DNA from: Pseudomonadota bacterium | GTDB lineage: Bacteria; Campylobacterota; Campylobacteria; Campylobacterales; Sulfurimonadaceae | Assembly: GCA_043797085.1 (NCBI GenBank) | Contig: JAZDQA010000014.1 | Location: 96,001 to 160,000, forward strand | DNA: 64,000 nt | Direction: 5' to 3' | Shown: one piece after another, positions 1 to 64,000 of the stretch | How the letters are laid out: each line of letters opens with the position of its first letter | Numbering within the stretch: the stretch's first letter is position 1 | The notes under the pieces: model-generated | What the model was told of the DNA's origin: nothing | Database searches by the model: none | Seen by the model: only the letters and a program-made list of their open reading frames with translations | Translations under genes and position numbers: made by a program

Positions 1-1156
1 CTGCATTTAACTGCAACTGCTCATCGTCTACTTTTTCTTGGTTAATTTTAACAGAGCCTTGCTTAATGTCGCGACGTGCCTGTGATGTAGATGGGGTAAG
101 TGAAGACTCAGTAAGAACTTTTGCTATCCAAACCGGTCCTTCAAATGTATATTCATCCATTTCAGTAGGAATCTCGCTTTGAGCATGAACACGCTGAAAC
201 TCTTCAGCTGCACTCACAGCTTCTGCCATTGTATGAAAACGAGCCGTAATCTCAAGAGCCAACGTCTCTTTTACTTTTTTTGGATGCAAGGAACCATCTG
301 CTACACCCAATTTTAATGCTTCGATTTCACTTAGACTTAGCGTGCTGAGAAGCTCAAAATATCTCCACATCAACGTATCACTGACACTGAGAATCTTGCC
401 ATACATATCGTTAGGGGCATCCGCAACTGCGATGTAATTGCCCAAGCTTTTGGACATTTTAGCAACGCCGTCAAGCCCTTCGAGAATCGGCATCATTAAG
501 ACAGCTTGTTCTTTACCCACTTGATATGCACGTTGCAAATGACGTCCCATCAAAAGATTGAATTTTTGATCCGTTCCGCCGATTTCGATATCGCTTTTGA
601 GGTGAACGCTGTCATAGCCTTGGAGAAGTGGGTATAAAAACTCACTGATGGAGATCGAAATCCCCGCTTTATGGCGTTTGTCAAAATCATCACGCTCTAA
701 CATACGCGCAACATTAAACGTCGTGGTAAGCTCCAGCATTCCGGCAGCTCCCAGCGGATTAATCCAATCCGCATTAAAAACGACGGTGGTTTGTTCAGGA
801 TTGAGAATTTTAAAGACTTGGGTTTTATAACTTTGCGCATTTTCCTCGATTTGAGCCGGAAGCAATTTTTTGCGCGTTTCACTTTTACCCGTCGGATCAC
901 CGATTTGAGCGGTAAAATCACCAATCAAAAATTGAATATGTGCGCCGTATTTTTGAAACGCAGCCAATTTTTGAAGCAAAACCGTATGCCCTAAATGTAA
1001 ATCGGGAGCGGTCGGGTCAAATCCCGCTTTGACGGTATACGTTTCCCCTTTTTCAAAAAAACTTTTTAATAAAACTACGATGCGAGCTTCATCAATAATT
1101 TCAGCTGTTCCTCGTTTAATTTCTTCTAATGCTTCATGTATCTTTTGATCTATCAT
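1..1156 (-). CDS. tyrS: Tyrosine--tRNA ligase (3' end outside window)
   Basis: Manual translation from ATG at 1156: MIDQKIHEALEEIKRG...VKAGFDPTAPDLHLGH (HIGH-like), IGDFTAQIGDP, GGTDQKFN and KMSKS motifs. Confidence 0.95.
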   Translation of the reverse strand, partial: MIDQKIHEALEEIKRGTAEIIDEARIVVLLKSFFEKGETYTVKAGFDPTAPDLHLGHTVLLQKLAAFQKYGAHIQFLIGDFTAQIGDPTGKSETRKKLLPAQIEENAQSYKTQVFKILNPEQTTVVFNADWINPLGAAGMLELTTTFNVARMLERDDFDKRHKAGISISISEFLYPLLQGYDSVHLKSDIEIGGTDQKFNLLMGRHLQRAYQVGKEQAVLMMPILEGLDGVAKMSKSLGNYIAVADAPNDMYGKILSVSDTLMWRYFELLSTLSLSEIEALKLGVADGSLHPKKVKETLALEITARFHTMAEAVSAAEEFQRVHAQSEIPTEMDEYTFEGPVWIAKVLTESSLTPSTSQARRDIKQGSVKINQEKVDDEQLQLNA

Positions 1157-1159
1157 TTT

Positions 1160-3325
1160 TTATCCTTGGCTTCGGTACGCATCATCGGTCCGAAAAAATT
1201 GTATTATTTTCCCTTTTTTATCGAGTTTTGAACGCAGTCGGTTTAAATCCCGTTCTAACGTTTGAAACTCCATTTCACAGTATTGAGTATGCTCTGATTT
1301 TGCTTTTCCCAGTTCTATACTTTCTATATCAGCCCCCATCTTTGCCATATACGTTAATAAATCTGCAAGTGAGCCTTTCGCGTTTGCCATACTGATAATC
1401 AAATGGTATCGGCTAAAATGCTGCTGTTTCCACTGGACAAACACCATTGGCTGATGATCATCAATCATCCCTGCCGCATGTTTGCACATCTTATGATGAA
1501 TATGCGCTTTTCCGTCTTGATAAAATGCAACAATCTCATCTCCTGATTTAGGATGACAGCAATAATCAAAAACTGCATCCGAAATATTTTGGTTGGACAG
1601 TACCTCAATCGAGCTAAAAAGAAAAGGTTTGAGTTTGAAACGATCTCTCGTCCAAAATGCTCCAAAACGGCTGCTTTCTTGCATTGCTTCTTTAATCCGG
1701 TTAAGCACTTCTTTGAAAAAATCAAGCTCACGAGGAATGCGATACCATTGCTCTGAAAGCTCTACTTTTTCTAAAACTTCTGCCACTTTATCCGCAGGCA
1801 AACGAAGAACCGTCGATAAAATATTCACACCGCTGTCATGATCTATTGCCCGTATGCGTCCATTACAATTGGCTCGCATACTTGATTTTGCACGTGAAGT
1901 TTTTACTGCATCGATCCATGTGCAACGGGTGATTTTTTTACTGTCGGATGCGGTAACGATTCTAACCACATCACCGTTATGCAATTCTGTTAAAAGGCTG
2001 GCTTTTTCTTTGTTTATCAAACACCCTTCCGCTTTGTCTCCGACAGCCGTATGAACAGCATAGGCAAAATCAAGCGCCACTGCTCCGCGAGGGAGTGTAA
2101 ACGCTTTTCCTTTAGGTGAAAAGACTGAAATATCATCACTGTAAAGATCATTTTTGATCAATTCATAAAATGCTTCGACTGATTCATTTTGATACTGAAG
2201 ATTATGCAGCCAATCGAGATTTATGGCATTATTCCCGCCGCTTTTATATTTCCAATGTGCAGCAACACCGAGTTCCGCCGTCGCATGCATCTCAATCGTA
2301 CGAATCTGAACCTCGAAAATAGCGCTCTCATCAAAAACCGTCGTATGAAGGGTCTGATAACCGTTCTCTTTTGGGATGGAAATATAGTCTTTAAATCGTG
2401 CGCTCAAAGGCTGAAAATTGAGATGAACCATTCCAAGAACTTTATAACAATCTATGGGGTCTTTGACCAAAATACGAACCGCCAAAAGATCAAGAATCTC
2501 ATCGATACTGATCCCTTTTCGCTGCATTTTAAGATAAATAGAGTAGTGATGCTTTACACGGCTGAGTATCTCGAAATCATCTTGACACATTCCGTTGGAG
2601 AGTAAAATCTGTGTTAATTTTTCACAAAACTCACCGAGTCTTTCGTTGATAGAACGAAAATTTTCTTCCAAATAACTCTCGATAGCCAGCTTGTCTTCGG
2701 TAAAAAGATATTTAAAACTCAAATCTTCCAAAAGATTTTTTAGAAAAGAGATCCCCAGACGGTGAGCGATCGGAGCATAAACGACCAATGTTTCTTCTGC
2801 GATACGATGCTGTTTAGCAGGTGTCAGAGCATCAAGCGTGAGCATATTGTGAAGTCTGTCACACAGCTTAACGACCAATACACGAACGTCTTCGATGGAG
2901 GCAAGAAGCATCTTGCGAAAGGTTAAAGCAGAAACGACCAGTTTTTGATCGGAGTGAGAGGGGATAAGTTCCGCATCACGAATCATATCGATTTTTGTCA
3001 ATCCCTCCACTAAATGGGCGACATCTGATCCGTAATCAAAGCCAATTTCTTCAATCGTAATGATCGTATCTTCCACGACATCATGCAATAACGCTGCAAT
3101 CACCATCGCTTCATCACCGGTAAGCTCAGCAACGATACTTGCAACTAATATAGGATGAACGATGTAAGGCTCGCCGCTTTTACGGCATTGACCATCATGG
3201 GCATCAGAAGCTAAAGTAAAGGCTTGTTCAAGAAGGGGTGACGAAGTAATACGAGCACGAAGATATGCAATTGCACTCTCCGCATCATTGATTTTTTTGA
3301 TGCTTTCAATATCTATCTGGCTCAA
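1160..3325 (-). CDS. spoT: Bifunctional (p)ppGpp synthetase/hydrolase RelA/SpoT
   Basis: HD domain (RKSGEPYIVHP, LHDVVED), synthetase motifs (KENGYQTLHT, EVQIRT), TGS (DFAYAVHT), C-terminal CC/ACT; follows rpoZ. Confidence 0.95.
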   Translation of the reverse strand: MSQIDIESIKKINDAESAIAYLRARITSSPLLEQAFTLASDAHDGQCRKSGEPYIVHPILVASIVAELTGDEAMVIAALLHDVVEDTIITIEEIGFDYGSDVAHLVEGLTKIDMIRDAELIPSHSDQKLVVSALTFRKMLLASIEDVRVLVVKLCDRLHNMLTLDALTPAKQHRIAEETLVVYAPIAHRLGISFLKNLLEDLSFKYLFTEDKLAIESYLEENFRSINERLGEFCEKLTQILLSNGMCQDDFEILSRVKHHYSIYLKMQRKGISIDEILDLLAVRILVKDPIDCYKVLGMVHLNFQPLSARFKDYISIPKENGYQTLHTTVFDESAIFEVQIRTIEMHATAELGVAAHWKYKSGGNNAINLDWLHNLQYQNESVEAFYELIKNDLYSDDISVFSPKGKAFTLPRGAVALDFAYAVHTAVGDKAEGCLINKEKASLLTELHNGDVVRIVTASDSKKITRCTWIDAVKTSRAKSSMRANCNGRIRAIDHDSGVNILSTVLRLPADKVAEVLEKVELSEQWYRIPRELDFFKEVLNRIKEAMQESSRFGAFWTRDRFKLKPFLFSSIEVLSNQNISDAVFDYCCHPKSGDEIVAFYQDGKAHIHHKMCKHAAGMIDDHQPMVFVQWKQQHFSRYHLIISMANAKGSLADLLTYMAKMGADIESIELGKAKSEHTQYCEMEFQTLERDLNRLRSKLDKKGKIIQFFRTDDAYRSQG

Positions 3326-3346
3326 TAATGCGGCTTTGTGAGGAAA

Positions 3347-3562
3347 TTACGCTTTGTCTACGAAACCTTTGATGGTAATGTGCCCTTCAGCAATTTCCAT
3401 CAAAGCAACATCCGCAGCTTTTGCTTTTTTCAAATCAACATTAAGCTTTGTTGATGCACCGTTTTGAAGTTGCTCTGAGCGCTTTGCTACGGCTAATGCC
3501 AACTGATAACGGTCAATGTTTGCAGTCTCTAGTGCTTTTGCAGTTAATTGTTCAAGTCTCAT
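3347..3562 (-). CDS. rpoZ: RNA polymerase omega subunit
   Basis: MRLEQL...DRYQLALAVAKRSEQL...ALMEIAEG; start trimmed to ATG at 3562; lies between pyrH and spoT. Confidence 0.9.
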   Translation of the reverse strand: MRLEQLTAKALETANIDRYQLALAVAKRSEQLQNGASTKLNVDLKKAKAADVALMEIAEGHITIKGFVDKA

Positions 3563-3579
3563 TAAATTTCCTTTTAGGT

Positions 3580-4299
<720 letters not shown>

Positions 4300-4383
4300 T
4301 CATCATTATTGTAGGTATTGTACTTTATTGTCGCTTTAAGGTTGCTTTGACTAAGATTTGATTTTATCGGGCAAAGGAAATAC

Positions 4384-5703
4384 GTGAACTTTTTGACCTT
4401 TTTTGAGAAATGGTGGAGTCATGTCAAACCATTAACACCTCCACATTACGGCAGAAGTATTCACGCCCTTCCCAATCCAAAAGAACAAGAACTTTTTGAT
4501 TTATCCGCAATCGCATTTAGCGCAAATGACGTACTGCTGGGATATCGCACATTTTTAGAATCACTGCAACACTCTGATGATTCAAAACACTTGGAAATCA
4601 TGAAAAGCGCCAACGTAATTACGTTTAAGCTCATGCAAGGAAGCGCGATTATTCATGGTGAGGTAACCGAAAAAACATTTAAAGCGTATGCCAAAATCGC
4701 CAGGGCATCATCCCTTCATGTTGCCATGAAAAGACGATTTTTGGAACGTAATTTTCAGCTCACGTATTGTCGTTTCAATCAAAAGGATGACACGCTCTCT
4801 TTAAATCTTGAGATACACAATACCACGATCACCCCGCAAAAAATCTTTTTCCCTTTGCGAGAACTTGCCCTTAATGCTGATTTCGAAAAAGAGTTTATTT
4901 CCAGTGAATTTGATGTATCAGCACTGCTTGAATATGACCATATCACCCCTCTTAGCCTCCCTAAACTTCATCGATATTACAACACCATGCACAAATGGAT
5001 ATCAACAACCAAATCAAGTTTAGTCGGATTGCTTTCCAACGACAACAGCGGTATGGCATCCTTTAGCTATCTTGCACTGTTACTGCAAATCGATTATCTC
5101 CTCATTCCCCATAAAAAAATGGCAAAAGAGATCAATGAAAAAATCAATACCTATTTCATGGAGGATGAAAAACTAACTCAGGATAAAAACAGCGATTTGG
5201 AGAGCTATCTGGATGAACTTGAAACCATGAGCTTTGAGACATTTTCCACACAGTTCTACAGTGCCCCGACAACTTTTTCACCCTTTGATCAAGCAATGCA
5301 CGATGATATTGCGGAATTTATTGACGAATCGTTAGCCAAAGTGCGCTGGTACAAAAACAACCATGTCAATTACGTTATTACCACGATTTACCGCTATATT
5401 GCTCTGTACATTCTCTTCAACTACGGCGTCCATCCCTCTCTTCGCGCATTACTGCATCTGCACGTTCAAATCTATGCTTCGGATTTTTTCGCCGACGAGG
5501 GTGAAATTATCCTCTATGACAGCTCACGAAAACTCTTTCAAAAAGAATCCATTTCAAATGCCATTGATGCGGCACTGTCACCTTATCAAAATCGTTACAA
5601 AAATCTTCATAACTTTGCAAAAAAACTTAATTACAGCGATCTTGATCACTTCAGCCAAAGCTTCTATCTCCAAATCAAAAATCTTGATTATCAGGAACTT
5701 TAG
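4384..5703 (+). CDS. Hypothetical protein, possible YbjN/T3SS-chaperone-like domain followed by a helical region
   Basis: 439-aa ORF, GTG start with AAGGA upstream; segment KRRFLERNFQLTYCRF resembles the YbjN-fold LL-x-x-N-x4-RF pattern; 3 nt from the next gene. Confidence 0.6.
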   Translation: MNFLTFFEKWWSHVKPLTPPHYGRSIHALPNPKEQELFDLSAIAFSANDVLLGYRTFLESLQHSDDSKHLEIMKSANVITFKLMQGSAIIHGEVTEKTFKAYAKIARASSLHVAMKRRFLERNFQLTYCRFNQKDDTLSLNLEIHNTTITPQKIFFPLRELALNADFEKEFISSEFDVSALLEYDHITPLSLPKLHRYYNTMHKWISTTKSSLVGLLSNDNSGMASFSYLALLLQIDYLLIPHKKMAKEINEKINTYFMEDEKLTQDKNSDLESYLDELETMSFETFSTQFYSAPTTFSPFDQAMHDDIAEFIDESLAKVRWYKNNHVNYVITTIYRYIALYILFNYGVHPSLRALLHLHVQIYASDFFADEGEIILYDSSRKLFQKESISNAIDAALSPYQNRYKNLHNFAKKLNYSDLDHFSQSFYLQIKNLDYQEL

Positions 5704-5706
5704 AAA

Positions 5707-6804
5707 ATGAAACAGCTCACCCAAAAAACACTGGAAACATCCATCGAAAGCATCGTACAAATCATGACTCCCTACGCAACGGGCAGCGGTTTTATCATCG
5801 GTGATTTAATTATTACCAATTCTCACGTTGTCGGGGGTTTGAAAGAGGTGATTATTAGTACGAAAACGATTCCTCGTACCATTGGTGAAGTTATTTATGA
5901 TGATGCGGGATATGATTTGGCATTTATTCGATCGCCTGTACCATTGCTTCCCAATCATCCATTAACCCTTTGCACCGGCTCCATTAACGATGGGGATACG
6001 GTTATCGCTATCGGTCATCCTTATGGTCTTAATTACTCCACCACCGAGGGAATTATCTCCAAAGCGATACGGTTGCAAGGAGAGACAGAATACATCCAAT
6101 TCGACGCCGCCATCAATCCCGGAAACAGCGGAGGACCCTTACTGAGTGAATCGGGTGAAGTCATAGGGGTCAACACTTTTATCATTCAAAACTCGAACAA
6201 TCTAGGCTTTGCCCTCCCCTATTATCTCCTACAAGAAGCATTAGATGGATTTTTAGCCCTTGCTGCTATCGATATTATTCGTTGTGTATCGTGTAAAAAT
6301 TTAATCCTTGAATCCTCAATACAAAATGATTATTGCCCAAAATGCGGTATTAAACTCGATGTTGCCAAGCGCCGACGAGAAGGGTACAAACCATCGGGAG
6401 TTGTTGCATTACTCGAAAAGATACTGGGGAAACTGGGGATTAATGTCACGCTCTCAAGACGCAGTCAAAGAAGTTGGAGATTTGAGTCAGGAACCTCCCG
6501 TTTTGACATCAATTATTACGATAATGGGGTCATCATTGCAGAGTGTGAAGTGTGTCGAATACCACAAGAAAATATTGAACGTTTGTACGATTTTTTACTA
6601 AGTGAGAACGGTAATTTAGAAAACTTACGCCTAGCAATCGATCAAAACAGTATTTATCTCTCCTATGTTATTATCGATACTTCCCTAACACAAGAAGAAG
6701 GGGAGCACACCCTAGAAACACTTTACAATCTCGCTCCGGAATATCAAAAAAATCTTATTAATAATTTCAAAGCACTGGAACCGAAGTTTGATGAGTTTGA
6801 ATAA
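5707..6804 (+). CDS. Trypsin-like (S1C) serine protease with Zn-ribbon and C-terminal YbjN-like domain
   Basis: GSGF, TNSHVV (His), YDLAFI (Asp), AINPGNSGGP (Ser); CVSC...CPKC; LYDFLLSENGNL-type C-terminal domain; no signal peptide and no PDZ. Confidence 0.8.
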   Translation: MKQLTQKTLETSIESIVQIMTPYATGSGFIIGDLIITNSHVVGGLKEVIISTKTIPRTIGEVIYDDAGYDLAFIRSPVPLLPNHPLTLCTGSINDGDTVIAIGHPYGLNYSTTEGIISKAIRLQGETEYIQFDAAINPGNSGGPLLSESGEVIGVNTFIIQNSNNLGFALPYYLLQEALDGFLALAAIDIIRCVSCKNLILESSIQNDYCPKCGIKLDVAKRRREGYKPSGVVALLEKILGKLGINVTLSRRSQRSWRFESGTSRFDINYYDNGVIIAECEVCRIPQENIERLYDFLLSENGNLENLRLAIDQNSIYLSYVIIDTSLTQEEGEHTLETLYNLAPEYQKNLINNFKALEPKFDEFE

Positions 6805-7387
6805 GCCGTGAAACGTTCTCTTTTTGTGGAAAGTCCGCTCCCATACTGATGATGAATGACGATGCTTCTTGAAGGGAAAGTGTCGTTTTTTTAATCATTA
6901 CTTCATCTACCAAAACGGTATAACCACTCGTAGGATTCGGAGAGGTCGGGATAAATAGGACACAAATATTTTCGTGTCGGTTGAGCAAGTAGGCGGGAAC
7001 CCACAACCCTTCTTTTGGATATTCGACCAAAACCACCTCTTTTTTCGTCCCGTCTTCACCTCCGGATAACATTGCTGCAAGTTTTTTTGAAACTGAATAA
7101 ACTGAACGGATCGCAGGGATTTTTTCAAAAGTACTGTCAATCATTGAAACAAATATTGAACGTCCATATTTTTCAATCGAAAATCCAAGTAAAGCAAAAA
7201 CAGCAATCACTCCCGCCATAAGAGTCATTGTTATTCCAAAAGAATTCGTATAATCGTGCAAAGAAAAATATGCGCTAACTCCCAAATTTCTCAAATAATT
7301 CACAACGGTCAACACTAAGATAAGAGGGAATAATGACAATGCACCCACAAAAATATACCGAAATAACAACTTGGCTTTTGAGCCCAT
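6767..7387 (-). CDS. DUF502 family membrane protein
   Basis: Two TM segments, KIPAIRSVY, VVLVEYP, FIPTSPNPTSG; start trimmed to ATG 7387 with AAAGGA upstream. Confidence 0.85.
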   Translation of the reverse strand: MGSKAKLLFRYIFVGALSLFPLILVLTVVNYLRNLGVSAYFSLHDYTNSFGITMTLMAGVIAVFALLGFSIEKYGRSIFVSMIDSTFEKIPAIRSVYSVSKKLAAMLSGGEDGTKKEVVLVEYPKEGLWVPAYLLNRHENICVLFIPTSPNPTSGYTVLVDEVMIKKTTLSLQEASSFIISMGADFPQKENVSRLIQTHQTSVPVL

Positions 7388-7472
7388 AAACGTCCTTTTA
7401 TGACAAATTGTCATATTATAGAATACTTTTTGAAACACTTTACTACAATAACATATATTTACAGGAGAACCT

Positions 7473-9428
7473 ATGCAACCTTTTACAGATTTTAGCCTTA
7501 ATTTAGAGACTTTTATTGATGATTTAAACATACTCATCGAAAAAAACCACACTACCATCGCCAACTTACTGGATATTCACGATAAAACCTACACCGATTT
7601 TGTCCGCCCCTTTGATTTTATGGAAGAAGAGATGGAGCTTTTATTTACGCCTCTTTCACATATCAATGCTGTCAACAATAGTGAAGAATCTCAAAAAGTA
7701 TATGCGGATGCGCTCCCGATTCTTACCGATTACTCGACCTTTGTAGGGCAAAATCTCGCTATTTATGATGCTTTCAAAGAAGTTAAAAAAAATGAATACA
7801 GCACTTTAAATCGTGCTCAACAACGAATTCTTGATCTTAATATTCTCCATTTTGAACTCGCCGGAGCCCATCTTGACGACACTTCAAAAGAGCGTTTAGC
7901 ACAAATCAATCTTCGCAAAAGCACACTCACCAATGACTTTTCCCAAAATGTTTTGGATGCTACCAATGCGTATGAAAAAATCATCACAGATCCCGCTGAT
8001 ATTATTGGAATTCCACAGGGAGATTTAGACGATGCCCGTTTCGAGGAAGAGGGAGTTATAAAATATCGTTTCACTCTCCAAATGCCTTCGTATATCTCGT
8101 ATATGACCTATGGACAAAATCGTACCATACGAGAAGAACTCTACAAGGCATATACGACAAGAGCACCTCAAAACGGTGAAATTATTGATGAATTGATGGC
8201 ACTTCGTCAAGAGATGGCACAACTTTTAGGCTTTGAAAGCTATGCTCAGTATTCACTTGCTTCCAAAATGGCACCCGATACCCAAAGTGTTTTAAGATTT
8301 TTAAACGACCTTGCCCTCACCTCTCGTGCCCAAGCAGAGAAAGAAATCATGGAATTACGCTCTATTGCAGGAGATATTGACCTCCAAAGCTATGACACCG
8401 CCTATTACGGCGAAATCCTCAAAAAAGCACAATACGACATTGATGAGGAAGAATATCGACCTTATTTTGAACAAAACAGTGTTATAAGCGGGATGTTTGA
8501 TTTTTTACACCAGATATTCGGGATTTCATTTGTACACGTCCAAGCACCCCTTTGGGACGAAAAAGCGAGTGCTTATGATGTCTATGATAATAACATACTG
8601 CGTGCACGAATCTATTTCGACCTCGAAGCTCGTAAGAATAAACGCGGTGGAGCATGGATGCACAATTTTCAAACCCATTGTGAAGATATCGAAGGTATGA
8701 TCCATCTTCCCAGCGCCTTTGTCGTTTGCAACTTTCCTCCCTCATCCCCTACGTCTCCCTCACTTTTGCGTCATGATGATGTTGTCACCCTCTTTCATGA
8801 GATGGGACACACGCTTCACCACATTTTAAGCTCTGTTCGAGAACATGGTGTCAGTGGGGTTAATGGCGTAGAATGGGATGCCGTCGAATTTCCTTCACAA
8901 TTTTTAGAAAGTTTTGCGTATGAACCTAAAGTCCTCAAACTTTTTGCTAAACACCATAAAAGCGGTGAGATTCTTAGTGATGAGATGATTGCTAAGCTTA
9001 TTCGTGCAAAAAACTTCCAAAGTGCTCTATTTATGCTTCGACAGCTTGAATTTTCTCTCTTTGATTTTGAGCTTCACTCGAAATTGTATCAAGGGGATGA
9101 AATTCAAATTCTTCTTGATTCCATTCGAGAACGGACTTCACTTATCAAACCACCTGCTTACAATAAATTTCAAAACGGATTTAGTCATATTTTTAGCGGT
9201 GGGTACAGTGCAGGATATTACAGTTACAAATGGGCAGAAGTGCTAAGTGCAGATGCCTATTATGCTATTGTGGATGAAGGTATTTTCGATTCCGTTCTTG
9301 CGCAGCGGTATAAAGATATTGTACTGGGAGGCGGCGGATCTCAAAGTATGCAAGAACTTTTTGTGGAGATGATGGGACGCGAATGTGAAACAAAAAATCT
9401 CTTGCGTCTTAATGGCATAGAAGTATGA
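7473..9428 (+). CDS. prlC: M3 family oligopeptidase A
   Basis: HEMGH zinc motif, KRGGAWM, VEWDAVEFPSQFLE, HIFSGGYSAGYYSYKWAEVL. Confidence 0.92.
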   Translation: MQPFTDFSLNLETFIDDLNILIEKNHTTIANLLDIHDKTYTDFVRPFDFMEEEMELLFTPLSHINAVNNSEESQKVYADALPILTDYSTFVGQNLAIYDAFKEVKKNEYSTLNRAQQRILDLNILHFELAGAHLDDTSKERLAQINLRKSTLTNDFSQNVLDATNAYEKIITDPADIIGIPQGDLDDARFEEEGVIKYRFTLQMPSYISYMTYGQNRTIREELYKAYTTRAPQNGEIIDELMALRQEMAQLLGFESYAQYSLASKMAPDTQSVLRFLNDLALTSRAQAEKEIMELRSIAGDIDLQSYDTAYYGEILKKAQYDIDEEEYRPYFEQNSVISGMFDFLHQIFGISFVHVQAPLWDEKASAYDVYDNNILRARIYFDLEARKNKRGGAWMHNFQTHCEDIEGMIHLPSAFVVCNFPPSSPTSPSLLRHDDVVTLFHEMGHTLHHILSSVREHGVSGVNGVEWDAVEFPSQFLESFAYEPKVLKLFAKHHKSGEILSDEMIAKLIRAKNFQSALFMLRQLEFSLFDFELHSKLYQGDEIQILLDSIRERTSLIKPPAYNKFQNGFSHIFSGGYSAGYYSYKWAEVLSADAYYAIVDEGIFDSVLAQRYKDIVLGGGGSQSMQELFVEMMGRECETKNLLRLNGIEV

Positions 9429-10435
9429 AATTTTTTTGGCTAGTATTCATTACATTGACATTTTTAGAAGGAGCAGAAGTGAAAATAGCCTCTTATAACG
9501 TTGAAAACTTGTTTGATATGAATGATGATGGTACAGAATATGAACAGTACATACCCAATACCTCGTGGGGATGGAATGAGGAGATGCATCGGATAAAACT
9601 TCGCAACACCGCGCAAGTCATCAAAGATTTGGGTGCTGATGTCATCGGACTGCAAGAAATTGAGTCCGAAACCGCTCTCAAAGAGCTCAAAGCCGAGCTC
9701 AACCGTCAAGGGATTTATTATCCTTATTATGCTTTTGCACGCTCTAAAAACACTACAGTAGCTACCGCCCTTTTGAGCAAATACCCCCTTAAAAGTGCGC
9801 TAAGCCATTCAGTAAGCTCAAACCGTAAATATCGTGATATATTGGAAGCAAAAATTGATATTAACGGTAAAAATCTACACATTTTTGTTAATCATTGGAA
9901 ATCCAAAAGCGGTTCTGAGAGTATGCGTATTCAAAGTGCAAAAGTACTCAAAAAACGTATCAGCAACTTGGATGAAAATGAACCGTATATACTCTTGGGA
10001 GATTTTAACTCTCACTATGAAGAGTATCGAACGTTTGTAAAAAGCAGAAAGCATAATGACACGGATGGGATCACAGGGATTAATCATATCCTTAAGACCA
10101 TCGATGAGGATGACAATCCTATTACTATCACAAGTGTCAAAGAGTGTGATGACTGCTCCTACAATCTATGGTATGAACTCCCACAAGAGCAACGGTGGAG
10201 TCATGAGTACAGAGGGGGACATGAGGCGCTGGATAATATGATTATTTCCCCCTCGCTTGCAGATGGAAAAGGAGTTGAATATGTCCGAGGGAGTTTTGGA
10301 CGATTTGATGCTCCTTATCTTTTCTACAAAGGAAAACCTTATCGCTGGCAACAATCACGAAAATTTCCTAAGCACCATCTAGGCGAAGGGTATTCCGACC
10401 ACTTGGCTATTTTTGCAAAATTTAACGTACGTTAA
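9425..10435 (+). CDS. Exported endonuclease/exonuclease/phosphatase family protein
   Basis: Signal-like N-terminus, SYNVENLFD, GLQEIE, NHWKSK, GDFN, YSDH motifs. Confidence 0.88.
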   Translation: MKFFWLVFITLTFLEGAEVKIASYNVENLFDMNDDGTEYEQYIPNTSWGWNEEMHRIKLRNTAQVIKDLGADVIGLQEIESETALKELKAELNRQGIYYPYYAFARSKNTTVATALLSKYPLKSALSHSVSSNRKYRDILEAKIDINGKNLHIFVNHWKSKSGSESMRIQSAKVLKKRISNLDENEPYILLGDFNSHYEEYRTFVKSRKHNDTDGITGINHILKTIDEDDNPITITSVKECDDCSYNLWYELPQEQRWSHEYRGGHEALDNMIISPSLADGKGVEYVRGSFGRFDAPYLFYKGKPYRWQQSRKFPKHHLGEGYSDHLAIFAKFNVR

Positions 10436-11109
10436 ACGATGCACCAGTCAATCGGAGCAATCCCATGCTCCCGTAAATAGGTATTGGTTTTACTAAAAGG
10501 TTTCGAACCGAAAAACCCTCGATAAGAGGAGAGCGGTGAGGGATGCGGAGCTTTTAAAACCAAATGCTTTGTCTCATCAATCAAAATACTTTTTTTCCCC
10601 GCAGGAGCACCCCAGAGGATAAATACGAGATGTTCTCGCTGTTGGCTCAATGTTCGAATGACTTGATCGGTGAACCTCTCCCATCCTCTATCTTTGTGAG
10701 AAAAGGGTTCTCCTTGGCGAACTGTTAAAAGGGTGTTAAGGAGCAGGACACCCTGATGTGCCCAATGACTCAAATCACCGCTTTTTGGGAAAGGACAGCC
10801 GATGTCATCCACTAATTCTTTAAAGATATTTTGGAGGGAGGGTGGAGAAGCGACTCCTGCTTGAACTGAAAAAGACAACCCATGTGCTTGCCCTGCCCCG
10901 TGATAAGGATCTTGACCTAAAATAATGACTTTCACCGATTCAAAAGGGGAAGAGTTGAACGCATTAAAAATATTTTTACTCTGTGGAAAAATAGTATAAC
11001 TCTTTTTTTCTTCCACCAAAAAAGCTTTTAATGCTTCCATGTAAGCGTCGTTAAATTCGTTTTCTAATGCGTCTTTCCAGCTTTCATGAATACTAGGGTG
11101 TGTTGTCAT
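10432..11109 (-). CDS. ung: Uracil-DNA glycosylase (family 1)
   Basis: GQDPYH, GVLLLN and HPSPLS motifs. Confidence 0.96.
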   Translation of the reverse strand: MTTHPSIHESWKDALENEFNDAYMEALKAFLVEEKKSYTIFPQSKNIFNAFNSSPFESVKVIILGQDPYHGAGQAHGLSFSVQAGVASPPSLQNIFKELVDDIGCPFPKSGDLSHWAHQGVLLLNTLLTVRQGEPFSHKDRGWERFTDQVIRTLSQQREHLVFILWGAPAGKKSILIDETKHLVLKAPHPSPLSSYRGFFGSKPFSKTNTYLREHGIAPIDWCIV

Positions 11110-11495
11110 TATTTAAGAATATCATCCTCAAAAATTACCATTTCATAAATACTGCGCGTCGTCACCAATGATTTTTCAAGAGGAACACCGCTAGAGTTTC
11201 GCATACGTGAGATTTCTGAACGCAACTCGATCATCTCCTGCTCCATCATCTCCATTTTACTTTTCAGACGCATTACGACATCCACACCAGCGAGATTGAC
11301 TCCTACTTCACGGGTAAGTCGCAAAATGGTTTTAATTTTCTCAATATCACGCTGAGAATAAAGACGTATTCGTCCATCCGAGCGTGAAGGAGCTATAAGG
11401 TTTTCTCTCTCATATTGGCGTAGCGTCTGAGGATGAATATCCAAAATTTTTGCCACGATACTAATCATGTATACCGGTTCATCAAAATGGTGCAT
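11109..11495 (-). CDS. hspR: Heat-shock repressor HspR (MerR family)
   Basis: EPVYMISIVAKILDIHPQTLRQYER, RLYSQRD, GVNLAGV; directly downstream of cbpA. Confidence 0.93.
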   Translation of the reverse strand: MHHFDEPVYMISIVAKILDIHPQTLRQYERENLIAPSRSDGRIRLYSQRDIEKIKTILRLTREVGVNLAGVDVVMRLKSKMEMMEQEMIELRSEISRMRNSSGVPLEKSLVTTRSIYEMVIFEDDILK

Positions 11496-11498
11496 AAT

Positions 11499-12356
11499 CT
11501 AGTCTCCTTGCGGAAGGGATTTTTTCATCTGTTCAACAAGATCCGCATCGATTTTATCCACAGTAGGCAATATAATATTAGCCTTAAGATACAAATCTCC
11601 GCGAACACCGCTTTGTCGATTCATCACGCCCATCTCTTTGAGACGGAAACGCTGACCATTTTTGGTATTTTCAGGCACTTTAAGTGTAACTTCTTTATCT
11701 AATGTCTGAACCGCCACTTTACCACCAAACAGTGCCGCATAAAGAGGAACACTAAATGTTTTCACAAGATTGTCTCCCTCGCGCTCATACTCAGGATTGG
11801 CAGAAATATCGATACGTAAATACAAATCACCCGATTGGGCACCATGACGCTTCCCTTTTCCGCGAACACGAAGTTTTTCACCGCTTTTAATTCCGGCAGG
11901 AATTTTGATGTCAAAACTCTCTCCAGAAAGGCTAATCGTGTGTTTACCACCGAGTACCGCTACGGCAAACGGAATAGTAACATTGGCATCAAAATCAAGG
12001 TTCATCGCGCCGCCAAAGCCACTGCCAAATCCGCCGCCGCTAAATCCACCGCCTCCTCCACCGAACATACTGCGTAAAATCTCATCTAAATCGACATTAC
12101 CGCCCTGAGCACGTGAGAAATCATGGAAGTTTTGCCCGCCGAACATCGAATCCCCGTACTGATCGTATTTGGCACGTTTTTCTTTATCGCTAAGCACTTC
12201 ATACGCCGCATTAATCTCTTTAAATTTTTCTTCCGCTGCGGGGTCTTTGTTCACATCGGGATGGTATTGACGCGCGAGCTTACGGTAAGCTTTTTTGATC
12301 TCTGTTTCGCTTGCGCCTGCTGTAACTTCTAAGGTAGTGTATAAACTTTTTGACAT
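11499..12356 (-). CDS. cbpA: DnaJ-class co-chaperone CbpA
   Basis: J domain with HPD, G/F-rich linker, no Zn finger, DnaJ C-terminal domain; start trimmed to MSKSLY. Confidence 0.9.
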
Positions 12357-12395
12357 TTTAAATCCTATTGAAATCATAGTTAATTATTTAACAAA

Positions 12396-12430
12396 ATTAT
12401 AACAGAATAGTTGAGTCAAAGTCAATCAAG
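12396..12430 (-). promoter_or_regulatory. cbpA-hspR promoter (TGnTATAAT) with HAIR-like HspR operator
   Basis: Minus-strand TGTTATAAT at 12396-12404; GTTGAGT-caaagtc-AATCAAG at 12410-12430 matches HAIR consensus CTTGAGT-N7-ACTCAAG at 12/14. Confidence 0.8.
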
Positions 12431-12502
12431 GTTAAAAAGGAAAGTGCGTTGGATTAGAAGAAAGAGAAGATTGAAGATTGCGCCATAAAGACGCAAGTGT
12501 TT

Positions 12503-14038
12503 TTAGTGCAAAAAGTGACGAATACCAGTAAAGTACAACGACATCCCGTGCTCATCTGCCGCCGCGATGACTTCTTCATCACGTACCGAACCGCCCGGTT
12601 GAATAACGGTTTTGACACCCGCCCCTGCTGCCGCGTCGATAGAATCGCGAAACGGGAAAAATGCTTCAGAAGCAAGAGCTGAACCGCTTACATCCAGACC
12701 CATCTCTTCCGCTTTTCGTAATGCACAACGGGCTGCATCGACACGAGACGTCATCCCCATACCCACTGCTACCATCGCGGAGTCTTTTACGTACACAACA
12801 CAGTTTGATTTGGTTAATGAGGCTACTTTATACGCGATTTCAGCGTCTTTAAGTTCACTCTCGCTTGCCGTGTGTTTTGTCACCAACTTGGCATTCTTAA
12901 CCTCATCGTCTCCCACACGATCCGCGTCTTGGAATACAAATCCGCCGTCAATGTGTTTAAAATCGACTGCATCTCGGCTCAGAAGAATACGATCACTGCC
13001 GTATTCAAAAAGCTTTAGACGTTTTTTCGGCTCAAATACTGCTTGTGCTTCTTCATCGATTTTACCTGCAATAATCACTTCCAAAAACATCTCATTCATT
13101 TTCAGGGCAAGTTCTTTGGTCACGACGCCATTGACCGCAACGACGCCTCCAAATGCTGAAATCGGATCACATTTAAGTGCTTCGGTATACGCATCCATCA
13201 TATTATCACGGATTGCAAAACCGCACGGGTTACCGTGCTTTACGATACAGATAGCATTCTCATCCCCAAACGCAGCTGCAATTTTCACCGCACCGCTGAT
13301 GTCGGTAAGATTGTTAAAACTTGCTTCACCTTTGAGGGTTTTGAAGTTTTTAGAGAAGAAAGTGTCAAACTCGTACAAACCACCCTTTTGATGCGGGTTT
13401 TCGCCGTAACGGGTATCCATTACTTTGTTTCCGACGATAAACTGTTTCTCTCCCATGCCGTTGTTAAAACGTTTGTTCATGTAGTTGGCAATCATGCTGT
13501 CGTATGCTGCCGTATGCTCATATGCTTTGATCATCAAATTACGGCGAAATTCAACGCTATCTGAACCGTTTTGAATCGCATTAAGCACCACAGAGTAATC
13601 ACTTGGATCGGTAATGATATGAACATCGATAAAGTTTTTTGCAGCAGAACGAACCATTGCAGGTCCTCCGATGTCGATGTTTTCAATGATCTCTTCGAAG
13701 TCATCCGTACGCTCAATGGTCGCTTTGAACGGATAAAGATTTACACAAACAAGGTCAATTTCAACAATCCCGTATTCCATCGCTGTATTGACATGAGAAT
13801 CCAAATCACGACGAAATAAAATGCCCCCGTGGATATATGGGTTAAGGGTCTTAACCCGACCATCAAACATCTCCGGAAATCCTGTCACATCATCAATCTC
13901 GATAGCATTCACACCTGCATCACGCAACATTTTAAACGTTCCGCCCGTAGAGACGATTTCATAGTCCAAACCGATGAGAGATTTAGCGAATTCTACGATA
14001 TTACTTTTATCACTGACACTGAGTAATGCACGCTTCAT
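12503..14038 (-). CDS. purH: Bifunctional AICAR transformylase/IMP cyclohydrolase
   Basis: [52 protein letters not shown]. Confidence 0.97.
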
Positions 14039-14146
14039 GCAGTTCCTTTGATTGGGTACTTAGACCCATGAATTAATGGTGGAATTGTAACGAATGGTGG
14101 TTTAGGGGAAGGTAAAGAATGAAAGGAAGCGTATTGCTTCCTGTAA

Positions 14147-14743
14147 TTAGGCGAGAAAAGTTTTTTCTGATTGAGTACTTTTAATATCGTTATAAAATAT
14201 TGCAAAACTTACGCTCATATAAGGAATCAGCCAAATAAAACCAATCCCTAAAGTTAAAAGGGCCAATAACACCCATCCAAAAAAACGAAAACTTAGGCAA
14301 AAAAGTTTCCATTTATTACCTTGCATCATTTCCTTACTTTTCTTAATTGCTTCAAGTGCACCCGTAGATTTATTATCTGCAAGAACATAAAAGGTCATTG
14401 CGTATGAATATGCTGCGATTAATCCTGGAATAATCAGAAGTAACATCCATAAAATAATAAAAAGAGTTTGTAGTAACAACGCCGCAAGGGCTGTTCCAAA
14501 TCTACTAAAACCATCAAAAAGATGTCCTATTTTTGTCTCTTCATTTCTCGCAAGAGCCAACATAATGGTGTTTAATCCAAGTGCCATTGCCCCACCAATT
14601 AGTAAAGAAATAATCGCACCCACTACTGGAATGATTTGAATCCCATACACAATAATACCATTTAATAATATTGCACCAATTGCTATCCCCCAATGCCCCT
14701 TGAGTGACTCTCGTGCTTTTGCCATAATATCTTTATTTTCCAT
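14147..14743 (-). CDS. DUF975 family membrane protein
   Basis: ARESLKGHWG, LLLIIPG, YSYAMTFY, SKEMMQGNKWKLF, WLIPY; start trimmed to MENK with GGAG upstream. Confidence 0.85.
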   Translation of the reverse strand: MENKDIMAKARESLKGHWGIAIGAILLNGIIVYGIQIIPVVGAIISLLIGGAMALGLNTIMLALARNEETKIGHLFDGFSRFGTALAALLLQTLFIILWMLLLIIPGLIAAYSYAMTFYVLADNKSTGALEAIKKSKEMMQGNKWKLFCLSFRFFGWVLLALLTLGIGFIWLIPYMSVSFAIFYNDIKSTQSEKTFLA

Positions 14744-14831
14744 ATTCAGCTCCAAATAAAATTTTATTTATTGTATCATAACAATTGAAATTAGTATATA
14801 TTTTATATGATTATTTATAATAGGAAATTAA

Positions 14832-15326
14832 TTGAACAACTATATTCACCCTTTCACGCCCATCCTCAATCATCATACCTGTGTTCTTTTCCTCGGAAGT
14901 TTCCCCAGTATCGCATCATTCGAACAAGCCTTTTATTATGCCCATCCGCGTAACGCTTTTTGGTCGATTATGGAGGAAATATTTGGGGTAACGTTTTATG
15001 ATAATGAAAATAAAATACATTTTTGTATCGAAAAGGGAATCGGGCTATGGGATGTAATCGGTTCGTGCGAGCGGAGTAATTCAAGTGACAGCAATCTAAA
15101 AAATATCATTCCCAATGATTTTAAAAAACTGCTGGCGGACTATCCAAATATCAAAGCTATCGCGTTTACAGGGAAAAAAGCGTTTGATCTGTTCCAAAAA
15201 TATTTCAAAGAGTTAGAAATCGAAACTGTATTACTTCCTTCCACCTCACCCGCCCATGCAGCTATGACACGAAAAGAAAAAACCATTCTTTATAAAGAAT
15301 TTTTAAATCGCTATTTAACTCTCTAA
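14832..15326 (+). CDS. UDG-superfamily DNA glycosylase (family 6 / hypoxanthine-DNA glycosylase-like)
   Basis: LGSFPS, YYAHPRNAFW, GIGLWDV, SSDS, LPSTSPA motifs. Confidence 0.85.
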   Translation: MNNYIHPFTPILNHHTCVLFLGSFPSIASFEQAFYYAHPRNAFWSIMEEIFGVTFYDNENKIHFCIEKGIGLWDVIGSCERSNSSDSNLKNIIPNDFKKLLADYPNIKAIAFTGKKAFDLFQKYFKELEIETVLLPSTSPAHAAMTRKEKTILYKEFLNRYLTL

Positions 15327-16121
15327 TACCTGCTCAAAAATCGTTTTTGCTGTCTTCCAGCGATCTACTTTGGCATTCATCATCACGATAAGGCAATCTT
15401 TTCCGTCTTTTTTCGCACGAGCGATTAAACATGCCCCTGCTTTGTTTGTGAAGCCTGTTTTTACTCCAACAGCATATTGGTAGCGATTCAAAAGACGATT
15501 GTGAGTGTAGGCAGTGAAAAGTTTCAATTTATCTTTATTAAGTGCGTAATAGGTGTGACTGTTGAGTTTGCTGATTGCATTGAAGGTTGAATTTTTAATC
15601 GCATACTCAGTCATTTTTAGCAAATCATTCGGTGAAGAATAATGATCTTTTCCATCGTATCCGCACGGATTACTAAAGTGAGTATGACTCATCCCGATTT
15701 GTCGAGCTTTGCTATTCATCATCGCGATAAAATGCTCTTCATCCCCGCCCACGGTGATGGCTATCGCTTTTGCTGCATCGTTATCGGATTTAATCATTGC
15801 AGCTTTTACCAAATCCGACATCAAAACGACATCACCGTGCTTATACCCAGCTATTGTAGGCTCCACTTTGGTCATTTCTCGCGTAATCGTCACGGCCTGA
15901 TTCATTTTTCCGCTTTGTATCGCTAAGAGTGCTGTCATTACTTTTGTCAGACTTGCCGGACTGGCTCGTTTTTCCCCATCTTTTGAGTATAAAATATGTT
16001 TGGTGTTTAAATCTTTGACAACCAAGGCTCCCACTTTCAGCCCATCCAGTTCATGTTTATCAATAGCCCCAAAAAGTGAGACGCAAAGCGTTAAACTCAA
16101 TCCAAAAATTTTCTTTATCAT
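15315..16121 (-). CDS. D-alanyl-D-alanine carboxypeptidase (peptidase S11)
   Basis: Signal peptide; SxxK (PASLTK), SxN (SDND), KTG (VKTGFT). Confidence 0.92.
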   Translation of the reverse strand: MIKKIFGLSLTLCVSLFGAIDKHELDGLKVGALVVKDLNTKHILYSKDGEKRASPASLTKVMTALLAIQSGKMNQAVTITREMTKVEPTIAGYKHGDVVLMSDLVKAAMIKSDNDAAKAIAITVGGDEEHFIAMMNSKARQIGMSHTHFSNPCGYDGKDHYSSPNDLLKMTEYAIKNSTFNAISKLNSHTYYALNKDKLKLFTAYTHNRLLNRYQYAVGVKTGFTNKAGACLIARAKKDGKDCLIVMMNAKVDRWKTAKTIFEQVLES

Positions 16122-16211
16122 TCCAAAACCTTTTAAATTATCAATCGAGCATCATTAAGCAAATAATAGTCCATCCGCTATAATTCCCTATAAAATTTAG
16201 AAGGAGGATAA

Positions 16212-16469
16212 ATGCAGCGATTTCGACGACTCTTTACGCTGTTGTTTATCCTCTCACTTTTTGTCGGTGCTATTCATGAAAGTAGTCACGCTCATCAGCA
16301 CGGTGATACATGTGAAGTGTGTGTACTCTCTCATGCTCCAGCTCTGCTTGGGGATGCCATCACAGTCATACCTATAGATCATTATTACGAATATTTTAGC
16401 TTTATGGATACCTCATATCCAGTTGTGTCATCTATGCTAACGCGTAACCGTTCCCCTCCTCTGGCTTAA
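16212..16469 (+). CDS. Small DUF2946-like His/CxxC protein, candidate metal-responsive leader peptide
   Basis: Strong AGGAGG RBS, TATAAT upstream; basic-hydrophobic N-terminus, HESSHAHQH, CEVC, C-terminal RSPP; 59 nt upstream of a TonB-dependent receptor. Confidence 0.75.
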   Translation: MQRFRRLFTLLFILSLFVGAIHESSHAHQHGDTCEVCVLSHAPALLGDAITVIPIDHYYEYFSFMDTSYPVVSSMLTRNRSPPLA

Positions 16470-16528
16470 AATTACCATTATTCAAAACAAACCATTATTA
16501 TAATTATTTAACCTTTTAGGATTTTACT

Positions 16529-18607
16529 ATGAAAAAAACACTTTCTCTTGTGGCATGTGCTGCAATCTGTACCCTTGCCTCTGCTAACGAAGCCCATCTC
16601 GATACCATCACCGTCGATGGATCTATAACTACCGTCATCCAGCACAAAGGCTTACTCAAAGATTTGGTTGAAAAAACGGAAGTGATTGACAAAAAAGAAC
16701 TTGAGCATACACAATCTTCCACTCTCGCCGAAGCCATCGGTCAAGAAGTGGGAATCAACGTCACTACCGGCTGTTCCATCTGCGGACTTAAACGGGTACA
16801 AATAAATGGTCTTAAAGGGGAACATACGACGGTATTGATCGACGGTATCCCTTTTAATTCAACGGTATCGAGTTTTTACGGTATGGACGCTATCGGCACT
16901 TCGGACATCGAAAGTATCGAGATTGCTCGCGGGGCAGGAACGTCGCTTACAGCACCTGAAGCCATCGGCGGAACCATCAACATTATCCCTCGTAAACCGC
17001 GTAACAATGCTATTGAAACGGATCTCTCCGTAGGAACATTGGGAACCAAAAACTACTCCGTTTTGGGTGAAGCCATGAGTGCCGACAAAAAAACCGGCAT
17101 ACTCGTTTCAGCGTCCTATCACACTCAAGATCAAGTCGATAACGATCACAATGGTGTCAGTGAATCTCCAAGTTTGGAAAATCAATCTTTATCTCTTATG
17201 GTGACACATGAGCTTTCACCTTATGATTCGATCGAACTCAAAGCGAGCCATTTTACCTCCAACTCATTTGGCGGACCGATGACTTCAGAAAGTTCGGCGG
17301 TAGCGAGCTATAACCCAGCTAGCAACGATCCCGCATTTGTAGGTGGTAATGTTAACAATCCTCTCAGCAGCCAACCTATGTCGGTACTGGAGCGTATCAA
17401 CACAACCCGCGATGAAATCTACCTCAAACAGCGCCATACCTTCAACGGTACCATGAACCTCCAAACGACTCTCGCCTACGCCAAGCAATTTCAAGATTCT
17501 CTCTATGAAGGGGCGGATTATCTCAATACCGACACAACCTATTTCGGCGATATTAAAATCGATCATGCCCTCAACAACAACCATTTCTTAACCTATGGAA
17601 CCGATGCCAAAATCGAAACGGCACGCTCTCAATCGGTCGCATTTTTCGATGTTGCCAATATGGATAAAGATGATTTTGATTACACGGCATTGGGACTATA
17701 TGCCCAAGACGCATGGATGATCGACGATAAAAATGAACTCACACTTGCATTACGTGGTGCAAAAATCACCACCGACTGGCGTGCCAAAACAGCGCAAGGT
17801 AACGAAATCGATGAAACCATGCTCGTACCGCGTTTACTCTGGCGACACAACCATACTAATGATTTGACTTCACGTCTCAGTGCCGGAATGGGGTATCGTG
17901 CTCCGTTGACTTTTTTCGAATCAGAGCACGGACTTCTTGACAGCGGATTTGATATGGCAATCACCGAACTGGAAAAATCCAAAGGGGCAAGTTATGCGCT
18001 CTCGTATGATGCACATGGATTAAATATTACCGCATCCGCTGCTTATACACAGGTGAAAAATCTCGCTTACATCGACGACTCTGCAGCAACACCGGTATTG
18101 CGCAATAGCACTGAAGCCGTCAGTGTCAAAAATGCTGATATTGCCATCGGCTATGAAGTCATGGAAGGGCTAAACCTCTCAGGTGTTTACGAAATGTATC
18201 GCTACGATGATGTCTATAAATCGCACCTTTCCCTAGCTGCCATCGAGCAACGTGCCCGCTTCAGTGTCGATTATGACATCAACGGTTGGGAGTTGTATAC
18301 GGAAGCCACATGGGTCGGTGCACGTGATTTAACCCCTTATGGATACACGGATCGCTATAATGATTTAGCCCTTGCCTCTCCTAAAAATACAACAGCTCCA
18401 GCCTACACAACCGTCGATCTTAAAATTTCAAAAGAGCTGAATAAAAATTTTACCGTATATGCGGGAGCAAAAAATCTCTTTGATACCGTCCAAACGGATA
18501 CCGAGTCACCTCTTTTTTACGATGCCACCGGCGGATTTGATTCGGCTCACATTTGGGGACCGTTACGCGGACGAATGGTGTATGCCGGGATAAAAGCCGC
18601 GTTTTAA
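16529..18607 (+). CDS. TonB-dependent outer-membrane receptor (probable metal uptake)
   Basis: Signal peptide, TonB-box-like DTITV, plug motifs (VLIDGIP, IESIEIARG, AIGGTINII), GAKNLFD, GRMVYAG and terminal Phe; CSIC in plug. Confidence 0.93.
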   Translation: MKKTLSLVACAAICTLASANEAHLDTITVDGSITTVIQHKGLLKDLVEKTEVIDKKELEHTQSSTLAEAIGQEVGINVTTGCSICGLKRVQINGLKGEHTTVLIDGIPFNSTVSSFYGMDAIGTSDIESIEIARGAGTSLTAPEAIGGTINIIPRKPRNNAIETDLSVGTLGTKNYSVLGEAMSADKKTGILVSASYHTQDQVDNDHNGVSESPSLENQSLSLMVTHELSPYDSIELKASHFTSNSFGGPMTSESSAVASYNPASNDPAFVGGNVNNPLSSQPMSVLERINTTRDEIYLKQRHTFNGTMNLQTTLAYAKQFQDSLYEGADYLNTDTTYFGDIKIDHALNNNHFLTYGTDAKIETARSQSVAFFDVANMDKDDFDYTALGLYAQDAWMIDDKNELTLALRGAKITTDWRAKTAQGNEIDETMLVPRLLWRHNHTNDLTSRLSAGMGYRAPLTFFESEHGLLDSGFDMAITELEKSKGASYALSYDAHGLNITASAAYTQVKNLAYIDDSAATPVLRNSTEAVSVKNADIAIGYEVMEGLNLSGVYEMYRYDDVYKSHLSLAAIEQRARFSVDYDINGWELYTEATWVGARDLTPYGYTDRYNDLALASPKNTTAPAYTTVDLKISKELNKNFTVYAGAKNLFDTVQTDTESPLFYDATGGFDSAHIWGPLRGRMVYAGIKAAF

Positions 18608-18631
18608 CATAAAAGTGCGTTACAATAGTAA

Positions 18632-19750
18632 ATGCAAAGCTCATCCCCTGCCACTCTTGAGATTGTCCATGATCACTCGGGGACAATCTTCGTGTGCAGC
18701 GGGGAATGGACATTAAATTATCTTAAAACCATTGCACTCACCCTCGAATCATACCAACTGACTTCATCCATAATTTGGGATATTAACAATGTTACCGAAC
18801 TCGATTCTGCCGGTGTTGCTCTTTGGCATTTGTATTATCGTAAATTTGAAAAAATGGGATTTGCCTCCGAGATGATCGGGAGTAAAAAAGAACACCTTCA
18901 GCTTTATAACCTCCTCTATCCCCATCCTCAGGACGATGTAACAGTACCAAATCGCCCAGGATGGCTTTATCGTGTCGGAAAGGAAGCCTATTTATCATTC
19001 CAAGGAATAGGAACTTTTCTAACTTTTTTAGGCGAAGTATTCACCGTTCTTCTTTACAGTTTACGACACCCTTCTATCATTCGATACCGATCCATCAGTT
19101 CTCACATTACGACCGCAGGGTTTGATGCACTTCCTATTATTGCCGTTAGCGCTTTTTTGATCGGAGTGGTAGTGGCTTTCCAGAGTATTGTTCAGCTTCA
19201 AAAATTCGGTGCTGATATTCTCATCGTCGATATGATTGGAATTTCTCTAACACGTGAACTCGCACCCCTCATCACGGCTATTGTTATTGCAGGTCGAAGC
19301 GGTTCTGCCTTCACTGCACAAATCGGTGCCATGAAAATGACCCAAGAAATTGACGCGATGAAAACGATGGGATTTCATCCGCATCTTTTTTTAGTCTGGC
19401 CGCGCGTTATTGCCTTGATGATTGTATTACCTCTCTTAATATTTTTTGCTGATCTCGTTGGGATATTTGGAGGGATGGTCATCGCATCTACCCAATCGCA
19501 CCTATCCTACACGGAATTTATCAACCGTCTGCAAGGGGCACTGCCCATTAAACATTTCATTATTGGAATAGTAAAAGGACCTTTTTTCGCCATTTTAATT
19601 GCTCTGACTGGTACCTATCGAGGATTTCAAGTCTCTGCAAATACCGAGAGTATAGGGCAATACACCACCAAAAGTGTTGTTAACGCCATTTTCCTTGTTA
19701 TTGCATGCGACGCTCTTTTCTCTATTCTTTTGACGGAGCTCAAGATATGA
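18632..19750 (+). CDS. mlaE: MlaE-family ABC permease with N-terminal STAS domain
   Basis: ELDSAG STAS motif; RELAPLITAIVIAGRSGSAFTAQIG, QEIDAM, TTKSVV. Confidence 0.88.
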   Translation: MQSSSPATLEIVHDHSGTIFVCSGEWTLNYLKTIALTLESYQLTSSIIWDINNVTELDSAGVALWHLYYRKFEKMGFASEMIGSKKEHLQLYNLLYPHPQDDVTVPNRPGWLYRVGKEAYLSFQGIGTFLTFLGEVFTVLLYSLRHPSIIRYRSISSHITTAGFDALPIIAVSAFLIGVVVAFQSIVQLQKFGADILIVDMIGISLTRELAPLITAIVIAGRSGSAFTAQIGAMKMTQEIDAMKTMGFHPHLFLVWPRVIALMIVLPLLIFFADLVGIFGGMVIASTQSHLSYTEFINRLQGALPIKHFIIGIVKGPFFAILIALTGTYRGFQVSANTESIGQYTTKSVVNAIFLVIACDALFSILLTELKI

Positions 19751-20502
19751 GCCCCATTGTCATTGAAGCATCTAATATTGTTAGTTCTTTTGGAGAGCAT
19801 CTCATTCACGATGATATCAGCTGTACGATTCGACAACATGAAATTTATGCCCTGCTGGGAGGAAGCGGATCCGGTAAATCAACGTTACTGCGAGAAATGA
19901 TTATGCTGGGAAAACCCTCAAGCGGCTCAATCCGTATTTTTGGAAATGACATTGCCCACTTATCACTGGCAGAAGCTCAAAAACTCCGTCAACAATGGGG
20001 AGTATTATTTCAATCAGGGGCCCTCTATTCTTCTCTTACCGTAGGTGAAAATATTGCTCTTTTGTATCAAGAATACACCGATCTTCCGCCCAACCTCATC
20101 CATGAACTCATTAAACTCAAAATCGATCTGGTTGGTCTGCCTCAACACGCGATTCACCTCTATCCAAGTGAACTAAGCGGTGGAATGGTTAAACGGGCAT
20201 CTCTTGCCCGTGCTCTTGCTCTTGATCCGAAACTTTTATTTTTAGATGAGCCTACTTCGGGTCTTGATCCGTTGAGTTCACGGCAATTTGATGCATTGAT
20301 TCAACAACTTCGTGATCTCTTGGGGCTAACCATTGTCATCGTTACCCATGATTTGGATACGATACATCATATCGTAGATCGCTTCTTGTTGTTGGGTGAA
20401 AAAAAAGCGATTGCGGAGGGGACACTTGAGGAAGTCCTTGCCATTAAACACCCTATTATCGATTATTTTTTTCAAAAGGAAACACATGGAATCAAAAGTT
20501 AA
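19747..20502 (+). CDS. mlaF: MlaF-family ABC ATPase
   Basis: GGSGSGKS, LFQSGALY, YPSELSGGM, LFLDEPTSGLDP, VTHD; start trimmed to MSPIV. Confidence 0.88.
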   Translation: MSPIVIEASNIVSSFGEHLIHDDISCTIRQHEIYALLGGSGSGKSTLLREMIMLGKPSSGSIRIFGNDIAHLSLAEAQKLRQQWGVLFQSGALYSSLTVGENIALLYQEYTDLPPNLIHELIKLKIDLVGLPQHAIHLYPSELSGGMVKRASLARALALDPKLLFLDEPTSGLDPLSSRQFDALIQQLRDLLGLTIVIVTHDLDTIHHIVDRFLLLGEKKAIAEGTLEEVLAIKHPIIDYFFQKETHGIKS

Positions 20503-21454
20503 CTATACTCTTGTCGGATTTTTTGTCCTTCTATTGAGCGGTGCAATGATTGCTTTTGCTTTTTGGCTTGGAAAATACAATGACGATGAAAAACAATACC
20601 AACTCTACAAAGTCTACATCACCGAATCCATCTCAGGGCTCGCTCCTGAAGCCGCTGTAAAATTTCACGGCGTTGATGTCGGCAAAGTAGAGACCATACA
20701 GATTAATCCGCTCAACAGTGAAGAGGTTGAACTGATTTTAAAAATCAAAAAAGAGACGCCTATTCGAATCGATTCTATGGCAACACTTAAATTTTTCGGA
20801 ATCACGGGCTTGGCTTTTATTGAAATAGCCGGAGGTTCGAAAAATTCACCCCTGCTTATGACGTCTAAAAACGACATTGCCATTATCCCCACCGCTCCCT
20901 CTCTTATCAAACGGCTTGATGAAACCCTTAGCAGTGTCGTTACCAAACTCTCCGACACCCTCGATCACACCAATGCTATCATGAGCGACGACAATACGAA
21001 AAACTTTTCCGTAACGCTTCAAAATCTAAAAATACTGACGCAACGGATGAATAGCTACCAAGACGAAATCGATTTATTACTAAAAAATTCGATACAAACC
21101 GGCAAAAAGCTAGATGAAACCATGCTAAAAGTGGGAACTTCCGCCGATAAAGTAGGTAGCTCTATGGATACCTTCAAAGTTACTATGAGAGACAGCCTCT
21201 CCCCTACCATGAAAGCATGGACAGAAACCTCCAAAAAAAGCAATGTCCTCATCGAAAAGATCGAAACGTCTATGGACCGTGGTGATTATGATTTTCAAGC
21301 CATAGCGTCTGACTCAACCGTTGAACTCAATGCTCTTTTACTCCAATCGCGTTCACTGCTAAGCGAGATGGAACTCACCCTAAAATCATTGCGCGAAAGC
21401 CCGTCCGATGTACTTTTCAAAGAATCCACACCCAATCCAGGACCAGGAGAATGA
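20486..21454 (+). CDS. mlaD: MCE/MlaD family protein
   Basis: MESKVNYTLVGFFV TM, ESISGL, VKFHGVDVGKV, GITGLAFIEI, helical C-terminus. Confidence 0.88.
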   Translation: MESKVNYTLVGFFVLLLSGAMIAFAFWLGKYNDDEKQYQLYKVYITESISGLAPEAAVKFHGVDVGKVETIQINPLNSEEVELILKIKKETPIRIDSMATLKFFGITGLAFIEIAGGSKNSPLLMTSKNDIAIIPTAPSLIKRLDETLSSVVTKLSDTLDHTNAIMSDDNTKNFSVTLQNLKILTQRMNSYQDEIDLLLKNSIQTGKKLDETMLKVGTSADKVGSSMDTFKVTMRDSLSPTMKAWTETSKKSNVLIEKIETSMDRGDYDFQAIASDSTVELNALLLQSRSLLSEMELTLKSLRESPSDVLFKESTPNPGPGE

Positions 21455-21458
21455 TCGA

Positions 21459-22070
21459 ATGAAAACTATCCTTTTAACCACGCTTATTACCTTTATTTTG
21501 GCAGGATGTTCCTCGCTTCACCCGTCACTGCATGAATATACTATTCTCCCCTCCTACATGCCGCGAGCTGCGACAATGCTTCCTGTCAAGGCTACGCTTA
21601 AAGTCTCATCCACTAGAAGTATCCCCTCCCTCTCATCAACGCAGATTTACTACCTCAAAGACACATCTCGCCTTGATGCTTATTTGTACAGCACTTGGAC
21701 GGACTCTCCCTCCAGTATGATAGACCGATCGCTTTATTCCTCTCTGCAAAATCGGCAACTTTTTACCACACTCATTCCAACGACTTCAAGCGCAATGGCG
21801 GATTTAATCTTGGAATCGGATCTCAATGCATTTTATCATCGTTTTCTTGACGATTCAAAGAGCGAAGGGGTGATTGACATTACCTATCGGCTCATAGATC
21901 TAAAAACCAAAACGGCTCTTGGTTCAAAACGCTTTTTTATTACAGAACCTGCACTTTCTGCCAATGCACAAGGGGGAGTAAATGCCCTCACAAAAGCAAC
22001 ACAACGCCTCAGTGAAAACACAACCGACTGGCTCGAAACAGTTGGAAAGGAAAACCAATGGATAAAATAG
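21459..22070 (+). CDS. ABC-type transport auxiliary lipoprotein (PqiC-like)
   Basis: Lipobox ILAGC, YSTWTDSP motif, last gene of the mlaEFD cluster. Confidence 0.8.
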   Translation: MKTILLTTLITFILAGCSSLHPSLHEYTILPSYMPRAATMLPVKATLKVSSTRSIPSLSSTQIYYLKDTSRLDAYLYSTWTDSPSSMIDRSLYSSLQNRQLFTTLIPTTSSAMADLILESDLNAFYHRFLDDSKSEGVIDITYRLIDLKTKTALGSKRFFITEPALSANAQGGVNALTKATQRLSENTTDWLETVGKENQWIK

Positions 22071-23038
22071 CCATACTCTGCTCAGGTGGCGATGTATCGG
22101 GAATGAACCCTGCTATCAAGCGTTTCGTTGAGTACTCATTTGCCAAAGGCATGCAGCCTTTTTTTGTCTACAACGGCTATGAAGGGCTGATTGATGATGA
22201 GATCAGAGAAGCACATTATGAAGACGTTGCCGGAATAATAACGCGCGGAGGAACCAAAATCCGATCAGCACGTTCAACCCGTTTTAAAGAAGCTTCCTAT
22301 CGTGCAATAGCAGCACAAAACTTGCGGAATAAAGGGATCACAAAACTGATTGTTCTCGGCGGTGATGGGAGCTTTCGAGGAATGGAACGTTTTTATAACG
22401 AATGCGGTATCGCGTTTTGCGGTATCCCCTCTACTATCGATAATGATATCAACGGAACCGACTACTGCCTAGGAGTCGATACGGCACTCAATGTCATCAA
22501 AAATGCGATTGATTCCATCCGCGATACCGCTTCCTCTTTTCGACGTGCTTTTGTGATTGAAACCATGGGACGCGATTGCGGCTATCTCGCCCTCGTCTCT
22601 GCCATCACATCCGGTGCTGAAGTGTGTTTGATACCTGAAATCCCCATTGACATCATCGAATATAAAGGATGTTTTGAATCGCAAATACGCAAAGGTCGAG
22701 ATTATTTTATCGCTGTCGTCTCTGAAGGTCTTAAAAATTCTAATGAGGTCGCACGATGGTTTGAAGAAGAGCTAGGGTTTGAATCACGTGTCAGTATACT
22801 GGGACATATTCAACGAGGAGGCAATCCAAGCGTGTATGATAGATTGATGGCGTATCAGTTTGTTACACACGCCATCAATGCCTTAGTAGAGGGAAAAAAC
22901 AACTCTGTCATCTGCTATACCAAGAGTCATTTTAATTTTAAATCCATTGACGAAGTCGCCCTTAACCCCTACCGATTAGACGAAGAACTTCTCACTCTGG
23001 GTCGAGAGCAATTTATACCGATAAAATGTCAAGCCTAA
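22058..23038 (+). CDS. pfkA: 6-phosphofructokinase
   Basis: SGGDVSGMN, RGGT, GGDGS, TIDND, ETMGRDCG, LGHIQRGG. Confidence 0.93.
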   Translation: MDKIAILCSGGDVSGMNPAIKRFVEYSFAKGMQPFFVYNGYEGLIDDEIREAHYEDVAGIITRGGTKIRSARSTRFKEASYRAIAAQNLRNKGITKLIVLGGDGSFRGMERFYNECGIAFCGIPSTIDNDINGTDYCLGVDTALNVIKNAIDSIRDTASSFRRAFVIETMGRDCGYLALVSAITSGAEVCLIPEIPIDIIEYKGCFESQIRKGRDYFIAVVSEGLKNSNEVARWFEEELGFESRVSILGHIQRGGNPSVYDRLMAYQFVTHAINALVEGKNNSVICYTKSHFNFKSIDEVALNPYRLDEELLTLGREQFIPIKCQA

Positions 23039-23049
23039 AATTCAAAAAT

Positions 23050-23373
23050 TTAGCAAGGAGGAAGATTCCCTGAATCGGATCCGTATTCAAACAAGAAATC
23101 TCGAATATGCTTCGATTTATCTTTGAATTCATTTCCATTAAAATAACTTTCTGCTTTTGTCCCTGCGTGTTTATCAATAAGAATTTTTTCATCTGTAAAC
23201 AGTTCATTCCATTCATCTTGCGTATGCATTGCAGCCCCTTTAACTCCGCTACCATGACAATCTTTACAACTTTTAACATACCATTTCTGACCTTTGGCAA
23301 TATCAGCTAAAGCATTCGTCTGAATCATTCCAATACACACTATCGTAAGAAGAAAAAATGAGGCTGATTTCAT
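23050..23373 (-). CDS. Periplasmic monohaem cytochrome c (paralog 1)
   Basis: Signal peptide, CKDCH, AAMHTQDEW, EYGSDSGNLPPC. Confidence 0.88.
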   Translation of the reverse strand: MKSASFFLLTIVCIGMIQTNALADIAKGQKWYVKSCKDCHGSGVKGAAMHTQDEWNELFTDEKILIDKHAGTKAESYFNGNEFKDKSKHIRDFLFEYGSDSGNLPPC

Positions 23374-23485
23374 TCTATATATTTCCTTTAGTTATAAATT
23401 AAGAATAATAATATCTTATGAAAAATTAATAGACGATTAAGTTGGAAAAACGAAACGAAGAAAGAAGAATAAAACTGAAAGATTT

Positions 23486-23509
23486 AAAAAGATGCCCCGA
23501 GAGGGACAT
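23486..23509 (-). terminator. Rho-independent terminator after cytochrome c paralog 2
   Basis: Minus strand ATGTCCC-tctc-GGGGCAT stem (one G-U) followed by CTTTTT. Confidence 0.6.
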
Positions 23510-23518
23510 GATTGAAAG

Positions 23519-23848
23519 TTATCCGCAAGAAGGAACGTTGCCTGAATCCGAACCGTACTCAAACAAGAAATCGCGTAAATCTTGTGATTGTTCTTTAAAA
23601 GCATCGCCATTAAAGTACGCAGCAGATTTATCTTTAGCGTGTGCTTTGATAATTTTTGCTCCGCCATTAGCGAACAGATCATCCCACTCGTCTTGTGTAT
23701 GCATAGCAGCACCTTTAGTACCGTTACCATGACAATTTTTACAAGTTTTCAAGTATGTTTTTTGACCTTTTTTGACATCAGCAGATGCACTAGTTGCCAT
23801 CATACCAACCGCAACAAAAGTTGCAAGCAATAATGAAGTTGATTTCAT
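23519..23848 (-). CDS. Periplasmic monohaem cytochrome c (paralog 2)
   Basis: Signal peptide, CKNCH, AAMHTQDEW, EYGSDSGNVPSC; start 23848 or 23851. Confidence 0.88.
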   Translation of the reverse strand: MKSTSLLLATFVAVGMMATSASADVKKGQKTYLKTCKNCHGNGTKGAAMHTQDEWDDLFANGGAKIIKAHAKDKSAAYFNGDAFKEQSQDLRDFLFEYGSDSGNVPSCG

Positions 23849-23930
23849 CATACAATTTCCTTTTTTTTAAAATATCAAGAGCATCATATCTCAGAAAGAA
23901 TAAATAGACGATTAATAAATCACATTGACA

Positions 23931-24272
23931 TCACACTTCTTCGGCGATCTCCACTTTTTCTTCTTTAACTTTATTGGCACGCACTTCCAAACGAATCTTA
24001 TCCTGACGAACTTTTCGGTACGCCTTGTATTGCGCTTTGGTCAACGCTTCACCCTCAAGGGCAACTTCGGCACCAATTTCTTCTACCGAACAGCCGCCTT
24101 CATTCATCATAATCATACGGAGCTCTTTTTTCGTCAAATGACGCTTTAACGATGCATACAGTTCTCTCTCATCTTCTTCGATTTCAACAGCAGCACAGCC
24201 ATAAAGTCCTACTAATACTTCTCGAATCGTTTTTTCTGGGTTGTAACGCAACCATAGTGAATTTTCTAACAT
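23931..24272 (-). CDS. Hypothetical protein with possible HTH (sigma region 4-like)
   Basis: LTKKELRMI...SVEEIGAEV...AYRKVR pattern; coupled to serB stop. Confidence 0.6.
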   Translation of the reverse strand: MLENSLWLRYNPEKTIREVLVGLYGCAAVEIEEDERELYASLKRHLTKKELRMIMMNEGGCSVEEIGAEVALEGEALTKAQYKAYRKVRQDKIRLEVRANKVKEEKVEIAEEV

Positions 24273-24901
24273 TAAATAAATACCTTCGTAATAATTTGGG
24301 TGAGGTCTTTGATGTCAATAATGACATTGGCCTCTTTTTTTAAAATCTCTTTGGCACAAAATGCCACACGAGTTCCGGCATGAGCGAACATCGACCGATC
24401 ATTTGCTCCATCGCCCACCGCCATTGTTTCTTCAGGTGTAATGCTCAAAAGCTCTTGCAAGCGTAACAGCATATCCCCTTTAGAAAAATCGAACATCATA
24501 TCTCCACCGACAAGTCCACTGAGTTTTCCATCTTTTTCATGCAACACATTGGAAAAATCGGCATCGTATCCAAGGATACTTTTCGCATGCGAAGTCGCCG
24601 AGCGAAAACCTCCGCTAAAACAAACGACTTTAATACCGCGTGCTTTAAGTGCCGAGATTGTCTCGATTGCACCCGGCATATAGGGGAGATTATGACAAAT
24701 TTTTTCTACTTTGGAAAATTCCAAACCTTCCAACAGCCCTACTCTCTCACGTAACGATTCAAAAAAATCGAGTTCCCCATTCATTGCCCGCTGCGTAATC
24801 TCACTGACTTTCGCCCCGATTCCTAAAGCTTCAGCGAAAAAATCAATGGTTTCACCATCCATCAGTGTCGAATCAAAATCAAATACTGCTAACTTAATCA
24901 A
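24272..24901 (-). CDS. serB: Phosphoserine phosphatase
   Basis: HAD motifs FDFDSTL, ITQRAMNGELDF, FSGGF, GDGAND. Confidence 0.94.
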   Translation of the reverse strand: MIKLAVFDFDSTLMDGETIDFFAEALGIGAKVSEITQRAMNGELDFFESLRERVGLLEGLEFSKVEKICHNLPYMPGAIETISALKARGIKVVCFSGGFRSATSHAKSILGYDADFSNVLHEKDGKLSGLVGGDMMFDFSKGDMLLRLQELLSITPEETMAVGDGANDRSMFAHAGTRVAFCAKEILKKEANVIIDIKDLTQIITKVFI

Positions 24902-24952
24902 AAGACATAATCCTCTTTGTTATAATAATGCAATTATATCCAAAGGCATCTT

Positions 24953-25855
24953 TTGTTTGAACCTTTTATCGATAAACTCCGTAACAGTACTTTTATAACA
25001 CTTGAAACAACTCCCTCGCGTTCAGCACAGTTTGCTCCCACAATCGAAAAAATTGCGGCTTTGGGTCTTGATAAACTCGTGGATGGATTCAGCACCACCG
25101 ACAACCCGCTGGCTAAATTAAAATACAATGCTCTCTTTGCCGCAATGAAACTCCAAGATCGTTTCGGCAAACCAACACTCGCCACGATGAGCATGCGTGA
25201 CCGCAACCGTATCGCCTTGCAAAGCGATCTCCTCGGAGCCAACGAATCAAACGTCCGCGCAATCCTCGCTCTCACGGGTGACAGCGCCCACTATTCCGAC
25301 CAGCCACACGCCAAAGGGGTATTTGAGGGCAACAGCAAACTCCTCCTCGACATTATCACAACCCTCAACAACGGTACCGATATGGCGGAACAAAAACTCA
25401 TCGCTCCAGTGCAGGAGATTTACCCGTTCGCCGTTATCGATGCCTATGCCAAAAGTGCTGCAACGCTACAGAAAAAAATGACCAAAAAAGTAGCCCACGG
25501 AGCCATCGCTATCATCTCTCAACCTGTCTATGATCTCGAAAATGCTCGTAAACTGCTCGATATGATGGCGGAAGCCAACCGTGAAAATAATGCCGATTGT
25601 GTATTACTCTTAGGCTATTTCCCGATCACGAAACTCCGCACCGCCCGCTTTTTAGATGAAAATGTACCAGGGATTTATGTTCCTCACGCATGGGTAGAGG
25701 CACTTGAAGCCGCTTCGCAAATCAGCCCAGAAGAAGAGTACCGCGTGGGATTTGAGTTGAGTAAAACTCTTTTTGAAGAACTAAAAGCACTTCATCCGAA
25801 AATACATATCATGACGGCAAATCAGTTTGAACTCGCCAAGGCGATTTTGAGCTAA
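24953..25855 (+). CDS. metF: Methylenetetrahydrofolate reductase (MetF/YitJ C-terminal type)
   Basis: TDNPLA, RDRNRIALQSDLLGA, LALTGD, ISQPVYD, VPGIYVP. Confidence 0.8.
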   Translation: MFEPFIDKLRNSTFITLETTPSRSAQFAPTIEKIAALGLDKLVDGFSTTDNPLAKLKYNALFAAMKLQDRFGKPTLATMSMRDRNRIALQSDLLGANESNVRAILALTGDSAHYSDQPHAKGVFEGNSKLLLDIITTLNNGTDMAEQKLIAPVQEIYPFAVIDAYAKSAATLQKKMTKKVAHGAIAIISQPVYDLENARKLLDMMAEANRENNADCVLLLGYFPITKLRTARFLDENVPGIYVPHAWVEALEAASQISPEEEYRVGFELSKTLFEELKALHPKIHIMTANQFELAKAILS

Positions 25856-25910
25856 TTTCAGCCTCTTTTAGCTATAATCGATCATTATTAAATAGCAGGA
25901 ATACTCCCTT

Positions 25911-27155
25911 ATGATCGATGTAAAACTTCTCCAGAAAAATTTTGACGAAACCGCAACGGCGCTGATGCGCAAAAAAGTCTCAAGCGAGATAATCGCGGAG
26001 CTAAAAACTGCCAATGAAACCCTCAAAACCGCTAAACTCGCCTACGAGACATTGCAAGCCAAACAAAACGAACTCAGCCGTCTTTTCGGTCAGTACAAAA
26101 AAGAGGGGAAAAGTACCGATGAGTTGAAAATCGAAGTTGATGCGAACAAAGCAACCCTAAACGATCTCCTCGATACACAACGCTGTGCCGAAGAAGCTCT
26201 CGATGCGATCATCATGCGCGTTCCGAACATTCCCGATGCCGATGTACCCGATGGTGAGGATGAAAACGATAATATCGAAATCCGTAAAGTCCTCACTCCT
26301 CCAACCTTCACATTCACCCCTAAAGAGCACTGGGAACTCGCTGAGCAAAACGGCTGGATCGATTTCGAGCGCGGTGTTAAACTTGCAAAAAGCCGTTTTA
26401 GTGTCGTAAGCGGGATGGGAGCACGTTTGGAACGTGCCCTCATCAATTTTATGCTCGATTTTAACCGTGAACGAGGATTTCAAGAATTCAGCGTTCCGAT
26501 GCTCGTAAACCGTCGTGCATTGGAGGGGACAGGACAGCTTCCGAAATTCGAAGAGGATCTGTTCAAAGTCGAAGAGGAAGAACTCTATCTCATCCCAACG
26601 GCGGAAGTACCTCTCACCAACATCTACCAAGACGAGATCCTCAACAGTTCCGAGTTGCCGATCAAAATGACGGGATACACATCGTGTTTTCGTAAAGAGG
26701 CAGGTTCGGGCGGACGTGACGTACGCGGGATGATCCGTCAGCATCAGTTTCACAAAGTGGAACTCGTCTCCATCACCCGTGCCGATCAAAGTGACGCGGT
26801 GTTTGAAGAGATGGTTGAGTGTGCCTCTGATTTGCTTACCGCATTGGAACTTCCTCACCGTCTCGTTACTCTCTGCACGGGCGATTTAGGATTCGGTGCG
26901 GCGCGAACGGTCGATCTCGAAGTTTGGCTTCCGGGGCAAAATACCTACCGTGAAATCAGCTCTGTCTCCAACACACGGGACTTTCAAGCCCGTCGTGCGA
27001 AGATCCGCTACAAAGAAGAGGGAAAAAATATCCTCGCTCACACCCTAAACGGTTCAAGTTTAGCGGTCGGACGGACGATGGTAGCTATTATGGAAAATTT
27101 CCAACAAGAAGATGGCAGTATCATTATCCCTGCCGTATTGCAAAAATACCTCTAA
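25911..27155 (+). CDS. serS: Serine--tRNA ligase
   Basis: [44 protein letters not shown]. Confidence 0.97.
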
Positions 27156-27172
27156 AAGGTTAAAGAGAGCCC

Positions 27173-29518
27173 ATGGCTGACGAGCAAGAAGAGATAATCA
27201 TCATCGAAGAGTCCGACGCTGCAGGCGTTGTGGCAACCGAATCAAAGGATGATGAGAGCGCTAAAGAAAAGTCGTCTTTTTCTAAAAAGAAAATACTAAT
27301 TATTGCGGGAGCGATTGGTGTTTTATTGCTTGGAGGCGGCGGTATCACCTTCGCTCTTCTCTCACACTCAGGAGGGGAAGATATACCGCTCAAAGAAGAA
27401 CAGCTCATTTCCTCTAAAAATCCCGAAGAGCCAAAAATAGAACCCAGCGAGCTTGAAAATATGATCGAGCGGGCAAACTACATGTACGCCAACGGCAATC
27501 AAGTCGAAGCTCTCAAATTGTTTGAAAGAATTGCCCTTTATTCGGAGTCGATTTCACAATACAATCTTGGTGTCGTAAGGCTCAAAGAAAAAGAATACAG
27601 TTCCGCTTTAGAAAACTTCAAGCGTTCTATTTCTATGTCTGAAAACCGTTGTGTCAGCGCGCTGAATGCTGCGGTTTGCTGTCTCCATTTAAAGCAGCAA
27701 GAAAACTTTGAGTATTACATCGATTTGGCGCATGCTTATTTAAATACTGAAAGCACGTCTCCTATGTACTCGTACTATTATTCTTTAATCAATTACTATC
27801 GCGGAAATTATTTGGAAGCACTCAGCGCACTGAACCATCCGACAACTTCTGAGTATCAATTGACACAAAACAGGCTCAAAGCTTCTATTGATACTCTTTA
27901 TGGAAATTACAGCGGGGCTATTGAGACACTTGAGAATCCTATGCAAGAAACAGATTCATTTTCGCTTGGCTTACTGTATGCCAATAACGGAAATTTACCA
28001 CGGGCTCGTGATTATTTCAATAACGCAATAATTCAAAATAAAAAACCCATACAAGAGAGCCTCTCTTTGGTTTTTGTGGATCTCAAACTAGGACAGCATC
28101 AAGAAGCGAGTGAGGTTCTAAGAAAGATAAGTGATAAATTTCCGGATGATGTCTATACACCCTATCCGATCAAAGTATTTTTAAAACCAACGTTGTTTAA
28201 TACCAATACGATGCAGACAGCATATCGAACCATAAATGCAAAAGTTCATCCACAAACCTATCCAAAGATTTTTGCCTTTACTCCCTATAAAATCTTTAAT
28301 GCCAATCAAACCATCAGCTATATCCGTAAAGGAAATGCTAATATTTACATTGATGATATTGTCTCTGCCAAAGAATATCTTGAAAAAAGTTCACATGCGT
28401 CCGACATTGATTACGGTATCGCTCTCGCCGTTCAAAAGGCGCTGAACTTTCGGTTGCGCGATGCGAATGCTCAACTGAAAAAGCTCCTTTTAACGCATCC
28501 TCAACACTCCATTTTGCACTACAATTTGGCGCTAACCTACGCGCAATTAGGGGATTATACCAAAGCGTATGATCATTTTTTACGCTCGTATCATCTTGAT
28601 GCCAATAACTATCTCTCAGGTATTTTTGCCCTCATGACCTCCGAGATGATCTCAAAACCAAATCCAAAACTTATCGCAATTCTAAAAGAAAACCTCTCGC
28701 AAGAACCAAAAACGGAAGAGTCTGACTTGTATCAAACACTTCTATCGATAAGTGAAAACAATTATCCTTCATCCAGTCGCTGGCTCGATAACCGCTACAA
28801 AGAACGCCCCTTGTATTTGGTGATGAAAATTATTATAGCCCAAGAGTTAGGGATGGAGGAAGAAGCGAAAAAAGCTTCCGAAAAACTAACCTACACTCAA
28901 CCGCGTGACACCCTGCCGCACTTGCTCTACATCGATACGCATTTTAATAACGAGGGACCTAAAGCGTATGCGCGCTTAGCGCTTAACTATCTAAAAAAAC
29001 AAAAATTAAGCAATGAAGACATCTATTTTGGTCCTCAAATCGTACGAGATAAAGCTATTGCCATGGCAGCCATTACCGGTAAACTTGGACCCTTGATTCA
29101 AAATCTTGAAACTAAACTTCAAACCACAACTGAAAATCGTGCCAACCTCACAACCGCTCTCGCTCTTGCAAACTTTTACAATCAAGATTATGAAAAATCG
29201 TATGCCCTATACAATGATGCAGTTGATACCTACAAGCTCACCGACGAACGAACCCTCTTTAACGCGGCATCGGCGTCTATTGGAGCAGGGCATTACCAAA
29301 ATGCGATTGCCCTGCTAGAACTCTCAAAAATGACCAATCCTAACTATCTAGAAAACCGATATGCACTTGGATTGCTCTACATGCAAGTTCAAAACAATCC
29401 CGCAGCCATCATCCAATTTAGTAAAATGGGAAATAGTGGGTTTAAATCCAATACGTTTGATTTTAAAATTGATACGGACAAGCTTGCTCTTGAACCTAAA
29501 GAATATCATCCTCTCTAA
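27173..29518 (+). CDS. pflB: TPR-repeat membrane-anchored protein, probable flagellar motor accessory PflB
   Basis: Acidic N-terminus, single TM, multiple TPR-like repeats (YNLG, HYNLALTYAQLG); follows serS as Cj0390 does in C. jejuni. Confidence 0.75.
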   Translation: MADEQEEIIIIEESDAAGVVATESKDDESAKEKSSFSKKKILIIAGAIGVLLLGGGGITFALLSHSGGEDIPLKEEQLISSKNPEEPKIEPSELENMIERANYMYANGNQVEALKLFERIALYSESISQYNLGVVRLKEKEYSSALENFKRSISMSENRCVSALNAAVCCLHLKQQENFEYYIDLAHAYLNTESTSPMYSYYYSLINYYRGNYLEALSALNHPTTSEYQLTQNRLKASIDTLYGNYSGAIETLENPMQETDSFSLGLLYANNGNLPRARDYFNNAIIQNKKPIQESLSLVFVDLKLGQHQEASEVLRKISDKFPDDVYTPYPIKVFLKPTLFNTNTMQTAYRTINAKVHPQTYPKIFAFTPYKIFNANQTISYIRKGNANIYIDDIVSAKEYLEKSSHASDIDYGIALAVQKALNFRLRDANAQLKKLLLTHPQHSILHYNLALTYAQLGDYTKAYDHFLRSYHLDANNYLSGIFALMTSEMISKPNPKLIAILKENLSQEPKTEESDLYQTLLSISENNYPSSSRWLDNRYKERPLYLVMKIIIAQELGMEEEAKKASEKLTYTQPRDTLPHLLYIDTHFNNEGPKAYARLALNYLKKQKLSNEDIYFGPQIVRDKAIAMAAITGKLGPLIQNLETKLQTTTENRANLTTALALANFYNQDYEKSYALYNDAVDTYKLTDERTLFNAASASIGAGHYQNAIALLELSKMTNPNYLENRYALGLLYMQVQNNPAAIIQFSKMGNSGFKSNTFDFKIDTDKLALEPKEYHPL

Positions 29519-29522
29519 AGCT

Positions 29523-30239
29523 TTATCCAACCATCCGTCGAACAAGATAATACGTTGCGCGCAGAGGTCCATACAAAAGATACAGTGCACCAAGCAAAGC
29601 CATCCCCTCGATAGGATACACAAATACCATCAACGCGAGTACAATCACCCCGATTAAAAAACGGGTAAAGTGGATAGCTCTCATATTGAGTTTTTTGAAA
29701 CTTGGATAGCGAATATTGCTCACCATAAGAACCGATAAGAGTACTGAAAGAGGTAAAAGAAGCACATGAATATGAGAAATTTGCTCATAGCGTTCCATGA
29801 GTAAAATAGCCGTTGCAATCATTATAGCCGCTGTAGGAATAGGAAGACCGATAAACACCGAAGGCTCTATTCGTGACGTCATAACATTAAAACGAGCCAA
29901 TCTCACTGCACCAAAGATGATAAACAATGCACTGGCAACAATACCGATGCGACCGTATTCATCACCGATATAGAGATACATCAGCAATGCAGGAGCAACC
30001 CCAAATGCCACAATATCTGCCAAGGAATCAAACTCAACACCAAAATGGCTCGCAGTATTGGTTAAACGGGCAACACGTCCATCCAGACCATCAAAAATCA
30101 AGGCAAGAAAGATAAACCATGCTGCACTCTCAAATGAGCTTTGCAAAGCAAGAGAGATAGAATAAAAACCGGAAAATATAGAAGCAGCAGTGAAAAAATT
30201 TGGGAGAAGGTAGGCGATGGGCGGAGGATCTTTACGCAT
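29523..30239 (-). CDS. pssA: CDP-diacylglycerol--serine O-phosphatidyltransferase
   Basis: LPNFFT, DGLDGRVAR, FGVEFDSLAD, RLARFN, FIGLPIP; start trimmed to MRKDPP. Confidence 0.93.
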   Translation of the reverse strand: MRKDPPPIAYLLPNFFTAASIFSGFYSISLALQSSFESAAWFIFLALIFDGLDGRVARLTNTASHFGVEFDSLADIVAFGVAPALLMYLYIGDEYGRIGIVASALFIIFGAVRLARFNVMTSRIEPSVFIGLPIPTAAIMIATAILLMERYEQISHIHVLLLPLSVLLSVLMVSNIRYPSFKKLNMRAIHFTRFLIGVIVLALMVFVYPIEGMALLGALYLLYGPLRATYYLVRRMVG

Positions 30240-30876
30240 TAAAGCGTCCAATGACGCTCTCACCTGCTCGCACATCAGCGCCTGGATGAACTTTTAAAGT
30301 AACATCGCTTGGGAGATAAAGAATGGTTCTGCCACGAGCTAAAAATCCATAGCGAGACCCTTCTTTCATCTTATCACCCGCTTCGCCCTCAATAGCTATC
30401 GGAAAACAGCTTCGATCACTCAGATGTTCCATAAAGATTTCATTGCCTTCAACAGATTTAAAAGAGAGAACTACTTTTTCATTTAGTTCCTCAGAGAGTG
30501 GATGATGCAGCGCCAATGAAACGCCATGACGAATACGAGAGCCTTCCATAACACCATCAAAAGGGGCACGCAACATGGAGACATTCCACAGCCCGTTAAG
30601 AAGGGTAATTTTTTTCATCATCCGGTCGTTGATAAGGGTATCTTCAATCCCTAAAACAACTCCATCAACACTGCTAATAATAGAAGAAGTTTCTCCCAGC
30701 ACGGCATTGCGCTCAGGGTTTCGAAATAAAAGGAGAAAGGCAATCAGCAGTGCGCCAACTAGAAATTGGAAAAGATGTAATCCCGTCATTATAAAAAAGA
30801 GCAAAAAAGTTGCTGTCAATATAATTGGAAGCCATCCTTGCTTAGAGAGGATAAAAGTGTCATTTTGAACGCTCAT
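30232..30876 (-). CDS. Phosphatidylserine decarboxylase-related protein (atypical)
   Basis: FRNPER, SSVDGVV, RAPFDG, NEK, VRAGES as in short Psd; the canonical FGS cleavage motif reads FLARGR. Confidence 0.75.
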   Translation of the reverse strand: MSVQNDTFILSKQGWLPIILTATFLLFFIMTGLHLFQFLVGALLIAFLLLFRNPERNAVLGETSSIISSVDGVVLGIEDTLINDRMMKKITLLNGLWNVSMLRAPFDGVMEGSRIRHGVSLALHHPLSEELNEKVVLSFKSVEGNEIFMEHLSDRSCFPIAIEGEAGDKMKEGSRYGFLARGRTILYLPSDVTLKVHPGADVRAGESVIGRFNA

Positions 30877-30885
30877 CTATTGCTC

Positions 30886-32841
30886 CTATTCATCGATTAG
30901 AATTTTATTGGTCGACGATTTATCTTTACGAGGCTCGAGTTTTGTCTCAATAGCATTCTCAATTTCAAATTTTTCAATAATGCTACGGACTTGATCCCCT
31001 GTAATATTTTCTTTTGCGTACAGTAATTCTACCATTTTTTCGATAGCATCACGATATTCTTCAAGACGTATTTTAACTTCTACATAACGCTCTTGAAGAG
31101 TACTTTTAATAAAGCTATCCATCTCTTCAGCCATTTTTTCACTGTATTCTTTGGCTTGCGTCATTCCGCCGCCCAAGAATGTACTGCGCTGTTTTTCGAG
31201 AACCATCAATCCGGCAACATCACTCATACCATACATTTGAACCATTGCTTTAAGAATATCGGTCGTTCGCTCCAAGTCATTGGCTGCACCCGTACTTATT
31301 TCTCCAATAAACACCTCTTCAGCTGCACGTCCTGCGAGCAATACATCAATCTCTGCAATCAATTCATGACGCTGCATCAAATATTTATTCTCTTCAGGGG
31401 TATTAAGAGTATAACCAAGCGCCGCCAATCCGCGAGGAACAATAGAAACTTTCGAAACTTTTTTAGCTCCCTTGGTTGTCTCAGCCAAAAGTGCATGACC
31501 GCTCTCATGATACGCAACGATGCGCTTCTCTTTTTCATCTATTCTGCGGCTCTTTTTAGAAAGACCTGCAATAGCCCGCTCAACCGCTTCGCGTAAATCG
31601 GCTTGTCGAACCGTCTTTTGACTTTTTCGTCCTGCAAGTAATGCCGCTTCATTCACGATATTTGCCAAATCAGCCCCTGCAAGACCTGCTGTTAGACGTG
31701 CAATCTCTTCAAGATCGGCATCACTGTCAATTTTAACACCTTTGACATGAACATTTAAAATATCAATACGACCCTGATAGTCAGGCTTGTCTACCAATAC
31801 TTGACGATCAAATCGTCCCGGACGAAGCAGTGCGGGATCGAGGATTTCAGGACGATTGGTTGCTGCCAAAATAATAACCGGCGTATCCGTACCAAATCCG
31901 TCCATCTCTGCTAGAAGCTGATTAAGGGTTTGCTCGCGCTCATCGTTACCGCCCATCATTCCGCCCGCTGCACGACTTTTACCAATGGCATCAATCTCGT
32001 CGATAAAAATAATCGACGGAGCATCTTTTTTGGCTTGCTCAAACAAATCACGGACCCGTGCAGCACCGACACCGACGAACATTTCGATAAAACTCGAACC
32101 CGAAACAGAGAAAAAGGGGACATCCGCTTCACCTGCGACCGCTTTTGCCAACAAGGTTTTCCCAGTTCCTGGACTTCCTACAAGCAAGACACCCTTAGGA
32201 ATTTTAGCTCCTAGTTCTACATATCGACCCGGAGATTTTAAGAAATCAACAATTTCTAAAACTTCTTCTTTTGCCTCTTGAGCACCGGCAACATCGTCAA
32301 ATTTGGTTTTTGGTTTTTCCGAATTGACCAGTTTTTTAGAACTTCCCATTCCCAATATTCCGCCACCCATACTTTTTTGCATACGACCTGCAAAAAACAT
32401 CCAAATAGCAATAATAATCAAGAAAGGAAATAGCCAACCAAACATTTCAGTAAACCAATTGCTTTCATTAAAACCGCTGTAATCAATATTTTGCTTATCC
32501 AAAAGATCCGTTAATTTAGTATCTTCCCCTAAAATACGACGAGTTGTGTATGCTGTTTTACTAGCACCATCTGCGCTTAATGCACGAATATACGTCTGCC
32601 CAATCGCCACTTTTTCAACTTGCTTGTTAATAATCAGCTTTTTAAGCTCTGCGTAACTCACCTCTTGCGTACGTGTTGCGGACGAGCCGTTTACTTTTGA
32701 ACTTAAGTCACCGCCATCGCCAACAAATGCTTTAAAAAGCAGTATGACGACAATTGAAAAGACGGCAAAAGTGATTAAAGGATTTTTGTTAAAAAAATTA
32801 TCATTTTTATTCGATGGAGTCGGTTTTTCTGGTTGTGCCAC
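30886..32841 (-). CDS. ftsH: ATP-dependent zinc metalloprotease FtsH
   Basis: Two TMs, [41 protein letters not shown]. Confidence 0.97.
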
Positions 32842-32845
32842 GTGA

Positions 32846-33676
32846 TTATTCCTTTTTGGTGAGTACGAGTGTTACCCATTCGTTTTCAACGATTCGTTCA
32901 CTAAGTTCGTATGTTTTGTATGCGCGCAGAACTTTATCTTCATATTTATCCATTATCCCTGAAAGAATTAACACTCCTCCATTGCGTAACCGTTTTTTCA
33001 GGTCACTGGCAATAAAGACAAGCACATCAGCAACAATATTAGCAACAATGATATCGTACACTTCATCCGTCTCTTGAACGGGCCCTTCCCAAAGTCTTCG
33101 ATACGATACCTTATTTTGTTCGGCATTAACAATAGCATTTTCAACAGAAAGAGGATCTGTATCGCACGCATCAACAATAGCCCCTTTGCGCAGCGCTGCC
33201 ATCGCTAAAATTCCGCTGCCACATCCTACATCCATAAGAGTATCACCCTCATTTACGTAACTTGAAATAGCCCGTAAGCACGATGCCGTTGTGGGATGAT
33301 GCCCTGTTCCAAAAGCTAATGCTGGATCAATTACGATATTCAACATCCCCTCTTTTGGTGCTTCCCATGTTGGATGAATGTAAAATGGAGCTATTTCTAT
33401 TGGAGTAATTCCCTGCTGATATTGAGCAATCCAGTCATTATTTTTTTCTTTAGTAAGAATGAGTTCTAAATCAATCACTTCGCCCAGTGCACTTTGTAGT
33501 GCTTCGGCAAACTGCTCAATGCCCCAACTCACCGTCTCTAAGTTTTCTTCACTTCGGACAATGAATCCCTCATCAATTTCTTCGAAACCAACCGGTATCA
33601 CATCCACTAAAAAATCACCGAATAGTTCAATATGAGCTGATGGTTTAACCACCAGCATGTAATAATAATCTTGCAT
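32846..33676 (-). CDS. prmA: Ribosomal protein L11 methyltransferase
   Basis: DPALAFGTGHHPTT, DVGCGSGILA, VANI, LILSGI. Confidence 0.95.
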   Translation of the reverse strand: MQDYYYMLVVKPSAHIELFGDFLVDVIPVGFEEIDEGFIVRSEENLETVSWGIEQFAEALQSALGEVIDLELILTKEKNNDWIAQYQQGITPIEIAPFYIHPTWEAPKEGMLNIVIDPALAFGTGHHPTTASCLRAISSYVNEGDTLMDVGCGSGILAMAALRKGAIVDACDTDPLSVENAIVNAEQNKVSYRRLWEGPVQETDEVYDIIVANIVADVLVFIASDLKKRLRNGGVLILSGIMDKYEDKVLRAYKTYELSERIVENEWVTLVLTKKE

Positions 33677-34050
33677 TATACCTCAGTGCCGAGAACTGCT
33701 GAAAGTTTTTCTTTGAGAACTTGAGGAGTAAAAGGCTTAACAATGTAGTTGTTGACCCCTGCTTTGAGGGCAGTAATTACTTCTGCTTTTCCCCCTTCAG
33801 TTGTGACCATAATAATGGGAAGATCAGAAAAACGAGCATCTGAACGCACCTTTTTAACCAATTCCAACCCATTCATTTCTGGCATATTCCAATCCGTGAT
33901 CAACATTCCGATATCAGAATTTTCGTTTAAAGCCGCCCATCCTTGAAGTCCGTCCTCTCCTTCGAGCACCTCATCATATCCAAGACGTGAAAGAGTATTT
34001 TTAATAATGCGACGCATTGTTGAGCTGTCATCTACAACTAATAATTTCAA
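33676..34050 (-). CDS. cheY: Chemotaxis response regulator CheY
   Basis: VVDDSSTMRRI, TDWNMP, VTTE, YIVKPF; cheY-prmA-ftsH synteny. Confidence 0.93.
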   Translation of the reverse strand: MKLLVVDDSSTMRRIIKNTLSRLGYDEVLEGEDGLQGWAALNENSDIGMLITDWNMPEMNGLELVKKVRSDARFSDLPIIMVTTEGGKAEVITALKAGVNNYIVKPFTPQVLKEKLSAVLGTEV

Positions 34051-34124
34051 AGCGTTTCCTTTGTAATCTAGATAATTTTAAAGAATAATTGTCCAATAAT
34101 AGCTAAATGAACTTTGTGTGAAGT

Positions 34125-34823
34125 TTAAAAAAAACGTTTTAGTTCAATTCTACCCTCATAAAATGCTTTTCCGACAATAACACCTTCAATTTCACCCGTT
34201 AAGAGTAACGTTTCAATGTCTGAGTCATCTTTCACTCCACCGCTGGCAATGGTTGGTATTCCCGAAGCTCTTGCGATTTCAAGGGTAAACTCGACATTCA
34301 CACCGCTAAGGGTTCCATCACGTCCCACATCGGTACAAATAATCGCTTCCACACCTGCATCCGCAAACAATCGAGCCAAATCAGTTGCCCGCATTTCACT
34401 CACTTCACCCCAACCCTCAACGGCTACAAATCCATCAATGGCATCAATACCGACCACGATAGGATATTTTGCCGCCATTGCTTTTACGAATTCAGGGTCA
34501 CGAAGCGCAATGGAGCCTAAAATCAAACGATCAATACCGAGTTCTAAATAACGTATGATGGTCGCCTCATCACGAATCCCGCCTCCAAGCTGTAGCTTGA
34601 CATTACAATTTTCACGAATAGCGCGAATTTGCTCCAAATTTTTGGGCTCACCTGCGAAAGCACCGTTTAGATCCACCAAATGAACCCATTGCGCACCCAT
34701 CTCTTCAAACGTTTTTACCAATTCCCATGGGGTATCGGAGTAGATTTTTGCACTCTCCATAAGCCCTTTGGTGAGACGAACGGCTTTGCCGTCTTTTAAA
34801 TCGATTGCTGGGAAAATAGTCAT
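34125..34823 (-). CDS. hisA: ProFAR isomerase
   Basis: [38 protein letters not shown]. Confidence 0.95.
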
Positions 34824-34871
34824 TGATACACCTTTTTAGATATTTAAATATCCCACATTATGTGGATAACA

Positions 34872-35483
34872 TCACAAATTAATAAAATTTTGTAATATTT
34901 TCAAGCCGTTATGATGGCTTTTTTCCGGATGAGGCTGAATCCCCATCACGTTATCATGCGCAATAGCACTCGTAAAACGGTAGCCATAAACGCTCTCTCC
35001 GATACTATCCGCTTCATTGTCACACATGGCATGATAGGAGTGAACAAAATAGAGATAATGGGCTTCATCCAATCCTTCAAACAACGGATGTTCTTTGGTA
35101 AACATCCTGTTCCATCCGATATGTGGTACTTTTAACGGTGTATGAAAGCGGCTCGTATCAAATGCTACAACCCGACCTTTTATAAGTCCGAGTCCCTCAT
35201 TTATTCCAAATTCTTCGCTCGAATCAAATAATAATTGCATTCCCAAACAAATACCCAATAAATATTTGCCGCTTTGCGCATATTCACGTACAGCTTCATC
35301 CATCCCACGTGCGCTCAAATGCTCCATCGCATCTCCAAATGCCCCAACGCCCGGTAAAATCAGCTTGTCATACCCAGAGAGTTTATGTGGATCCGATTCA
35401 ACCACCACTTTTTCACCGAGAAGATCAAATGCATTTTTAACACTGGCGAGATTGCCCATGTTGTAATCCACAATCGCTATCAT
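34872..35483 (-). CDS. hisH: Imidazole glycerol phosphate synthase glutaminase subunit
   Basis: DYNMGNL, LPGVGAF, GICLGMQ, VPHIGWN, YFVHSY, QPHPEKS. Confidence 0.95.
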   Translation of the reverse strand: MIAIVDYNMGNLASVKNAFDLLGEKVVVESDPHKLSGYDKLILPGVGAFGDAMEHLSARGMDEAVREYAQSGKYLLGICLGMQLLFDSSEEFGINEGLGLIKGRVVAFDTSRFHTPLKVPHIGWNRMFTKEHPLFEGLDEAHYLYFVHSYHAMCDNEADSIGESVYGYRFTSAIAHDNVMGIQPHPEKSHHNGLKILQNFINL

Positions 35484-36388
35484 TGATAATCCTTTTCGTG
35501 GGTAAGACGAATATAGACAGCCAATCCTATCAACAACGCTGACACCCCTCCAATAATATAAATAGCATTAATCAACATGGCAGGTTCGGTCATTGCAAAT
35601 TTGAATACAAGCATTAACGCTTCGATAGAGAGGGCAATGATGATGGAGCCTAAAAATCGAACCATGGTTTTATGAATATTCGAAGCAGGATCTTTTTTCG
35701 ACCGCCCTAAAACTTCTTCTTCGAAAAGCGTTTTCACCAAATCAAACGTTGCAAGAGAGAGAGTTAATAAAATTGTCGATTCAAAAATATCTTTAATCTC
35801 AATTTTTCCATAATGACCAAAACCGTACATTAAAAACCCTTCGATCCCTTTGACAAAAAGGAGTAAGGCAACAAACGCCAATGCAACCGAAAAAATAGTG
35901 TATATAGTACGAAAAAATTTACCCGCATGACTCTCCAAAGCCAAAGGATGGGCGATTCGAAGAACTTCGGTTAAAGGTACATCCAAACATGCCACAAAAA
36001 TAATTTCCCCATGCTCATCAAAGATAGGCTCTGAGGCGGTAACGGTTAATTCATCATTGAGCAACGAGGGATAAGGATCGGTAATCGTACAACGACGCTC
36101 GTGCATTGCACGGTAATAATAGGCTCGCGTAGAGCGATTTTTACCCGCATCTTCCTCTTTTTTCCCCTCTTTAAGATACGTAGGACCAACTTGATTTCCA
36201 GCAGCATCCAGCAAATAAACCGCTTCTGCCCCCTGCAAATCCCCTTTTATTTTACGAAGACGCGCAGTAATGGCTTCAGCCGTTGCTGAGGGGAGATGAT
36301 TTGGAAGGTTTTTTTGAAAAAGATAGCAAAAATATGCTCGTGCTTTTGGGCGAATTTCAGAAAATTGCTGTATGTCTTGAATAACCAT
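35480..36388 (-). CDS. PDC/Cache sensor domain protein with C-terminal four-TM (PsiE-like) region
   Basis: NRSTRAYY, ITDPYPS, TVTAS, CLDV Cache motifs followed by four hydrophobic helices. Confidence 0.7.
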   Translation of the reverse strand: MVIQDIQQFSEIRPKARAYFCYLFQKNLPNHLPSATAEAITARLRKIKGDLQGAEAVYLLDAAGNQVGPTYLKEGKKEEDAGKNRSTRAYYYRAMHERRCTITDPYPSLLNDELTVTASEPIFDEHGEIIFVACLDVPLTEVLRIAHPLALESHAGKFFRTIYTIFSVALAFVALLLFVKGIEGFLMYGFGHYGKIEIKDIFESTILLTLSLATFDLVKTLFEEEVLGRSKKDPASNIHKTMVRFLGSIIIALSIEALMLVFKFAMTEPAMLINAIYIIGGVSALLIGLAVYIRLTHEKDYQ

Positions 36389-36453
36389 TTTTGCTCTCCA
36401 ACCCTCATTAATAATTAGGCGGATTATAGCTTAGTTGCGCTATAGTTATCCTT

Positions 36454-37434
36454 ATGAAAAGTCCTAATATCCGTATCGCAATCGTCCGTCTCAGTGCGCT
36501 CGGTGACATTGTCAACACTGCTGTTGTGCTGAAAATTATCCACAGTTATTACCCTGATGCCTTGATTGATTGGTTCGTGGAAGAGGCGTTTGCCCCGATA
36601 CTCCTAAATCATCCGCTGATTCATGAAGTGATTCCCGTCCCGCTCAAACGTCTCAAAAAAAACAAAAGTTTTAGCCTCTTAAAAGAGATGATTCACACCC
36701 TCAAATCCCGTGAACGCTATGACCATATTATCGATGCACAAGGGCTTCTTAAATCGGCGATTGTTGCCTCTTTTCTTCCCGGTAACGTGCATGGGTTTGA
36801 TAAGCAAAGTGCCCGTGAATCAATCGCCTCGTGGTTTTATGCCACTGCTTCATCCATCCCCTACGAAATCAGTGTAATACGGCGTAATGTGATGGTGATA
36901 ACCGAAGCGTTAAATATCCCCTACTCCGACGTGCTGATAGAGCAAAAAACTCCGGTATTTGATACTCCCGCAGCCTCTCATGAAAAGAAAATCGCCCTTG
37001 TCATCGGTGCATCGTGGCAAAGTAAATGTTATCCCAAAGAGCACTTTGCCCTACTGTGTGATTTGCTCCCCTACCCTTGCCATCTTGTTTGGGGAAGTGC
37101 TGGCGAATACGAGGATGCAGTGTGGATACAAGAACATTCCAAGAATGCTATTGTTACGCCCAAAATGTCTTTAAAAGAACTGGTGGATTTTATCGCAAAC
37201 TGCATGCTCACCATCGGAAATGACACCGGACCTACCCATATCGCGTGGGCAATGAACAAAGCATCTATCACCCTCTTTGGTCCGACCAATGAACGGATGA
37301 TTTATCCTACTTCTATCAATATCGGGATAAAATCTCCCTCGAAAGTTGATGTTTTTCATATCAACCGCAATGATTTTTCAATTAGTCAAATCGACCCGCA
37401 TCTCATTGCGACAAAAGCCAAGGAACTTTTATAA
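36454..37434 (+). CDS. waaC: Lipopolysaccharide heptosyltransferase I
   Basis: IVRLSALGDIV, IDWFVEE, DAQGLLKSA, GNDTGPTH, LFGPT. Confidence 0.9.
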   Translation: MKSPNIRIAIVRLSALGDIVNTAVVLKIIHSYYPDALIDWFVEEAFAPILLNHPLIHEVIPVPLKRLKKNKSFSLLKEMIHTLKSRERYDHIIDAQGLLKSAIVASFLPGNVHGFDKQSARESIASWFYATASSIPYEISVIRRNVMVITEALNIPYSDVLIEQKTPVFDTPAASHEKKIALVIGASWQSKCYPKEHFALLCDLLPYPCHLVWGSAGEYEDAVWIQEHSKNAIVTPKMSLKELVDFIANCMLTIGNDTGPTHIAWAMNKASITLFGPTNERMIYPTSINIGIKSPSKVDVFHINRNDFSISQIDPHLIATKAKELL

Positions 37435-38312
37435 TGATGTATCGTCTATTTTTACTTTTGGATTCCTTTTTAATGAAGCTGTCGCACAGTTGGCGCAAAA
37501 AGATATTTACCTCACTCGCATCTCTCGCTCATGTTTTTGCTTTTTCACGAAATCGGATTATTCAAGCCAATTTAGATTTTGCTTTTAAAGATGAGCTCAC
37601 TCTGACTCAAAAAAAAGAAATTGAGCACTATTGTTATCGGAATTTAGCCCTTAATTTTTTACAAGTAATGGAAAACCGACGAAATAATGCCGATGATTTA
37701 CAATCTCAAGTGACTTTTCAAAACCTGACAGTTGTTGAAACCCTTTTGCGTGAAAATCGGGGAATTATTTTTGTCTCTGCCCATTTTGGGAATTGGGAAC
37801 TTGGTGGGGCTGCGCTCTCATCTCTGATCACCCCTGTTTCCTCCATCTATAAAGAGTTTAGCACTTCTGAATTTGATCCCTATTTGCTTCAAGCACGGAC
37901 AAATCATCAAATGCTGCTTGCAGAAAAAAATGGTGCTCTTAAACATATCGCCAAAGCTCTTAAGAGCGGTCGCTCTATTTTGCTTATGATCGATCAAGCC
38001 AGCAATGCACGTGCAGGGGTAAAAGTTGATTTTTTTGGGCATGAGACATACCAATCGTCTACCCCTGCTGCGTTATCCGCAAAATTCAATGCTCCTATCG
38101 TCGGTGTTTATATTGTCTCACTCCATGAACAGCACTATACGATTACGTTTGAAAATCCCATTGAAGTAAAAAGTAATGAGAAAAAAGACATTTTAGACGC
38201 CACACAAGCACAGTCTGATGATCTTGAAAAAGTAATTCGCGCCAATCCAAAGCTCTGGTTTTGGTGCCACAAGCGATGGAAGGGTGAATTTAAAGAGATT
38301 TACGCAGGATAA
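37434..38312 (+). CDS. htrB: Lipid A biosynthesis acyltransferase (LpxL/HtrB family)
   Basis: SAHFGNWE, MIDQ, VDFFG, WFWCHKRWK; follows waaC. Confidence 0.85.
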   Translation: MMYRLFLLLDSFLMKLSHSWRKKIFTSLASLAHVFAFSRNRIIQANLDFAFKDELTLTQKKEIEHYCYRNLALNFLQVMENRRNNADDLQSQVTFQNLTVVETLLRENRGIIFVSAHFGNWELGGAALSSLITPVSSIYKEFSTSEFDPYLLQARTNHQMLLAEKNGALKHIAKALKSGRSILLMIDQASNARAGVKVDFFGHETYQSSTPAALSAKFNAPIVGVYIVSLHEQHYTITFENPIEVKSNEKKDILDATQAQSDDLEKVIRANPKLWFWCHKRWKGEFKEIYAG

Positions 38313-38986
38313 GCCGTTTTTAGTGCTTTGTACAACTCATCGGGCGTCATCTCAGGATTATTTTCCCATGAAAGTTTCATTACGGCGTTGTCTTCCAATC
38401 CGTTCCAAATTTTGATATAACTTCCCTCTTTATATCCATGGTCTTGACGGAATTGATTGAGGATATTTTTACCGACATAGAGACGATACAGTTGTGTCGT
38501 ATTCAATGCACCCAAATACGCCAGATCCAAAAACTCTTCGACTATCGCACCAATCATCTCTGGAGAAATCGGAATCAGGGAAAGACGCATAACGTTTTCG
38601 ATTTTAACCATAAGGAGATCATCTCCGCCAAAAGGAAGCGGTGCTTCGCCGTTTAATTTTTGATATTCCGGTGTATTGTAAATTCTTTGCGCCAACTCTT
38701 CCACTGCTTCCGCACCATTGGCTTTCGTAAATTCCAATACTAAACTCATCACAAAATGCCAGACATCAACAATCTCGATTTGCAAGTTGGCATAATCGGT
38801 CGGTTGGGCAATACTTTTCCAATGTTTCCATCCAAAAGAATCAATCATTTCGGCAGACTCCATCGTAATGCATCGGCGCCAGTTGATTATTTTTCCGTGT
38901 TTCGTTACCCCTTTTTCCCAACCAATTCCATTGGTAGCATCATTGAGTTGTTGCTGAAGTTGTAACATTGAAAGTAATTTAGTCAT
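38300..38986 (-). CDS. dut: Dimeric (all-alpha) dUTP diphosphatase
   Basis: MLQLQQQLN, SFGWKHWK, IEIVDVWHF, KNILNQFRQDHGYKEGSYIK, EDN. Confidence 0.9.
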   Translation of the reverse strand: MTKLLSMLQLQQQLNDATNGIGWEKGVTKHGKIINWRRCITMESAEMIDSFGWKHWKSIAQPTDYANLQIEIVDVWHFVMSLVLEFTKANGAEAVEELAQRIYNTPEYQKLNGEAPLPFGGDDLLMVKIENVMRLSLIPISPEMIGAIVEEFLDLAYLGALNTTQLYRLYVGKNILNQFRQDHGYKEGSYIKIWNGLEDNAVMKLSWENNPEMTPDELYKALKTAYPA

Positions 38987-39028
38987 CTCTATCCTTTAAA
39001 AAGTTTCAAATTATAGGTAAAATTCCCT

Positions 39029-39205
39029 ATGCAAAAAATTATTTGTCAAAAATGTACTTATTATTTCGTCACATGGGAAGCCAATCAGCCTCACGGATGC
39101 AAAGCCTATGGGTTTAAAAGCAAAGCCATCCCCTCACAGGTTGTCCTCAATTCCAGTGGGAAACCCTGCAATTTTTTCGAACCTAAGAATCCCGTTTCCA
39201 AATAA
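39029..39205 (+). CDS. 58-aa four-Cys small protein (not in ORF track)
   Basis: Manual translation MQKIICQKCTYYFVTWEANQPHGCKAYGFKSKAIPSQVVLNSSGKPCNFFEPKNPVSK; TAAAAT 5 nt upstream of ATG. Confidence 0.75.
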   Translation: MQKIICQKCTYYFVTWEANQPHGCKAYGFKSKAIPSQVVLNSSGKPCNFFEPKNPVSK

Positions 39206-39596
39206 GTTTTTTACCAAAGCCCAGGGTATTATCGGTCATTTTTATCTCATCAAGACGAATTTTCCAAAGGGTTGGATTCATCACCCGTGCGTACGGAAAA
39301 GCCTCATAATAGAACTCTTTCCCCTCATCGCAAAGCATCATCTCACCCCGAAATTGTATCCCTTGAATCTTTCCAATTATCTTGGTCTCTAGTGCCACCG
39401 TCCCAGCAACCGTATGATTTTTTAAAACGTTACTACCATGTAGAGTTTGAGATTCCGTCGCGACGATAAAAGCGATTTCTTCTGAATTATACGCATAAAA
39501 AAGGGAACAGCACCACAGTTCATCCGCATAAGTTGCCAATGAAAGGAGATGGTGGTTGGTGATAAAAGCCTCAATTTTTAAATTCATTTTTTCCAT
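39183..39596 (-). CDS. YhbP-like pyridoxamine 5'-phosphate oxidase-fold (split-barrel) protein
   Basis: HHLLSLAT, WCCSLFY, TLHG, VAGTV, IQGIQFRG, KMTDNTLGFGKK; start trimmed to MEKM. Confidence 0.8.
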   Translation of the reverse strand: MEKMNLKIEAFITNHHLLSLATYADELWCCSLFYAYNSEEIAFIVATESQTLHGSNVLKNHTVAGTVALETKIIGKIQGIQFRGEMMLCDEGKEFYYEAFPYARVMNPTLWKIRLDEIKMTDNTLGFGKKLIWKRDS

Positions 39597-39601
39597 CTTA
39601 T

Positions 39602-40873
39602 TTATCCTACAACATAAGCAATAAAAAAAGTCAAAATTGATAACAATCCCAACGCTGAAAAACTTATCCATCCAACACGATGCGATCCTAAAATGACAGC
39701 GATAAGCCCTTTTAACACATTATTACCTCCCACTGCTATCAAAACCGCAGAGATAATTGCATTTTGACTGATGGAGAAATCTGTGTTAATCAGAGAGAGT
39801 ATAAAAGGATCAATATCGGTAAATCCACTGATTAATGCCATAATATTAAGCCCTGAAATCCCATAATGCGATACAAAATACTGGGTTGCCACACTCATAA
39901 AGACAAATAAAAGGGCAAATACTAATGCCACCCCAAGTTCCAACGGATTAACGTTAAGCTGTTTTGCATGACCATCTTTTAGTATTCCATCGCTTGTAAT
40001 CCGAGAAAGAATATACCCTGCAATCAAAGCGATACCTCCAAGTGTCCCCAAAGGTATCATAATCACCTGAAAAAGGGTGAAGTTCAAAAATCCGATAATC
40101 ACTAAAAGCCTAATATGCATCATTCCTGTTGCCAAGATAATAGCCGATACAAACGTATACTCGTGCGCTTCTATTGTTTTTGATTGACGCGATAACACAA
40201 CCGTAGTTGCCGTAGATGAATAAATTCCTCCTAAAATACCGCTGACCAAAAATCCTTTTTCTTTAAAAAAGTAGCGTTGTAAAAGATAGCCTACATAAGA
40301 AATTCCAGAAACTACGACAACTGCCATCCATATTTTACTAAAAGACATCGGAATGATGGAAGAAATCGGAGTTGTCGGTAACAGCGGCCAGATCACGACA
40401 CTGAGCAATACCAGTTTTGAAAACGTAATAATCTCTCTATTATCTACACTCTCTAACAGTATTTGAACTTGCGTTTTGGCATTGACGACAAAGACAATAG
40501 AGACAAAAATAAGTGCCGTAAACCACAACGGCTGCGTCATAATAATCGGGGCATAAGTATAAACTAACAATGCCGATAAAAGACTGATAATACCTTTTTG
40601 CTCCTCATGAAGTTTACGGTAATAAAAAAGACCAAACAATAATGCCAAAATACCAAGTCCAGCCATATAAAGTCGCCAAGAAGGGTCAAGAATATACAGA
40701 ATATAGCCCAGCATTCCGATCAGCATATACGTGCGTACTGTCCCGATAAAATAAGCATTATCAAGTGTTTTTTTATACTCTCGCATCTCTAAACCCGTCA
40801 AAAAACTAAGCAGCATTGTTAGAATAAAGCGAAAATAGTCCATCTCATAGAGACTTAAAATCGTATCAATCAT
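39602..40873 (-). CDS. MgtC/SapB-DUF4010 family membrane protein
   Basis: GLEMRE, GTVRT, WPLLP, ISYVGY, GGIYSSTATT, SGFTDID; many TM segments. Confidence 0.85.
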   Translation of the reverse strand: MIDTILSLYEMDYFRFILTMLLSFLTGLEMREYKKTLDNAYFIGTVRTYMLIGMLGYILYILDPSWRLYMAGLGILALLFGLFYYRKLHEEQKGIISLLSALLVYTYAPIIMTQPLWFTALIFVSIVFVVNAKTQVQILLESVDNREIITFSKLVLLSVVIWPLLPTTPISSIIPMSFSKIWMAVVVVSGISYVGYLLQRYFFKEKGFLVSGILGGIYSSTATTVVLSRQSKTIEAHEYTFVSAIILATGMMHIRLLVIIGFLNFTLFQVIMIPLGTLGGIALIAGYILSRITSDGILKDGHAKQLNVNPLELGVALVFALLFVFMSVATQYFVSHYGISGLNIMALISGFTDIDPFILSLINTDFSISQNAIISAVLIAVGGNNVLKGLIAVILGSHRVGWISFSALGLLSILTFFIAYVVG

Positions 40874-42041
40874 ATTCTCTCTCTTTCAGCGCATTGCTTA
40901 TTTTTCCCAAAGCATTCTCCAAAATATCCGATGCAACGGCGAAATTAAGCCTCATAAAACCTGATCCTTCACGACCGAAACTTAACCCTGCACTCAATCC
41001 AAGAGCGCACTTCTGGATAAAAAACTCTCGTAATTCACGATCTCCCAATCCTAAAGCACGACAATCCAGCCATGCGAGATACGTACCTTGCGGAGAGAAT
41101 AGTTTAATCGCAGGCGAATGATCCGCCCACTCTATCATTTTTTCTCGATTGCTTTGCAAATGCGAAATAAGCTCTTTATGCCACACATCCCCATGAGTGT
41201 AGGCAGCTTCAAACGCTACGTGCGATAACACGGCTCCATCCCCGAAATGGACTCTCTTACGCTCTTCATTATAAAGCTCACGCAATTTTTCCGAAGCGAT
41301 GCAAACACTCGAAATCCCAAATCCTGCCATATTAAACGTTTTACCTGTCCCTAAAAGGGTCACAGTACCTTCGCGTAATTCATCACTCAGTGACGCAATC
41401 GGAATATGTTTATTTCCCTCAAATACAATATCACAATGAACCTCATCACTTACGATAATAATACCATGATCAAGACATAAAGCCCCCAACGCTAACAATT
41501 CATCCTTTCTCCACACACGACCTACGGGATTATGAGGAGAACACAGCATCAGTATTTTGGTTTTTTCCGTAATTTGGGTTCGTAATATTTCAATATCAAA
41601 AAAATACTCACCCTTTTCATCTCTTTGGAGAGAGTGCAAAATAAGATGACGATTATTCTCTTTAACCATCGAAAAAAAGGGGGGATAAACAGGACTCATC
41701 ACAAGGACTTCATCCCCCTCCTCGCTAAATGCTCGTATAGCACACCCCATCGAGGCTACCACCGAGGGGGAATAACTCAACCATTCACGCTTAATATCCC
41801 ATCCATGATGATGCTTCATCCAACTACATTGCGCCTCATACGCCTCATCACGAATGATTTCATACCCTATTATAGGATGATTTAATCGCTCTTTTACCGC
41901 ATCTAAGACACAATTAGGAGTTGCAATATCCATATCCGCCACCCACATCGGCTGAACATTATCGGTGCCGAAAAGCTTTTGTCGCAACGTATACTTTTCA
42001 GCATTGGATTCACTTCGATCAATAAAATATAACTCATCCAT
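40866..42041 (-). CDS. PLP-dependent C-S lyase (MalY/PatB family), candidate OvoB-equivalent
   Basis: PMWVADMD, CSPHNPVGRVW, SDEVHCD, GKTFNMAG, GTYLAWLD, RLNFA; overlaps ovoA stop. Confidence 0.85.
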   Translation of the reverse strand: MDELYFIDRSESNAEKYTLRQKLFGTDNVQPMWVADMDIATPNCVLDAVKERLNHPIIGYEIIRDEAYEAQCSWMKHHHGWDIKREWLSYSPSVVASMGCAIRAFSEEGDEVLVMSPVYPPFFSMVKENNRHLILHSLQRDEKGEYFFDIEILRTQITEKTKILMLCSPHNPVGRVWRKDELLALGALCLDHGIIIVSDEVHCDIVFEGNKHIPIASLSDELREGTVTLLGTGKTFNMAGFGISSVCIASEKLRELYNEERKRVHFGDGAVLSHVAFEAAYTHGDVWHKELISHLQSNREKMIEWADHSPAIKLFSPQGTYLAWLDCRALGLGDRELREFFIQKCALGLSAGLSFGREGSGFMRLNFAVASDILENALGKISNALKEREYD

Positions 42042-43452
42042 ACCGTTTTTTCCAAGCTTTATGCATCTGTTCTATGTAGGTATACTTTTTTGCTTCGTTT
42101 TCACCTTCACCCACTACGTATCGAAACCCTGCATGTTGGATAAAATGGCGACGAAAGGCATAACGTGCAGAGTGCATTATCTCGTTGCCCGTAGATGCCC
42201 ACGAACCGCCTTTAATCATATTGTGCTTCCCGTCAAACGTAGGCTCGGAAAAATCATCATACCATGGATGCGTTTCAAATCCTTCAAACGCATCCATCTG
42301 TGTTTGCGTCCATTGCCATACATTTCCGACCACATCGTAAAGCTCTCCATGCGCAAACGTATCTACCGCAACGGAAGAAGCATAATGGGAAAAATTGATA
42401 TTGGCACGGCTATCATCGAAAATATCCTCACTCATTCCACCCTCTTCGACCATGACCGCCCATTCTACTTCACTGGGAAGACGATAATTTTGCCCCTCTT
42501 GGGCACTTTTCCACCGACAAAACGCTTCGGCTTCGAGAGCGTTCACCTCTACTGGCCAATTGTACGGCATATCAATCTCGCAGGCCAATGCACGGTATCT
42601 AAAACTGCCATCTGCTTGAGGAACCCAAAACGGTGGGCATGAAGCATTACGTATGCTTAAATATTTTAATCCTTCATCATCCCACCATCGTGAAATACCG
42701 TACCCGTTTGCCATGACAAAATCCATAAATTCGCCATTGCTGACCAAATAGTGTGATGCTTCAAACGCCTCTACACTGTACGCGCTATACCCATATTCGT
42801 TGTCCCAACCATACAAACCATGATCATCAGACCCTTTTCCAAGCCGTATATCTCTGGCTCCAAAATAGACTAAACTATTTTCAGGACAATCACCAAAAAC
42901 AGGACAAATCGGAAATCTTACATCTTCACAGATATACTCTAAAGGCATCTGCCGATGTAGGACACTGGAGGTTTCAATATGAATCCGCTCATGCTCAATT
43001 CCCATCCAAATTGCCCAAAACGAATCATTTTTAGTAATAGGCAACGTCATTGGTAAGCTCATAATCATCTCATCCACACACGAACGAACACGCATACGAT
43101 ATTCACGTACCTCATCAACACTTGGCCATCGTAAACTTTCACTGTTTGCATCCCAAACCATCTCATCCACACCAACGGCGAATAATGCTTCAAAATGGGG
43201 ATTTATTCTTTCACTTAAAGCACCCGAAGCGATCAGCTTATTAATATAAAAAATAGCCGTATGTCCAAAATAAAAGATCATCGGATGACGTGTGGGTTCC
43301 GATTGATGATAAAAGACTTCATCTGAGCGTAAAAGATCAAATAATGATTCAAAAAGATCAAAACTTTGATGAAAATATTGGCGCAACTGAGTGCGTGTAT
43401 TTTCTATATTTATTCCATCAAGTCGCACTGACTTTATTTGCTTGGCTATCAC
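42034..43452 (-). CDS. ovoA: 5-histidylcysteine sulfoxide synthase (OvoA-like), lacking the C-terminal methyltransferase
   Basis: RHPMIFYFGHT, EHERIHIETSSVL (HxxxHxE iron motif), YGWDNEYG, FGE-sulfatase motifs RLPSEVEW and GNVWQW, YDDFS, RYAFRRHF; only 472 aa. Confidence 0.85.
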   Translation of the reverse strand: MIAKQIKSVRLDGINIENTRTQLRQYFHQSFDLFESLFDLLRSDEVFYHQSEPTRHPMIFYFGHTAIFYINKLIASGALSERINPHFEALFAVGVDEMVWDANSESLRWPSVDEVREYRMRVRSCVDEMIMSLPMTLPITKNDSFWAIWMGIEHERIHIETSSVLHRQMPLEYICEDVRFPICPVFGDCPENSLVYFGARDIRLGKGSDDHGLYGWDNEYGYSAYSVEAFEASHYLVSNGEFMDFVMANGYGISRWWDDEGLKYLSIRNASCPPFWVPQADGSFRYRALACEIDMPYNWPVEVNALEAEAFCRWKSAQEGQNYRLPSEVEWAVMVEEGGMSEDIFDDSRANINFSHYASSVAVDTFAHGELYDVVGNVWQWTQTQMDAFEGFETHPWYDDFSEPTFDGKHNMIKGGSWASTGNEIMHSARYAFRRHFIQHAGFRYVVGEGENEAKKYTYIEQMHKAWKKRYG

Positions 43453-43609
43453 CCGCTAATCCTCTGTATTTACTAATTTATATATTTCACTATTGTACCT
43501 TAGTGACTCTTATAGGAAAAACTTGAAAAAAAATGAGACTAAATAATCAAAAAAATGATTATAATGACAATATCAAGATGATATAAAAAAACACCAATAG
43601 GAAATAAGA

Positions 43610-45520
43610 ATGGCATTTGAAAAAACGTTACAGGATATGAGTATTAAGAAGCGAATGAATTACCTCGTGGGAGCAGCCACGATGTCCGTTGTTGGAGCTT
43701 CAATATTCGTCTATTTTGCCCTTAGCAGTTTAGAAAGTCAATACGATGAGCTTCAAGAAAAAACCATATCAGGAGCTATGAACGCTCTGAAAATCGAAAA
43801 AGATCTCAACTACATCAGTCGCACCAGTCGAGATATTATGTTGGGAGGAGATTATGACAAAAATATCGATAAACTTAAAAAGCACATCGATAAAATCAAT
43901 ACCGTCTTCATTGAACTGGATAAAAGTGCAAGCGAACCTGCTGAGCAACAACTTATTACAGATGCCAAAGAGAGTACATCTGCTTTTTTAGACAACACAC
44001 TTACCATGATGAATTCCCTCGATGCTGCTACTATTTCGACCAATTCTTCTACTATTTATGCAACGTACAAAAAAGAATTAACTCCTTACGCGGATGCTTC
44101 AAGAGAAAAATTTGAAAAAGTAGTTGAACTCAAACAGGAAAAACTCAAAACTGCATCCCAAAGCCTTCATTCCCAAATTACCTTTTATAAATTTTTTGTC
44201 CTTATGACGGGGTTTGGCGTGGCGATTGTTATTTTCATTTTTGCCAGTATGATCAGCAGTTCTATCACCATCGCTATCCAAAAGTTTACACGAATTATTA
44301 CCAATATCTCCGAGGGAAATTTCGCTCAAACTTCCATCAAAGCATCTCAGGAAACAGAGATGGGAATCATGGGAAATGCGTTGGAACAGCTCATCAATCA
44401 GATTCAAAATCTTATCCATCAGATTAATGCCTCTATTTCGGGTGCGACCAAAGGAGACTTTTCACATACGCTCAATAGTGCCGGATTGCATGGGGAGTTT
44501 GTGGCTGCCATTGAAAACGTCAGTACCAGTATTGCAGTGATGCAAGCACAAGAGCAAAAGAAACGTCGAGACTCCCTAAATTCTGAATTAAGCCAACTCA
44601 ACGTAAAAGTGACAGAAAGTCTCAGTGTCATCCAAGAAAATCTAAACAGTAATATCCAAGATCTAAAAGAAGTCACAAGAGCAACAACGACAGCCGCCGT
44701 TTTGGCAAATGACAGTCGAGATACCATATCCATTATTATCAATGAACTCAATATGCTCAATGAAAAAGTAAGCAACAACAATGATGCCATCGGACATATC
44801 GCATCCCGTGCGAATGAAATCAACTCTGTCATTCAACTCATCACCGACATTGCCGACCAAACGAACCTTCTAGCTCTTAATGCTGCTATCGAAGCAGCAC
44901 GGGCTGGTGAACACGGTCGAGGATTTGCCGTAGTCGCGGATGAAGTACGCAAACTTGCAGAGCGAACCCATAAAGCAACAGGAGAAATTTCAATATCGAT
45001 CAACTCCCTCCAACAAAATATGTCTGAGATCCAAACCAGCGCCGAAGAGATGAATGAAGTAGTAGCGCGTTCCAGCTCAAGTATTATCAGTTTTGAAAAC
45101 ACCCTCATTCAGCTTAGTGATGGCTCATCCAATATTGTGACCTCCTCTCACAATATGGAAAACAGCTCGTTTATTATTTTGGCAAAAATTGACCATATTC
45201 TTTACAAAGCACGCGCATATAACAGCGTTATGGTCTGCGATCAAAAACTCACTCCCATGGATGCACACCAATGTCGTCTTGGAAAATGGTATGACGGTGA
45301 AGGAAAAGAGCGTTTTGGACAAATAGGGAGTTATGAACTGATAAAAGCACCTCATGCAGTTGTTCATCAAAATGCCAACAAAAATCTAACTTTTATTGCT
45401 AAAGGTGAAGATAATATTCTCAATAACAGCAGTGAAATTATTTCAAACTTTAAAGAGATGGAAAATGCGAGTGAAAAACTTTTTGTTCTTATGGACAATG
45501 TTCTTACTGAGAGTCGGTAA
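43610..45520 (+). CDS. Methyl-accepting chemotaxis protein with C-terminal CZB domain
   Basis: Two TMs, periplasmic helical domain, [44 protein letters not shown] ligands [21 protein letters not shown]. Confidence 0.93.
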
Positions 45521-45553
45521 AGTTTAAATGAGGAAAGGACAGCTGAGTGAAGA

Positions 45554-45609
45554 TTCCACATGGTCGGAGCGACCTGACTCGAACAGGCGACCTCTACCAC
45601 CCCAAGGTA
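45554..45609. repeat. att site copy (3' 49 nt of tRNA-Pro plus 7 nt flank)
   Basis: 56-bp perfect direct repeat of 50928-50983 (ttccacatggtcggagcg...ccccaaggta). Confidence 0.95.
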
Positions 45610-45753
45610 AAATTGTAGCCCTAAAACACGGGCTTTTCGAGCTTTAGTCACCCACAATTAGTAGATATTAGGTGATAGAAGGTGACGAATTAGGTGACAC
45701 AAAAAAAATAATTAACGCTTATGCTTTATTCTTTCAACTAAGTCCAATAATCG

Positions 45754-46704
45754 TCAAAGAATACCTATTGAACGTAGCTCAAGTTGTTGTATTTCCAATA
45801 GGTATTCTTTGCTACTATTGAGGATCCTTTTGGTATCTTGCCTAACGGTAAATTCAAACCTAGTCAGGTCATAGTCCAAATCATTCTTAGCCCTTTTGTC
45901 ATAGCAACATATAGTTCTATTGCTATTGGAATCACTTTTTTGGAAATAGACCGAGCGTTTAACATCCCCTTTTGGATAGAGCTTCAACTTATGCCCTTTT
46001 TTTCTTGTTTTATTGACTCTCCATAGATACGGTACGATGAGGTTTTTAATAGCTGTATCAAAATCTATAGACAAATCTACATGAAAGTCATAACCCATCA
46101 ATACAAGCTTATTTTCTTCTCTATCATTCGGTTCGTAATGGTGCAATATACGATTCAACAGTTCAAAGCGCACTGATCCTTTGTCATGGTCAAGCTGTGA
46201 CAGTCCATAAAGTTCTAAGCTGATATAGCTAGATCGTTGATAGTCTAAAATCCAATGCCTCACACCATCAAACTCTATAATCCAAGCACCATTCGTATAC
46301 ACAAAGCGTTCGAACATATCTTTTTTATTTCCGAAGGTTTTATAGAATTCTGCTAATACTTCCTTCTCATGTGAAAATGCCACCCCATCACTTTCTGTAG
46401 TAAATTTCACCTGATGAAGCGTTGCACCAACAGCATCACACATAGCTTTTAAATTCATATGATTGCAACTGTAACACTTTCTAACCTTTGGAAAACCTAT
46501 TCGTAAGGTATCGAAGCCACTAGATAAAATAGTATAATTAAACCTCCACCCACTTTTACTCTTTGTAAGCTGTCCACGAAAAGTTTTTTGTAGTATCTTA
46601 GGCATGATTTTATCAGCCAATCGAATTAATGCAGGGCTTAATTCTTTCAATTTATCATCCTTTTTTGTTTCTAAAGTCACCTGCAAGAGGCTCTCTATGA
46701 GCAT
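45754..46704 (-). CDS. Putative Rep_trans-family rolling-circle initiator/relaxase
   Basis: Ordered motifs GYDFHVD (cf. RxDxAxD), SVYFQ (TxYxG), ICCYDK (catalytic Tyr), TRFEF (RxE). Confidence 0.6.
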   Translation of the reverse strand: MLIESLLQVTLETKKDDKLKELSPALIRLADKIMPKILQKTFRGQLTKSKSGWRFNYTILSSGFDTLRIGFPKVRKCYSCNHMNLKAMCDAVGATLHQVKFTTESDGVAFSHEKEVLAEFYKTFGNKKDMFERFVYTNGAWIIEFDGVRHWILDYQRSSYISLELYGLSQLDHDKGSVRFELLNRILHHYEPNDREENKLVLMGYDFHVDLSIDFDTAIKNLIVPYLWRVNKTRKKGHKLKLYPKGDVKRSVYFQKSDSNSNRTICCYDKRAKNDLDYDLTRFEFTVRQDTKRILNSSKEYLLEIQQLELRSIGIL

Positions 46705-46782
46705 TTCAGCATCGTCAAATATTATATAAGACTTTTGAACGTTCGTGTCTTACAAATACCTTAAAATGCTTTATACAAGGTA

Positions 46783-47340
46783 TTATGCACCATTTGAAGC
46801 AGGTAAGTGTCTATACAGTGTTGGCACAGAGATGCCAAGGCTCTTGGCAACGTCTTTAGGCGGTGTTCCAGCTTCTAATAGCTTTTTAGCAGATTCGATT
46901 TTAGTATCAGTCATTAATCTTTTTCGCCCACCTGTACGCCCAAGGCTTTTAGCAACTTCAAGTCCTGCTCTAGTTCGCTCTACAATTAGCTCTCTTTCCA
47001 TCTGAGCTAAAGCACTCATCACATTAAAAAAGAAACGTCCTGAAACTGTAGAGGTATCAATAGAATCCGTAAGACTCTTAAAATTAATTCCTTGTATGCC
47101 AAAGTCATCAATTAGGTTGATGAGGTCTTTAGTACTTCTTCCTAGCCTATCCAACTTCCAGACTACAAGCGTATCACCTTTACGTAGCATCTCAATGGCT
47201 TTTGTCAATCCCTCTCTGACTGTTCTAGTCCCACTAGCTTTATCTTCAAAGATTCTCTCACAACCTGCATTTGTTAAAGCTTCTAACTGCAACGTAAGGT
47301 TTTGATCTTGGGTAGAAACACGAGCGTAACCAATTAACAT
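46783..47340 (-). CDS. Serine recombinase (resolvase/invertase family)
   Basis: IGYARVSTQDQ, LVVWKLDRLGRS, MERELIVERTRAG, GGR, C-terminal HTH GISVPTLYR. Confidence 0.95.
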   Translation of the reverse strand: MLIGYARVSTQDQNLTLQLEALTNAGCERIFEDKASGTRTVREGLTKAIEMLRKGDTLVVWKLDRLGRSTKDLINLIDDFGIQGINFKSLTDSIDTSTVSGRFFFNVMSALAQMERELIVERTRAGLEVAKSLGRTGGRKRLMTDTKIESAKKLLEAGTPPKDVAKSLGISVPTLYRHLPASNGA

Positions 47341-47354
47341 CTTAGCTCCTTTGT

Positions 47355-47490
47355 ATTCTCAAATCTCATCTTTATTATAGCAATTGATAACTTAATATTG
47401 AGAAAGGTTTATAAGAATAGATAAAGCCCTGTTTTACCTGAATAATTCTTTTGAGAATATCATTCTTACAATCGGTGGTTTATGAGAATA
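47355..47490. promoter_or_regulatory. res-like site upstream of the resolvase
   Basis: Six TTCTCA/TGAGAA-like half sites; 28-bp imperfect inverted repeat attcttac...atgagaat at 47462-47489. Confidence 0.55.
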
Positions 47491-47574
47491 AATAGTCCAC
47501 CGTGTGCCGATATATTAAAGATTTCTTTGGTATTTTTTTGTGGAGGTGGAGGTTATTAGGTTGGAAGGTTATCC

Positions 47575-47595
47575 TTCGGCTTTAGGGTAGCCGAA
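47575..47595 (-). other. Candidate double-strand origin/nick hairpin
   Basis: Minus strand TTCGGCT-ACCCTAA-AGCCGAA, similar to the pT181 nick hairpin CCGGCTACTCT/AATAGCCGG. Confidence 0.6.
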
Positions 47596-47623
47596 AAACT
47601 CCTGTGGAGATTATAAAACTATT

Positions 47624-48259
47624 TTATTTAAGAAGAGACAAAATTTCTCGCTCAAGCTTCCCAGTTGACACACACTCTACTACAGATCCAGTTTGTGGGA
47701 AAGATGCACTAGCAGATGAATTAAATGATATACTAGCGACACTAGTGTTTGAGATACCATTTCCAATAGTTAGAGAAGTAACTTTTTTTGCCACTATATA
47801 ACGGGTATTTGCAGTTACTCGTGTCTGATTTGGAGAAATTTCTTCAAAAATCAAATTCATTCTTCCCTCAAGAGACATATTCCGTTGAATATGGAAAAGT
47901 TGCCCTCCGGTCATCATTTCATAAAACATGTGCTCTTTCGAGGCAGGGAAATCATACGTACGTTCTCCAGCACCATTTTTGACATATGAAGTAAGACGAC
48001 CACAATCTATGTAGCTTTCTGGGTCACCCGTGTAGCTTATATTGATCAATCCAGATGATTTATCAAGATTATTGATAACAAAAAATTGTTTTCCAAGCTC
48101 TGGAACAGCTGAGTTCCAAACTAGTTCACGTGATTTATCAATTATTTTTTGGTTTGATATCCCATTTTGTTTTATTGGAGGCGTATAATCCACCTTTCCT
48201 ACGCATCCTGACAAAAGCAAAGCCCCTAAAATACATAACACTAATGAGTAGACTTTCAT
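47624..48259 (-). CDS. Hypothetical lipoprotein (element cargo)
   Basis: Lipobox LLLSGC, GGAG RBS, internal YIDCG and ECVSTGKLE. Confidence 0.8.
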   Translation of the reverse strand: MKVYSLVLCILGALLLSGCVGKVDYTPPIKQNGISNQKIIDKSRELVWNSAVPELGKQFFVINNLDKSSGLINISYTGDPESYIDCGRLTSYVKNGAGERTYDFPASKEHMFYEMMTGGQLFHIQRNMSLEGRMNLIFEEISPNQTRVTANTRYIVAKKVTSLTIGNGISNTSVASISFNSSASASFPQTGSVVECVSTGKLEREILSLLK

Positions 48260-48267
48260 TGTAACTC

Positions 48268-48855
48268 CTAAAATTTAAATGTCAAACCGACTTGAGTAGA
48301 CATACCGCCACCATTGCCGATGAGATCATTTGTAGAATATCCAGCTATGCCACCATGCCATGAGCATGTCCCTGAGCCTGTACTTTCTGAGGTTGTACCA
48401 TCATTACATACGGTATAAAGCTGATCGTCAGTTAAATCAAAAAAATATTTATAACCCACACCGGCATTTAAAGCAAGCTTATCGGTAAAACTATAAGTAA
48501 GTATCATACCAACTGGAATAGATAACATCGTATTTTTATTTGAATACCACGGCACATCTAACTGACCAACACCAACTCCAAGGTCATAACCAATCCGTAG
48601 GTTTCCTTGATGAACAATATCCCCATTCAATCCAATAGTAACATCGTAGTAATTAATATCATTTTTACTATCACTTTGAACATTTCCCTCGATATAAAAA
48701 CGAGCCACATTGTCCCATGAATACCCAACTGTTCCACCGCTCATTTCAACATCAATAGCTTTGAAATTAACATTTTGAGAGGAATAATCAACATATAATT
48801 CTGAAGCCGATAAATTTAATCCTACTACTAGCAAGAGACTAGGCAAAAATTTCAT
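48268..48855 (-). CDS. Small outer-membrane beta-barrel protein with DUF3761-like Cys loop (element cargo)
   Basis: Signal peptide, amphipathic strands, C-terminal VGLTFKF beta-signal, insert CNDGTTSESTGSGTCSWHGG; start trimmed to MKFL with AGGAGG RBS. Confidence 0.75.
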   Translation of the reverse strand: MKFLPSLLLVVGLNLSASELYVDYSSQNVNFKAIDVEMSGGTVGYSWDNVARFYIEGNVQSDSKNDINYYDVTIGLNGDIVHQGNLRIGYDLGVGVGQLDVPWYSNKNTMLSIPVGMILTYSFTDKLALNAGVGYKYFFDLTDDQLYTVCNDGTTSESTGSGTCSWHGGIAGYSTNDLIGNGGGMSTQVGLTFKF

Positions 48856-48879
48856 ATTCCTCCTTTTTAGTTGCAAATA

Positions 48880-48954
48880 GGTAAATAATACCTTCTGTAA
48901 TTTTATGATAGGGCAATATTCCCTTATTAAAACTTAAAATAGGTAATTCTTACC
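48880..48954. promoter_or_regulatory. Three phased 13-bp palindromic operator-like sites
   Basis: GGTAAATAATACC (48880), GGGCAATATTCCC (48911), GGTAATTCTTACC (48942); each preceded by ATA; exact 31-bp period. Confidence 0.65.
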
Positions 48955-49012
48955 CTGTTGTTTCGTTATAAGATGTTATGTAACTTTCTACCACTTAAAA
49001 AAAGAGGTAGTT

Positions 49013-49192
49013 ATGACTCAACGAGATATGGCGGGTATTTTGGGCATAGATGTTAAGACCCTCAGAAACTGGCGCAAGGATAAGCCTGAGCTTTACAAAA
49101 AAGTTATGCAGGGCTTCCAGTTTGAAGAAGCCGTCAAAGAAGCTAAAGAGCATTATGAGAAGTTGAAGAGGCTTGCAGACAAAGACTTTTAA
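49013..49192 (+). CDS. 59-aa HTH DNA-binding protein (not in ORF track)
   Basis: Manual translation MTQRDMAGILGIDVKTLRNWRKDKPELYKKVMQGFQFEEAVKEAKEHYEKLKRLADKDF; GAGG RBS. Confidence 0.8.
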   Translation: MTQRDMAGILGIDVKTLRNWRKDKPELYKKVMQGFQFEEAVKEAKEHYEKLKRLADKDF

Positions 49193-49428
49193 AACATAGC
49201 CAAATCATCTACCATAATTTACCTTAATCAAACATTAAGCATATTTACGCTATAATGTACCCATCCTACATGATATAGTGTCGTGTTATTGCTAATCAGG
49301 CAATACCCACTTGCAACATAGACTTCTCTCTTGGATAGACTTTGTTCTCTAGAAACAAATATCCAAACATATAAAATTAATAGCAAAACTGTTTTCACGT
49401 GAGGTACTTTATTTTAAAGGACTTCTTA

Positions 49429-49668
49429 ATGTCTAAAACACAACAACGATATGTTCGAACCAATACTGCTGCACACTATTTAGATGTGAGCAAGGACTTT
49501 CTCAAACAGCACATGGGAAATCTATTTTTTGAAGGTATTCATTACTATAAACCTCAAGATTGCCGACTAGTCTTATGGAAACTTGATGCACTTAATGAAT
49601 GGGTCGAAGGCAGATTGTCTCCTCTGTCCCCTGAGAACAATTTAATACTTAATCAATTGATCGCTTAG
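49429..49668 (+). CDS. Excisionase/RDF-like small DNA-binding protein
   Basis: YVRTNTAAHYLDVS, FFEGIHYYKP, LWKLDALNEW winged-HTH pattern directly upstream of the integrase; start trimmed to MSKT (AAGGA RBS). Confidence 0.7.
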   Translation: MSKTQQRYVRTNTAAHYLDVSKDFLKQHMGNLFFEGIHYYKPQDCRLVLWKLDALNEWVEGRLSPLSPENNLILNQLIA

Positions 49669-49736
49669 TTGCTATAATCACAATCTACTAATTGTGGTTG
49701 TGGCTTTTCTCTTATAAATGAAAAGGACATAACATT

Positions 49737-50900
49737 ATGAAAATAAATACTGTAAAAAGTATCGTAGGAAAAAACGGCAAGCTAGTCGTTAGGTTCTTTG
49801 ACAACGCAGGCAAGATCAAGCAAAAGACACTTAATCTAGCCGACACAAAAGCAAATAGAAAAAGCGTTTCACAAACGATTCCAGCATTTGAAAAAACTTT
49901 ACGAGATAAAGCTGAACAAGGTGCTAAATTACCAATTCATTTTGGCTATTACGCTGATAAGTATTTAGAACAACTTACAGCAACTGGTCATACAAAAACG
50001 ATTGCTCATACAGGTCGCATTAAAAAGATGTTAGAACATTTTGGATCACAAACAGATATAAATAACATCACTGAATTAGCTATTGAAGACTTTTTTCAAG
50101 GATTAAGGTGCAAACGTGAGACCAAACTCGATTGGCTTGTAGTCATGAGGGGTGTGTTTGATAAAGCACGTAAGGGAAGAGCTATAGAGAAAAATATTGC
50201 TGAATCGTATAAGTTGCCCTTAGAAGCTTCTATAAATGATGAAAGTGCGGTTGAGCCTTTTGCTCTCGATGAGGTAAAAAGATTACTCTTGCACTCTAAA
50301 GGAATGGTTCTTCACAATTACCTCGGTATTGCATTTCACTTAGGAACGCGTCCTGAAGAAACGATTGCACTAAAGATTGAAGATGTTGACCTTACAAGTG
50401 GAACAGTACAGATAGAGCGAGCCATTACGAAGGGAGTTATTAAGAGCCCTAAGACAAAGGCTTCAAAACGTTCGATACCATTGCCAGATCATGCTAGAGT
50501 ATTCTTTAGTGAACTGATAAAAAAAGCGAAAGAAAAAAGTAGTCTTTACTTGTTCAGTGATGCAAATGGAATACACCTCAATGATATAGAAGATTTGAGA
50601 GGTAAAAAGTATCGAGATGGTGCTTGGTATCAATTGCTAAAAAAAGCAGAAGTAACACCTCGTAAACTAATGCAAACACGTCATACATTTGCGGTAATGG
50701 CAATTCGTTCTCAAGAATACACAATGCAGGAAGTTGCATCTATTCTAGGTCACAGCTCTTTAGCTATGATTATTTCACACTATGGAAAGCATCTTGGAGC
50801 TTCTCACATGAAAGTTGCTAGGTCAGTTAATATTTTTAAAGATCAAGGTGACGTATTGGGTGACGCTGAAATAAAAGTTGAAATCAGAGAAGTTGCTTAG
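49737..50900 (+). CDS. Tyrosine recombinase/integrase
   Basis: GTRPEE (R), KSPKT (K), MQTRHTFA (xxxR), LGHSS (H), HYG (Y); adjacent to att/tRNA. Confidence 0.93.
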   Translation: MKINTVKSIVGKNGKLVVRFFDNAGKIKQKTLNLADTKANRKSVSQTIPAFEKTLRDKAEQGAKLPIHFGYYADKYLEQLTATGHTKTIAHTGRIKKMLEHFGSQTDINNITELAIEDFFQGLRCKRETKLDWLVVMRGVFDKARKGRAIEKNIAESYKLPLEASINDESAVEPFALDEVKRLLLHSKGMVLHNYLGIAFHLGTRPEETIALKIEDVDLTSGTVQIERAITKGVIKSPKTKASKRSIPLPDHARVFFSELIKKAKEKSSLYLFSDANGIHLNDIEDLRGKKYRDGAWYQLLKKAEVTPRKLMQTRHTFAVMAIRSQEYTMQEVASILGHSSLAMIISHYGKHLGASHMKVARSVNIFKDQGDVLGDAEIKVEIREVA

Positions 50901-50927
50901 AAGATAATAAAGCCCTATTTATAGGGT

Positions 50928-50983
50928 TTCCACATGGTCGGAGCGACCTGACTCGAACAGGCGACCTCTACCACCCCAAGGTA
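50928..50983. repeat. att site copy overlapping the intact tRNA-Pro
   Basis: Identical to 45554-45609. Confidence 0.95.
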
Positions 50984-51012
50984 GTGCGCTAGCCAAACTG
51001 CGCTACGCCCCG
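50935..51012 (-). tRNA. tRNA-Pro (anticodon GGG)
   Basis: CGGGGCGTAGCGCAGTTTGGCTAGCGCA-CTACC-TTGGGGT-GGTAG-AGGTCGCCTG-TTCGAGT-CAGGTCGCTCCGACCA; cloverleaf with encoded CCA. Confidence 0.96.
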
Positions 51013-51089
51013 ATCAATAAATGTGGAGTGCAAGAATAATCAAAAATTGATTAATCCGACCTAAAAGTGACTCTCGATATACTCTGCTT

Positions 51090-51851
51090 ATGCAAATTGT
51101 ACTCCCATCCATTTTACTATCGAATCCAAAAGTCACTGCCTGTTTTACGACTCGGCATGGTGGAGTGTCGCACGCTCCCTATACCACTGCAAATCTTGCA
51201 TTTCATGTCGGCGACGTGCTCAACGATGTTCTCCAAAATCACGATTTGCTTGCGAATGATTTGGGTTATGATCGAAAAATTTTAGTGCACATGTCTCAAA
51301 TTCATTCCGATACCATCATAACTATCGATGATACACACCGTTTCGATACCCCGCCTCAATGTGATGCGCTTATAACCAATCGCCTTAATACTCCGCTTAT
51401 GGTGATGAGTGCCGATTGTACTCCTATTTTGATCTACGATCCGATCCATAATGCTATTGGGGCTGTTCATGCAGGGCGGAAGGGAGCACTTAATGAGATT
51501 CTTCCTAAAACACTCCATGCCATGAGACAAGCATTTGGCACTCAAATCAATGATGTTAAAATCGTACTAGGTCCTTCAATACATGGATGCTGTTATGAAG
51601 TCAATGAAAGCATAGTCAGCGAAACAGTAGATAAGGGATACAGGGATGCAATACGAAGAGAAGTTGAACAAGTCTTTTTAGATGTCAATACCATTTTATT
51701 ACTGCAGCTGCAAACGTTAGGGGTAAAAGAAGAAAATATTGAAGTGATTAATCATTGCACCTCATGCAACTGCGATACCTATTTCTCGTATCGTGCTGAT
51801 GCACAACATACTGGGAGGATTGCGGGTGTAATTATGCTACGACCTGCTTAG
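51090..51851 (+). CDS. pgeF: Peptidoglycan editing factor PgeF/YfiH family
   Basis: TTRHGGVS, QIHS, DALIT, ADCTPI, HAGRKG, GPSI, FSYR. Confidence 0.9.
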   Translation: MQIVLPSILLSNPKVTACFTTRHGGVSHAPYTTANLAFHVGDVLNDVLQNHDLLANDLGYDRKILVHMSQIHSDTIITIDDTHRFDTPPQCDALITNRLNTPLMVMSADCTPILIYDPIHNAIGAVHAGRKGALNEILPKTLHAMRQAFGTQINDVKIVLGPSIHGCCYEVNESIVSETVDKGYRDAIRREVEQVFLDVNTILLLQLQTLGVKEENIEVINHCTSCNCDTYFSYRADAQHTGRIAGVIMLRPA

Positions 51852-53646
51852 CAAGCTGGTGAGGAAGTAATCCAAGCGATTCTTCGACGAGTATCGTGTT
51901 ACCGTGCTTTATAAACTCATCCCCGTATTCAAAACTCACCACTTGGACATCCATGATTTTTTCTTCGGACAACCATTCGAGCAATGCACTTCCAACACCG
52001 CCCATGCGCGACGAATCACTAAAGACATACCATCTTTTATGACTTTTAGACATTCGTATCAGCATTTTTGTATCGAGGGGTTTTACAAAACGTAAATCAA
52101 GCAAAGAGGGTTTTTCCTCCATAAGCTCCATAGTCTGTGCTGCACGTCCAACACCATTGCCGTATCCGATAAACAATATATCAGAGTCATTGGAAATTAA
52201 CAGCTGAGATTTTCCTGTCTCGAAAGGGAGAGACTCAGGTAAATTTGCTTCAAAAAACGCCCCTCTTGGATAACGAATAGCACACGGTCGGTCATACTCG
52301 GCTGCATACGCCACGATCTGATGAAATGATTTTTCATCCCGTGGCGCGCACAGTGTCATGTTTGGGATAAGACGTAAAAAGCTAATATCAAATGCCCCTT
52401 GATGCGTTTCACCGTCTTCACCAACAATACCGGCACGATCAAGAGCAAAGACGACCGGCAAATCCATCAAACACACATCGTGAACAACTTGATCGAATCC
52501 ACGCTGTAAAAAAGTCGAATAGATCGTACAAAACGGTTTAAATCCCTCTTTTGCCAATGCTGCCATGGAGGTTACCGCATGCTGTTCCGCAATCGCCACA
52601 TCCCAAAAACGTTCGGGATATTTTTCCATCAAAGCACTTAATCCTGTACCGCTTGGCATCGCGGCAGTTGCTCCCACGATTTTTGGATTATGGTCGGCTT
52701 GATGCATGAGCGCTTCGGCGTAGATTTGCGTAGCACTTTTAGCAGAACTTTTCGCATTAGCCGTTCCACTTTTCAGATCAAAAGGAGAGACGCCATGCCA
52801 TTTTTCATGTTTACCCTCAGCAATCTCATACCCTTTGCCCTTGATGGTCTGCACATGAACCAAAACAGGTTTCCCCATTGCTTTTGCCATGCTCAAAATC
52901 TCTACAAGAGATTTAAGATCATGCCCATCAACAGGACCTATGTACTCAATCCCCATCTCTTCAAACAGTATCCCCGGAGTAATAAGCTTAAATGATTCTT
53001 CAAATCGTTTGGCGAGATAATGGGCACCTTCACCAAAATTATCGACAAAGGCTTCTGTTTTCTTTTTAAACCGTTGATAAAAAGGACTTGCCATAGCGGA
53101 ACTGAGCATTCGACTAATTGCCCCGATTGGTTTGGCGATACTCATCTCATTGTCATTGAGAATAATGACCATCGGATATTTTCGATCACCCAGCTCGTTA
53201 AGCGCTTCATACACCATCCCCGCAGAAAGTGATCCATCCCCGATAAGGACTACGGGAATACGACTTGCCTGCTCGTTTTTAAGGGCAATGGCTTTGGCGG
53301 CTCCCACACCCAGAGAAATCGATGTTGAGCTATGACCTGCCACGAAATAATCACAAGGGGACTCGGAAGGTTTCGTATATCCGCTTAGTCCATCGAAACG
53401 GCGCAGGGTTGTAAACTCTTCCCAACGATCCGTAAGAAGCTTATGCGCATACGCTTGATGGGAAACGTCAAAAATAAAAGGATCTTTTGAGGAATCAAAT
53501 ACTTTATGCATTGCTACGATTATCTCAGTAGCACCCAAGGTAGAGCTCAAATGACCCCCATTGGTACTGACAACTTCCAAAATTCGATCCCGTATTTTTT
53601 GTGAAAGCGCTTTTAATTCATCGTGTGTAAAATCTTTAATGTCCAT
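51832..53646 (-). CDS. dxs: 1-deoxy-D-xylulose-5-phosphate synthase
   Basis: GGHLSSTLG, DVSHQAYAHK, GHSSTS, GDGS...NDN, IAEQHA, DRAGIVGEDGETHQG. Confidence 0.97.
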   Translation of the reverse strand: MDIKDFTHDELKALSQKIRDRILEVVSTNGGHLSSTLGATEIIVAMHKVFDSSKDPFIFDVSHQAYAHKLLTDRWEEFTTLRRFDGLSGYTKPSESPCDYFVAGHSSTSISLGVGAAKAIALKNEQASRIPVVLIGDGSLSAGMVYEALNELGDRKYPMVIILNDNEMSIAKPIGAISRMLSSAMASPFYQRFKKKTEAFVDNFGEGAHYLAKRFEESFKLITPGILFEEMGIEYIGPVDGHDLKSLVEILSMAKAMGKPVLVHVQTIKGKGYEIAEGKHEKWHGVSPFDLKSGTANAKSSAKSATQIYAEALMHQADHNPKIVGATAAMPSGTGLSALMEKYPERFWDVAIAEQHAVTSMAALAKEGFKPFCTIYSTFLQRGFDQVVHDVCLMDLPVVFALDRAGIVGEDGETHQGAFDISFLRLIPNMTLCAPRDEKSFHQIVAYAAEYDRPCAIRYPRGAFFEANLPESLPFETGKSQLLISNDSDILFIGYGNGVGRAAQTMELMEEKPSLLDLRFVKPLDTKMLIRMSKSHKRWYVFSDSSRMGGVGSALLEWLSEEKIMDVQVVSFEYGDEFIKHGNTILVEESLGLLPHQLAKQVVA

Positions 53647-53657
53647 TGTAACCCTAA

Positions 53658-54443
53658 TTATGATTCCAGCAACAACGATCTTTTCAATCGTTCAAACCGC
53701 TTTTTTATTTGTGAGTCAATATTTCCTAAATCACTGATAGCAACTACCCCGCCGGCACTAATCGCACGATCCGATAGTACTTCAACATTTTTGAGAGATC
53801 CCACTTTTTCAGAAATAATACCATGATCGTTTGGATTCACGCGCAAGGTGATCTTGGCGGCATCACTAAGCTCTTCAATCAAAGACTCAGAGAGTTTAGC
53901 TGCGATTTTAGCACTGTTTTCCTGCGTCTCAATCCCAATAACTTCTTTTGCAATATCAAGTGCCGTATGCGTTAACTCTTTTTTGATCTCACCAAGAGAA
54001 ATAGAAAACTGTGCGGCTGTATCTTCTAATGTTTTTACCGACAATGAAAACTGATCTTGCCCCTGCGTATTGCGTTGAGAATTTTGCAACTGCTCTTGCG
54101 CTATTCCGGCTGAAAACCCTTCCTCAAAGCCGCTTTTTTTTGCCTCTTCAAGAGCCTGAGTATGTTCTTCCTGAAGGCTTTCAAGGCGCATTTGCATTTT
54201 GATAAAATTCGAACTCATATCATCCGCTTTTTTTAACAAAGATTCAATCAACTCATCTTTTGCTGATGTAGATTCACGATTCTTTTCCCCAGAAGGTTGT
54301 GGAAGCGAAGGGGTCTGAAGCTCTAATTCCTCGTAGGCTTTTTGGACACTGGTTCCGCTTAATCCACTCAAAATTTTAAACTGATATTTTCCAATTGCAT
54401 GACCCGATAAATTATCTTTAGTAATCACAACATCTTCACTCAT
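53658..54443 (-). CDS. fliH: Flagellar assembly protein FliH
   Basis: GFEEG repeat, IAKEVI, LRVNPND, GGVV...GNID; follows fliG. Confidence 0.9.
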   Translation of the reverse strand: MSEDVVITKDNLSGHAIGKYQFKILSGLSGTSVQKAYEELELQTPSLPQPSGEKNRESTSAKDELIESLLKKADDMSSNFIKMQMRLESLQEEHTQALEEAKKSGFEEGFSAGIAQEQLQNSQRNTQGQDQFSLSVKTLEDTAAQFSISLGEIKKELTHTALDIAKEVIGIETQENSAKIAAKLSESLIEELSDAAKITLRVNPNDHGIISEKVGSLKNVEVLSDRAISAGGVVAISDLGNIDSQIKKRFERLKRSLLLES

Positions 54444-54448
54444 CGTCT

Positions 54449-55474
54449 TTAGTCAATCATCTCTTCAGATGCCCCTAATTCTAATACTCCCTGCTCTGCA
54501 AGTGATTGAACCGCATCAACGATTTTACGCTGAGCCGTCTCTACTTCTTTCATTTTCACTGCACCCAAGAACTGTAACTCTTCCACAAAAGTATCTCTTG
54601 CTCGTTGCGACATACACGAATAAAACTTCTCTTTAAGCTCTTCCGGAGAGCTTTTAAGTGCCAGCATAAGGTCATTTTTATCGACTGCTTTGAGAATTTC
54701 TCGAACCGCATTCACATCAAGACTCGTAATGTCTTCAAACGTAAACATCATCTCTTTGATGGATGCAGCAAGTTCTTGATCCAATTGTTCAATCTGAGAT
54801 AATGTCTCTTTGGATACTTTTGCACCCAAGCGGTTAAAGACATCGGCAACCGCTCTTGGACCGCCCACTTCAACTTTATAGCTTGCCAAAGATTCAAGTT
54901 TAGATTCAAGAACCGCACTCACCCGCTTAATAATAGCAGGAGAAATATCTCCCAATTTTGCCATACGAATAACAACTTCTCCCCGCAGTTCAGGGCTGAA
55001 AATATAAAGTGTTTCCGCGGCAGCCGAAGGGTCCATATGCGCCAAAATAAGCGCTATGGTTTGAGGATGCTCGGTTGTAATAAAATCCGCTAATTGTTGT
55101 GGTTTAATTTTAGCCAAATAAGCAAAATTTTGAGAACCTTGCATGGTTTTACTCAAACGTTCCAACACTTTTTTAGCCTCATCGGCTCCCAGTGCTTTGT
55201 ACAGAATCTCTTTTGCATACTCCAATCCACCCGTATTTAAATACTGATTGGACTGAATAATGGCATAAAATTCTTCTAAAACAGCGGCACCGATACTTTT
55301 TTCAATGGAGCTATTATTAGCAATATGTTTAGAAATTTCGGTAATGGATTCGATATTCATACGTCCAAAAATTTGTGCGGTTGAATCTTCACCCAACTGA
55401 ATTAACAATAATGCTATTTTTTCGGCCATTCCCATTTCATCAAAATGTGCCTGTTGCGGTTGGCTCAATGTCAT
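54449..55474 (-). CDS. fliG: Flagellar motor switch protein FliG
   Basis: EHPQTIALIL, GG linker, MFTFED, MSQRAR, AQRKIV. Confidence 0.96.
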   Translation of the reverse strand: MTLSQPQQAHFDEMGMAEKIALLLIQLGEDSTAQIFGRMNIESITEISKHIANNSSIEKSIGAAVLEEFYAIIQSNQYLNTGGLEYAKEILYKALGADEAKKVLERLSKTMQGSQNFAYLAKIKPQQLADFITTEHPQTIALILAHMDPSAAAETLYIFSPELRGEVVIRMAKLGDISPAIIKRVSAVLESKLESLASYKVEVGGPRAVADVFNRLGAKVSKETLSQIEQLDQELAASIKEMMFTFEDITSLDVNAVREILKAVDKNDLMLALKSSPEELKEKFYSCMSQRARDTFVEELQFLGAVKMKEVETAQRKIVDAVQSLAEQGVLELGASEEMID

Positions 55475-55491
55475 ACTAGACTCCTCTTTCC

Positions 55492-57204
55492 CTACGTATT
55501 ACGCATTGGCATCGCTTCTTCATTGATAAGCGCTTGAATCAATGAAGCAATTTCGTCAGGGCGATCTTCGGCTATTTCACGAATTTTTTCAAGTAATACG
55601 TCATATTTTAACTCATCTTCGTTGAAGCCTTCGCCAAGCCCCAGCTGATTTTCCACTTTTTTACGCATTTGCTGAACTTTTTCGACAAGGTCTTCATCCT
55701 CATCGTCACTAATTTCCAATATAGGCTTTTCAAATTCTTCCTCTTCTCTGGTGAATTCCAGCATTCGATCGGCGAAAGGAAGAATAACTTTTTTATAGGC
55801 GACAAAAAGGATTATAGCAACTAAAATGTATTTAAGAACAGGTATAAAGGGCTCAACATAGGTGGTAAAAAAAGCTGATGTTTTGGATGCTGCATCTTTA
55901 GAACCTAAACTTCCTTTGGTAGCTTGAAACTCAAAATTCCGTACGGTCACCAAATCCCCGCGCGCATCATCAATCCCTATGGATTGCTTTGCCAGTGAGG
56001 TTATCGCATCAAGTTGCGTTTGATCCAATGCAACGTATGCCATTTCATCGCCGGCATCCCCATTCTCTGCTTTTTTGGCTTCATATTTTCCATCTACAAC
56101 CACTGCCGCTGTAATACGCTTAATGCGTGCAAATTCCATTTTAGTGGTTGATACCGTTTTGGAAATTTCAAAGTTTGTGGTTCCTGTCGTCTTTTCGTAC
56201 TTTTCCGCGCTGCCAGACGATCCATTTACATCAGAGGGACCAATATTACTCACAGCACCCGGAACTCCTCCGACAGCCGCTGGTGACGCTCCATCACGTT
56301 TTTCTTCAGAGGTTTGTTCACTTCGCACTACGTTTTCAGGGTCATATTTTTCAGACGTTGAACTTTGTTCCGAAAAATCATATTCAATCGTTACCTTAGC
56401 AACAACACGGTCTTTACCGCCAATAAAGGGAGCAAGAACATTAATGATTTTTTCTTCTTGCTTTTTCTCTTCTTTGGTTTTATACTGCTGCTGCATTTGG
56501 GAAAGCTCACCCATCATTGCATCAGAATCACTGTCGCCTAGGCTTTCACCTTCAGAATTAATCAGTGTAACATTTTCTACTTTGAGTTTAGGAACAGCAG
56601 CTGCGACAAGCTTTTTAATCCCGCGAATCTGCTTGGGAGTAAGTTTGCGATCTTCGTACAGTTGAACCATAACCGATGCAGAAGGGGGGACTTCTTCAGA
56701 AACAAACAACGTCTCTTTCGGTAAAGCCAAAGAAACACTTGATTTTTCTACCGGTGAAAGGGAATCGATGGAACGGGCAAGCTCCCCTTCCAATGCACGT
56801 CTAAACTTTACCTCTTGATCAAAATTGGTTGCACCAAATTCTTGTTTGTCAAAAAGCTCAAATCCGACATGCCCCTCTTTTGGAATTCCCATTGAAGCGA
56901 TCGTGATACGCTCTTTGTATACGACCTCTTTAGGAACTTCAATAACATTATCACGCGGAATTCTATAAGGGATTTTGTCTTTTTCAAGTTGTGCAACCAC
57001 TTGCGCTGCATCTTGCGGAGTCAAAGATTCAAATAAAACCTGATACCCTTCATCCTTGCTTGAGGGAGAATCAGACGTATACACAACCAAAAAAATCAAA
57101 AAACCGATAATCCCTGCAACTGCGGCACCGATTATCGTTTTCTGTGCTTGGGTTAACTTCCCAAAAACAATCACAAGTTGTGAAAAAAGTGCTTTAAAAT
57201 CCAT
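55492..57204 (-). CDS. fliF: Flagellar MS-ring protein FliF
   Basis: Two TMs, GFELFD, RALEGELARSI, ASV, GGVPGAVSN, RGD. Confidence 0.96.
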   Translation of the reverse strand: MDFKALFSQLVIVFGKLTQAQKTIIGAAVAGIIGFLIFLVVYTSDSPSSKDEGYQVLFESLTPQDAAQVVAQLEKDKIPYRIPRDNVIEVPKEVVYKERITIASMGIPKEGHVGFELFDKQEFGATNFDQEVKFRRALEGELARSIDSLSPVEKSSVSLALPKETLFVSEEVPPSASVMVQLYEDRKLTPKQIRGIKKLVAAAVPKLKVENVTLINSEGESLGDSDSDAMMGELSQMQQQYKTKEEKKQEEKIINVLAPFIGGKDRVVAKVTIEYDFSEQSSTSEKYDPENVVRSEQTSEEKRDGASPAAVGGVPGAVSNIGPSDVNGSSGSAEKYEKTTGTTNFEISKTVSTTKMEFARIKRITAAVVVDGKYEAKKAENGDAGDEMAYVALDQTQLDAITSLAKQSIGIDDARGDLVTVRNFEFQATKGSLGSKDAASKTSAFFTTYVEPFIPVLKYILVAIILFVAYKKVILPFADRMLEFTREEEEFEKPILEISDDEDEDLVEKVQQMRKKVENQLGLGEGFNEDELKYDVLLEKIREIAEDRPDEIASLIQALINEEAMPMRNT

Positions 57205-57221
57205 TCTTTTGAATGCCTACT

Positions 57222-58316
57222 TTACAATAAAGGTTCTGTTAGTTCAAAAAATCGGTCATTTTGTAATGATGTGCCGACGGTCACGCGAATGGCGTTCAAT
57301 CCATAACTGCTTAAATCTCGTATAATCATACCCTTTTTTAACAATTCTTGAGCTATTTTAGATGAATTTTTTGTTTCAGGAAGTGATAATGTCACAAAAT
57401 TAGTATAACTGTCGATTATAGCAATCTTTTTTGATGCCGCGAATGCTTTATATCGCTCCATCTCTTTAAAATTATCGGTAATACATTCCTGAACAAAACC
57501 CTCATCTTCAAGCGCTACAGATGCAGCTTCAAGAGATAGTGTCGTGATATTAAAAGGGGGACGAACTTTATAGAGCGCTTCAATAATATTTGAGCGAGCG
57601 ATCCCGTATCCTACTCGCATCCCACCCAAGCCATACGCTTTTGAAAAAGTCCCTAAGAAAAGGACATTCTCAAATTCAGCTATTAGCTCTCGCGGTTCTA
57701 CTGCTTTTTTTGGATCTTTAAAACGTGCGTACTCCATATACGCACCATCTACGATAACGAGCGTATCCGAATCAATTTTTTTGATAAAGGCAAGCATTGA
57801 CTCAGCGTCGATTGCATCACCCGTCGGATTATTGGGGGTACAAAGAAAAATAATAGAAGGTTTATGTTCAAGATAAAGAGCATAAAACTCCTCCATATCA
57901 TGTTCTCGTGAAGCGGTACGAATAATTTTAGCCCCTACTTGCTTGGCATAAATTTCATACATCGCGAAGGTTACACTGTTCATCAGCACAGATGTATCTT
58001 GATGGGCTTTGGCATGAATTGCAAATTCGATTACTTGATCGCTTCCTGCACCAATAATAAGTTCATTAGGTTGTATGGCATATTTGCTCGAAAGAGCATT
58101 TTTGAGCTTTATCATCGAGTCGTCCGGATAAAGTGCCATATTATCAATGATACCGCGCACAGCCTCTTTCACTTTGGGTGAGCATCCAAAAGGATTTTCA
58201 TTGCTTGCCAGCTTCACGATATCTTCTTTATTAATCCCATATTCCCGAACAACTAACTCGATAGGCTTACCCGCCTCGTAACTTTTTATCGACTCTAATG
58301 TGCTGTTAAATTTCAT
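57222..58316 (-). CDS. hisC: Histidinol-phosphate aminotransferase
   Basis: [38 protein letters not shown]; start trimmed to MKFN. Confidence 0.93.
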
Positions 58317-59395
58317 AATTCTCCCTTTACATAGCTTCCAAGCCACGTTACTTCTTCTGAATGTTTAGTCATAATCTGTTGAACGTTCTCTTCATCGATG
58401 TGACCAAAAAAATCGATAAAAAACCAATAGGCGAAACCATCATTATCTCGTGCAGGACGGCTTTCAATTTTACTAAGGTTAATCTCTGCTTTGTTAAAAT
58501 CTTCCAAAAAGTGGAACAATGCTCCCGATTTTTGAGCGTCTTTCAATCGAACTAAAATCGAAGTTTTATCTTCACCGCTGGGAGCATTTTTAAAATCACT
58601 CAGGATAAAGAAACGTGTAGCATTATTATGTGCATCCTCGATGTTCTCAAATAAGGTCGGTATCCCGTACAGTTTTGCTGCAATATGGGAACAAATTGCG
58701 GCAGCTTCAGGATCTTTGGATGCCAAAACAGCTGCTTTTGCCGTTGATTCCACGGGGATATGCTCAATCCTGTCCAATCCATGCTCCAGTAAAAAATCGC
58801 GGCATTGACCAAAGCCTTTGTCTTTCGAGTAGATTCTTTTGATATCATGCAATTTTTCAGCTTTGGTTACAAATGCCATATGGATCGGCATATAGAGTTC
58901 CGCAACGATTTTAACACTGCTTTTTCCCAATAAATCAAGCGTTTCACCCACTACACCATCACGGCTGTTTTCGATGGGAACAACACCGAACTTTGCACGT
59001 GATGCTTCAAGAGTCTTAAATACCGCATCGATAGAACCTAACGAGAGGTAATCACTCATTGCCCCAAAACGTGACTCGGCAGCTTGGTGGGTAAAACTTC
59101 CCTCCGGTCCTAGATATGCAATCTTTTCAGGAAGCTCAAGATTGCGTGCAACTGCAAAAATTTCTAAAAAAACCGCTTCAATCGCTTGATAATTGAGCAG
59201 ACCACCCGACTGGGCACTAAGATTGCTCAAACGATCAATAATCGCTTTTTCTCGCTCGGGACGATAAATCGCCCCTTTGGTTTCGTGTTTGATTTCCCCA
59301 ACGCGTCGTACTACTTCCATACGACGATTTAGAAGGGTAATAACTTCATTATCCAACGCATCTATTGCTTCTCGACACTCTTCCAATGTATTCAT
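58313..59395 (-). CDS. pheA: Chorismate mutase/prephenate dehydratase
   Basis: REAIDALD...[32 protein letters not shown]. Confidence 0.95.
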
Positions 59396-60165
59396 AAATT
59401 CTCCAATACGGATTGTATATCTGGATAAACGGCATCCGGCTGCACCGTCAAACTTGGCAATATCTCTTGGGCTGAACGATATTTTCCGCTCAGAACAAAA
59501 ATGCCTCTCATACCAAGTATCTGGGCTGGAATCAAATCTCCGGTTACATCATCGCTAATGATCGTTATGTCTTTAAAAGCAATCCCTTCTTTCTGCCGAC
59601 AAAGAGCCGCTAAAGCAGATTTAAAAAAAGTAGTGCTGGGTTTTCCAACGACCGAGTAGTGAGTTGAAGTTGCGAATTCCAACATTTTTAAAATAGCACC
59701 TACTCCAGGGTAACGTGTATGATTTTTGACGTACAAGGAGGTTTCATGCATTCCCATGAGTTTAGAACCTCGTAAAAGAAATTCAATTATCTGAGCATAC
59801 TCATTCGCAGAAAAATCCTCTTTTATTGCCACAAGAACAACATCCGGAGTTTCAAAATCCAGGAGATACCCCATGGAACCCACGACATTCAAAAACTCCG
59901 AAGAACCATACGCAGCAATTTTTTCATCCTTGCCAATATGTTCCGCAAGCACCATGAGAGGATCAAGATAATGATTTTTAGGAATCTTTAGTCCAATCGA
60001 ATTTAAGTAAGCCAAAAACTCTGCACTTGGATTTTTGGTGCTGTTCGTGATAACCATGTATGGGATGTTTGACGTATTCAGATGATCGATAAACGCTATA
60101 GCTCCACGAATAGGAAGCTTTGTATTATCGTCAATCAACGTCCCCTGTACATCAATAAAAAACAT
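59392..60165 (-). CDS. HAD-IIA family hydrolase (NagD-like)
   Basis: FIDVQGTL, ITNS, VGKPS, ISDD...DL, VLSGK. Confidence 0.85.
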   Translation of the reverse strand: MFFIDVQGTLIDDNTKLPIRGAIAFIDHLNTSNIPYMVITNSTKNPSAEFLAYLNSIGLKIPKNHYLDPLMVLAEHIGKDEKIAAYGSSEFLNVVGSMGYLLDFETPDVVLVAIKEDFSANEYAQIIEFLLRGSKLMGMHETSLYVKNHTRYPGVGAILKMLEFATSTHYSVVGKPSTTFFKSALAALCRQKEGIAFKDITIISDDVTGDLIPAQILGMRGIFVLSGKYRSAQEILPSLTVQPDAVYPDIQSVLENL

Positions 60166-61367
60166 TAAAGATACTCGCGCTCTAATGCAATAAGATCATC
60201 GAAACTTTCACGAGCACGAATAAGTCGAGCTTCACCATTTTGGTACGCTACTTCAGCAGAGCGTCCTCGTGTGTTGTAGTTGCTTCCCATCCCAAAACCA
60301 TACGCTCCGGCACTGTGAACGACCAATACATCATTATGCTCCAGCATAGGTAATGGATATGCTTTTGCTAAAAAATCACCGCTTTCGCATACAGGACCCA
60401 CAACATCCGCCAGTGACAATTCACCTTCTTTGTCCAATGCCTCAATACGATGATACGCATTGTAAAGACTGGGACGGATGAGATCATTCATCGCACCATC
60501 GACAACCACAAATCGTTTTTGACCATTTTTCTTTTCATACAATACTTTTGTCAAGAAATAACCGGCATTCGCCGTCAAAAAACGTCCCGGTTCACAAAGA
60601 ATCGTCACATCAAGACCTTTAATCGCCCCTAAAATAGCTTGCGCATAATCATAAGGGGTAATCGTTGTTTCATCATTATAACGAACTCCTAAACCACCGC
60701 CAATATCAAAAAATTTAAGATTAATATCAATGGCACTCAATGAACGCATCAAATCAGCCACAATCACCGCTGCTTCATAGATGGGTTCGAGCTGGGTCAG
60801 TTGGCTTCCGATGTGAAAATGGATACCGACAGGATCTAATGCGTCTGAGTTTTTTGATCGAATATACATCCGTTTAGCCGCATCAATTTCAACTCCAAAT
60901 TTATTGTCATGAAGACCGGTAGAAATATAAGGATGCGTTTGGGGATCGATATTCGGATTAACACGGATGCTGATACGCGCTTTGGTATTCAGTTCTTGCG
61001 CGATCATCTCGACTCGACCAAGTTCCGCTTCACTTTCTACATTGATGTAAAGAATATCGCTGGCAATCGCTTCGCGAATTTCATCGTCTCTCTTGCCCAC
61101 ACCGCTAAAAATAACCTTATACGCAGGAATACCTGCCATCAAAGCACGACGCACTTCCCCGATAGAAACACAATCCGCTCCTGAACCAAGAGAGGCAAAA
61201 TGTTTAATGACGCTTAAATTAGAATTGGCTTTAACCGCGTAGGCAAGAATCGATTTTCTCCCACGAAATGCCTCTTTAAGAGTCTCAAATTGCTCTTTCA
61301 TTGCATCAAAATCATAAACATACAACGGTGTCCCGTAGGTTTGTGCCAAAGATTGAAATGGGATCAT
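60165..61367 (-). CDS. lysA: Diaminopimelate decarboxylase
   Basis: GTPLYVYD, YAVKAN, HIGSQ, DIGGG, EPGR, GPVCESGD, GAYG, SNYN; start trimmed to MIPF. Confidence 0.96.
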   Translation of the reverse strand: MIPFQSLAQTYGTPLYVYDFDAMKEQFETLKEAFRGRKSILAYAVKANSNLSVIKHFASLGSGADCVSIGEVRRALMAGIPAYKVIFSGVGKRDDEIREAIASDILYINVESEAELGRVEMIAQELNTKARISIRVNPNIDPQTHPYISTGLHDNKFGVEIDAAKRMYIRSKNSDALDPVGIHFHIGSQLTQLEPIYEAAVIVADLMRSLSAIDINLKFFDIGGGLGVRYNDETTITPYDYAQAILGAIKGLDVTILCEPGRFLTANAGYFLTKVLYEKKNGQKRFVVVDGAMNDLIRPSLYNAYHRIEALDKEGELSLADVVGPVCESGDFLAKAYPLPMLEHNDVLVVHSAGAYGFGMGSNYNTRGRSAEVAYQNGEARLIRARESFDDLIALEREYL

Positions 61368-62461
61368 GCCACCCCTTTTTTTACTGAATTTATTCGCGAT
61401 TTTATCCAAAACGAGCTTAGATGAAGCGTACTAATGAGCGCAAGTATTCCAATAGGAACCATAATTCCAGCTTCCGGAGAGAGTGTTTTGTTGTTTGCGA
61501 GCTCACCGCTCATAAAGAGCAGTCCCCATACAACCAACGTTATCAAGATGGAACCAAAACTGTATAAAGAAAGATTGCTAAAACGTGAACTCATAGGAAC
61601 ATAGGTATAAATAAGAATAATCATCATTAGCGCAAACCATGGTGTCAAAAAATTACGATACAAAGAACTTTTTACTTTTGAAAGATCAACATTTTGGGAT
61701 TCCAACAGCTTCATAGCATCCAAAGCATCAACAATCGTATAATTTACTTTACCTTCATAAATCTGATCCAAAATTTTAGGTCTAAAATCGTGCAATACCC
61801 GAATATTTTCGACATCGCGTATCGTAATTCCTTCTCCTTTTAAATTCAATGCTGCAGGCGGACGGATTATGTGAGCACGTTTGATATTCCAATAATGATC
61901 TTTATAATAGGCATCTTGTGCACTTAGCACTTCTTTAAACTTTCCCTTTTCAAAACTAAATACCCGTATGGTATGCGCCTCTTGGCTCATGGGATTGAGT
62001 GTTCCAAAAAAAATATAATTTCCTTCGTGGGTAAAAAATAAATTATTAGTTGGGGTCAAAAACTGTGATGATTCACGCAAATTATCCGCGTATTCATTTG
62101 CTCTGGCGAAAGAAGTCGCGTGTGCGGCGATATAAGCGCTAATGAGTGTAACCACGACAAAAAGAATGGGGGACAGCACCTTCATTCGAGAATAGCCAAG
62201 GGCATAAAAAGAGGTCAAGGCATTGGAACGGATGAGCTCGATAATCGTCGCAATAAAAGCAAATACTAATGAAATAGGCATCATCATATCCAAAGCATAA
62301 AGCCATTTATACATGCCATAGATGATAACTAAGTTTGCAGAAGAGGGGAGAGCTTCTCCGTTATTGAGCATATCAAATCCGAGCATAAATCCAGTCAGTG
62401 CTATAACAATAATCAGACAATAACGAAGGTATAAAAACGATACCGTTTTAAAAAAAAGCAT
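61364..62461 (-). CDS. LptF/LptG family LPS export permease
   Basis: Six-TM layout with periplasmic domain, RSNALTSFYALGYS motif; between pth and lysA. Confidence 0.85.
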   Translation of the reverse strand: MLFFKTVSFLYLRYCLIIVIALTGFMLGFDMLNNGEALPSSANLVIIYGMYKWLYALDMMMPISLVFAFIATIIELIRSNALTSFYALGYSRMKVLSPILFVVVTLISAYIAAHATSFARANEYADNLRESSQFLTPTNNLFFTHEGNYIFFGTLNPMSQEAHTIRVFSFEKGKFKEVLSAQDAYYKDHYWNIKRAHIIRPPAALNLKGEGITIRDVENIRVLHDFRPKILDQIYEGKVNYTIVDALDAMKLLESQNVDLSKVKSSLYRNFLTPWFALMMIILIYTYVPMSSRFSNLSLYSFGSILITLVVWGLLFMSGELANNKTLSPEAGIMVPIGILALISTLHLSSFWIKSRINSVKKGVA

Positions 62462-62490
62462 ACAAAAACCTAGTAACTAAATGGTCTTTA

Positions 62491-63045
62491 TTATAGCGTT
62501 AAACCTTTGATAGAACACTTTGATGAAACTTCATTGCACTCTGACACAAGTAATAATTCTACGGCATCTGCAGCTTTACCAATCCACTCTTTTAGATGAA
62601 CTTCTTCAAGAGGAGAAAAAGGGTGTAAAACATAATCAGCTACTTGAGACTTATGCTCAGGTTTGCCAATCCCCATTCGGACACGAATATAATCTGCCCC
62701 AATAGCGCTATCGGCTGATTTTAGACCATTGTGCCCTCCATGTCCGCCACCCGTTTTAAAACGAAGTGCACCAAAAGGAAGATCTAAATCATCATGAATG
62801 ACAATGACCTCATCGATCTTATAAAAGTTTTTAACTGCAAGGATTGATTTACCGGAAAGATTCATATAGGTTGTAGGCTTAAGAAGAAAATGTCCACCCA
62901 TTTTAAACAATTCCCCATAAAAGGAACTCTTTGAAACATCATGAACAGTATGGCGACGGCATAGCTCGTCGATGACCCTAAATCCAATATTATGACGCGT
63001 GAGAGTATACGCCGCTCCAGGATTTCCCAGACCGACGATTAACAT
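62491..63045 (-). CDS. pth: Peptidyl-tRNA hydrolase
   Basis: LIVGLGNPG, TRHNIG, KPTTYMNLSG, HDDLD, GGHNG. Confidence 0.97.
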   Translation of the reverse strand: MLIVGLGNPGAAYTLTRHNIGFRVIDELCRRHTVHDVSKSSFYGELFKMGGHFLLKPTTYMNLSGKSILAVKNFYKIDEVIVIHDDLDLPFGALRFKTGGGHGGHNGLKSADSAIGADYIRVRMGIGKPEHKSQVADYVLHPFSPLEEVHLKEWIGKAADAVELLLVSECNEVSSKCSIKGLTL

Positions 63046-63047
63046 AC

Positions 63048-63584
63048 TTATTTTGCTTTAATGATACTTAGAACTGATACGCGGTCCGCATCAGTAAAGG
63101 TAACATTTGCAACACTTGCAACATCACGAACCAATACAGAATCGCCCAAATCAAGTGGTGCTACATTGATTTCAATTGCGTTTGGCAAGTTTTCGATTGC
63201 CGCTTTAACGCGAAGACGTTTTTTAGCAACAAATAACATCCCTTTGTTTTTTAAACCGATTGGAGTTCCTACAGGCTTAACAGGGATATTATAATGAGCT
63301 ACAAGACCAGTTTGTGCTACCATCAAATCAACGTGCAACAAGTTTCCAGAAACCGGATGAGACTCATATCCTTGAACAACAAGGTTCATCTCTTTACCCG
63401 CAATACTAACAGGAAATGCAATACTCTCTTTATTACGAACAGTACGGATAAAATCGTTCATTTTGAACGCAGCATTGATATTCTCAAGCCCTTTTCCGTA
63501 TATGTTTGCAATAAGATAACCATCACGGCGAAGCGCTTTTGTTGCAGGCTTGCCAATACTCTCTCTAAGAATGCCTTCTAGCAT
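63048..63584 (-). CDS. rplY: 50S ribosomal protein L25/Ctc
   Basis: KALRRDG, ANIYGKG, HPV...HVD, LPNAIEI. Confidence 0.93.
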   Translation of the reverse strand: MLEGILRESIGKPATKALRRDGYLIANIYGKGLENINAAFKMNDFIRTVRNKESIAFPVSIAGKEMNLVVQGYESHPVSGNLLHVDLMVAQTGLVAHYNIPVKPVGTPIGLKNKGMLFVAKKRLRVKAAIENLPNAIEINVAPLDLGDSVLVRDVASVANVTFTDADRVSVLSIIKAK

Positions 63585-63654
63585 AGTGTGTCCTTTGGAA
63601 ATAAAAATGAGGCGAATTATACTTAAAAATTGTTTAAAATACTATAAATTTTAT

Positions 63655-64000
63655 TTACCCTTTTAGCCCGATAAATTCTTCTTCTCTAAATTCTTTGGGC
63701 TCATCTTCTTTTCCGATTTGATTTTTATCAATCGTTCCTGCCATTCCTTCCATACGAAGCTTTAAATCCGATGCCGAAGTAGCGTATGCGAGAGCATCTT
63801 CACGAGAAATTCGTCCTGCTAAATAAAGGTCTAAAATCCCCTGATCAAAGGTTTGTGATTTATACAGTTCTTTTCCCTCTGCAATCGTATCAGGAATTTC
63901 AATATCACGATTTTCCGCAATCAGCTGTTCAATACGTGCAGTCCGGACCAACACTTCCAATGCTGCAACCCTCTTCCCATCCACTGTAGGGATAAGGCGT
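63655..64000 (-). CDS. PilT/PilU family ATPase, C-terminal part (5' end outside window)
   Basis: RLIPTVDGKRVAALEVL, QTFDQ, ISREDALAYA. Confidence 0.8.
   Translation of the reverse strand, partial: RLIPTVDGKRVAALEVLVRTARIEQLIAENRDIEIPDTIAEGKELYKSQTFDQGILDLYLAGRISREDALAYATSASDLKLRMEGMAGTIDKNQIGKEDEPKEFREEEFIGLKG

Follow-up and report, generated by a model that had tools for sequence, protein, structure and literature searches.

Elements of the PICI and PICMI type are marked by a primase-helicase replicon, AlpA or a terminase module. Small integrated rolling-circle elements have been described mostly in Firmicutes, and the combination of a tyrosine integrase with a Rep_trans protein and no coupling protein is described in PMC5357655 as a streptococcal class, Class_IME_1. 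How such elements move when they carry no transfer genes is presented in PMC11389934 as an open question. Here, we describe a 5374-bp element in tRNA-Pro(GGG) of a Campylobacterota genome (G000), which is probably an integrative rolling-circle plasmid and likely the Campylobacterota counterpart of the streptococcal Rep_trans IMEs. It lies in a 64,000-nucleotide stretch of one contig (the window), and an earlier note on this DNA had not recognised it as a named class in Campylobacterota. As Class_IME_1 has the same architecture in streptococci, it is not a new element class; the genes that define Class_IME_1, a tyrosine integrase and a Rep_trans-type protein with no T4SS, are what we find here. 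The features are listed by window position.

45554..45609: left att core, a 56-bp duplicate of the 3' part of tRNA-Pro (repeat comparison)
45647..45698: left-arm hexamers, likely integrase arm-type sites (repeats at 45647, inverted, 45681 and 45693)
45649..45666: 18-bp motif, with an inverted copy at 49683-49700 ahead of the integrase gene (17/18 complementary)
45754..46704 (-): divergent Rep_trans-fold rolling-circle initiator (predicted fold and motifs)
45755..45811 (-): perfect 16-bp inverted repeat spanning the rep stop codon
46783..47340 (-): serine resolvase/invertase, catalytic domain and HTH_7 (PF00239, E 8e-46; phrog_125)
47345..47490 (-): non-coding stretch preceding the resolvase gene, conserved and likely its promoter and res site (alignment with related elements L052 and L054)
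47575..47595 (-): candidate double-strand origin on the rep strand, a 7-bp GC-rich stem whose loop contains CTAA
47624..48259 (-): cargo, 211-aa lipoprotein-like protein of no family (lipobox in sequence)
48268..48855 (-): cargo, 195-aa outer-membrane beta-barrel-like protein (signal peptide, C-terminal Phe)
48879-48893 and 48941-48955: two palindromic operator-like sites between HTH and cargo
49013..49192 (+): HTH regulator, 59 aa, divergent from cargo (HTH matches weak, below cut-off)
49429..49668 (+): 79-aa product, likely an excisionase (sub-threshold TIGR01764 match, E 0.033)
49671..49704 (+): hairpin resembling a terminator, separating xis from int
49737..50900 (+): tyrosine integrase (PF00589, E 7.6e-13)
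50847..50864: right-arm likely arm-type sites, within the int 3' end
50928..50983: right att core, inside the intact tRNA (tRNA call and repeat comparison)
50935..51012 (-): tRNA-Pro(GGG), the integration target

The boundaries proposed in the earlier note, 56-bp direct repeats duplicating the tRNA 3' end through the anticodon, were borne out: both copies are perfect (100% identical over 56 nt, 5374 bp apart), the tRNA was called as tRNA-Pro(GGG), and the anticodon loop is part of the repeat since the repeat begins at tRNA position 30. All seven genes claimed between the repeats are present, and the stated lack of capsid, conjugation and transposase genes also held, with no such family over the cut-off in the seven proteins save the serine-recombinase-domain matches of the resolvase. 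The empty attB that the note had suggested looking for was found as a vacant site in three genomes of the same genus (G002, G012, and G019). An integrase at one end and a direct repeat that restores the 3' part of the tRNA, the features of a tRNA-integrated tyrosine-integrase element, are thus both in place; the ORFs of the element are all intact, and its GC content is 36.2% vs 40.8% for the genome.

The integrase has R205, R315, H339 and Y349, which we take to be the catalytic pattern, with Met at the usual first-His place. The adjacent 79-aa product is likely the excisionase; TIGR01764 was its sole match, below cut-off, and in L100 and L102 a homologue of it immediately precedes a related integrase. 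Five arm hexamers fall within 100 bp inside both cores, against a genome rate of 0.05 per 200 bp, and are likely arm-type binding sites for the integrase. The 18-bp inverted motif is possibly an Xis or Int site; an inverted pair of this kind appeared in 10/300 composition-matched random sequences. Terminator-like sites in the element number 4 vs 3.1 in shuffles, which makes them weak, and a promoter scan of the element was at chance level. The integrase and likely excisionase would together excise the element as a circle. We searched for this circle in assembled contigs from runs X1, X2, X3, X5 and X7 (5/12 listed runs), and among the joints listed none connected the right end to the left end; contigs cannot show the circle because they break within the 56-bp core. 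One X2 contig spanning int through the whole core was too weak to use.

We then considered the product of the 316-aa ORF. Pfam, PHROG, and NCBIfam hold no family for it, and no PDB sequence matched. The Pfam profile PF02486 matched 0/12 members of the Rep family (set A1) at cut-off, and it likewise found nothing in the host genome. Searches of plasmid and phage records (tblastn) returned no Rep relative, scans of IMG/VR contigs with Rep, integrase, and hairpin found nothing, and the Rep-family profile against pT181 RepC was not significant (probability 0.14%, E 0.41). As no family matched by sequence, the identity of Rep rests on fold and motifs. The predicted model (pLDDT 85.8) has a crescent, TBP-like catalytic fold for which RepDE and RepSTK1 ranked first by two methods with modest scores: among 48,161 chains, the top matches were RepDE (Z 8.3, rmsd 4.3, 178 aligned) and RepSTK1 (Z 7.0, rmsd 4.7, 198 aligned), at TM-scores of 0.31-0.42, and Z 8.3 is close to the level reachable by unrelated folds. 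All 6/6 Foldseek matches in the PDB at E<=0.001 were Rep_trans chains, and Atlas look-alikes bear Rep_trans or Phage_CRI. A viral-fold search was set aside as support: its top 10 included two named inovirus proteins, but numerous TBP-like proteins from large DNA viruses scored alike.

Placed by the order of motifs and by an alignment short of significance, not by coordinates, Rep D65, D206, D210, Y268, K270, R282, and E284 (316-aa numbering) map to RepD D46, D142, D146, Y191, K193, R212, and E214, whose roles are given in section 11 of PMC4797284. All seven are invariant in every row covering them (18 or 19 of 19); they include the catalytic Tyr Y268 and the metal ligands D65, D206, and E284 (RepD D46, D142, and E214). 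Two active-site arginines are replaced. The equivalent of RepD R140 is G204, with Gly in 16/19 rows and Arg in 1/19, and that of R189 is C266, with Arg in 0/18 rows; loss of R189 in RepD impairs nicking, as reported in PMC4797284. Positions A144, G180, and E196 of RepD likewise differ, and the canonical Arg of RxDxAxD is retained in distant homologues (L173 and L182-L184). The earlier call of a Rep-like gene therefore stands as a predicted Rep_trans-fold initiator, by modeled fold and motif residues, with no family match by sequence. Its start is probably TTG 46650 (298 aa) and not ATG 46704 (316 aa), since most homologues begin there. The inverted repeat at the end of rep, spanning its stop codon, has the lowest z in the element (-5.2) and is not conserved in L052-L054.

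The candidate origin hairpin is two edits from the pT181 18-mer nick site (16/18 bases identical), and it is the only site within two edits in the 2.4-Mb host genome. Nicking would be expected between 47584/47583. In run X7, a contig of 5570 bp retains 50/51 bases around the hairpin and skips the resolvase. In L052 and L053, the stem is kept at the same place, with changed arms that still pair in L053; the CTAA loop is preserved in neither, and the hairpin is absent at this place in L054. To see whether the hairpin is a repeat common to the genus, 66 genomes were scanned at <=2 mismatches, and 12 matched: nine at one unrelated coding sequence, one at another unrelated site, the host itself, and G076, where the sequence is the same as the L052 hairpin and so no separate case. 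Because most of these are unrelated sites, chance can produce loose hairpin matches. The hairpin was also considered as a terminator; no T-run follows it on either strand, and it was not called as one. We identified no single-strand origin, packaging signal, or SSB gene.

Three further att-flanked elements (L052-L054; 4984, 4572, and 5543 bp) have HTH and Rep in common with this one. Of the int-xis-HTH-resolvase-rep backbone expected with variable cargo in the earlier note, sharing with variable cargo did recur elsewhere; the integrase is swapped (only ~20-24% identical to the present one), and xis and resolvase are optional. Conserved DNA at 47345..47490 is likely a res site, judging from its position ahead of the resolvase. 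The HTH is 84-93% identical among the four elements, and operator-like sites occur at matching positions in L053 and L054; their strict palindrome core has 49 occurrences in 2.4 Mb. We infer that the HTH binds these sites and controls the divergent cargo. The 211-aa lipoprotein-like cargo falls in unnamed Atlas clusters, and the barrel-like cargo, with Pfam barrel matches below cut-off, has a 93% identical copy in L054.

Taken together, the excised circle would be nicked at its pT181-like hairpin and copied by the predicted initiator, the resolvase would split multimers at the res-like site, and spread to new cells would depend on a helper, which is most likely a filamentous phage. For the exit, inovirus packaging is the leading route, held tentatively and the least supported part of our reading; a conjugative helper is unlikely, as is an element that is no longer mobile or not replicative, and tailed-phage transduction and release as free DNA or in vesicles are each quite unlikely. 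The host carries an inovirus (G000:C1:157412-168799) with Zot, secretin, HUH-type Rep, and integrase, so that a predicted rolling-circle replicon without morphogenesis genes shares a genome with an inovirus, as in inovirus satellites. The element has no pI/Zot-like ATPase or coat genes, with Zot matches elsewhere in the genome, and its DNA did not match that of the inovirus significantly (best E 0.19). Its HTH is 46% identical to that of the inovirus. As a marker of inovirus descent, the HTH was weakened by its relatives' neighborhoods: of 20, two were inoviruses (41-45% identity), 16 had an HTH at 52-87% and no Rep match, and two had no ORF match. Most closer relatives adjoin chromosomal cargo without Rep or phage genes, so the tie to inovirus is not specific; an IMG/VR scan with the HTH gave one 18-residue match. 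In its fullest form, the element would be an integrase-encoding Campylobacterota filamentous-phage satellite. A previously unrecognised Rep_trans subfamily, lacking two Arg that are considered essential, would nick its pT181-like origin and make ssDNA circles, and virions of the co-resident inovirus would carry these. Satellite and inovirus would have a repressor module of common origin, with related HTH proteins and one palindrome core flanked by differing outer bases, and envelope or defence cassettes under HTH control would be moved from one tRNA site to another. As a joint claim, this is doubtful.

The best-surviving rival, itself rather improbable, leaves the anatomy unchanged and makes the element an IME proper: Rep would be a relaxase like MobT, the hairpin would serve as oriT, and a conjugative element entering the cell would move the IME. 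A CT'AA in a GC-rich hairpin is described both as the Rep_trans double-strand origin and as the MOBT nic site (PMC9371924), and PMC5357655 describes 21 streptococcal IMEs with tyrosine integrase and MobT and no coupling protein. Against it, VirB4 (PF03135) and coupling protein (PF02534) were not detected in the host genome (95.9% complete), Rep has no N-terminal HTH match, unlike MOBT relaxases, and the helpers known for MobT are TcpA systems of Firmicutes. We give a poor chance to a non-replicating island, in which a Rep-fold protein only binds DNA without nicking, or to a fixed relic, the resolvase perhaps being an invertase or passenger. The missing R140 and R189 equivalents, the varying CTAA loop, the lack of a resolvase in L053 and the X7 contig, and a best PHROG match of the resolvase to a DNA invertase family are in its favor; the catalytic Tyr and three metal ligands are nonetheless invariant among proteins only 36-88% identical, the ORFs are intact, the repeats perfect, near-identical pieces occur in other sequencing runs, and the DNA next to the resolvase showed no invertible segment flanked by matching ends. 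A tailed-phage satellite or passenger (PICI-/PICMI-like), with Rep merely amplifying the circle, fits a tailed prophage-like region in the host (C11 ~65-103 kb, judged by eye from ORF sequences) and the unrelated G005 element, which occupies the same tRNA-Pro and encodes a small terminase (PF03592, E 6e-10) along with a distant homologue of Rep, yet is improbable, as terminase, capsid, primase, and AlpA genes are absent at cut-off in the element and L052-L054 and the PHROG small-terminase matches of the HTH span just a generic HTH.

The integrative rolling-circle plasmid that we favor offers a compact test case: it combines one initiator with one predicted nick site, operators and a res-like site, and its host genome also holds two phages that are candidate helpers. 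Such replicons are probably under-annotated in the order, because Pfam, PHROGs, and NCBIfam miss Rep and distant relatives occur in 13/400 other genomes drawn from it. If active, the element would show that two conserved Arg are dispensable for Rep_trans chemistry, and integration or shuttle vectors could be built from it for a group in which genetic tools are scarce.

Like PICI/PICMI as described in PMC11389934, the element is a minimal integrase-bearing island without virion genes; unlike them, it has a rolling-circle initiator and resolvase in place of primase and AlpA and no terminase, and their defining genes are not found in it. With the TLC, RS1, and pDolos satellites (PMC6744903, PMC11389934, bioRxiv 10.1101/2023.11.28.569023), it shares a small rolling-circle replicon, a repressor, no morphogenesis genes, and a same-host inovirus. 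It differs from TLC (XerCD/dif) and pDolos (free plasmid), as these are described there, in having its own integrase at a tRNA, and its packaging is hypothetical. Rep resembles the initiators of pT181/pC221 plasmids (RepC, RepD, RepSTK1; PMC4797284, PMC5775427, L151) in its predicted fold, the order of its motifs, its catalytic Tyr, and its metal ligands, and the nick-site hairpin on the rep strand resembles theirs as well. Unlike the plasmids of those accounts, the element is integrated, has its hairpin ~0.9 kb upstream of rep and not inside it, lacks two active-site Arg and a long C-terminal DNA-binding domain (as in RepSTK1), and has no resistance gene. Set against Class_IME_1 as described in PMC5357655 and PMC5704250, it has a Gram-negative host, a Rep that misses PF02486, and a serine resolvase cassette, with TcpA not seen in the four members and no conjugative helper found in the host genome; it is like that class in its tRNA-type site-specific integration, small size (Class_IME_1, 5-18 kb), Rep_trans-type protein, integrase module swaps, and absence of transfer machinery.

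Re-reading of the window bore out the positions that the earlier note had assigned to the repeats, the tRNA and all seven genes. The element is 5374 bp long, has a GC content of 36.2% against 40.8% for the genome, is flanked by genes for a chemotaxis receptor and a laccase-domain protein, and is present in a single copy in its source genome, G000. The features discussed here are as follows.

45554..50983: the element, in tRNA-Pro(GGG), with a 56-bp direct repeat (core) at each end
45754..46704 (-): rep, the 316-aa ORF encoding Rep
47575-47595, rep strand: hairpin, candidate origin
49013..49192 (+): 59-aa HTH regulator

The empty site expected from the earlier reading of an integrated element was then found among 24 same-genus genomes. 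Because G002, G012, and G019 carry both flanks joined over a single core, the element is a real insertion. The tRNA-Pro site held other genes with no integrase match in four genomes (G007, G013, G014, and G024) and an unrelated integrase element in one (G005), and the tRNA core was sought between the flanks of two more (G018 and G022) with no match. The other genomes were split over contigs or lay outside the loci read (of L021-L030, L022 only). The element interior as a whole had no match in 40 other genomes. We also note that, in the empty site of G012 (L017), 11 bases are duplicated at the 3′ end of the tRNA. The unrelated element of G005 is 5.2 kb long and occupies the same tRNA-Pro (L012:6124-11331); its integrase is another one, it encodes a small terminase (PF03592) together with a distant homologue of Rep, and it is a satellite candidate. 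A contig from sequencing run X3 joins left-arm sequence (window 45617-45698) to a different tRNA-like core, suggesting that the same left arm serves another target. In a run X2 contig, just 21 other bases separate the left arm (window 45716) from the integrase start (49741), which may mark a derivative that has the integrase alone.

Inside the two cores, one hexamer occurs in five copies within 100 bp, where 0.05 would be expected per 200 bp. Hexamers near both cores match the layout of arm-type sites in lambda-like attP. An 18-bp left-arm motif also recurs, inverted, immediately before int; as such a pair arose in 10 of 300 composition-matched random sequences, it hints modestly at feedback on int.

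We then considered the 316-aa protein, which had no family match by sequence (Pfam, PHROG, NCBIfam, and PDB sequences) and for which 19 homologues were found, 36-100% identical. An AlphaFold model built on the homologue alignment (pLDDT 85.8) gave modest structural scores against 48,161 chains, the best match being RepDE (Z 8.3, rmsd 4.3, 178 aligned) and the second RepSTK1 (Z 7.0, rmsd 4.7, 198 aligned); all six Foldseek matches at E ≤ 0.001 were Rep_trans-type initiators of this kind. RepD is described as using Y191 as nucleophile and D46, D142, and E214 as metal ligands, with R140, R189, K193, and R212 conserved (PMC4797284). Mapped by motif order and a non-significant alignment to pT181 RepC, the first four correspond to Y268, D65, D206, and E284 of Rep, and the others to G204, C266, K270, and R282. 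Y268, D65, D206, E284, K270, R282, and D210 are invariant in the Rep alignment; the arginines equivalent to R140 and R189 are not retained there. More distant relatives with the same motif order occurred in seven other genomes of 66 (genus search) and 13 of 400 (order draw); several belong to small islands with int, xis, and rep genes that lie at a tRNA or tmRNA gene, and some have the canonical Arg of the RxDxAxD motif. The earlier description of the ORF as Rep-like is upheld by predicted fold and motif order, but not by Pfam membership, and we read Rep from its model as a divergent Rep_trans-fold initiator working like RepC/RepD. As a separate observation, a perfect 16-bp inverted repeat, the element's most stable hairpin, spans the rep stop codon (window 45755-45811); it was not found in the related elements L052-L054, and Rep has one extra residue there.

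The putative origin hairpin has a 7-bp stem with CTAA in the loop, and CT'AA in a GC-rich hairpin is described as the nick site common to Rep_trans and MOBT proteins (PMC9371924). It is identical to a pT181 record (L151) at 16 of 18 bases, a comparison picked after the hairpin was seen. On both strands of 2.40 Mb, it alone lies within two edits of the pT181 site, and seven sites lie at three edits. The stem is retained in L052 with an altered loop and in L053 with arms altered yet paired; L054 has no hairpin at the corresponding place. A run X7 contig keeps 50 of 51 bases around the hairpin and skips the resolvase.

Three related att-flanked elements were compared.

Related elements: length, repeat, and site
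L052: 4984 bp, 62-bp repeat, part of tRNA-Arg
L053: 4572 bp, 48-bp repeat, tRNA-Arg
L054: 5543 bp, 23-bp repeat

Their common gene order is integrase, HTH, divergent cargo, Rep. Across the four elements, identity is 84-93% for HTH and 37-81% for Rep; integrases of three types occur, about 20-24% identical to one another, and the resolvase is present in three of the elements. The backbone proposed in the earlier note thus holds for HTH, Rep, and variable cargo, but not for a constant integrase and resolvase. In L053, divergence begins at the first res-like repeat and a remnant of the resolvase gene's end is kept. The cargo is variable; L054 shares the barrel gene at 93% identity. In run X1 and X2 contigs, the same left arm runs into a diverged rep region, and in X1 the sequence continues to the resolvase. 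The longest contigs for one Rep and one integrase homologue are both 4748 bp, probably one further element. Separately, an integrase and an xis-like gene accompany a Rep-like gene of 360-470 aa in six islands (L102, L106, L108, L112, L114, and L119), two of them in G000; an SSB-like gene is often present as well, and phage morphogenesis genes are absent. L106 and L108 lie at the gene for RNase P RNA, the others at tRNA genes. The 59-aa HTH family also occurs at many chromosomal places with no Rep match (L153-L169), usually divergent from variable cargo (by eye, restriction-modification, defence, or envelope genes), perhaps as a cassette system of its own.

The integration site and the parts of the element are what has been demonstrated so far. 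From these parts, we propose that Int and Xis would excise the element as a circle and that Rep would nick the hairpin, a single strand being displaced with a host helicase. The resolvase would split multimers at a conserved site upstream of its gene, and HTH may bind two palindromes, controlling the cargo and its own gene.

As to how the element might leave the cell, VirB4 and a coupling protein were not found in G000 (95.9% complete). Packaging by an inovirus takes the largest single share among exit routes, though we propose it only tentatively. The same genome holds an apparently complete inovirus prophage in tRNA-Leu(GAG) (C1:157412-168799, L113; 28-bp repeat), with genes for integrase, HUH-type Rep, secretin, Zot-family ATPase, pIII-like, coat-like, SSB-like, and HTH proteins and with relatives in G014 and G064. 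Its HTH is 46% identical to that of the element, and the three palindromes ahead of it share the core of the element's two but differ from them in their outer bases; the pDolos preprint describes an inovirus packaging a rolling-circle plasmid given little beyond a short signal (bioRxiv 10.1101/2023.11.28.569023). However, the two Reps belong to different superfamilies, element and inovirus show no significant DNA similarity, and closer HTH relatives are mostly outside phages. G000 also has a tailed prophage-like region beginning at tRNA-Met (C11, about 65000-103000), with head and contractile-tail-like genes by eye and no match to profile PF03237. A second Zot-profile match (416 aa; C3, about 12250-16200; L056, L115), likely another ATPase, adjoins an integrase and an xis-like gene next to type I restriction genes, with coat genes not seen.

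The literature searched, which included few subscription papers, yielded no account of elements of this kind from Campylobacterota. Streptococcal Class_IME_1 elements, described as having a tyrosine integrase and Rep_trans without a coupling protein (PMC5357655), share the architecture seen here. Particular to this element are a Rep subfamily invisible to Pfam, a pT181-like hairpin in a Gram-negative host, an optional resolvase cassette, and an inovirus-like repressor module.
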